A stretch of DNA of 32,150 nt from IMG/VR virus record IMGVR_UViG_3300020044_008460, positions 1 to 32,150 of that record. One strand, written 5' to 3'. The notes beneath the pieces are model-generated. The model searched no databases, was not told the origin of the DNA, and saw only the letters and a program-made list of their open reading frames with translations. This DNA comes from a virus (taxonomy: Duplodnaviria > Caudoviricetes). Made by a program: the position numbers and the translations under genes. Below are positions 1 to 32,150 of this stretch, in pieces (positions within the stretch are counted from its first letter, which is position 1; every line of letters starts with the position of its first letter).

Positions 1-2
1 TT

Positions 3-170
3 CCCCGACACGCAGAAGAACCGCCCGACATGCACCTAACGGTGAATGAAAAACAGGACTTCCGCGTGAGATACGCCAGAACCGACAAACGCTTCGTACC
101 CCGGCTGGATAAAGCCGACGTCGAGCGCCCGCCGGTTACTGGGGAGCAGAAGGCGTTTGCTCTTGTGTAG
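3..170 (+). CDS. possible 3' end of a convergent gene, truncated by the window edge
   Basis: Frame 3 is open from the window edge (PRHAEEPPDMHLTV...KAFALV) to TAG at 168-170 and overlaps the end of the minus-strand module. No homology recognised. Confidence 0.25.
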   Translation, partial: PRHAEEPPDMHLTVNEKQDFRVRYARTDKRFVPRLDKADVERPPVTGEQKAFALV

Positions 171-2133
171 GTGCGGATCGACCGCGGAAGGCGTTGGAGG
201 CCGCGACGACGTTCGTCAGGGCTCCGGAGGTTTGCTTAGAAGCATATCTCCGGAGTGCTGAAGCGAAGATGCTGTTGGTGGAGAGCATGGCTTCTACCAT
301 CTTGGGGATGTTCTGATACTGGTGTAGGACTCCCGCGGTTCCGAGGGCGATAATAACGGGCCGGGATAGGATGTCTTCCTCGGAACTCTGGCGATTAGCC
401 GCGTAGTAACCTGCTCCTGCGATACCCGCGCCGCCTCCCATGCCCAGGACGACCTTTAAGGCATTGGGGTTGTTTCGAGATTTTTCAGCCGCAGAGAGGA
501 GTTTTTCCACACCAACGAGGACTTGGTGAGCGTTCGGATTGTCGAAGAGGTAGTCGACGGTTTCCTTCGGGAGTTTCGCGAGTTGCTCCCCGAAGCGTTT
601 TCCGGAGAGGGCTTTTCCGGGGCTGACCGAGTCGTTGATGTCGACGGCAGTGTCGAACATGTGCGCCATCACTTTGTTTTTGATCGCCGTGTGTTCCGCG
701 GATTTCGGGCCGAATAACTGAACCATACCTTCGACACGTTCGACGGATTTCTCCGGGTGTTCGAAGAAGTCCTTGACGATCACATCCGGGTGGTTGGAGG
801 CGAGCCACTTAGCCGCGGCGGTTTTCTGCGGCGTTAGGTCGTTAGGGTGAAAACTGGTTTGTTGACCGATGTCGTCGAAGACTGCTTGGGCGGCGTATTT
901 TTCGATTTCGGCCTTTTCCTGCGCCGTGCGAGCCCGGGAGGTGATGCGATCCAAGGTCTTCTGGTAGTTCTCGGCTTTAGTCAAGTCGAGTTCGGCCTTC
1001 ACGACCCCCGGGGCTTTGTTTGCCCGTCGCTGAGTTACCAGTTCGGTGTGAGCTTCCAGCTTTTGTCTTGCGAAGGCGAGTTCGGTATCCAGTCTCTGCG
1101 CCGTCGGAGTATCGGCGTTTTGAAATTTCGCCCGTTGTTTAACGAGTTCTGAAATCTCACCCTGAAGGTTATTCTTCGAGCGAAACTCCATGAGCCGCCG
1201 GGTGGCTTCGATTTGGTTCTCCGACACAAGGGCTTTGTTCGCCGCGTTAACCTGCTGGGTGGCTTTTCCGCGCGGGCCGATTCGACCTATTGCAACTTTA
1301 TTCGTTTCGTCTCCGAGTTTAGCCTTGAAACCGGTCGTTTGTTCAATGTAGTCCGCGGCGTCGGAGAGAGCCTGCATCTTCGGAGCGTTATCGAGCATCG
1401 TCCCGCGGCTCCCAGGTAGTATCTTCGACGGGGCGAGTTTATCCGCCGCCTCCCGAGCCTGTTCTTTCGCAATAATCGGAGCCGCTTTCATTTTGTTTGA
1501 AATCTTACCGCCTAACCAGCCTGAACCAAGGCCGATACTGGCTCCTAGAGTGGCGGGGAGGGCGGCGGATTCATCTGAGCCGAGGGTAGAAGCCGCGCCA
1601 GCTGCGCCACCGACCGCGGTATTCGTCGCAATCGGGTGTTTCGCCATACTAGCCGCGAGCTTTTCACCTAGAGGGCCGAGGCGTTTTAGTAAGCCGCCAG
1701 CTTCCCCCGCGCCGGGGATACCGGAGATAAATTCCGACAGAATATCGCCGCTTGTGATAGGGCGATAGTTGGTGGGGCTTCCGCCGTTTAAACGGTCCAT
1801 CCCCTCGCCGATACCGGCGTTGATAGCCCCGCCGATAAGGGCGTTCGGCCTACCCCCGCCCATGATCGCGGGGAATCCGAATTCCATCACGCGGCGGAGG
1901 TAGCGATTTTCCTCCCCCGGCATCATAGTCGCGGCGTTCGCGGGGCTGAGAGGGTCGGGGGCTTCGGCTTCCGCCAGCGCATCCGGATCGCCCATACGAA
2001 GCGGCCCGAGTTGCGGGAACAACGACATCGCCTTTGCCTTAGCCGCTTTTGGATCAGGCGCGAGGATATAGACCGGCTTATTCTGCTCGTCCCAGTGGAG
2101 GTATTCTTTCTGCGGAGTCTCAGGAGGGGGCAT
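136..2133 (-). CDS. internal virion / DNA ejection protein (putative)
   Basis: 665 aa ORF, last of three large tightly packed genes after the tail nozzle. It has Gly/Ala-rich hydrophobic segments (VGGAAGAASTLG, VVLGMGGGAGIAGAGYY) and a helical middle. The position is typical of podovirus ejection proteins. Confidence 0.55.
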   Translation of the reverse strand: MPPPETPQKEYLHWDEQNKPVYILAPDPKAAKAKAMSLFPQLGPLRMGDPDALAEAEAPDPLSPANAATMMPGEENRYLRRVMEFGFPAIMGGGRPNALIGGAINAGIGEGMDRLNGGSPTNYRPITSGDILSEFISGIPGAGEAGGLLKRLGPLGEKLAASMAKHPIATNTAVGGAAGAASTLGSDESAALPATLGASIGLGSGWLGGKISNKMKAAPIIAKEQAREAADKLAPSKILPGSRGTMLDNAPKMQALSDAADYIEQTTGFKAKLGDETNKVAIGRIGPRGKATQQVNAANKALVSENQIEATRRLMEFRSKNNLQGEISELVKQRAKFQNADTPTAQRLDTELAFARQKLEAHTELVTQRRANKAPGVVKAELDLTKAENYQKTLDRITSRARTAQEKAEIEKYAAQAVFDDIGQQTSFHPNDLTPQKTAAAKWLASNHPDVIVKDFFEHPEKSVERVEGMVQLFGPKSAEHTAIKNKVMAHMFDTAVDINDSVSPGKALSGKRFGEQLAKLPKETVDYLFDNPNAHQVLVGVEKLLSAAEKSRNNPNALKVVLGMGGGAGIAGAGYYAANRQSSEEDILSRPVIIALGTAGVLHQYQNIPKMVEAMLSTNSIFASALRRYASKQTSGALTNVVAASNAFRGRSAPTQEQTPSAPQ

Positions 2134-2136
2134 GGA

Positions 2137-4023
2137 TTAGTACCTCGGGGCTTTCGAAAGGTCGCCGAATTGGGCGCGGTAGGTGTCGGCGTAGAGTTTC
2201 ATCGGGTCGGAGAGTTCGCCGATTACTTTTCGGTATTGTTCGGCTACTTTCTTACGATCACCGGGTGCAGTTTTCGGCAGGATGTCGCGCATTTTCTTAT
2301 ACAGATTAGTGATTTGTCCAATACGGTCGCCGACTTCCTTTTCCGGGAAGAAAGTGCCGAGGCTGTCGGGAGCGGCTTCTTCTTGTAACATCCGGTATTT
2401 CTGAAGGGAAGCCATGAAGTGGAGCGCAAGGCCTTTCTGAATCGCGTATTCCGGACCTTCGAAGGCGCTGGCGGTGTCTCCGAGAGCGGGGTACCGTTCG
2501 GCGATACGTTTAAGTTCCGGCATACCCGCGCCTTGACCGGTCACAAACCGACGATAGTCATCGTTGATCTTGCGGAAGGATTGATTCGCGATGGTGATGG
2601 CTGGGTCGATCTTTCCATCATATTTCCCTTTTATCGTGTTTAGTTTTCCGCGAACACCTGCGGCATTTTGTAGACTCGGGGTACCCTCGCCGTCGAAAGA
2701 GAACATGGTTCCGAAGAGAGAGCCCATGATTCCACGACCACCGCGAACTTGGTCTTTAAGGCTTTCATACGCCTTTTGTTTATCTCGGCTGAAGATTGTC
2801 CCTTTACGCTTGAGTTCGTTTTCCAACTGACGCTCAGTGGCGCTGTAATCGTCGTGATTCTCTACGACCTTCTGCGGGTTGAGGTTTTTCGCGAGCGGAG
2901 CAGTCGGGTTCGGATTTACCGTGGTTGGCGTCGGCTGTTTGGTGATGTAGGGCTTTCCGTCCCCGCCCGCTGGAGCCGTGGACTGCATCGGGGGAGCCGG
3001 GGTGGTTTCGGTAGAGGGGACTTGCTTGTCCGGAGAACCGGCTTTTCGGAAAATGTCATCGAGGGCGTCGAGGTTTGAGAACCCGACGGGCTTTTTGACC
3101 AGACGTTCGCCCGGTATTGGCCGGTTTGTAATGTTTCCGTCGGGGCCGGTGACTGCCTGCCAGCGATTGGTGGGAATGGCCGTGTACTCGCCCTCTCCCG
3201 GTAGTTGTAGTTTAACTTTTGACGCCGCGGATACCTTCGCGAGAGGGTTGAGTAGTTCCGGTTTGTTACCAAAGATTGTTGCATTCCGACTTTGATTAGT
3301 TTGTCCGGTATCTTTGGCCTGGGCACGACTCTTCTCCGCATTTGCTTCGTTTAGTGCGCGCTTGGATTCCTCCGTTTTTCCCTGCTCTAATAGTAAAGCT
3401 GCTCGGGCAGCGTGCTCTTGTGCCTTTGGCGAGGCGGGATCATTACGAAGACGGGCAATCTCAACACCCATTGCTTTTTTCTCTTGCGCGATCTTCGCCA
3501 CATTAGCCTGCTGCGCGGCCTGACCCATACGGGCGAGGGTTGCGGTGGAGTCTTTGCCGAGGACTTCGTTTTCGAGTTTGTAGTCTTCTTGCGCCTGACG
3601 ACGGGCTTTTTCTCGAATCGTCGGAGTGCGGTTGTAGCCGGCGGCGAGGGAGTCGAGGCCTTCGGTAATACCGCGAAGAGCAGAACGCCACTTCGGATTC
3701 TTCTCGCCGAGCTTCACGCCGAACATCTGTTGGATTTTCTGCTTGTAAATCTCCTCCTCCCGCTTATCCGGCGTTTTCAAAGCCGCGTTTCGAGAAGCTC
3801 GGAGGAGAGGTTCGTTTTCCGCAACAAGTCGTTGAAACATCTCCATAGCATCTTCGGTGTCAGGAGTCGTCGTTTGCTGAGATGCCGAGGGTTGTACTGC
3901 GGCGAGCGGATTTCCCGGCGCGCCAACAGGGTTCGGTATACCGAGCGGAGTGTTATCCCCGAGACCGGATAGTGTGGTTCCGACATCTGACATCTGTCCG
4001 AAGAGATTATCGAGTGCGCCCAT
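2137..4023 (-). CDS. internal virion / ejection protein (putative)
   Basis: 628 aa ORF with a GGAGG SD. Its ATG overlaps the upstream stop (TAAATAATG). It has a coiled-coil-like N-terminal half and a Pro/Thr linker, and lies in the ejection cluster. Confidence 0.55.
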   Translation of the reverse strand: MGALDNLFGQMSDVGTTLSGLGDNTPLGIPNPVGAPGNPLAAVQPSASQQTTTPDTEDAMEMFQRLVAENEPLLRASRNAALKTPDKREEEIYKQKIQQMFGVKLGEKNPKWRSALRGITEGLDSLAAGYNRTPTIREKARRQAQEDYKLENEVLGKDSTATLARMGQAAQQANVAKIAQEKKAMGVEIARLRNDPASPKAQEHAARAALLLEQGKTEESKRALNEANAEKSRAQAKDTGQTNQSRNATIFGNKPELLNPLAKVSAASKVKLQLPGEGEYTAIPTNRWQAVTGPDGNITNRPIPGERLVKKPVGFSNLDALDDIFRKAGSPDKQVPSTETTPAPPMQSTAPAGGDGKPYITKQPTPTTVNPNPTAPLAKNLNPQKVVENHDDYSATERQLENELKRKGTIFSRDKQKAYESLKDQVRGGRGIMGSLFGTMFSFDGEGTPSLQNAAGVRGKLNTIKGKYDGKIDPAITIANQSFRKINDDYRRFVTGQGAGMPELKRIAERYPALGDTASAFEGPEYAIQKGLALHFMASLQKYRMLQEEAAPDSLGTFFPEKEVGDRIGQITNLYKKMRDILPKTAPGDRKKVAEQYRKVIGELSDPMKLYADTYRAQFGDLSKAPRY

Positions 4024-6323
4024 TATTTACCTCCTTGAGAGGTCGGTGTTCCGACGCCAGCCCAGGTATTCGGCGTGCCCGGCATACCGGGGAGTCCCGA
4101 AGTGTTATTCCCGAAGGTCGACATGATATTTCCTACCTGACTGGAGAGTTGCGTGAGCGGGTTTATTCCAATATTCTGCCAGCCGGAGATAGCGTTGTTA
4201 ATCGCGTTCCCCTGCTGCGAAACACCGTTGTTCATCGCGCCGAAGATGTTGTTAAATCGCTGCTGGCCGAGTTGGCCGGAACTGATTCCAAGCTGGCCCA
4301 GGTTGCTTCCGGCATTACCGGCGAGTTGTCCAGCGCCGAGACCGTAGTTTTGAGCCGCCGTGTTAGCCGCGCCGGAAAGTTCGGAGCCTTTTAGCGCAGT
4401 ATTCAGCCAGTTGGATAGGAAGTTCCCGCCGAGGTTCATGCGGTTCGTTTGATCCGTGGAAGCGCCGAGACCGAGTTGGCCGAGAGTCCCGGCGTTATTC
4501 GTAGCCGCGCCCTGGGCTCCCGTCTGAAGTTTCAGAGCTTCGAGTAACCGGTTTGTTTGAAGGTTTTCCAGGTTACTGAGCCCCGAGAAACCGGTGTTCG
4601 CCCGGTCGGTAGCAAGAGCGGTTCCTTTTCCAAGCAAGTCGCCGCCGGTCGAGAATCGGGAAGCCGCTACGCCTTCGAGGCCTTTGAGGAGGTCGGCGTA
4701 GGTTCCGAGTGTGCCGCGCTCTAATTCGCCCGAAGCTGCACCCATGGCGCTGCCGGTTTTCAAATAATCCATCAACACATTCTGCTGTTTCGCCCGGGCG
4801 TCGTTACCCGCGGCGGATTCGGCGCGGAGAGCTTGGTCGGCGAAGTCTGCCATACCTTGGTTCTGCGATCCCGAAGCGACGATAGAACCGGGGCCTCCGC
4901 CCCGTGCCAGAGCGCGAGCGCGGACGGACTCACCCTGTTGAGCGGCGGCAGTAGCGGCGGCGTCACGGGCGGCAGACACGGCGTCTTCGAGAGACATCGT
5001 GGGGTTGGTTTTGAGGATTTCGAGGGCTTTTTGCTGGAGGGCTTGGGAGGTAGCCGTCGCGCCTCCGTTCTGGAGACCTTGTAGTGCGGCGAGTTCGCCC
5101 ACTGCTCCGGTGTTGGTGAGACCCCCGACGCCGAGATTTCCCGTTAAGGCGTTCTGACCCGCGGCGTCCAGGGCTTGCGTGCCCTTGGTGGCCCCGCCGT
5201 TCATGAGCATTGCCAGAGCCTGCTGAATCCCCGTCTGCGACCCAGCAGTGGCCCCTCCCTGCGCCTGGATGCCCTGTGCGCCGCTTAAAACTGAACGAAG
5301 GATGTCCGTTAACCCCCCGTCGTTCACAGCGTTTAGGGCCCGATCTTGCACGCCGCGGTTAAAATCAGTACCGCCGCCGGTATTTAACAGATTCTGCCCG
5401 ATATTTGAAAACGCCTTCATCGGGTCATTCTGCCCGGTGGCAAACTCCTGCCCCTGTTCGAAAAGTTGATTTCCTTTATTCGTCCAGCCGCCGTTTCCGA
5501 AGATCCCGGAGGCCCCGCTTAGGATATCCCGAAGGCTACCACCAGCGGCTTCCGTATCGGCGTTTCCGAAAGAGCCGCCGTATTGTTCCATCAGGCCGGG
5601 GATTAAATCCGAAAGGCCGAAGGCGGAGTTCATATACGGGTCGATACCGCGATTCGCTGCTCCGCCGAAAGCATTTGCGCCTTGATTTGCTTGATCGCGA
5701 AGATCGCCAGCTATACTTGCGTAGTTATTTTTCCAAGCATCGTACTCGCCGCGCCCGAAGTTCAGGTTGTTTACATAAGCCCCGCGGAGCCAGTCGAGGG
5801 CTTGCTGGTTTCCGATACCGTTGTAGACGTCGCCGAAGAGGTTTCCGAGGCTACCGGCGGTTCCGAGGAGTTGATTTATTGTGGCGAGGGCTCCGGGAAG
5901 AGTCGCCTTAGCCGCATTAGCCGCATTCGCCGCAGCACCCGCACCTCCAGAAGAATTTGCTCCCGTGCCCGGCGTAGAAGCATTCGGGTTAAACCCAGGA
6001 GTTCCCCCAGGCCCAGAGCCTCTACCCTGACCCCCGCCTAGAATCAAGCTGACTACATCTGCCCAAGATGACACGTTATTTGCTCCCGCTCCTGTGGTAT
6101 TGCCCTGCCCCGGATAATTACCCGGGTAGAAGTTCGAATACTGCCCGCCGCCATAGCCCGCGCCGAAGGGGTCGTAGATACCACCACCGCCCCAGCCGTC
6201 GTTCCAGCCGCCCCAGCCGCCGCTATTCCAGCCGCCCGGACCACCCCAGCCATCCCACATCGGGTTATCATAGGGATCGCCCCCGCCACCGAAGACGTTG
6301 GATAAAAAAGATTGCAGGCTCAA
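4023..6323 (-). CDS. Gly/Ala/Asn-rich internal virion (ejection/pilot-type) protein
   Basis: 766 aa ORF with a TTG start. It is very rich in G/A/N/Q/L and has a Trp-Gly low-complexity N-terminus. It follows the nozzle gene, as podovirus pilot proteins do. Confidence 0.55.
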   Translation of the reverse strand: MSLQSFLSNVFGGGGDPYDNPMWDGWGGPGGWNSGGWGGWNDGWGGGGIYDPFGAGYGGGQYSNFYPGNYPGQGNTTGAGANNVSSWADVVSLILGGGQGRGSGPGGTPGFNPNASTPGTGANSSGGAGAAANAANAAKATLPGALATINQLLGTAGSLGNLFGDVYNGIGNQQALDWLRGAYVNNLNFGRGEYDAWKNNYASIAGDLRDQANQGANAFGGAANRGIDPYMNSAFGLSDLIPGLMEQYGGSFGNADTEAAGGSLRDILSGASGIFGNGGWTNKGNQLFEQGQEFATGQNDPMKAFSNIGQNLLNTGGGTDFNRGVQDRALNAVNDGGLTDILRSVLSGAQGIQAQGGATAGSQTGIQQALAMLMNGGATKGTQALDAAGQNALTGNLGVGGLTNTGAVGELAALQGLQNGGATATSQALQQKALEILKTNPTMSLEDAVSAARDAAATAAAQQGESVRARALARGGGPGSIVASGSQNQGMADFADQALRAESAAGNDARAKQQNVLMDYLKTGSAMGAASGELERGTLGTYADLLKGLEGVAASRFSTGGDLLGKGTALATDRANTGFSGLSNLENLQTNRLLEALKLQTGAQGAATNNAGTLGQLGLGASTDQTNRMNLGGNFLSNWLNTALKGSELSGAANTAAQNYGLGAGQLAGNAGSNLGQLGISSGQLGQQRFNNIFGAMNNGVSQQGNAINNAISGWQNIGINPLTQLSSQVGNIMSTFGNNTSGLPGMPGTPNTWAGVGTPTSQGGK

Positions 6324-6349
6324 TGTGAGGTGTCCTCACATCTATTCTA
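6323..6349 (-). promoter_or_regulatory. -10-like box (TAGAAT) plus hairpin over the SD and start of the 766 aa gene
   Basis: The minus strand reads TAGAAT-AG-ATGTGAGG-ACA-CCTCACAT-TG. This is a perfect 8-bp inverted repeat (6323-6330/6334-6341) containing GAGG and the first base of the TTG. Confidence 0.55.
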
Positions 6350-6354
6350 CCGTT

Positions 6355-6753
6355 CTACGCCGCCGCGATAGCCGCGGAGGGTGAAGACTCCTGGGAGTTG
6401 ACGAAGCCGTTGTTTAACTGTGTTTGGACAAAGAAGGTTAGCCGGGAGCCGGAAGGGGCGAGAATTTGTACCGTCGCGGGGGATTTTCGAGCCGCGGTTA
6501 TTAAAGTGGACTGTTGGATTTGTCCCGAAACCGTGTAGTATATGTTATATGCCGCGATTTTCCCAGTGAAGCCTTCGGGCTCTAACCAGGAGATTATGTA
6601 CTTAGTCGGGGCGGGGGAGAAGACTTTAACTGACGAGACGTAAGGAACCCGGGTAAACCCACGTTGTTGTGGTGGTAGAGAAGTTCCTTCCGCGGCGTTG
6701 GTGCGGTTTATCAGCCGGTCGAGACTGTATTGATCTTCGCGGTTGTATTCCAT
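6355..6753 (-). CDS. fibronectin type III-like virion protein
   Basis: FN3-like pattern YIISWLEPE...IAAYNIYY...LTFFVQT. The start overlaps the upstream stop (TAATG). Confidence 0.55.
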   Translation of the reverse strand: MEYNREDQYSLDRLINRTNAAEGTSLPPQQRGFTRVPYVSSVKVFSPAPTKYIISWLEPEGFTGKIAAYNIYYTVSGQIQQSTLITAARKSPATVQILAPSGSRLTFFVQTQLNNGFVNSQESSPSAAIAAA

Positions 6754-7001
6754 TATTTCGGCTCCTTCAGGTCGAATAGCTTAATCGCGGCTTTTCGGGC
6801 TTTTAGGAAAAGAACATGGTCGATCTCGCGCTTTGATTTATCACAAACCGGCGGTTCGAATGTCCGGGTCATCGCACAGCCAGTGAGTTTGTAGAGAAAA
6901 GGCGTCCAGTGCTTCTCGAACTCGATAATGTCCGGTACCATGTCCGCTTGAGAGGCGCTGGTTATTTGGGCGAGGTAGAGGATTATGATGAACCGCATCA
7001 C
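6753..7001 (-). CDS. small protein with hydrophobic N-terminus (exported or membrane-anchored)
   Basis: 82 aa. MRFIIILYLAQ... resembles a signal or anchor peptide. It has two Cys and overlaps both neighbours. Confidence 0.5.
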   Translation of the reverse strand: MMRFIIILYLAQITSASQADMVPDIIEFEKHWTPFLYKLTGCAMTRTFEPPVCDKSKREIDHVLFLKARKAAIKLFDLKEPK

Positions 7002-9325
7002 GGCCCCGATCCGGCCTCGGGCTGGAAGACGAGGGAGAGATTGAGGACTTCGATTAGGTCGGAAGTGGCGTCTCGCTGCATTTCGATGGCGAAGCGGTGG
7101 CCGACGCCTAAGCGAGTTAGGAGACGGGAAGCGTAGCCCTTCGAAGCCCCGCGGCGGGAAGGCGGGTTAACGTAGCTTAATGATTCTGGAGACGTCCAGT
7201 AGTCGTCGACATACAGGAAAACCGACGGATCGAGATCCCCGGGGTAGAGTGTGCGGTCGTAGAGAACGCCGTACAAAAAGGGGTCGAGGGCCGGGTCGCG
7301 GAGGGCGTTGACGTGGTTTCCTGGAGGGTTGGTTAGCAGAGAGGTCCGAATCTGCCAGCCGTAGGGCCGCTGGACGCCGTTGAAGGAGTCCGTGCCGACG
7401 TTAACCCGGGGGTCGATGTAGTTTACACAAGAGTCTTCGGTGTCGTCGGTGAGGTAGTAGAGAAGGCGGCGTTGCTCAGACGGGATCGCGGGGATGATTC
7501 CGGAAGCTAAGGCCGTGGAGGGAATCGTCCAGGGGGTGTTCCAGAAGTCCGTATTCTTCTGCTGCGACTTTTTAATATCGTAGACATAGGTGCGGGAGTT
7601 CGCGACGTTAAGCGGTGTGCAGATGGCAACGACGAGCCATTCTTTCTCCAAATCCGCCCAGTATTCGATGTCGAAGTAGGTCTCGTCGTTGGATTCGAGG
7701 ATTTGGCGGAAGTCGTCGTACAGAGGGTCGGAGATGATGTCCGGTTGTTTCGCGCCGGGGTCTTTGATAACGGCTAACCGATAGTCGCCGGTTAGAAAAA
7801 CGACGTTAGATCCGTAGCGGGTAACCGCACGATGCTGACGGATAGCCGCGCCGTAATTGTCGTACAGCGGCTGGAGGTTGAAGGTCTCTTTCGTCGAGCC
7901 CGTGAGGATGTAGGTCTGAGCCTCCGACCAGGAGTAGAGGGCGGAATTAGTGGCGATGATATTCTGCCCCTCTTCCTGAAGCCGGAAGAAGTTACCGTAA
8001 AGCCCTGATGGGAAGCATTCTTCCGGGATACCTTCGGTCAGTTCTTCTTGCGCGGAGTAGAGGAGGATATTTTCAATCCAGAACCAGATGCGGCCTTGGT
8101 AGTAGGCGAGAGGGGAGGACTGTTGAACCGCGTCGGTGCCGACGATTTTAGGCGCGACACAGGAAGGCGGCGGGGAGTTGGAGGTTAGCGAAGGGGCGAC
8201 TTCAGCCGTGTTGATAAAGGCATCCGGGACCGGGTCGCTTTCGGTCGTACCCGCGGAGCCGGAAACGAAGGTTTTGTCTTCGTAGGTGAGAGAAGCCCCG
8301 GTGTTCGTAACTTCGTCGATTTTGTAGAACGTCCCGCCGCCGTCGGTGGTTCGGTAGATGCAGATGGTCGGGATGTTCGTGGTATCTGTGCCGGTGAGGT
8401 CGATTACGATTTTCGGGCACAGGTTTTTAAACGGCCCGGTTCCGGAGGGTGGGTAGTCGGGGTTTTCTTCCAGAGGAGCGCGATTCGAGACATTACCGGT
8501 GATGGATTTGTAAGCGTAGGTGTAGAACCAGCCCTGGGAGACGTCTATGGCGTGGGAGGAGGCGGTCCAGGAGTCGCGGTAGAGGATTAGGATACCCGTG
8601 TCGTGAGCCGCGGCGGTGGTTCCATTAGCCCCGCGGGTTACGTTGTACACGCCAGGGGCCGAGAGAGAGGTTACGGTGATTTCTTCGTATTCGACCTGCA
8701 CGGTGAAAGGGTAACCCGCCGGAAAGGCTCCGACGGCGACGGACCAGGATAAGGTGGTCGCGGTATCTGTTAAATCCGCGGTTAGCTTCCCCACCGTAGC
8801 GTTTAAACGCGCGGCTGATGTCGGGCCGAGGATACCCCAGGGTCGCACTGTCACAACCCCACCAGTTCCGTCGAAGATGACTGAGCCTAATTTCTCCCCC
8901 GTCGAAGCCCCCGGAAAGGCTTTGATATAGAAGCGGCCTCTCGCCGCGACACCTTCATGGGGGGTCACAGAGGCGTCTATCGACCGATACGAGCCCATGG
9001 ACGTCCATGTCGTGGGGTCGGTTGTCACGTTGCAATATTCGAGGTAATAAAGACCAGTGACGGAATCTAAAACCGAAGCGATGAAGTAGGTGATCGGAGT
9101 ATCCTCCATCGTCCGATACACCCAGAGACGATCCGCGCGGGTCTGATTCGCCCGAGGGGACACTGTTAAAGTCCCCGGGCGTTTCACCGACGCGCCTCCC
9201 AGAGTGACGTAGTTGTCGTAGCCGCCGATCAACCGCGGCGGTTTAGCCAGCGGGTGGAGGACTCGGTTGTACGGGAGTTCGAGATTTTCAAACTCCAATA
9301 CGTCGAATTGGGAGTTTTGGGCCAT
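6998..9325 (-). CDS. tail nozzle / tail tubular protein B-like (P22 gp10 / T7 gp12-type)
   Basis: 775 aa and beta-rich, with propeller-like motifs (LAYYQGRIWFW..NILLYS, VTRYGSNVVFLT). It lies between the adaptors and the ejection proteins. Confidence 0.7.
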   Translation of the reverse strand: MAQNSQFDVLEFENLELPYNRVLHPLAKPPRLIGGYDNYVTLGGASVKRPGTLTVSPRANQTRADRLWVYRTMEDTPITYFIASVLDSVTGLYYLEYCNVTTDPTTWTSMGSYRSIDASVTPHEGVAARGRFYIKAFPGASTGEKLGSVIFDGTGGVVTVRPWGILGPTSAARLNATVGKLTADLTDTATTLSWSVAVGAFPAGYPFTVQVEYEEITVTSLSAPGVYNVTRGANGTTAAAHDTGILILYRDSWTASSHAIDVSQGWFYTYAYKSITGNVSNRAPLEENPDYPPSGTGPFKNLCPKIVIDLTGTDTTNIPTICIYRTTDGGGTFYKIDEVTNTGASLTYEDKTFVSGSAGTTESDPVPDAFINTAEVAPSLTSNSPPPSCVAPKIVGTDAVQQSSPLAYYQGRIWFWIENILLYSAQEELTEGIPEECFPSGLYGNFFRLQEEGQNIIATNSALYSWSEAQTYILTGSTKETFNLQPLYDNYGAAIRQHRAVTRYGSNVVFLTGDYRLAVIKDPGAKQPDIISDPLYDDFRQILESNDETYFDIEYWADLEKEWLVVAICTPLNVANSRTYVYDIKKSQQKNTDFWNTPWTIPSTALASGIIPAIPSEQRRLLYYLTDDTEDSCVNYIDPRVNVGTDSFNGVQRPYGWQIRTSLLTNPPGNHVNALRDPALDPFLYGVLYDRTLYPGDLDPSVFLYVDDYWTSPESLSYVNPPSRRGASKGYASRLLTRLGVGHRFAIEMQRDATSDLIEVLNLSLVFQPEAGSGP

Positions 9326-10396
9326 TTAGAAGCCGAGGAGGAGGGAGAGGAGTTGGCGTTGGACGTTCTGCTGAGAGAGGGAGTTTTGGTTTCCAGAACC
9401 CTGCGCGTAGAGGACGCCCGAATCAGGCCCATTATCCGTCCACTGACCGGTATTCATGTTATAAAACGCTGTCGGACTGGAGGGGCCGTTTGCCAGGATC
9501 TGCTGCATTTCAGGGCTGAAAGATCCGGTTCTTCCCGTTAGCGGGTTCATTCCTGGATTAGCCGCCTGGGTTGAGCCATTAGGGGGCGAAGTTTGCGATT
9601 GCCCCGGAGGCGTAAGCGGGTTCATCTGATTTCCGCCGCGCGGCAGATTCGGATAATAACCAGAGTTCGCGTAAGGCTGGCGATTCTGCTGCCGGTTCTG
9701 TCCGCCCAGACCGAGTAACATCAACAACTGCATTAACGGGTTCTGCTGATTCCCCTGACCACCCGGCTGCTGACCCTGCGCCCCGGGCATTAACGGGGAG
9801 TAAACTGCCCCGGGCTGAGGCCCGGTTACTTGAGGTTCAGAGCCAGGACCGCCGTGGAAGGAGTTCTTCGTCGGGTCGCCGGTCATGAAGATGGCCCCCG
9901 CGTTTGGATTGGTGACCGCGGGGCCTGCGTTTTTCTCGGCATCCGTCATGGCGTTGGCGGTAGCCGCGTCGTATTTGGAATAGCGGTCGGCAAGGAGGCC
10001 CGCGTTTAACTGATTACCGTTGCCGAAGTCAATCTGGTTCTGCCCGAAGTCACCGAAAGGGCCAAGGGTTTTCGTTCGGCTAACGGTGCCGCCGAGACCT
10101 TGCGCGAGTTCATTAGCCGTGCCGTCGGAAGCGTACTGAAGCGGGTTGTACCCGCCGGGAGCGTTATATGACGGCTTCCAACCGGGGTTTCCGAAGGAGG
10201 ATTGATTCTGCGCGGGGGGAGGGGCTGTTGGAGGAGGGGCCGCGGGCGCGGGCGCGGGAGCCGGGTGCCCTTCAGAGAAGTTACCCGCGGGTTTGAAGGA
10301 TGCGGGTTGCGGGAACTCCCCTGCCGTCGAGCCACCGCCGTTAGAACCTTGCCAGCCGTCGAGAGAACCTTGCCAGGGGGTTGTGATCTGTCCCAT
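9326..10396 (-). CDS. G/P/Q/N-rich low-complexity protein, probable virion component
   Basis: 356 aa ORF abutting the nozzle gene. Mostly low complexity with one apparently globular segment (YNPLQYAS...LNAGLLA). Confidence 0.6.
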   Translation of the reverse strand: MGQITTPWQGSLDGWQGSNGGGSTAGEFPQPASFKPAGNFSEGHPAPAPAPAAPPPTAPPPAQNQSSFGNPGWKPSYNAPGGYNPLQYASDGTANELAQGLGGTVSRTKTLGPFGDFGQNQIDFGNGNQLNAGLLADRYSKYDAATANAMTDAEKNAGPAVTNPNAGAIFMTGDPTKNSFHGGPGSEPQVTGPQPGAVYSPLMPGAQGQQPGGQGNQQNPLMQLLMLLGLGGQNRQQNRQPYANSGYYPNLPRGGNQMNPLTPPGQSQTSPPNGSTQAANPGMNPLTGRTGSFSPEMQQILANGPSSPTAFYNMNTGQWTDNGPDSGVLYAQGSGNQNSLSQQNVQRQLLSLLLGF

Positions 10397-10401
10397 TTGA
10401 G

Positions 10402-10899
10402 TTAGCCTTTCGGAAATTCAGCGTCGAGGGCGTTTAGCGCGGTCGGAGCGCCGTGTTTGATTAGCGCGACGGCGAAGAGTCCGGGGTTGAAGGAGAGATT
10501 CCGACCGTCTCGCTTGGTCACCTCAACCGACCACTGCTTAACGGTGTCCGAGAAGAAGAGGGTCTTAACCTCGTACTTATGCGCGTACCAGAAGTTCGGG
10601 AGGGACTTAACCACTTCCAAAACCCAATCGACGGTATCTTCCGAGGGAAACTGAACCGGGTTACCCGGGGGTAGTTGAAGCAACTGCTGGCTAAACGGCT
10701 GTTCGAAAGTGAAGTCCGAGATAGGAACATCCGTCTCCGGGTCGACGAACTTCTTCAACTCCGGCGCGTACCAGAGGCCGTTGTACTCGACCTTCACCAG
10801 CGGCGTTTTAGCCGCGGCCTTTTCCTTCGGCTTTACAACCTCCGGCTTTACCGTTTCCACCGCAGGCTTCGTCACATCTTCCGGTTTCACAACAAACAT
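10402..10899 (-). CDS. hypothetical protein (shares a domain with 9326-10396)
   Basis: ORF 10402-10917 of the track. The ATG at 10899 is preferred because AGGAG lies 9 nt upstream. It has a Lys/Val/Pro-rich N-terminus. Confidence 0.6.
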   Translation of the reverse strand: MFVVKPEDVTKPAVETVKPEVVKPKEKAAAKTPLVKVEYNGLWYAPELKKFVDPETDVPISDFTFEQPFSQQLLQLPPGNPVQFPSEDTVDWVLEVVKSLPNFWYAHKYEVKTLFFSDTVKQWSVEVTKRDGRNLSFNPGLFAVALIKHGAPTALNALDAEFPKG

Positions 10900-11038
10900 T
10901 CGTGTTAACTCCTGCACCTATTTTAACTGGTGTTGGAACGCGGTAATAAACCGGGAGGGTTCGGCGTTTAAACGTGTCGACGGAAGCGAAGCCGCGGTTC
11001 GTTTTCTGCGCGACAAACTCCTCCCAGGTCATATCCAC
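10808..11038 (-). CDS. small hypothetical protein with Cys/Gly-rich tail
   Basis: Its ATG overlaps the end of the upstream adaptor gene and it fills an otherwise empty gap. However, it overlaps the next gene by about 90 nt. Confidence 0.35.
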   Translation of the reverse strand: MDMTWEEFVAQKTNRGFASVDTFKRRTLPVYYRVPTPVKIGAGVNTNVCCETGRCDEACGGNGKAGGCKAEGKGRG

Positions 11039-11739
11039 GGGAAGACGCCGGGGATTAGAGTGTTGGAGAAGCCGGGGACGAGGGAGGATTCCGGAGCGAT
11101 GTTCGGATCGCCCATTTCGAAGCCTTCTGCCGCCGCCATGTCGTTGATCGAGCGGATGGCTAGGACTTCCCGGTCGGCGACGTCCTTAGAGCCCTGCGCG
11201 ACCCCCGCGGCCCATCGCATGACAGTTACCATGGTGGAGAGGTGCCGGTCGTCGTAGGGGAGGAGTTGGGTGCCGAAGATTTGGCTCGTAACCTTAGTCG
11301 GGTTCTTTTTATACTCCCCGGTGATAATCCACTCGTGCCCGGAGGTGTTATCCGGCGCGGGCCGGTCGAGTTTAAACGCCTGGGTAGCCCCGTCGTAGGA
11401 AATGTACGTCGGGTAGTTTCGGATATGGGTTTCGCGAAGATCCCGGCGGGTGTGGAGTTCGAAGCGTTGGGGAGGCAGGGTGACCGGTCGGACGAGAAAG
11501 GCTTGGTTGAAACCCTGGAAGTCGGTTGGAACGGCTACTTCAGGAGCGCCGTAGTATTGCTGTTGAGGAACGAGACCGAAGGCGGGGAGGATGGCGAGAG
11601 ACTGCCGCCAGTTGTACGAGTTCCAAATCTTCTCGTTCATCATGTTACAGATCGCGGTCGCTTTGTTGTCCTCCTCGGACATACCGAGAGAACCGCGGAT
11701 CATGTTGAAGATGTCGATGTAGCGGTAGGTGATTGCCAT
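11029..11739 (-). CDS. head-tail adaptor / tail tubular protein A-like
   Basis: 236 aa with the pattern N..(N/E)KIW..YNWR...QQYY...PTDF typical of podovirus adaptor proteins. It lies upstream of the nozzle. Confidence 0.6.
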   Translation of the reverse strand: MAITYRYIDIFNMIRGSLGMSEEDNKATAICNMMNEKIWNSYNWRQSLAILPAFGLVPQQQYYGAPEVAVPTDFQGFNQAFLVRPVTLPPQRFELHTRRDLRETHIRNYPTYISYDGATQAFKLDRPAPDNTSGHEWIITGEYKKNPTKVTSQIFGTQLLPYDDRHLSTMVTVMRWAAGVAQGSKDVADREVLAIRSINDMAAAEGFEMGDPNIAPESSLVPGFSNTLIPGVFPWI

Positions 11740-12440
11740 TACTTACCTTTCTTCGAAGTATCAACTGGCGGAGACGGTTGGACTAGCATGGGTTCAGTTT
11801 CCCTCATATGCTGGATGTTGGCTTCGAAAACGCCGCGTTGACCGGTGTAAACAGGTTGCCCGCCGCCGGAAAATTGAACGCCGCCTGCACGACCGTCGTC
11901 GGCGAAGAGATACGCTTGGTAGAGGACCGCGGAGACGTAGACATGAAACCACTCGTCGTCGAATATCTGAACGCCCGCGTCGTGGGAGTTTTCCGCGGTG
12001 ATCGTCGGGCAGACTTTCTTATACAGCGTTATTAACTGTGTGCCGGAGGTGACGGTCCCCGAAGGCTTCGGCGACACCCGAATCGTATTCGCCGCCGGGT
12101 GGGTGATCTGAGTCGGTAACCCCGAAACCCGCTTAACGGAAGAATGAATATGAGCCACGGCGTCAACGTCGCGGCCCACGTCATCGGCCCCGGCGGAGAT
12201 ATATGCAGTGCCCGGGACTAGGACTAAGAAGTCCGCGGGGTCCACGGTCACATAATCCGTCCGGGAAGCCTCTAAGGTCACTACCGGATAATTACCCAAC
12301 GTCCAACGCCACGGAGCCGCCATCCAGAACATCTTCATCGCGTTGTCGAGGATAAGCGGGCCAGCTTCTTCCAGGGGCATCAGTTTAATAAACGCCTTGG
12401 AGAAGTTGAATGCGTCGATTGGACGGTAGGTAGAGGCCAT
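11739..12440 (-). CDS. head-tail adaptor / tail tubular protein A-like (paralog)
   Basis: 233 aa: ILDNAMKMFWMAAPWRW...DYVT.DPADF...IRVSPKP. It aligns by eye with the next gene. Confidence 0.6.
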   Translation of the reverse strand: MASTYRPIDAFNFSKAFIKLMPLEEAGPLILDNAMKMFWMAAPWRWTLGNYPVVTLEASRTDYVTVDPADFLVLVPGTAYISAGADDVGRDVDAVAHIHSSVKRVSGLPTQITHPAANTIRVSPKPSGTVTSGTQLITLYKKVCPTITAENSHDAGVQIFDDEWFHVYVSAVLYQAYLFADDGRAGGVQFSGGGQPVYTGQRGVFEANIQHMRETEPMLVQPSPPVDTSKKGK

Positions 12441-12442
12441 TT

Positions 12443-12883
12443 TTAAAAGTCCGGACCACCAACAGTAGACGGGTCAGGTCGCAGGTGCATCGGAAGGCCC
12501 CCGGTAGCCGGGTCGTTTCCAGTGAACTCTTTCTGACAAGCCTGACAAAGCCAGTGGTAGGTACGGTGCGAATCGCGCTGGCCGACGACCGCGGTCTTCC
12601 CGTTCTCTTTCAGGTGGAAACACGCAGCCTGAGCCGCGGCTCGCTGGGCTTTACCCTTCTCTAACTGCTGGACGGTGGAGAGTCGTAACGACTGCCCCTC
12701 CGCCTTCTTCTGAGCCTGAACCGCCAGGGCTTCTTCCTGAAGCGCCAACTGCTGCTCCAACTGTTGAATCTGAAGAAGTTCGCGCCGCTTCTGGAGATCG
12801 GCGAGTTCCGGATCATAAGACCCGTTGTTAGGAGGACGAACTGGAGGAGCCGCGGTGATGTTGATTTGATTTTTGTCCGACAT
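12443..12883 (-). CDS. coiled-coil protein with putative Zn-binding C-terminus
   Basis: Q/L/E-rich heptad region followed by CFH...H...CQAC. Confidence 0.6.
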   Translation of the reverse strand: MSDKNQINITAAPPVRPPNNGSYDPELADLQKRRELLQIQQLEQQLALQEEALAVQAQKKAEGQSLRLSTVQQLEKGKAQRAAAQAACFHLKENGKTAVVGQRDSHRTYHWLCQACQKEFTGNDPATGGLPMHLRPDPSTVGGPDF

Positions 12884-12887
12884 ACGC

Positions 12888-13337
12888 CTATTCTACCTTG
12901 AAGATGAAACCAGTAGCCGCTTCCAAATCGTCCCACTTGCCCGACCAGGGGACGGTGGCTCCCATGCGCGAATACGCCCAGCGAGCGGGTTTCGAACGCG
13001 CGTCGATGTGGATGTAGTTCTGCCAGGGGTTTACTCCCAGGCCTTTTAACTCCGGGTGTTGGAGGATGGCGTTGAAGAGAGCTTTTAGCGAAAGGCTCGG
13101 GCAGTGGATGTCGGCGGCGATTCCGTAGGTGTGGGCGGAGAATGACCCCGGGGGTTTGGATCGCTCAACCGGGTGAGCCGCGCATCGGAAGCCGGAGTTG
13201 ATTATCAAAGGCCGGGAGATTTCGTCTCTTAGCTTTTGCACTAACCGGACGAATGACATTTCTGCCCGACAAACCCCGCAGTGCTTACAGGAGAATTCGT
13301 CGACCGAGAAGTTAGGAGTCAGCATTTTCTTCGTCAC
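12888..13337 (-). CDS. peptidase M15 family endolysin (Zn D-Ala-D-Ala peptidase fold)
   Basis: Canonical M15A motifs: NFSVDEFSCKHCG, INSGFRC, SAHTYGIAADI and YIHIDAR. Confidence 0.9.
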   Translation of the reverse strand: MTKKMLTPNFSVDEFSCKHCGVCRAEMSFVRLVQKLRDEISRPLIINSGFRCAAHPVERSKPPGSFSAHTYGIAADIHCPSLSLKALFNAILQHPELKGLGVNPWQNYIHIDARSKPARWAYSRMGATVPWSGKWDDLEAATGFIFKVE

Positions 13338-13996
13338 GCCGGGGTCCCTTCGATGTCTGTTCTCCGACCGGTATGAACCGCCCAGCCGCGAGAGCCGCCG
13401 CAGCCGAAGGTCTTTTCGACTTGGTCCAGGTCAAGCTCGCCGGATTCGAGGAGATATAGAAGAACCGTTCGATAGCCGCGTTTAACTTCCGACCAGGGGA
13501 TATCGACCGCTTCTTCGTGAGGCCGGAGACCGTCGAATTTAAACTCGCCAGCCTCCTCATCCCAATGCGCTTTTGGAAAATCGGCTCTTTCCAAATGATG
13601 ATGAAGATGCCCGCCCTTCGTCGTCAACGTGTTATCCGAGTTCTGCACCACCTCGGTCTTCCGCGATCTCAACGAATACTCCGGCATCCAACCGCTTTCG
13701 TAAACGCAAATCGGCTCTGCCACACCGCGCCGCTCGACAAAAACCACCCGCTTATCCGGTTTCAGAGGTAACGTGCGAAAACGAAGCCGTGCGTTTAAAC
13801 GCGCGACCTTCTTCTCGAACTCCTCCGTATTCATCCCGGTGGCTAGGCGAGCTTGCGAAGTCGGGTCATCGGCTGTGTCGATCCACACGGATTGGGCGAG
13901 AGTCGCTTCCTTGTGTTTCTCCAGCCGCTCGAAATACGCCGAAATTAAGGCTTCTTCAGCTAACGCTGCTAGTTTTTGCTCATCGCGGATTATCAT
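13334..13996 (-). CDS. hypothetical phage protein
   Basis: 220 aa ORF overlapping both neighbours. No family recognised. Confidence 0.6.
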   Translation of the reverse strand: MIIRDEQKLAALAEEALISAYFERLEKHKEATLAQSVWIDTADDPTSQARLATGMNTEEFEKKVARLNARLRFRTLPLKPDKRVVFVERRGVAEPICVYESGWMPEYSLRSRKTEVVQNSDNTLTTKGGHLHHHLERADFPKAHWDEEAGEFKFDGLRPHEEAVDIPWSEVKRGYRTVLLYLLESGELDLDQVEKTFGCGGSRGWAVHTGRRTDIEGTPA

Positions 13997-14702
13997 GGGT
14001 TTCTTTAATTTCCAGTGTTTGTTGGGCTTTTCGACGTTCCCAGTATTGTTTCATCTTACGGGATCGATCCTGTCGCCACTCGACTGACCTTATTCTCCCA
14101 CGCTCTGCATTACCTAGAGCCATCCTATGTTCTTCAGAAGCCCATCGTCGAGTTTTTGCCGATTTGGCGATATTCGCACAGGCTGTTTTCGATTTACTAA
14201 CACCTCTTAGCGCGGTCGCAATTTTATCTCTTGTCTCTTGCGGAACTGTCTTTCCTTTCCAATAGCCCGGTTTACTGTTTCGTTTCCGTGAATCCATTCG
14301 ATTTTTAATATGTTCCGGTGTTTGAGGTCCGGGAGATTTTCGCGGATGGGGTTTTCCCAATTGCCGATTGCGGGCGGCAAGACGCATTTCATCGGTCCAT
14401 ACAGTTCGTATTCCGCCCGCAGTCATGTTGTATCCAACTTCACGATTTGTGCTGTTAGTTGCCGCAATATGGAATATTTCACGTTCGTCCAATTGAGCAT
14501 CCGGTACTTCTTCAATTACCGCGATTGTGAAGTTTTCGCTTCCGTTTTTATGCAAGGCTCTTGTGATAAGAGGAGTTTTTACATTTAGCGGTTTTGTTGA
14601 TAGTAGGATATGATCACGCCAACGATACTTCAGTTTGCGGGTTGTCTGGCCTATGTAAATTTTCCCGTTCAGGATGTTGGTGATCTGGTAGATTAATCCC
14701 AT
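13980..14702 (-). CDS. GIY-YIG homing endonuclease with NUMOD3-like DNA-binding repeats
   Basis: GLIYQITN...KIYIGQT, conserved R and E residues, and GYNMTAGG. The basic C-terminus has KGKTVPQETRDKIA-type motifs. It is visibly more AT-rich than its flanks. Confidence 0.92.
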   Translation of the reverse strand: MGLIYQITNILNGKIYIGQTTRKLKYRWRDHILLSTKPLNVKTPLITRALHKNGSENFTIAVIEEVPDAQLDEREIFHIAATNSTNREVGYNMTAGGIRTVWTDEMRLAARNRQLGKPHPRKSPGPQTPEHIKNRMDSRKRNSKPGYWKGKTVPQETRDKIATALRGVSKSKTACANIAKSAKTRRWASEEHRMALGNAERGRIRSVEWRQDRSRKMKQYWERRKAQQTLEIKETHDNPR

Positions 14703-14729
14703 CCCCCAAGTCTATCATAGCCTCTTCCG

Positions 14730-14966
14730 CTATTTCCCTTTCGTCAAGGTGCCGTTTAGCTCCGCTACAACTAAGCGTAACTGCGTAAGCTCCTTTGTCA
14801 GATCCTGAATCGCGGCGTCATGGCGAAGCACGATCACCTGCAATTCCGAAACCTGCTGTGATTTAACCCCATATCCAAAAGCTAGAGACCCGCAGAGTGA
14901 CAGTGCGGCAACAACTCCTGCGAGAAACTCTCGGGGTGTTATTTGAATCTCGTCGGCGAATGACAA
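14730..14966 (-). CDS. holin-like membrane protein (putative)
   Basis: 78 aa with one TM segment (FLAGVVAALSLCGSLAFGYGV) and a C-terminal coiled coil. It has an AAGGAG SD and lies near the endolysin. Confidence 0.5.
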   Translation of the reverse strand: MSFADEIQITPREFLAGVVAALSLCGSLAFGYGVKSQQVSELQVIVLRHDAAIQDLTKELTQLRLVVAELNGTLTKGK

Positions 14967-15005
14967 TTTACATAGGCTCCTTTTGTTGTTTATTGTACTA
15001 GGTAC

Positions 15006-17420
15006 TTAATTGGTTATGAAAAATGAAAAACAAGCCGGATTTGCCGCCGGAGCCCCAGCCACAGTGATAGTGAATGAAGTCGCCGCGGTCCGAGCCGTTA
15101 CATAAGGCGCGGCGTAGGTCGTATTGCACGTCACCCCTAGTTTCGTCCCCAGGGAAGAGTCGAAGAGAACGAGAATCTGCGAAGACGCCGTAACCGCGGT
15201 TGTGTTAACGACCACCGCCGTAGCCCCCGCGGAGATGATAACCGAACCCGCAGCCGCCGCCGCACAATCCGCCGGGGTAGCCGTGCCGTCGGAGCAGTTA
15301 GCCGCGGTTCCAAAAGTGCCCGCCTGCACAAGCCCTTTGAAGTATCCATTTAAGGGCCTATTCGCCCCGCCAGCGCCGATACTCGGGCCTCCGTCTGTCG
15401 CCGTATACAAAGAGCCGTCCGTCTGCATCGTCCAGTGCGTCGTATTATTCGTCTTAAAGCCCAGACCAAAAGCATCATTGGTCCCGATAATACCCGTTGT
15501 GCCGAAAGCATTACCGCCGAAGACAAACTGAGACCCGGGGTTATTCGCGTTACGGCAGATTTTTGTCGCTTGGACGAAGGTTACAAAGGCCCCGGTGCCA
15601 CTCCCGACGCAGGCGTTCGTCGTCGGAGCAGCTTTACAATCTGTGCAAAACATTGTCGAGCCTGCCGAGGCGGTCATAGCGGTTACCTGAGCAAATGTCA
15701 TCGGGGATATTTCCTGCACAATTGCCGTGGAAGCCGCGCTTAGAGTACAGTTCGTCGTGTTGGTCAAATCCGTGCAGTTGTTTGCGTATGACTTAACCCC
15801 AACCATGGAGGCTCCGATGTCGATACCTGTGAGGTTGTTTACGACTTGGTTATTTGCCACCGTGATGTAGTTACCGGCGGTTAATGAAATCGCTTTAGTC
15901 GTTCCGACGACGGAGGTTTGTAGGTTATTCGCCTGAACAGAGCCGAAATACCAACCGACGCCCTCGATAGAAATTCCGATATGCCCGGTTTGTGCCGGGT
16001 TCGAGAAGAAGTTATTCGTAATCTGGAAGTTGTAAAACGGGATGTCACCGACGGCTCGGATTCCGTAGGTTGTGTTAACCCCGGCGTCCATGGTGTTGTT
16101 GACAATTTGCATCTGCCCCGTATTACCGACGTAGTACCGGCAGTTGTTACAAACCGGCTGCGGCGTGGTGAGAACGAGGTTTTCTGAATCTGTCACGGAG
16201 GCGATTGGTGAAGAGACAGTGGAAGAGGCGACCATGGAGTACCCCCCGGACCAGATTGAGCGGAACTTGTTACCCGAAACCCAGGTAACCGCGGTTCCGT
16301 TGACGTTCACCCGGCCCATGGTTTCTTCTAAGTGGATTTGCTCGACGTAGCCGTTGAAGGAGTTACCCTGGACTTTCAAATTTCCCGGGCCGTTCCAGAG
16401 AATACCGTAGGGGCACGCGACGGAGTCGGAGAAGGTGTTGCCGCTGATTAGGCCAATTCCGGCATCACCCGTCTGAACCTGCTCCAGCCACAAAGCCACG
16501 GCGGTTGCGTCTACCACCTTCGTCCGGGTTAGCGAAATCGCATAAGCTGTCCCTAGGTGGATACCGTAGGCGAAACCCGTGATGGAGACGTCGTCGATAG
16601 TCGTGCCGAAGCTGTCTCCCGTGGGGTTGTATGTGTAGATCCCCGTAGTCCCGGTTTTCGAATAAGCGTTGGACAAAGCGCAACCGGAGATTCGAATACC
16701 ACCCGGGGACGCCGCGCTGAAAATCGCCACATTGTTCGCCTGGGCGTAGAAGACCGCGCCGGGGCCGTCGCAGTTGATGGATACGAAGCGCCCGCCGGTC
16801 AGAATCGAGGAGTAGACGTTGTAGCTGCCGGTTTTAGCCCTTACCGAAACAACCGAGCCATCCGCGACGGAGTTAATCGCTTCCTGCATACCGCTGGAGG
16901 CAGAAGAGGCCGTCGGGGTCGTGTAGGAGTTGAGGAAGATCGCTTGAACCGTACCCGTCGCCGCGCCGGTCGTGCAAGTGCCGATACCCGTGGGGAAAAC
17001 GACTTCGGACGAAACGCCGTCGTTTACGCGAAAAGCCCAGGTGGTGTCGGAGGCGTTTAGCGGGCAGGGGGTGAGGGTGATGGTTCGGGTGCCTGCGGTG
17101 AGGGAGGCGATGGTTTGCGACCAAGTGTAGTCGGAGGCAATGACGGCGGAAGCGCAGGTGCCGATGGAGGTGATGCCGGAGGTGGATACCTGCCAGCAGC
17201 CCGCGACGGTGGGGAGAGAGGAGGGGAGGGTGAGGCGGAAGGAGGAAGAGATGTTAGCCGGGGCCTGCCAGCCGACGTAGTTGGTTCCGTTTTGATACTT
17301 TTCACGAAAATCAATAACGCCCGTGGCAGAATCGTTCTGTTGTGGAACTATTGTGACTTTTGTGGAAGACTGGGCGAGGAGCGTACCGGCGGCGAGTACC
17401 GCGATTACAAATTTAAGCAT
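15006..17420 (-). CDS. tail fibre/tailspike-like protein with right-handed beta-helix and N-terminal signal-peptide-like sequence
   Basis: 804 aa. It carries the fibre-type motif FREKYQNGTNYVGWQAP, parallel beta-helix repeats (ISGNTF, VQGNSF, ITNNFF, VANNQV) and a C-terminal beta domain. Confidence 0.75.
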   Translation of the reverse strand: MLKFVIAVLAAGTLLAQSSTKVTIVPQQNDSATGVIDFREKYQNGTNYVGWQAPANISSSFRLTLPSSLPTVAGCWQVSTSGITSIGTCASAVIASDYTWSQTIASLTAGTRTITLTPCPLNASDTTWAFRVNDGVSSEVVFPTGIGTCTTGAATGTVQAIFLNSYTTPTASSASSGMQEAINSVADGSVVSVRAKTGSYNVYSSILTGGRFVSINCDGPGAVFYAQANNVAIFSAASPGGIRISGCALSNAYSKTGTTGIYTYNPTGDSFGTTIDDVSITGFAYGIHLGTAYAISLTRTKVVDATAVALWLEQVQTGDAGIGLISGNTFSDSVACPYGILWNGPGNLKVQGNSFNGYVEQIHLEETMGRVNVNGTAVTWVSGNKFRSIWSGGYSMVASSTVSSPIASVTDSENLVLTTPQPVCNNCRYYVGNTGQMQIVNNTMDAGVNTTYGIRAVGDIPFYNFQITNNFFSNPAQTGHIGISIEGVGWYFGSVQANNLQTSVVGTTKAISLTAGNYITVANNQVVNNLTGIDIGASMVGVKSYANNCTDLTNTTNCTLSAASTAIVQEISPMTFAQVTAMTASAGSTMFCTDCKAAPTTNACVGSGTGAFVTFVQATKICRNANNPGSQFVFGGNAFGTTGIIGTNDAFGLGFKTNNTTHWTMQTDGSLYTATDGGPSIGAGGANRPLNGYFKGLVQAGTFGTAANCSDGTATPADCAAAAAGSVIISAGATAVVVNTTAVTASSQILVLFDSSLGTKLGVTCNTTYAAPYVTARTAATSFTITVAGAPAANPACFSFFITN

Positions 17421-18177
17421 TGACCATTCCTTTCAAGACGCCTTCAAGCTGCCAACGGCTTGACGGGGTGTAGCGGAAGATATACTGCGTGTAGGTGTTC
17501 GCGGTTAAGTCCGGATCTTGGTCCGTCACGCCGTCGAAGATCGCGCCGAAGGTTAGCGTTCTTCCGCCGACCGCGTCTTGAGTAAATTTGAAGGTGAGGA
17601 AGAAGCCCGGGACAATGGTCGAGTCTGTGTAGATCGGTGTCGACAGAATGACATTGCCTGTCGCGATACATTCCTGGGAGAAGGCATCTGCGAGGTCAAG
17701 GGTGAGTGTCGAGTCATAGTCGACGACGTAATAACCAGTTGAGATGTACATGTTAGCGTTTTGTGTAACCGTAGGGCCGGAATTTGGAACCGGCGGGATA
17801 AGTCCGACGGCGGGGGTGGGTAGCGTCAAGCTCGGCGGCGTACAAGTGGCGGTAGAAACGCTGAACAAAGCCGTAGGACCGGCGATCTGCTGTCCAGTCG
17901 AATCGTAGTACCAAGCGATGTAGCGGGAGTTCGGCGGCTCCAAATCTGCGTTGTAGCAAATCGACTCGGCGTTGTGGAAAGAGCCGTTGTTAATTGGGAC
18001 TTTTAGAAACGTCGGAATCGGCACATTCGGGTAAGTCGCCGCGTAAAAAGCCCGTTGATAACCGGTTGGTAGAACCAATCCGACGAGGAGAAAACCAGTC
18101 AACGCCGACCCGTCGTCCCAGGTTACTGAGACCGAAGGATCGAACTTCGCAAACCGAGGTAACTGAGGTGTCGCCAT
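17413..18177 (-). CDS. tail fibre-related structural protein
   Basis: The start is moved to the ATG at 18177 (MATPQL) because the longer ORF runs through a terminator. The C-terminus TLDLADA...FTQDAVGGRTLTF is a common phage fibre domain. Confidence 0.6.
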   Translation of the reverse strand: MATPQLPRFAKFDPSVSVTWDDGSALTGFLLVGLVLPTGYQRAFYAATYPNVPIPTFLKVPINNGSFHNAESICYNADLEPPNSRYIAWYYDSTGQQIAGPTALFSVSTATCTPPSLTLPTPAVGLIPPVPNSGPTVTQNANMYISTGYYVVDYDSTLTLDLADAFSQECIATGNVILSTPIYTDSTIVPGFFLTFKFTQDAVGGRTLTFGAIFDGVTDQDPDLTANTYTQYIFRYTPSSRWQLEGVLKGMVNA

Positions 18178-18200
18178 TACGCTACTATTGTAGCGGGCGT

Positions 18201-18232
18201 TAAAAAGAAGACCCCGGTTTTTACGCCGGGGC
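18201..18232 (-). terminator. intrinsic terminator
   Basis: Minus strand: GCCCCGG-CGTAAAAA-CCGGGGT-CTTCTTTTT. Confidence 0.7.
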
Positions 18233-18346
18233 CGGTTGGTGGGTTTAGGGGTAACTCCGGCAACGGACACCGGAGCAGTGAGGGAATCCCCGGCGGCTGG
18301 CTAGAATAGGGGCTGACCGGGCGGGGGTTATTTTTAGGTTAGCATA

Positions 18347-18375
18347 TTGACTCTTTGGCGGGTACGTGATATAGT
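18347..18375 (+). promoter_or_regulatory. sigma70-type promoter for the HNH gene, probably leaderless
   Basis: TTGACT (18347-18352), 17 nt spacer, TATAGT (18370-18375), then 6 nt to the ATG at 18382. There is no SD. Confidence 0.75.
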
Positions 18376-18381
18376 TGGGTT

Positions 18382-19050
18382 ATGGGAAATTCACACATCA
18401 CAAAAGAGATCTGCCAAAAAGGAGCCGCGGCTTCTGGGAAGGTGCAACGAGAGCGCGCCCTTAAAGCGTTCGAGGAGGCCGGTAAGGTTTGCGAGTATTG
18501 CCAAACGCCTCTCCAGGTTCGCGAAAATCAACAAGCGGCGGATCGTAAACGTCATCGTTATTGCGATTTAAAATGTGCGGCGCTGGGTCGGTGGAAGGAT
18601 AAACGTGAGCGCGAAGGTCTACCCGAACCTCGAAAATTCGGAGCTTGGGTGAACACGTTGCCGTTTCTTTGCCTCGGCGAGATTGCGAGACAACGAGTAA
18701 GTCATCACGCGCGCTATGTTTACTTTTCGCGGTTTCCCAGAGAGACGGCGTGTTGCGAACTATGCGGGGACGGAAGAATTGAACCAGAAGTTGCACATGT
18801 AAAGGCGATCAATTCGTTTCCGGATAAAACACCGCTCCTTGAAATAAATCAACTTTCCAATTTAATCGGTCTCTGTCCGACGGATCATCGTTTATTCGAC
18901 GGAGGTAGGCTTGAAATTTCAAAAATCGAAGAAGCGATTTCTCAGAGAGAAGGACGTGCTCCCCTTGCGCTACCAGAGGGTGTCAGCAAGAACTGGAGTC
19001 CTCGGCGTGCCGGTCTTGAGTTTCAGAAAAAGAAAAAGCCGAAACTGTGA
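18382..19050 (+). CDS. HNH endonuclease (putative homing endonuclease)
   Basis: N-terminal CEYC...YCDLKC Zn motif, then CELCG...EVAHVKA...NLIGLCPTDHRLFD, which is an HNH_2-type motif. It is the only long credible plus-strand gene. Confidence 0.9.
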   Translation: MGNSHITKEICQKGAAASGKVQRERALKAFEEAGKVCEYCQTPLQVRENQQAADRKRHRYCDLKCAALGRWKDKREREGLPEPRKFGAWVNTLPFLCLGEIARQRVSHHARYVYFSRFPRETACCELCGDGRIEPEVAHVKAINSFPDKTPLLEINQLSNLIGLCPTDHRLFDGGRLEISKIEEAISQREGRAPLALPEGVSKNWSPRRAGLEFQKKKKPKL

Positions 19051-19062
19051 CATTTCGGCTTT
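19027..19062 (-). terminator. intrinsic terminator after the major capsid gene (possibly bidirectional)
   Basis: 10-bp stem AAAGCCGAAA/TTTCGGCTTT with an 8-nt loop, followed on the minus strand by TTCTTTTT. It overlaps the HNH stop codon. Confidence 0.8.
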
Positions 19063-19087
19063 CTCGACTACTCGTTTTGGTGGATGC

Positions 19088-20077
19088 CTAAGCTATCGTA
19101 CTTTGGGCATCGATCGTACGAAAACGGTAACTGCCGCCCACCCCTACGGTCCCGTCGATTACGACTGCCGTATAGGTGAATCGGTAGCTCACAGCCCCAC
19201 CAATCATGCCTTCGGGATCAGGAATCGAAGGAACGCCGCCGCGGACCACACGGACATTAAAGCCCTGCTTCGTCGGGTCGGTGACCTTGGACGGGACAGA
19301 ACCTTCGAGCGAAGTGCAGGCAATACCGCCCTTACCGAAGACATACGTGCGGTAGCTCGCCGGAGAACCCGAGGAGTACACATTCGTCGACTCGATGATC
19401 TTCGAACCAGCCACCTGGGCGAACTGGCCGCGATCCTGGCGGTTAACCAAGTTGGCCTTATCCGGCTGGGTGTACTTGAAGATGTCGGCCAGACCGTTGG
19501 CGGCGGGGTCGTTGGCGAGGTCGTAGGAGTTGTAGGGCGAGGTTACGACCAGGAACTGCCCGTCTTCGAACGGTTCCACATCAATACCCTGCAAGCCGTG
19601 GACCGAGGCGCGGATGTCGGCGACTTTCAGATAGGTGGCGATGGGGTTCTGGTTGGTGGAAGCCGATTCGGCGTCAATCACGTTGCGCGTGATGGTGTCG
19701 ACGCTCAAACCGCCTTGATAGCCCAGCAGCTCGCCAGCGGATTGCAGAATCGGGTCCGGAGCCGTTTCGTCCAGAAGCGTGGAAACGGTGATGAAGGAGC
19801 TATACTCCGACACCGTCGCCGACACGATCTTGGACGTCAAGCTCTGCGAAGTCCCGACCGAGCCTTCCGTGGAGGGCGTAGTGTTCGCCGCGAGGTTCGA
19901 ATACCGATACCACTGAGCGGTACGGCCCGAACGAGCGGGGATGTTGTCCTCCATGCAAGCGTCACGGAAGCGGAACTTCTTCTGAAGCCGCGAAAGGGCC
20001 TTGCGCTTGATGAATACGTTTTGAAGATGCGCAAGACCCGGAGAGGTAGTAGCGTTTCCTGAAGGCGCGTAGGCCAT
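19088..20077 (-). CDS. major capsid protein, N4-gp56 family
   Basis: 329 aa with IPARSGRTAQWYRY...STEG...VSATVSEYSSFITVS and YRTYVFGK, matching the N4-gp56 family pattern. It has an AGGAG SD and follows portal and scaffold. Confidence 0.9.
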   Translation of the reverse strand: MAYAPSGNATTSPGLAHLQNVFIKRKALSRLQKKFRFRDACMEDNIPARSGRTAQWYRYSNLAANTTPSTEGSVGTSQSLTSKIVSATVSEYSSFITVSTLLDETAPDPILQSAGELLGYQGGLSVDTITRNVIDAESASTNQNPIATYLKVADIRASVHGLQGIDVEPFEDGQFLVVTSPYNSYDLANDPAANGLADIFKYTQPDKANLVNRQDRGQFAQVAGSKIIESTNVYSSGSPASYRTYVFGKGGIACTSLEGSVPSKVTDPTKQGFNVRVVRGGVPSIPDPEGMIGGAVSYRFTYTAVVIDGTVGVGGSYRFRTIDAQSTIA

Positions 20078-20117
20078 TTGTAAAATCTCCTGTGCGCGGG
20101 CCGACGCCCTTGCGTTT

Positions 20118-20128
20118 TTATTGTACCA
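20118..20128 (-). promoter_or_regulatory. extended -10 promoter for the capsid gene
   Basis: Minus strand TGGTACAAT (TGn-TACAAT), about 40 nt upstream of the ATG. Confidence 0.6.
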
Positions 20129-20182
20129 GGAGTTATGATTTACTAATGGCCCCGAGTCGTAGACTCGTTTAGTATAAGAACC

Positions 20183-20950
20183 TTACCTCTGCGTGTAAGC
20201 TGCGTTCATGAGTTTGTTCAGTTCCTCGTCGGACCGGGAGTTGTAGAAGGACTCCCATTCGGCGTCGGTTTGCGGCTGCCCGGAGCCGGTGTTCGAGGAG
20301 CGCGAGGAGGGTAGGGACGGAGGAGCGTTTCGCGAAGTCCCGCCTCCGGATTGTTGACGCTGGCCGGGTTGAATTTGACCGATTCGTTCAGCGTAGGCAT
20401 GAGCCGCCTCGAAACCTTGCGGGGTAGCGGGGAGGCCGAGGATTTGACGCGCCTGTTCGACGGCGGAGGCCGCGGCGTTGTCGGTGGCGAGTTCGGGGTG
20501 GTACGAGAGGAATTGGTTTACCGAGGTTTGGCGATCAAGTTGGGCGGTTCTTAGCAACGAGTCGGTCAGGACCGCAGAAGGATCGTCGATCTTACCGTCG
20601 AAGACGCCGTGTTTCAACATGATGTTCGACATGGTTTTGAAATCGCCTTTTTCCAAGGCGGAGACGAAATCCTTAACGCGCGGGTCGACTTCGCCTTCTT
20701 TGACGACCGGAGCCGGGGGCGGGGGTGGAGGAGCGTAGTTAGCCGCGTTGGCGTTGCGGGCTTGTTCTTCTAACCGAGCCATGTGCGTTTCGACAGCCCG
20801 TTCCGCTTCTTCCTGCGTGTTGAACTTGTAATCGCGCCCGCCCAGGTGGAGGTTGAAGCCATCCTCCTTCGGCGTTTCGTTCGCGGGAGCCTCACCTTTG
20901 ATTAGATCGGCGACGAGAGCGTCAAAATCTTCCATATTTGGTTGGGACAT
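20183..20950 (-). CDS. capsid scaffolding protein
   Basis: 255 aa, acidic and helical with a Pro-rich linker and a short C-terminal helix. It lies directly upstream of the capsid gene. Confidence 0.7.
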   Translation of the reverse strand: MSQPNMEDFDALVADLIKGEAPANETPKEDGFNLHLGGRDYKFNTQEEAERAVETHMARLEEQARNANAANYAPPPPPPAPVVKEGEVDPRVKDFVSALEKGDFKTMSNIMLKHGVFDGKIDDPSAVLTDSLLRTAQLDRQTSVNQFLSYHPELATDNAAASAVEQARQILGLPATPQGFEAAHAYAERIGQIQPGQRQQSGGGTSRNAPPSLPSSRSSNTGSGQPQTDAEWESFYNSRSDEELNKLMNAAYTQR

Positions 20951-20954
20951 ACGA

Positions 20955-21329
20955 TTATTCTACACCTATACGGGGAGCGAGTAGCGCGTCGTCGGTATCC
21001 TGCGGCCAGTCGATGTCGAGGGATTCGGAGACGCCGGGGGTGAATAAGGCGGCGGTTGCGGTCGGGTCGACGCTTTGTCGGAGGGCAAGTTGGATTGAGA
21101 GGGGTTGATATTTGAGGTTGAAGAGGATGCGGCGGAAGGCTCTTAGGTAACCGAGGTAGCGGGCTTCTTGCTCAGGCCGGAGGTCGAAGGATTCAAGTAG
21201 CCCGACGGTGTTGTCGATTTCGCTTTGCAGTAGATCGCACAAAATACGGAACCCGGGCGTCTCCGTGGTGTGTAGAAACGCCCGTTGTTCCTCAAGATTT
21301 AGCGCGCGCTGTTCTTTTTGTTCTTCCAT
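20955..21329 (-). CDS. small head-associated protein between portal and scaffold
   Basis: 124 aa and helical (TPGFRILCDLL...YLGYLRAFRRIL). A small helical gene at this position is common in podoviruses. Confidence 0.6.
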   Translation of the reverse strand: MEEQKEQRALNLEEQRAFLHTTETPGFRILCDLLQSEIDNTVGLLESFDLRPEQEARYLGYLRAFRRILFNLKYQPLSIQLALRQSVDPTATAALFTPGVSESLDIDWPQDTDDALLAPRIGVE

Positions 21330-21341
21330 GCTCTAAGCATA

Positions 21342-23621
21342 TCAAACCGCTTCTTTGGGGCGCGGCCTAGTCATGGCTTTCTTCTTCGGCTCCCCGGAGG
21401 TGCCGGGTTTTGCGGCTACGGATTTCTGTGCTTTGAGTTGAGCAACCTTAGCCTCGCCCATCTTCGCGGCATTATCCCTGGCGACTTCGGAGTCGAGCAT
21501 GGAGTGGAAGCGACTGGTCTGGGCTTCTTCTGCCGCCGACGCGAGCTTAAACTGATGCTCCTGCTGGCCCTGCTGGATCTTCTGCTGCTGCTGGGCGACG
21601 GACATCCGCAGATCCATCTGTTGCTTTTGACCCGCCAACTGCATCTTCTGCTGCTCAGAGACGAACTTAATCTGAGCGAGCATCTGCTGCGTCTGCGCCT
21701 TCATCTGCTCCATTTCCATCTGCATCTGGTGCTTTTGCTGCTCCATCTGCATTTTCATCTGCTCCATCTGCATCTGGCTCTGATCCGGCGGCTCCGGAGC
21801 CTTCAGGATCTGCGCTTTCTGAATATCCGCCTGGGCCTTCATCTGCCCAAGCTGAAGCCGCGTTTGATTTCCCTGAGAAGCCTGCTGCGCCTGCTGCTGC
21901 TTCTCCTGCTGGGTCATCTGGACTTCCTGCTGAGTCATTTCACGGTAGAGAGGATAAAGTTCCGAGGTGCCCGTCGCGTCCTGGACCAGCTTTGTCAACG
22001 ACTTAACGTCGATTGTCATGTTGATCTTAGATAGTTCTCCGACCAGAGGACCGGCAAGGCCGTATTGGAAGAACATCGGGAGGGTTTGTTGTAAACGCTC
22101 TTTCGTGAGCATTTTAGACGCGGCTACGATGCGGAAGGAGACGTCGTTGAAGAAAGCCGCGCCGGAAACTGTGCGGGCTGGCGAAGACGTGGATTCCGCC
22201 GCCGGGACTTGGTCTTCGGGCGTTAAATGGTAGCGATTGATGTAATACATCATGTAGAGCATCGGGGTTACCAAATAATCCTCGATATTCGACACAATCT
22301 GCTGCATTCGAGCCGCGGAACCGGACATTTGAGCCTGGACGCCCGTCGCTGTCCGAGACATGTTGCCAGAACGAGGTGCGCCCGAGCCGTCAATGCCCGT
22401 GCGTTTCTCAGCCGCGGCTCCGATGTACTGGAGTTCAGCGTACACGTTAGCCGTAACATCTGGTGGGGCCAGCGACAAAATATCTTCCTTCGGGTTGTCA
22501 ACTTGGTAAGTCGCACCCGCGGACCATCTCTGCTGCGCCGGGGTTAGAATCTGCCCTCTTCGCATTGCTCGGGGAGGATTAAGGGCAAGGTTGATGTTAT
22601 CGAGACGCGCATTAAATAGCGCCTCAGTGTATCGCTGGTTTCCTTCTTGCACATCTGCGATTCCGCGGGCGTAGAAACGACCGGGGACTTCATAACAAGG
22701 GGCGAAGGCGGCGGGGATGAATCCATAAGGGTTGCGCTCGTTATACATCACCCATTTGCGACCGAGAATCCAAATGATCCGGGACGGGGAGTAATAAACG
22801 AGGAGTTCGATGTTGCGATCCGCGGGAATCGGGTTGTAGTCGGAGGAGCCGGGGGAGTAGTTAACGCCGCGGAAGGCTTCGGTGATCTGTTTGGTGTTGT
22901 CGCCCGCGGTCATTGATTGGGCGGAGCAGAGGCCGTATAACTGGTCGTCGTTCGGGATGTCGAAGCCGTCCTGACCTCGGTAAGCACGGGCTTGCGCTAA
23001 CGTGAGTTTCGCCTTTACAATGATACCGGAAGACTGGGAGACATCGGGGGAGGATAGCCCCGGGTCCATGTAGACGTCCTTGACATCCAGGAACTCCGGA
23101 ACAGCCTTCTTAGCCTTATCATCCCAACGGACGATTACCCCGCCGTTTCCGTCCAACAACATCTGCTTAACCGCACGAGCCACCTCCGGCCTCGCCGAGC
23201 CGCGGAACTTCCCGCGCGCGTGTTCGAAGTCGTAGAACAATTTATCCCGAACGTCCTTCGCGGCTTCCGGCGCGGTCCCGCTTTCCGGAACCACCTGGAA
23301 CCAGTCGTCGGAGGGGAATAGGGCCTGGGTAATGACAGGAAGCGCCGATTCAACATGGTCGAAGACGATTGGAAACGGCAGCGAAGAACGCGGAACCGTC
23401 GACCCGGGCCATGTGCGGGGGACAATTGTCCCAAAGTACAAACCGGCATTCGCCTGCCACTTCAGATCACAGTTATTCCGCCGCCACCCTTCCCATGTGT
23501 ACATGGTGTTGACCACCATGGTGATTGCGTACTTCGCGTCAACCGGCTGCTCGGGTAACCGTAGCGGCGCGGAATCTAAATCCAACGGATCAATCTGAGG
23601 AACGTCTTCGTAAACCGGCAT
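21342..23621 (-). CDS. portal protein with long Q/M-rich C-terminal coiled coil
   Basis: 759 aa after the terminase. It has P22/N4-like portal motifs (NPYGFIP, PGRFYARGIAD, RTATGV) and a C-terminal barrel-like helix. Confidence 0.9.
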   Translation of the reverse strand: MPVYEDVPQIDPLDLDSAPLRLPEQPVDAKYAITMVVNTMYTWEGWRRNNCDLKWQANAGLYFGTIVPRTWPGSTVPRSSLPFPIVFDHVESALPVITQALFPSDDWFQVVPESGTAPEAAKDVRDKLFYDFEHARGKFRGSARPEVARAVKQMLLDGNGGVIVRWDDKAKKAVPEFLDVKDVYMDPGLSSPDVSQSSGIIVKAKLTLAQARAYRGQDGFDIPNDDQLYGLCSAQSMTAGDNTKQITEAFRGVNYSPGSSDYNPIPADRNIELLVYYSPSRIIWILGRKWVMYNERNPYGFIPAAFAPCYEVPGRFYARGIADVQEGNQRYTEALFNARLDNINLALNPPRAMRRGQILTPAQQRWSAGATYQVDNPKEDILSLAPPDVTANVYAELQYIGAAAEKRTGIDGSGAPRSGNMSRTATGVQAQMSGSAARMQQIVSNIEDYLVTPMLYMMYYINRYHLTPEDQVPAAESTSSPARTVSGAAFFNDVSFRIVAASKMLTKERLQQTLPMFFQYGLAGPLVGELSKINMTIDVKSLTKLVQDATGTSELYPLYREMTQQEVQMTQQEKQQQAQQASQGNQTRLQLGQMKAQADIQKAQILKAPEPPDQSQMQMEQMKMQMEQQKHQMQMEMEQMKAQTQQMLAQIKFVSEQQKMQLAGQKQQMDLRMSVAQQQQKIQQGQQEHQFKLASAAEEAQTSRFHSMLDSEVARDNAAKMGEAKVAQLKAQKSVAAKPGTSGEPKKKAMTRPRPKEAV
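21560..21940 (-). repeat. low-complexity CAGATG-type repeats encoding the Gln/Met-rich portal tail
   Basis: catctg recurs many times on the plus strand. The protein reads QSQMQMEQMKMQMEQQKHQMQMEMEQMK. Confidence 0.7.
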
Positions 23622-23842
23622 TACTTATCCTCGCTTTTCGGGATATAAATTCCGAGAGCTTTCTGGAAACCGACATCCTTCAACAGAAAATAAACATCCT
23701 TCGCCGCCCCGACCGCGAGTAGCGTGAGCAGCTTCTTCGAATCTGCAAATACCTCCGGCACGACGGCGTTTAGAACGAAGCCGTTCAGAACGGACGACAG
23801 CGTAGTGTATGCAATGGTAATAATCGCCACTCGGATGTTCAT
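23621..23842 (-). CDS. small membrane protein (holin-like)
   Basis: 73 aa with two hydrophobic segments, a charged C-terminus and a GGAG SD. Its stop overlaps the portal ATG. Confidence 0.55.
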   Translation of the reverse strand: MNIRVAIITIAYTTLSSVLNGFVLNAVVPEVFADSKKLLTLLAVGAAKDVYFLLKDVGFQKALGIYIPKSEDK

Positions 23843-23861
23843 GGAGTCTCCGATACTATTA

Positions 23862-25655
23862 TCACAGGCCCCCGGTTTTCGCGAGGTCGGGGTGCATGTG
23901 TGTGGAGTCGGAGCCGGAATCGAAGTCGCCGGTTAAGCCGAGCATACGGGCGAATTGGCGTTGACGGTAGGCGTCGGCGGGGGCTAGGGTGTTCGAGATC
24001 ACTTGTTCGATGTGCGTCGGGTCTTGTCGCGCGTTTAAACGTCCGAGCCACTCTTTACCTTTGTAAAAAGCCGCGAGGGTGTCAAGGATGTCGTCGGAGA
24101 GCGGTTTGGGCATACCGGAGAGTTCGCTCAACAGGACTTCCTTTTCTTTCAAATCGTCGAGGAAGATGATCTGCTTTGTCATGTACGGGTATTGGAGGGT
24201 CCGGACGATGTTCTCGGTCTTCGACTTCGTGTTGTCGATCTTAACCGTTTCGAGAGGAATGTGGAGGCCGCGTTGGTCGCAGTATTGGCGGAAGCCGAGC
24301 ATTAAGCCTGTGACGTAAGCCGTTTCTTCAATAGCGACCCGCACGAAGCCGTTACGCGACTTTCGCTGGTAAGTGGTATACGCGGCTATGATCTGGGCGA
24401 TTAACTCCGCGGCGAGCCATTTCCCGCGGCGTATGTCGACGATGTAGAGCCTCCCGGCGTTGTCCCAGGCTCCGATGGTTATTACCGAGTGATTCGACCT
24501 GTCTCCGATGGTTTGAGCCGAGTCGACGCGCATTTCATAATGGGAGACGAGGACGCGCTGCTCGAAGTCCTGTCGAGACTTCCAAGCCGGGTATTTATCG
24601 TCGACAGGGAAGATCGTTTGCCCGCCCGCGGCGTGGTTCGGGAAGTTGAACTTCTGGCACGACACCAGATACGGGTCCATGGCGTATTCGGACAAAATAC
24701 CATCTGCCGGGAAGCGATCCGGCCAGATTGAAATGGGGAGTTTGTTCTCATCCAGCAAATCCGGGAGCCGAACCTCCGCGTAGGTGTAGTTTCTCGGCCT
24801 CCCACCAGTGTCTTTCTTGAAAATCCCCCGGACGAAGATGTTCCAGTCGCGTTTCTCCTCCGGCAGCATCTCCTGGCCGCGGATAATCTCGCCGTAGGTG
24901 TCTTTTTCGTCGTATCGGGTACCTTCGACGTCGATCCAGAAGCGCGGGGAGACCAAGAGGTTCTGGGAAAGGACGAATTTACGGAAAATCGTCTTGCAAA
25001 TCTCCGCGTTGTTCGAGTTATTTTCATCGACGATGTCGGAATACTTCATCAAGTCAAAGTGCGACCCGGCGAGACCTTTTTCGATAGATGCACCGCGGAC
25101 GGTAGGCTCTTTTCGGGTCACCGCACGGCCTCTTGCCCGCGTTGTGAACTCTGCTTGGGTGCCGAAAGACTCGACTTTTTTCAAATCGGGGCAGTGTTCG
25201 GGGAATAACTCGCGGAAACGGGGGTTTTTCGTGAAGTGGTTTTTGATTTCCGAGATAATGTCCTCGGCTTTGTCTAAGTTAGCCTGGATGATGGCGATTG
25301 CGATGTCGGGGTAGTTGATGATCCACTGTAGGGTGTGGGAAATGGCGTTGAGGGTCGTCTTTAGACAGCCGCGGGAGTCTAAAATTAACAAACGCCGCTT
25401 CCCCGGAAGGTCCATCATGGGGATTAACGGTCGATACTCCCAGGTTCCGTTGACGAAGCGGTCGTTTTGCTCGATAGTTACGGAGTCGGGGCTAGGGAAT
25501 TTCTGTAAACGGGATAAAAGCGGCCCATGAACTTCCTCCGACACATCCCTATACCCCAAAATCTCATTCGCAAACCACCGTAAATCCGTCCGCGCCTTCC
25601 ATCGTGCGATTCGAATCCGCTTAATCCGCTCATCCATTGACAGTTCGCTACTCAT
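23862..25655 (-). CDS. terL: terminase large subunit
   Basis: Walker A-like LILDSRGCLKTT, Walker B region AGSHFDLMKYSDIV, coupling motif VEGTRY, and nuclease motifs MRVDSA...IEETAY...SDDILD. It lies upstream of the portal. Confidence 0.92.
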   Translation of the reverse strand: MSSELSMDERIKRIRIARWKARTDLRWFANEILGYRDVSEEVHGPLLSRLQKFPSPDSVTIEQNDRFVNGTWEYRPLIPMMDLPGKRRLLILDSRGCLKTTLNAISHTLQWIINYPDIAIAIIQANLDKAEDIISEIKNHFTKNPRFRELFPEHCPDLKKVESFGTQAEFTTRARGRAVTRKEPTVRGASIEKGLAGSHFDLMKYSDIVDENNSNNAEICKTIFRKFVLSQNLLVSPRFWIDVEGTRYDEKDTYGEIIRGQEMLPEEKRDWNIFVRGIFKKDTGGRPRNYTYAEVRLPDLLDENKLPISIWPDRFPADGILSEYAMDPYLVSCQKFNFPNHAAGGQTIFPVDDKYPAWKSRQDFEQRVLVSHYEMRVDSAQTIGDRSNHSVITIGAWDNAGRLYIVDIRRGKWLAAELIAQIIAAYTTYQRKSRNGFVRVAIEETAYVTGLMLGFRQYCDQRGLHIPLETVKIDNTKSKTENIVRTLQYPYMTKQIIFLDDLKEKEVLLSELSGMPKPLSDDILDTLAAFYKGKEWLGRLNARQDPTHIEQVISNTLAPADAYRQRQFARMLGLTGDFDSGSDSTHMHPDLAKTGGL

Positions 25656-26139
25656 TTTCGCTCCAGATGACCTTAACCGGGGGTAGGAGAGGCCAGAAAT
25701 TGACCTTCGTCCGTATCTTCGTCTCGCCTTTGTTCAAAGCCATGATCGCCATGAAGGTGTAGTTGCCTTTAAAAAGCCCTTGGTAGTGGGGTATAGACTC
25801 CCAATCGCCTTCGGAGGGTGCGGTTTCGCAGTAGAAGCCGGTTTCCTTCGTCGAACAGTGGGAGTGGATGTCTCCAACTACTACCAAATCATCCACCTGC
25901 GCCGTCCTCTCAACCTCCGACAACCACTCCTCCGACGGCATTACCACCCACTGCGTCGATCTCACCGTCTCCTCCTTCGGACACAGCAACATCTCGACAA
26001 CCTCCACCACATCCGGCTCGTCGAAAACGCCAAGGAAAACCCCGTATATTTCCTTGGGAAAAGCCTTCTTAGCCGCGTGCCGAAATTCCTGAATTAACTT
26101 CGGGTTGCAGCGGATTTCAAAAGCTGGAGGGGTCGGCAC
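25648..26139 (-). CDS. JAB/MPN+ (JAMM, Mov34-like) metallopeptidase
   Basis: FPKEIYGVFLG supplies the catalytic Glu and VVGDIHSH...APSEGD supplies HxH...SxxD, so the JAMM motif is complete. Confidence 0.88.
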   Translation of the reverse strand: MPTPPAFEIRCNPKLIQEFRHAAKKAFPKEIYGVFLGVFDEPDVVEVVEMLLCPKEETVRSTQWVVMPSEEWLSEVERTAQVDDLVVVGDIHSHCSTKETGFYCETAPSEGDWESIPHYQGLFKGNYTFMAIMALNKGETKIRTKVNFWPLLPPVKVIWSENE

Positions 26140-26148
26140 ATAGGTATT

Positions 26149-26313
26149 CTACTCGGTGTTCACAACCGGCGCGCTTTCGGGGGTGGCGGAACCGGGCGTA
26201 ATAGCCGCGCGGAAGTCTTGGCGAGCCGTGATAACCCCGTAGACAGGCCCGGGAACGGCCCCAGAATCGTCGTAGAGGTCTTCGTCGAAGAGAAAGGTGT
26301 CGAAGAGGCTCAT
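26149..26313 (-). CDS. 54 aa hypothetical protein (not in the ORF track)
   Basis: ATG at 26313 to TAG at 26149 gives MSLFDTFLFDEDLYDDSGAVPGPVYGVITARQDFRAAITPGSATPESAPVVNTE. It exactly fills the gap between two genes. Confidence 0.6.
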   Translation of the reverse strand: MSLFDTFLFDEDLYDDSGAVPGPVYGVITARQDFRAAITPGSATPESAPVVNTE

Positions 26314-26317
26314 GGGG

Positions 26318-27901
26318 TTAACCGAGGCTTAGGTACCATTTAGAGTCGGTGGCGTTGTAGACTCCGCGGACGGGTTGATTGGCGTAGGTGGTGGTGACGA
26401 GGACTTTTACATTGCCGGTGGCGTCAAAGGTGAGGCCGGAAGGGCAGAGGAAGATGACTTCGTGACCGGTGCCGTAGAAGCCGTTGATTGTCTTAATCGT
26501 CGTCGTGCCCGAGACGGTGATGATTCGGGGTAGCGAAGTGGGGAGAGTGACGGTGTTCGCCGCGGTTAAAGTTCCGTTCACCGTCGTCGCGCCGATGTTA
26601 TTTGAAACTGCCCAGGAGGTGCGGGTCGTTGCGCCGTCGTAGATGTCCTGGGTTGTGTTCCCCGTCGTGATGTTCCCGGACATATTAAGTTTCGTTAACG
26701 TCCCGTCGAGTTTAATTCCATAAGCGTTGGAGGCGGAGATACAGCCTTGGATGATAACGGAGGATGATGTGCCGCCGAGATAAATACCGCTACCCCCCGC
26801 AACAGCTACGTCGTTTGATACGGAGGTTACGTTTTGAATCGTCGTGGTGTCGACGTTGGTCGCGTAGATGCCGGAGGCTCGACAGAGGCCGATACGACAG
26901 TTTCGGACGGTGAGTCCGGAGAATGTATCGGTCGCGATTCCGTAAAAGCCGCCGAGGATTTGTAAATTCTCCACCGTCGGGGTGCCGGAAGTTGCGCCGA
27001 CGAGAGAAAGAGCGGAGGCCGTGGGGGTTGTTACGCCGGAGTAGGTGGTGGAGAATCCGCGGAGGGACCAGAATTGGGTGGTCGAGGTCGTGTAGAAGAT
27101 CGGGTTATCTGTCGTTTGTTGGATGTTACAACCCAAACGCTCCCCCGCGAGGGTTACGGAGTTAACGGACCCGCCGAGGTAAATGCGTTGTCGAATCGTC
27201 GAAATACCGGCTGGAATCTGAACAACGCCGCCGCCGGAGATCGTTTCGGTGTAGCGAACGGCTTCTTGGATACCCGCCGTGGCGGAACCGAGCGTCCATT
27301 GATTCGCCGTGTGGGAGTTCGCCGGGGTGAATCCGACGGTCGTGGAGGAAGCCCCGACGGTTACGGAGGTGAGCAGGACAGATTCGGAAGACGCGCCGTC
27401 GGTAATGTAGAGGTAGTGGGTGTTTACAGAAGCCGCGGTAATGCCTGCGGGAGAAGGGGTGATGATGGCGGTAGCCGGGGTCGCGCCGGTCAGTGCCGTG
27501 GTGCCGGAGAAGGAAAAGGTGAAGCCGTCGGCGTTGTTTACTTTTGAGACGAAGCGGAGGTTCGCACCGAGAGCAGTTTCGACGGCGATTAGTTCGTCAG
27601 CGAGGACGTTGTGATGCGCGGCGACTACATTCGCGCGGACGGAGACTCCGGAGTTATGAGCCGCGGCTGTGGAGCCGTCATAGGCCCGGGTGCAGTTGAT
27701 GTACGTCCCGGATACGGAGATCGTGCCGAGTAGAATTCGTTCGTTTTCAATCGTGACGACGGAGTAGGCCGAAAACACCCCGGAGTTTACGACAACTGTA
27801 GTAGCCCCCGAGGAGATCGTCCCTAGCAAAGTCGTCGACGCGCGATTATCCGCGGCGATTAGAGTCGCATCAGTCGCTACGGTCGTCGGGTATGCAGGCA
27901 T
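26318..27901 (-). CDS. tailspike / beta-helix (pectin lyase-like) receptor-binding protein
   Basis: TAGIQEAV...GGGVVQIPAG is the usual beta-helix cap. It is followed by repeats (TVRNCRI, TIQNVT, IIQGCIS, MSGNITTGN). The N-terminus is a virion-attachment-type region. Confidence 0.8.
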   Translation of the reverse strand: MPAYPTTVATDATLIAADNRASTTLLGTISSGATTVVVNSGVFSAYSVVTIENERILLGTISVSGTYINCTRAYDGSTAAAHNSGVSVRANVVAAHHNVLADELIAVETALGANLRFVSKVNNADGFTFSFSGTTALTGATPATAIITPSPAGITAASVNTHYLYITDGASSESVLLTSVTVGASSTTVGFTPANSHTANQWTLGSATAGIQEAVRYTETISGGGVVQIPAGISTIRQRIYLGGSVNSVTLAGERLGCNIQQTTDNPIFYTTSTTQFWSLRGFSTTYSGVTTPTASALSLVGATSGTPTVENLQILGGFYGIATDTFSGLTVRNCRIGLCRASGIYATNVDTTTIQNVTSVSNDVAVAGGSGIYLGGTSSSVIIQGCISASNAYGIKLDGTLTKLNMSGNITTGNTTQDIYDGATTRTSWAVSNNIGATTVNGTLTAANTVTLPTSLPRIITVSGTTTIKTINGFYGTGHEVIFLCPSGLTFDATGNVKVLVTTTYANQPVRGVYNATDSKWYLSLG

Positions 27902-27919
27902 ACCTCTATTATCGCGCGC

Positions 27920-28198
27920 TTACTTGAACGCGGTTTCGACCGAGCGTTTAAACGCTTCGGCGGCGAGGGCTTCGACTTCTTTGATTTGGGAAGCGACGGA
28001 TTTCGGGCGGACGGAGGCGTGTTGCTGGATGTTAGAGGCGTAGTTATCCGCGAGGATTTTTTTAACCATCTCCGCGCGGCTTTCAATGGGCGGGTCGCCG
28101 GGTTTGACTACAGCCGCGCACATCAGGTCGATGTATTCGTCGTAGTCCGGGGAGAGGGTGATCGGGGTGGTGTCAATGGTGATTTGCATACTACCCAC
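27920..28198 (-). CDS. small hypothetical protein (fibre chaperone-like)
   Basis: About 90 aa, and the start may be the ATG at 28189. It has a C-terminal amphipathic helix and resembles the upstream gene. Confidence 0.55.
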   Translation of the reverse strand: MGSMQITIDTTPITLSPDYDEYIDLMCAAVVKPGDPPIESRAEMVKKILADNYASNIQQHASVRPKSVASQIKEVEALAAEAFKRSVETAFK

Positions 28199-28204
28199 AG
28201 TGTA

Positions 28205-28528
28205 CTACTTCTCGGCGAGGGCGGCTTCGAATAAGGCAGTGCGTTTTGCTTCGAGGGCTGCGATTTTAGCCGCGATCTCGTCGACGTCGGCTTTGGTCTG
28301 CTCGGAGGGGAATTTCGGGGCGATTTCGCGGAGTAGTCGGATGACGTGCTTTTTAACGAGATCGGCGACGTCGGTGTAGCGCGGGGTCGAGACTCCGGCT
28401 ACGTTGTCCACTTGAGTCGCGAGAAACTGCGTGAGGGAGTCGAGCCCTGCCGAGGCGGGGACTCCGGAGATTTTGGCGACCTGTTTGGTGCCGTCTTCTA
28501 AAGTAATTTCGATCTGTATTTTGGCCAT
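28205..28528 (-). CDS. small hypothetical protein (fibre chaperone-like)
   Basis: 107 aa with an AAGGA SD and a C-terminal coiled coil. Confidence 0.6.
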   Translation of the reverse strand: MAKIQIEITLEDGTKQVAKISGVPASAGLDSLTQFLATQVDNVAGVSTPRYTDVADLVKKHVIRLLREIAPKFPSEQTKADVDEIAAKIAALEAKRTALFEAALAEK

Positions 28529-28537
28529 GTGGTGTCC

Positions 28538-29224
28538 TTAGAAAGCGTAGGCCGCAACTCCGTCAACGGAGTTCAAAGCCATATAGAGATTGAACTGTTC
28601 TCGGTTGTTGCCACGAATACCGAATTTTGCGTGGAAGCCTTTGTGGCATGGCTTGCACAGCGGAGCGCCGTTACCCACATCAACCCGAAGAGATGGGTAA
28701 TCCCGGTAATTCATTATGTGGTGGCAGTCCAATTTATTTCCCCTAGATTGCCTGGATAGGCAGACAATACAGGTAGACCCGTTTGCCGCCAATACAGCAA
28801 CCCTCCACTCTAGGTAGCCTTTTTGCATCAGGCGATTGTTAACTGGGTTATCTCGATCTTCCTGTGAAATGGATGGGTTATAGTTTGGATGCCATTCTAG
28901 CTTTGCCATGCGACATTTGTGGCATATTGGCGTCTGTTCAGTGTGTTTCTTGGTCATCACTGCCGAGCAACTTGAACACTTCGGGTATTGGCTGGCAGTA
29001 AAGGCGGTGCGGCACTGCATACATCTAGAATACTTTGAGTAGCACTTTTTACCGCAGTCAACGCACGGCTTGATGGTATTTCCTGGGATAGCGCAAGCCC
29101 TGATAGCCTTCCTGTAGCAAGTCACGCACTCCGCCATTTTCGACGCAGCGCACGCTGGGCCTTTGCAGGTTGCGCACTCCTTCTTGCGGTATCCGAAAAC
29201 GGGATGTGTCTCAAACTTCGGCAT
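28538..29224 (-). CDS. HNH endonuclease with multiple CxxC zinc-binding motifs
   Basis: WRVAVL...CIVC...LDCHHI...NGAPLCKPCHKGFH, preceded by six CxxC motifs. Confidence 0.9.
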   Translation of the reverse strand: MPKFETHPVFGYRKKECATCKGPACAASKMAECVTCYRKAIRACAIPGNTIKPCVDCGKKCYSKYSRCMQCRTAFTASQYPKCSSCSAVMTKKHTEQTPICHKCRMAKLEWHPNYNPSISQEDRDNPVNNRLMQKGYLEWRVAVLAANGSTCIVCLSRQSRGNKLDCHHIMNYRDYPSLRVDVGNGAPLCKPCHKGFHAKFGIRGNNREQFNLYMALNSVDGVAAYAF

Positions 29225-30021
29225 TAGTTTGCGAAGATCTTCCAGTTTGTCCCGTCAGACCAGACGAGCACTTTGTTGGCACCACCACCAGCGACGACCG
29301 AACTTATCGTTGTGGCATTTGCATCTGTGACGTACTGCATCGACCCGGCGTTTCCAGCGGCTGCGGCTGGTAGCGCGGACACGGCCACTCCAGAATGCTG
29401 TGACCTGCGTAGTATCAAATCCCGATACTGACCGGCAGTCCCTGAGTCGATTTCGAGGACTCCTGCGGCGTTGCGCCCAATCGCCACATCAATTAAGTTT
29501 CCGCCGCTCAAGTTTACAGCCGAAGAAAATCCGACATACTTGCCGCTAGCTAAATTGTAGTTACCAGCAGCCTGATTACTGATGATGTTCCCGCCAACAT
29601 ATTGCAGATAAGCAGCACCAACAGCCCATCCTTGTTCAAGTGAGCCCGCGCTATCGTATAGTTCGAGTAGGCGAGCGCCACCTTGGCCGGTTCCTCCGCG
29701 TATTCTAACCTTTGTGGATGTTGCCGTTACGTTTGTTCCGTCGAATCCAACGTCGACCAAAGTAGCACCTGTCGTTGCCGTTAAGTCGATTACAGACACA
29801 GTTCCAGCTGACCCGGATTTTGCAACGAGGAGCTTGTAGTTTTTTTCTGTCGTGTCCCCGATGAGTAGATTCGCCGTCGCACTTTTATAGGAAATTAGAG
29901 GTGCTTGGTCTAACACGCCACTGGATGACACGTAGGGGATTGCGCCCGCTGTGGTGAGCGAGGAAGCCCCGCCGACAGATCCGCCAGTTGCACCCCCGGC
30001 AGAAGGAATAGATTGAATCAC
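29224..30021 (-). CDS. tail fibre-like protein
   Basis: G/A/T/S-rich. The C-terminus VSALPAAAAGNAGSMQYVTDA...GGGANKVLVWSDGTNWK is a common fibre-tip motif. Confidence 0.7.
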   Translation of the reverse strand: MIQSIPSAGGATGGSVGGASSLTTAGAIPYVSSSGVLDQAPLISYKSATANLLIGDTTEKNYKLLVAKSGSAGTVSVIDLTATTGATLVDVGFDGTNVTATSTKVRIRGGTGQGGARLLELYDSAGSLEQGWAVGAAYLQYVGGNIISNQAAGNYNLASGKYVGFSSAVNLSGGNLIDVAIGRNAAGVLEIDSGTAGQYRDLILRRSQHSGVAVSALPAAAAGNAGSMQYVTDANATTISSVVAGGGANKVLVWSDGTNWKIFAN

Positions 30022-30347
30022 GACCGGTAACCTCCGACGATGGACGCTTCGAGACCGACGCCAGAAGCTACCCAGGCGAGTCCGGAACTACAGAACAAAC
30101 CCTCGGGCCAGGAACACACGTAAGCCGTGTTCGCCGCGATAGAAACCACCGGAAGAACATTCCTCGGAGTAGCCTGCTTATCCGTCACCGTAAACGTAAT
30201 CGCCCCCGCGGTCGGATTCGACACATGAATCTGCCAGATCATCGCATCTTTAGTCGCGAGGTCAGCGGCTACCGCAGGAACGGCAGCGAGGGACTCCGAG
30301 AACTTATTCGGCATAGCCGCGTATCGGGCGGCAGACAGGGAAGCCAT
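30018..30347 (-). CDS. small beta-sandwich virion protein
   Basis: 109 aa with an AGGAG SD. IWQIHVSNPTAGAITFTV...SIAANT is a pattern frequent in phage structural proteins. Confidence 0.6.
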   Translation of the reverse strand: MASLSAARYAAMPNKFSESLAAVPAVAADLATKDAMIWQIHVSNPTAGAITFTVTDKQATPRNVLPVVSIAANTAYVCSWPEGLFCSSGLAWVASGVGLEASIVGGYRS

Positions 30348-30359
30348 TGTAAAGTCTCC

Positions 30360-30641
30360 TTAGAGAGCGATGAAGTTGATGGTCTGGGAAGCCGGGTCGA
30401 TGGGGGCCGCGGAGATGTTACCGATGCGGATGACGACGGTGCCCGCGGTTGTGCAGTGGCCGGTCGCCTGGAGGACCAAGTTCGCTTCCAAATCCGGGGC
30501 CTGGACGATGAAGACCTGTCCGGGGGTGGCTTGCGGAACCGTGACGTTTACGGCGAGGGTCGTGGCGTTGGTGATGGAGCCGGGGTTAACCGTCGCGGCG
30601 TAAACAATCTGGCGCATCGCGGAACCGACGAGAATAGGCAT
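30360..30641 (-). CDS. small virion (decoration-type) protein
   Basis: 93 aa with an AGGAG SD. VNPGSI...VTVPQATPG...GTVVIRIGN...IDPAS is a recurrent phage structural domain. Confidence 0.6.
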   Translation of the reverse strand: MPILVGSAMRQIVYAATVNPGSITNATTLAVNVTVPQATPGQVFIVQAPDLEANLVLQATGHCTTAGTVVIRIGNISAAPIDPASQTINFIAL

Positions 30642-30678
30642 GTGTAAGAAGTCTCCTGGATCTATTTTCGCACGCGGG

Positions 30679-31035
30679 TTACGGGCGGGTTATGTTGGGG
30701 GAGACGACGAGGGTGCCGCGGAGCGGGTAGCCGGTTATGGAGGTTAGCGTGAGGACGTAGAGGTCGTAGGCGAGGCGAACTTCGTCGTAGGGGAGGGAGG
30801 CGGTGGCGGTGGCGGGGATGGTGACGGTGATTTCTCCGTTTGTCGGGTTGGTTACGTTGATGCCCGAGGTTTCGGTGAGTTCGAAGATCGTGTCGGTGTC
30901 ACGCGGCGTCCACTTCGCGGTGAATTTGAGGGAAGCTCCTGTTAGGTCGATGACGTCGCCGCCGCGGTATAAGGTCGCCGAGAAGGTGTAGTCGGAGTTC
31001 CGAACCATGCGGAGGGTCGTGTCAGTGGTCGCCAT
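30679..31035 (-). CDS. BppU N-terminal-like Ig-fold structural protein
   Basis: IDLTGASLKF...NGEITVTI...TASL...YDL...GTLVVSPNITR fits the BppU_N-like pattern. Confidence 0.7.
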   Translation of the reverse strand: MATTDTTLRMVRNSDYTFSATLYRGGDVIDLTGASLKFTAKWTPRDTDTIFELTETSGINVTNPTNGEITVTIPATATASLPYDEVRLAYDLYVLTLTSITGYPLRGTLVVSPNITRP

Positions 31036-31055
31036 GGTTCTATTGTCTCAGGCGG

Positions 31056-31087
31056 AAAAGAAAAACCCCGGCGGGTAACCGGGGTTT
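31056..31087 (-). terminator. intrinsic terminator
   Basis: Minus strand AAACCCCGG-TTACCCG-CCGGGGTTT-TTCTTTT, about 20 nt after the stop at 31109. Confidence 0.85.
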
Positions 31088-31108
31088 CGCTTAGAGGTTG
31101 AGGTTGGG

Positions 31109-31549
31109 CTAATTTCCAGCGGCGCGGTCGTCGAGGATACGGCGTTTGCAAGCGTCGATGGCGAGGTAAAGCAGCTTCGTAGTCGTCGCGGTCGTGCCCG
31201 CGAAGAGTTCACCAGCCGGGAGAGTGAGAGTCGTGCCGCCGGAGGGGGCCGTCGGGTTGTAGCGGATCACGACGGAGTAGTTGTCCGAGCCGTCGTTGGT
31301 GACGTCGATAGAGTAGGAGCGGGTCGCGGCGGCAGTCTGCGTGTAGTCGTCCAGAATCCGGCGTTTCGCGGCGTCGATAGCAAGGTACAGCAAGTTCGTC
31401 GACGTAGCGGTCGTGCCTTTGAAGAACTCACCGGAGGGGAGGGTAAGCGTAGTGCCCCCGGAAGCGGCAGTCGGGTTGCGCCGGGCCGTCGGAGTGAAGA
31501 CACCGTTGCCGTCATTGGCGGCGTAGATCGAGTAGGAAGAGTTAGGCAT
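31109..31549 (-). CDS. hypothetical protein made of two tandem ~72 aa repeats
   Basis: Internal duplication, SYSI..NDG...NPTA.SGGTTLTLP.GE.F.GTTAT.T.LLYLAIDA.KRRILDD twice. It has its own TACAAT box, AGGAG SD and terminator. Confidence 0.8.
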   Translation of the reverse strand: MPNSSYSIYAANDGNGVFTPTARRNPTAASGGTTLTLPSGEFFKGTTATSTNLLYLAIDAAKRRILDDYTQTAAATRSYSIDVTNDGSDNYSVVIRYNPTAPSGGTTLTLPAGELFAGTTATTTKLLYLAIDACKRRILDDRAAGN

Positions 31550-31578
31550 TGGTGAGAGGGGCTCCTGGAACTATTGTA

Positions 31579-32148
31579 TCAGCGACCGGCGGTTTTGGTT
31601 TTTCCACGAGATACTCCGAAGAAATTATCACGAGGACTGGCGGCGATGTTTAACATTTCCATAAGTGCTTGTATTTTTGCGTTTTCAGGAGCGGCTCCGT
31701 AACGGATTACCTCTTCCGGCTTGATACGGGCAGCGAATTTGTTTATTTCCGACCAAGGAGCATTCGCTCCCGCGCCGAGAAGTGTCGGATACGTGTCTTT
31801 CGGCTCGAAATACTGCCCATATAAGCGATTCTTGCCTAATTCGGGCCGGGATTCCCACCAATTGATGTCTTCGAACTTTTTGGCCCGCGCCTTTTTAATT
31901 TCAGCTTTCACTGCGGGGAGTTTATCGGGAGAGATAGTCTTTCGGGCCTCGCGAATAGCCTTGTTAAATGCCGAATTAACCCATTCTTTGTAAATACCCG
32001 GATCTGTCGCGGCAATAGAGGGCGAGCGCGGCTCAACTCGCGTAGAATTTGCCGATTTGGGAGTTGGTAAGAGTTCGAGCAATTTATCTAAGCTCTCCGC
32101 ACCCGTTTTTCCCGCGGCAAAAGCGCGTTTTTCAACATTTTGATTCCG
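31579..32148 (-). CDS. hypothetical protein, 5' truncated by the window edge
   Basis: The 167 aa ORF frame stays open upstream of 32082 to the window edge (RNQNVEKRAFAAGK...). Confidence 0.55.
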   Translation of the reverse strand, partial: RNQNVEKRAFAAGKTGAESLDKLLELLPTPKSANSTRVEPRSPSIAATDPGIYKEWVNSAFNKAIREARKTISPDKLPAVKAEIKKARAKKFEDINWWESRPELGKNRLYGQYFEPKDTYPTLLGAGANAPWSEINKFAARIKPEEVIRYGAAPENAKIQALMEMLNIAASPRDNFFGVSRGKTKTAGR

Positions 32149-32150
32149 AT

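Follow-up and report, generated by a model that had tools for sequence, protein, structure and literature searches.

A stand-alone JAMM peptidase gene next to the terminase gene of a podovirus, with a possible role in removing host ubiquitin-like tags

Results

A JAMM peptidase gene upstream of terL

The window, by which we mean the whole analysed stretch of 32,150 nucleotides (IMG/VR record IMGVR_UViG_3300020044_008460), comes from a tailed phage whose portal and adaptor are SU10-like, as in a podovirus. Its features are listed in Table 1. A stand-alone JAMM/MPN+ metallopeptidase gene (JAB) lies between a fibre-like gene, which is replaced by other genes in other lineages, and the large terminase gene terL. 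The original prediction had described a 163-aa JAMM protein with an intact motif, and all five residues are indeed present in the order E30...H92-S-H94...P-S109-E-G-D112, with a score of 29 bits against the Pfam Prok-JAB model (PF14464; cut-off 25). The span first given for the gene, 25648..26151, was too long at one end, since the GTG start lies at 26139 and position 26151 is the outer edge of the TAGAAT box. Both the overlap with terL and the leaderless-type GTG with its own box were seen as described. The gap between H94 and S109 is 14 residues compared with 7 in the canonical HxH-x7-S-x2-D arrangement, a feature that the earlier reader had missed.

Table 1. Positions of JAB and associated features in the window
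Feature	Position	Strand	Remarks
TAGAAT + 6 nt + start (third)	12890..12895	minus	precedes 146-aa gene and adaptor genes
TAGAAT + 6 nt + start (second)	20957..20962	minus	precedes 255-aa scaffold-like gene, itself before the major capsid gene
Large terminase gene (terL)	23862..25655	minus	ATG overlaps JAB stop by 8 nt (25648-25655)
Stand-alone JAMM/MPN+ metallopeptidase gene (JAB)	25648..26139	minus	163 aa, GTG start
JAB D112	25804-25806	minus	Asp of SxxD
JAB S109	25813-25815	minus	Ser of SxxD
JAB H94	25858-25860	minus	second His of HxH
JAB H92	25864-25866	minus	first His of HxH
JAB E30	26050-26052	minus	predicted catalytic residue
TAGAAT -10-like box of JAB	26146..26151	minus	6 nt before GTG; inferred promoter, leaderless-type layout
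Beta-helix fibre-like gene	26318..27901	minus	upstream, 178 nt before JAB start; context only

The overlap makes translational coupling of JAB and terL likely. The TAGAAT box of JAB is identical in 5/5 close copies, and of the six TAGAAT sites on the coding strand three, those of JAB, the scaffold gene and the 146-aa gene, are followed by a start codon after exactly 6 nt, against a rough expectation of 0.03. This arrangement suggests that regulation of JAB is shared with structural genes, and the matching promoter layout of the scaffold gene makes late expression of JAB plausible.

Ten pairwise comparisons among five close copies gave dN/dS values of 0.045-0.083 for JAB, compared with 0.037-0.077 for the major capsid gene, showing that JAB is under purifying selection about as tight as that on the capsid gene. 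The predicted structure (pLDDT 94.3) has an MPN fold and matched PfJAMM1 (5ld9) best, with Z 15.8 and an rmsd of 1.6 over 119 residues. JAB is apparently an active stand-alone JAMM peptidase.

Search for a partner

As the original prediction had stated, none of the 35 ORFs of the window gave a Pfam or PHROGs match to NlpC/P60, a ubiquitin-like protein (Ubl), E1 or E2. ThiF and ThiS were each found in 0/26 records in a scan in which positive controls were detected; genome G346 was not among these records. In G346, where 76/98 picked ORFs were scanned with Pfam, a 352-aa ORF matched E1_FCCH, and this was not taken as an E1 because ThiF-type domains were unmatched. Repeats of the E1_FCCH type occur in tail proteins. 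Neither the window nor the neighbour families that were scanned contained a CD-NTase, Cap2 or effector. Among near-complete clade genomes no co-inherited partner was found: JAB itself was the only gene family common to three JAB-positive lineages and absent from five JAB-negative genomes. Host BilA proteins go unrecognised by Pfam, so a divergent phage Ubl could be overlooked. These scans support the view that JAB is an orphan, with no phage-encoded Ubl or E1 partner detected by models that could miss a divergent Ubl.

A large family of single-domain phage JABs

JAB belongs to a large, mostly phage-borne family of single-domain proteins in which an additional loop separates HxH from SxxD. At E 1e-10 it comprised 303 clusters, a count that may take in other JAB subfamilies. 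The catalytic five (E, H, H, S, D) were kept in 126/128 gap-free new representatives, which had been gathered without a motif filter; loci recovered by a GDIHSH pattern were left out of these conservation claims. The loop measured 10-26 residues in 119 of the 126 representatives, whereas host Mec-type JABs and lambda gpK have 7 residues there. The best 150 representatives were 98-195 aa long, and none of them carried an HhH or helicase fusion; a weak search for longer fused forms likewise found none. The family, or a sister subfamily, also occurs in a T4-like phage, in PolA podoviruses and in long-tailed proviruses, often amid nucleotide or DNA-metabolism genes, and its recurrence in unrelated phage lineages points to a substrate common to their hosts. 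When 50,697 phage records were searched by tblastn, neither the window JAB nor a copy from the T4-like group gave a match.

Comparison with named JAB systems

The closest known structures are stand-alone JAMMs. PfJAMM1, the Caldiarchaeum Rpn11 homologue (6fnn; Z 13.9) and the structural-genomics entries 2kks and 2kcq (Z 10.8) have the same single-domain MPN+ fold with E...HxH...SxxD, and the two last-named, both bacterial, were the top sequence matches among solved structures. The window JAB differs from this group in its low identity (18-22%), its loop of 14 rather than 7 residues, and its location in a phage genome with no detected Ubl or E1. BilC (8tyy; Z 11.9) and BubC (9ea5, a BubCD structure; Z 11.7) share the fold and the catalytic set; unlike BilC, JAB is on the phage side and stands outside a bilABCD operon (Ubl, E2, DUB, E1). 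PADLOC BilC models matched 21/68 family members weakly (best E 4.7e-8). Cap3 of type II CBASS (9ild) also shares the fold, with Z 13.2 and an rmsd of 2.5 over 127 residues, but is only 11% identical, and JAB has no CD-NTase, Cap2 or effector nearby. Searches with Cap3/JAB models gave only weak PADLOC JAB matches (best family E 2.8e-7), and no NCBIfam model came near its cut-off.

In the tree, three host-class BilC proteins split from all members of the JAB family on a long branch with a support of 96, the deeper nodes being unresolved. Host Mec-type JABs, which sit in a CysM-Mec-CysO-MoeZ operon that the phage copies do not have, formed a clade of their own apart from the window JAB (support 99.8, 7-residue spacing). 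Lambda gpK could be included only as a 62-residue piece and was placed on a very long branch. The original prediction had proposed a comparison with Cap3, BilC, gpK, Mec+ and RadC; the structure is nearest to PfJAMM1, and the tree, which covered BilC, Mec-type and gpK sequences, splits off BilC and Mec. The family appears to fit no named family (gpK, Cap3, BilC or Mec).

Distribution among related phages

In 20/80 related loci, and in 8/35 lineages, JAB lay upstream of terL at a distance of no more than 4 kb; in 19 of these 20 loci it overlapped or abutted terL. Ten near-complete clade genomes comprised four with JAB in this slot, five without any, and one with a distant JAB elsewhere. An unrelated HExxH zincin, SprT-like (27 bits in locus L037, where it spans 4062-4409), occupied the slot in five loci, while 48/80 loci and five near-complete clade genomes had neither gene. 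High-scoring HExxH zincins of the clade were found in the slot only. JAB and zincin never occurred together in it, which with five zincin loci is not statistically significant. Many relatives either lack JAB or have a zinc peptidase of unrelated origin at its position, so JAB is an accessory gene, and its patchy distribution is what would be expected of a counter-defence gene. The proposed coupling to the terminase stands only as gene order, and only within this clade; other phage lineages carry the family at other places.

JAB identity followed TerL identity (Spearman 0.79; 45 non-independent pairs). Because JAB tracks TerL and is under selection as tight as that on the capsid gene, it has been retained vertically for a long time, unlike fast-turnover anti-defence genes, and this counts against an anti-defence reading.

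Gly-Gly-x termini

Gly-Gly-x C-termini, which had been put forward as sites of self-processing, are real in four of 34 window proteins, with about one expected (P 0.018, post hoc). They are not linked to JAB in relatives. The TGGL end of TerL is found clade-wide, with GG-L in 3/8 JAB lineages and 10/27 others (P 1.0). In the 146-aa protein, GGP is found at the end whether JAB is present or absent, and the GG end of the 109-aa protein is lost in its closest relatives. For the 766-aa protein the GG-x end occurred only in the window and in genome G018, and in 0/4 near-complete JAB-positive genomes. Self-processing at these ends was dropped for all four proteins.

Defence systems of the inferred hosts

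The host is inferred to be a member of the Acidobacteriota; a search for proviruses with the clade capsid in 301 host-class genomes, run with no positive control, gave no match. BilC was matched in 3/301 genomes of this class, and both loci inspected held a full Ubl-E2-JAB-E1 operon. Bil operons, as recognised by these matches, exist in the inferred hosts but are rare. A Cap2 model (PDLC00827) gave no match in the 301 genomes, with controls also silent. Acidobacteria genomes also hold a CysM-JAB-Ubl(GG+tail)-E1 operon.

Discussion

Recent work has shown that bacteria can ruin the assembly of phages through conjugation of ubiquitin-like proteins. We tentatively favour the reading, with a probability of roughly 0.4, that JAB is an accessory deconjugase which takes host ubiquitin-like tags off proteins and so blunts a defence such as Bil. 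JAB would head a leaderless JAB-terL-portal transcript and be produced alongside structural genes. By analogy with PfJAMM1, BilC and Cap3, H92, H94 and D112 would be the zinc ligands, with E30 activating water. The enzyme would then cut the peptide or isopeptide bond after the C-terminal Gly by which a host modifier (BilA-type Ubl or CD-NTase) is attached to phage or host proteins; alternatively it would trim the modifier in its free form. Target preference may depend on the long, variable loop that follows HxH, and removal of the tag would take place during the virion-building phase.

In its favour, Bil operons exist in the inferred host class, BilC is described as cleaving Ubl-target conjugates (10.1101/2023.09.26.559546), and the closest near-complete relative carries Gad1 as well as a weak Tad2-like match. 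DUB domains in tail-assembly proteins have been speculated to be anti-Bil (Hor et al., 10.1101/2023.09.04.556158). Several observations count against the deconjugase reading. The Bil targets described in the latter preprint are central tail fibres of siphophages, and 'podo' is absent from that preprint. Deconjugation by Cap3 is described as changing cGAMP output only negligibly in vitro (PMC10097602). Few genomes of the host sample carry Bil, and the anti-defence genes recognised in the closest near-complete relative sit in the early region rather than at the JAB slot.

An auxiliary packaging or head-assembly protease, which would trim or recycle a phage protein such as TerL, portal or scaffold, cutting elsewhere than at Gly-Gly, and could be replaced by a small HExxH zincin, would account for the contact with terL, the co-divergence with TerL and the zincin in the same slot of five loci. 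Relatives in other lineages fit it as well: L078 has one between terL and portal, L137 one that separates portal from scaffold and L098 one next to terS, and others lie upstream of terL by 2-5 kb. We nevertheless think it unlikely, as so many loci and near-complete genomes lack both peptidases at this position, the Gly-Gly-x ends do not track JAB, and other family members lie amid replication genes. Zincins are also very common in phages, where the largest clusters reach 1,392 members. A predicted JAB-TerL complex scored 0.00 in a run made without controls, which speaks neither for nor against contact. A metabolic role is improbable in our estimation: a Mec-like enzyme would act on a housekeeping sulfur-carrier Ubl of the host (CysO/MoaD type), freeing cysteine, priming the carrier or stopping thiolation. 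The CysM-JAB-Ubl-E1 operon of the hosts offers a far commoner Gly-Gly substrate than BilA, and 2kcq and 2kks are the best sequence matches of known structure; against this, host Mec-type JABs cluster apart, sulfur-metabolism genes are absent near all phage copies examined, and a late position would be odd for a metabolic gene.

There is also little likelihood that JAB is a zinc amidohydrolase acting, as has been proposed for RadC-type JABs, on a non-Ubl substrate such as a small molecule, a nucleotide adduct or a DNA-protein crosslink. Isopeptidases of proven activity match its structure better (Z 12-16) than RadC does (2qlc; Z 9.5), and the HhH and helicase fusions are missing from the best 150 representatives. 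The neighbours of long-tailed and T4-like carriers (among them dGTP diphosphohydrolase, dNMP kinase, metallophosphoesterases, exonucleases) nonetheless suit such a function, as do the SprT-like alternative slot gene and nucleic-acid roles argued for some JABs (PMC3239186), and the family-specific loop could reshape the active site. Far less credible is a tail-assembly peptidase of the lambda gpK type whose Ubl partner would be encoded at another genomic position. Both are phage-encoded JAB domains of the same fold, and sister genes in cultivated phages are annotated as tail proteins (see below). TAPK, however, is described as JAB plus NlpC/P60 flanked by TAPI and TAPJ (PMC1779556), and gpK lies amid gpL, the Ubl gpI and gpJ; the window JAB is a short protein with no NlpC/P60, is dispensable, has no partner that could be found, and sits in the packaging module of a podovirus between a fibre-like gene and terL. 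The departure from gpK noted in the original prediction is borne out, and a gpK-type identity is already contradicted by architecture.

A broader form of the deconjugase reading is that Acidobacteriota phages keep a late de-tagging slot before the terminase, in which either a long-loop JAMM or a SprT-like HExxH zincin would strip host ubiquitin-like conjugates off virions as they assemble. We regard this as doubtful; if true, the slot would be to phages what deubiquitinases and deISGylases are to animal viruses, and would counter Bil-type immunity. In the literature covered (titles and abstract openings, with subscription journals mostly outside that coverage), no stand-alone phage JAMM and no demonstrated removal of conjugates by a phage was found. 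The JAB family is a clean candidate for a phage tag remover, being single-domain, orphan, optional, large and intact in its catalytic residues, and should packaging or sulfur metabolism be served instead, it would still be a new phage peptidase family.

Two cultivated phages of Acidobacteriota whose host, Tunturiibacter, is known, Tunturi_3 (gp141, XOB77322.1) and Tunturi_5 (gp271, XOB77714.1), encode intact stand-alone JABs that matched the family profile with E 1e-14 and 7e-19, respectively. These proteins differ from the window JAB in belonging to a short-loop sister subfamily, in lying away from terL and in being annotated 'minor tail protein'. Tunturi_3 is also the top cultivated match to the window capsid protein (27%). 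As cultivated phages carry these sister genes, the question is testable.

Gene layout and conservation

All genes of the window, which covers 32 kb of a podovirus-type genome, were carried on the minus strand, and included an SU10-like portal and adaptor, a T7-like TerL, a capsid gene and an M15 endolysin. The open reading frame and its Pfam match confirmed the predicted intact gene for a stand-alone JAMM/MPN+ peptidase (hereafter JAB), which has its own TAGAAT box and overlaps the start of terL by 8 nt. TAGAAT, 6 nt and a start codon also preceded a scaffold-like gene and the gene for a 146-aa protein, which together with JAB makes 3 of 6 coding-strand sites versus about 0.03 expected, and a -10-like hexamer resembling the box was seen by eye at several distant JAB copies. 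This layout suggests a leaderless promoter common to JAB and structural genes. Among five close copies dN/dS of JAB was 0.045-0.083, similar to the capsid gene. A small terminase gene was recognised neither in the window nor directly upstream of terL in relatives. The closest relatives were without the two homing endonuclease genes at the places that these occupy in the window.

Coordinates of JAB and other features (plain positions, window; L numbers, loci of relatives, other carriers or host-class DNA)
Feature	Position	Strand	Remark
JAB ORF, 163 aa, GTG start	26139..25648	minus	Pfam Prok-JAB over cut-off (29 bits)
TAGAAT box	26146-26151	minus	six bases upstream of JAB GTG
Zincin, 110-140 aa, HExxH (SprT-like)	L028:4147-4479, L034:3825-4247, L037:4062-4409, L042:3407-3766, L239:3618-3986		directly upstream of terL
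Tunturi_3 gp141	L307:4989-5435		intact stand-alone JAB, outside any tail module
Tunturi_5 gp271	L308:3998-4483		intact stand-alone JAB, outside any tail module
JAB of G347, 134 aa	L295:10111-10515		after metallophosphoesterase gene
Orphan JAB copies, open frames	L123, L124, L127, L084:9857-10444, L093		Acidobacteria-like DNA
146-aa protein	12443-12883		coiled coil; C-H...C-x2-C putative zinc finger; conserved GGP end
TerL C-terminal end	23862-23876		(R/K)TGGL or TG-x-hydrophobic, widespread in clade
GIY-YIG and HNH homing endonuclease genes	13980-14702 and 28538-29224		within structural region
Gad1 of G346	L291:14378-15415		over cut-off; early region
Tad2-like, G346	L292:12190-12561		weak match; early region
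ClpB-like AAA protein of G346	L291:10847-11908
Gene pair in two JAB-bearing relatives	L005:402-1868, L006:1987-4292		by eye; presumably nicotinamide phosphoribosyltransferase and PRPP-synthetase-like protein (NAD salvage)

Fold and family

The structure model of JAB, built from a 68-sequence alignment, was confident (pLDDT 94.3) and matched PfJAMM1 best (Z 15.8, rmsd 1.6, 119 residues), followed by 2kks (13.9), BRCC36 (13.6), Cap3 (13.2), Rpn11 (13.1), BilC (11.9), BubCD (11.7) and RadC (9.5); Foldseek ranked a Caldiarchaeum Rpn11-ubiquitin complex first. On modelled fold and catalytic set (E30, H92, H94, S109, D112), JAB is assigned to the MPN+ superfamily and is predicted to act in the manner of stand-alone JAMM isopeptidases. 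When 1.84 billion representatives were searched with the family profile, 303 matched at E 1e-10, and every one of the best 150 was single-domain (98-195 aa). Among the 131 new representatives within these 150, all five catalytic residues were kept in 126 of 128 gap-free rows, and in 119 of the 126 the HxH-to-SxxD spacing was 10-26 residues versus the canonical 7. None of the NCBIfam and PADLOC JAB models fitted at family level. In the phylogeny, which resolved the shallower nodes only, the window JAB fell outside two separate host clades, one of Mec-type JABs and the other of BilC proteins. By their defining operons or architecture gpK, BilC and Mec exclude JAB, and the Cap3 operon was absent around it.

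No description of the family was found in the literature searched, at the level of titles and listings apart from the papers cited. The gene is real and, as modelled, a variant of a known enzyme kind with a predicted function; new here are the long-loop family definition, the record of JAB presence and absence across complete genomes, the finding that a zincin can take the position of JAB, the dismissal of self-processing at Gly-Gly, and the availability of cultivated phages with sister JABs for a test.

Distribution and host

A TerL profile search gave 140 loci; of the best 80, 20 had JAB no more than 4 kb upstream of terL, 19 of them directly upstream (the slot). An unrelated zincin filled the slot in 5, neither was found in 48, 7 were truncated, and none of the 80 held both. 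At 55% TerL identity, with truncated loci dropped, there were 35 lineages (8 JAB, 4 zincin, 23 other). High-scoring zincins were met only in the slot, in relatives without JAB; mutual exclusivity is suggestive only, the numbers being small and zincins common phage genes. Ten near-complete clade genomes comprised four with slot JAB (G020, G021, G022, G346), five with no JAB (G001, G004, G005, G348, G349), and G347, complete and without slot JAB, which carried a distant short-loop type among replication genes. The next gene after that copy encodes 174 aa, terS-like by eye and without Pfam match. A TerL+portal tree with 29 loci gave 6 changes of JAB presence, and JAB identity followed TerL identity (rho 0.79). 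Judged from these comparisons, JAB has probably long occupied the slot, with frequent loss or replacement.

The proposed JAB-terL linkage, which held within the clade, did not extend across the family. The family or its short-loop sister lay a few genes upstream of terL in PolA-carrying podoviruses, after a 3'-5' exonuclease gene in T4-like phages, between tail and replication genes in long-tailed proviruses, and elsewhere between the terL and portal genes (L078), ahead of a scaffold gene (L137) or next to terS (L098), with orphan copies in varying chromosomal contexts. Because of these other sites, terminase linkage is a trait of the clade and not of the family.

Acidobacteria MAGs made up 4 of 5 genome matches, and among 301 genomes sampled from that class a single provirus copy reached family-level score. 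The top cultivated match of the window capsid was Tunturiibacter phage Tunturi_3 (27%); Tunturi_3 and Tunturi_5 each encode a sister JAB that is intact and bears the annotation 'minor tail protein'. From the MAG matches, the capsid match and these sister JABs, we infer that the host is probably an acidobacterium (Acidobacteriota). The terms JAB, Mov34 and peptidase do not occur in the main text of the Tunturi isolation paper (PMC11924767).

Partner genes and candidate substrates

The original observation of no Ubl or E1 gene stood beyond the window: none of 26 phage records, 12 of which were at least 90% complete, matched ThiF or ThiS, for which 14 and 12, respectively, of the 14 control genomes were positive, and whole-genome comparison at BLASTP sensitivity left JAB as the sole family common to three JAB-bearing lineages and missing from five genomes without it. 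BilA-type Ubls escape Pfam, and a divergent phage Ubl could escape likewise. The alternative claim, that JAB cuts the phage's own proteins at Gly-Gly-x, was rejected, as these ends did not track JAB in any of four proteins: TerL ended in GG-L in 3 of 8 JAB lineages versus 10 of 27 others, the 146-aa protein end occurred with and without JAB, the 109-aa protein end was not conserved, and the 766-aa protein end was missing from 4 of 4 near-complete JAB-bearing genomes.

A host-supplied modifier would be the simplest target, because JAB has an intact JAMM motif and no home partner, is dispensable for virion assembly, recurs in unrelated phages and is apparently expressed with structural genes. 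Counter-defence deconjugation is our leading, still tentative, reading (probability about 0.4). BilC is described as cutting Ubl-target conjugates (10.1101/2023.09.26.559546), and the Bil discoverers, who report a hit on tail assembly, speculate that phage tail DUB domains oppose it (10.1101/2023.09.04.556158). Against this, BilC was matched in only 3 of 301 genomes of the inferred host class, the Bil targets described in 10.1101/2023.09.04.556158 are siphophage proteins, JAB has been kept long and vertically, and Cap3 deconjugation is reported to have barely altered cGAMP output in vitro (PMC10097602). An auxiliary packaging protease, to be set beside the slot position and the other sites of the family, is unlikely. 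Somewhat less probable still are action on host sulfur-carrier Ubls, a CysM-JAB-Ubl-E1 operon also being present in the inferred host class, and, on a par with it, a non-Ubl substrate of the kind considered in PMC3239186. A gpK role (PMC1779556), from which the architecture departs, is very improbable.

The two BilC loci read (L207, L208), in two Acidobacteria genomes, were Ubl-E2-JAB-E1 operons, full bilABCD-type with an upstream XRE-like regulator, and their Ubls had no Pfam match. G346, the closest near-complete relative, carried the Gad1, Tad2-like and ClpB-like genes tabulated. The 146-aa protein was found in all clade genomes compared and gave nothing over the Pfam cut-off. The TerL end we take, by analogy, to be possibly a portal-docking tail.
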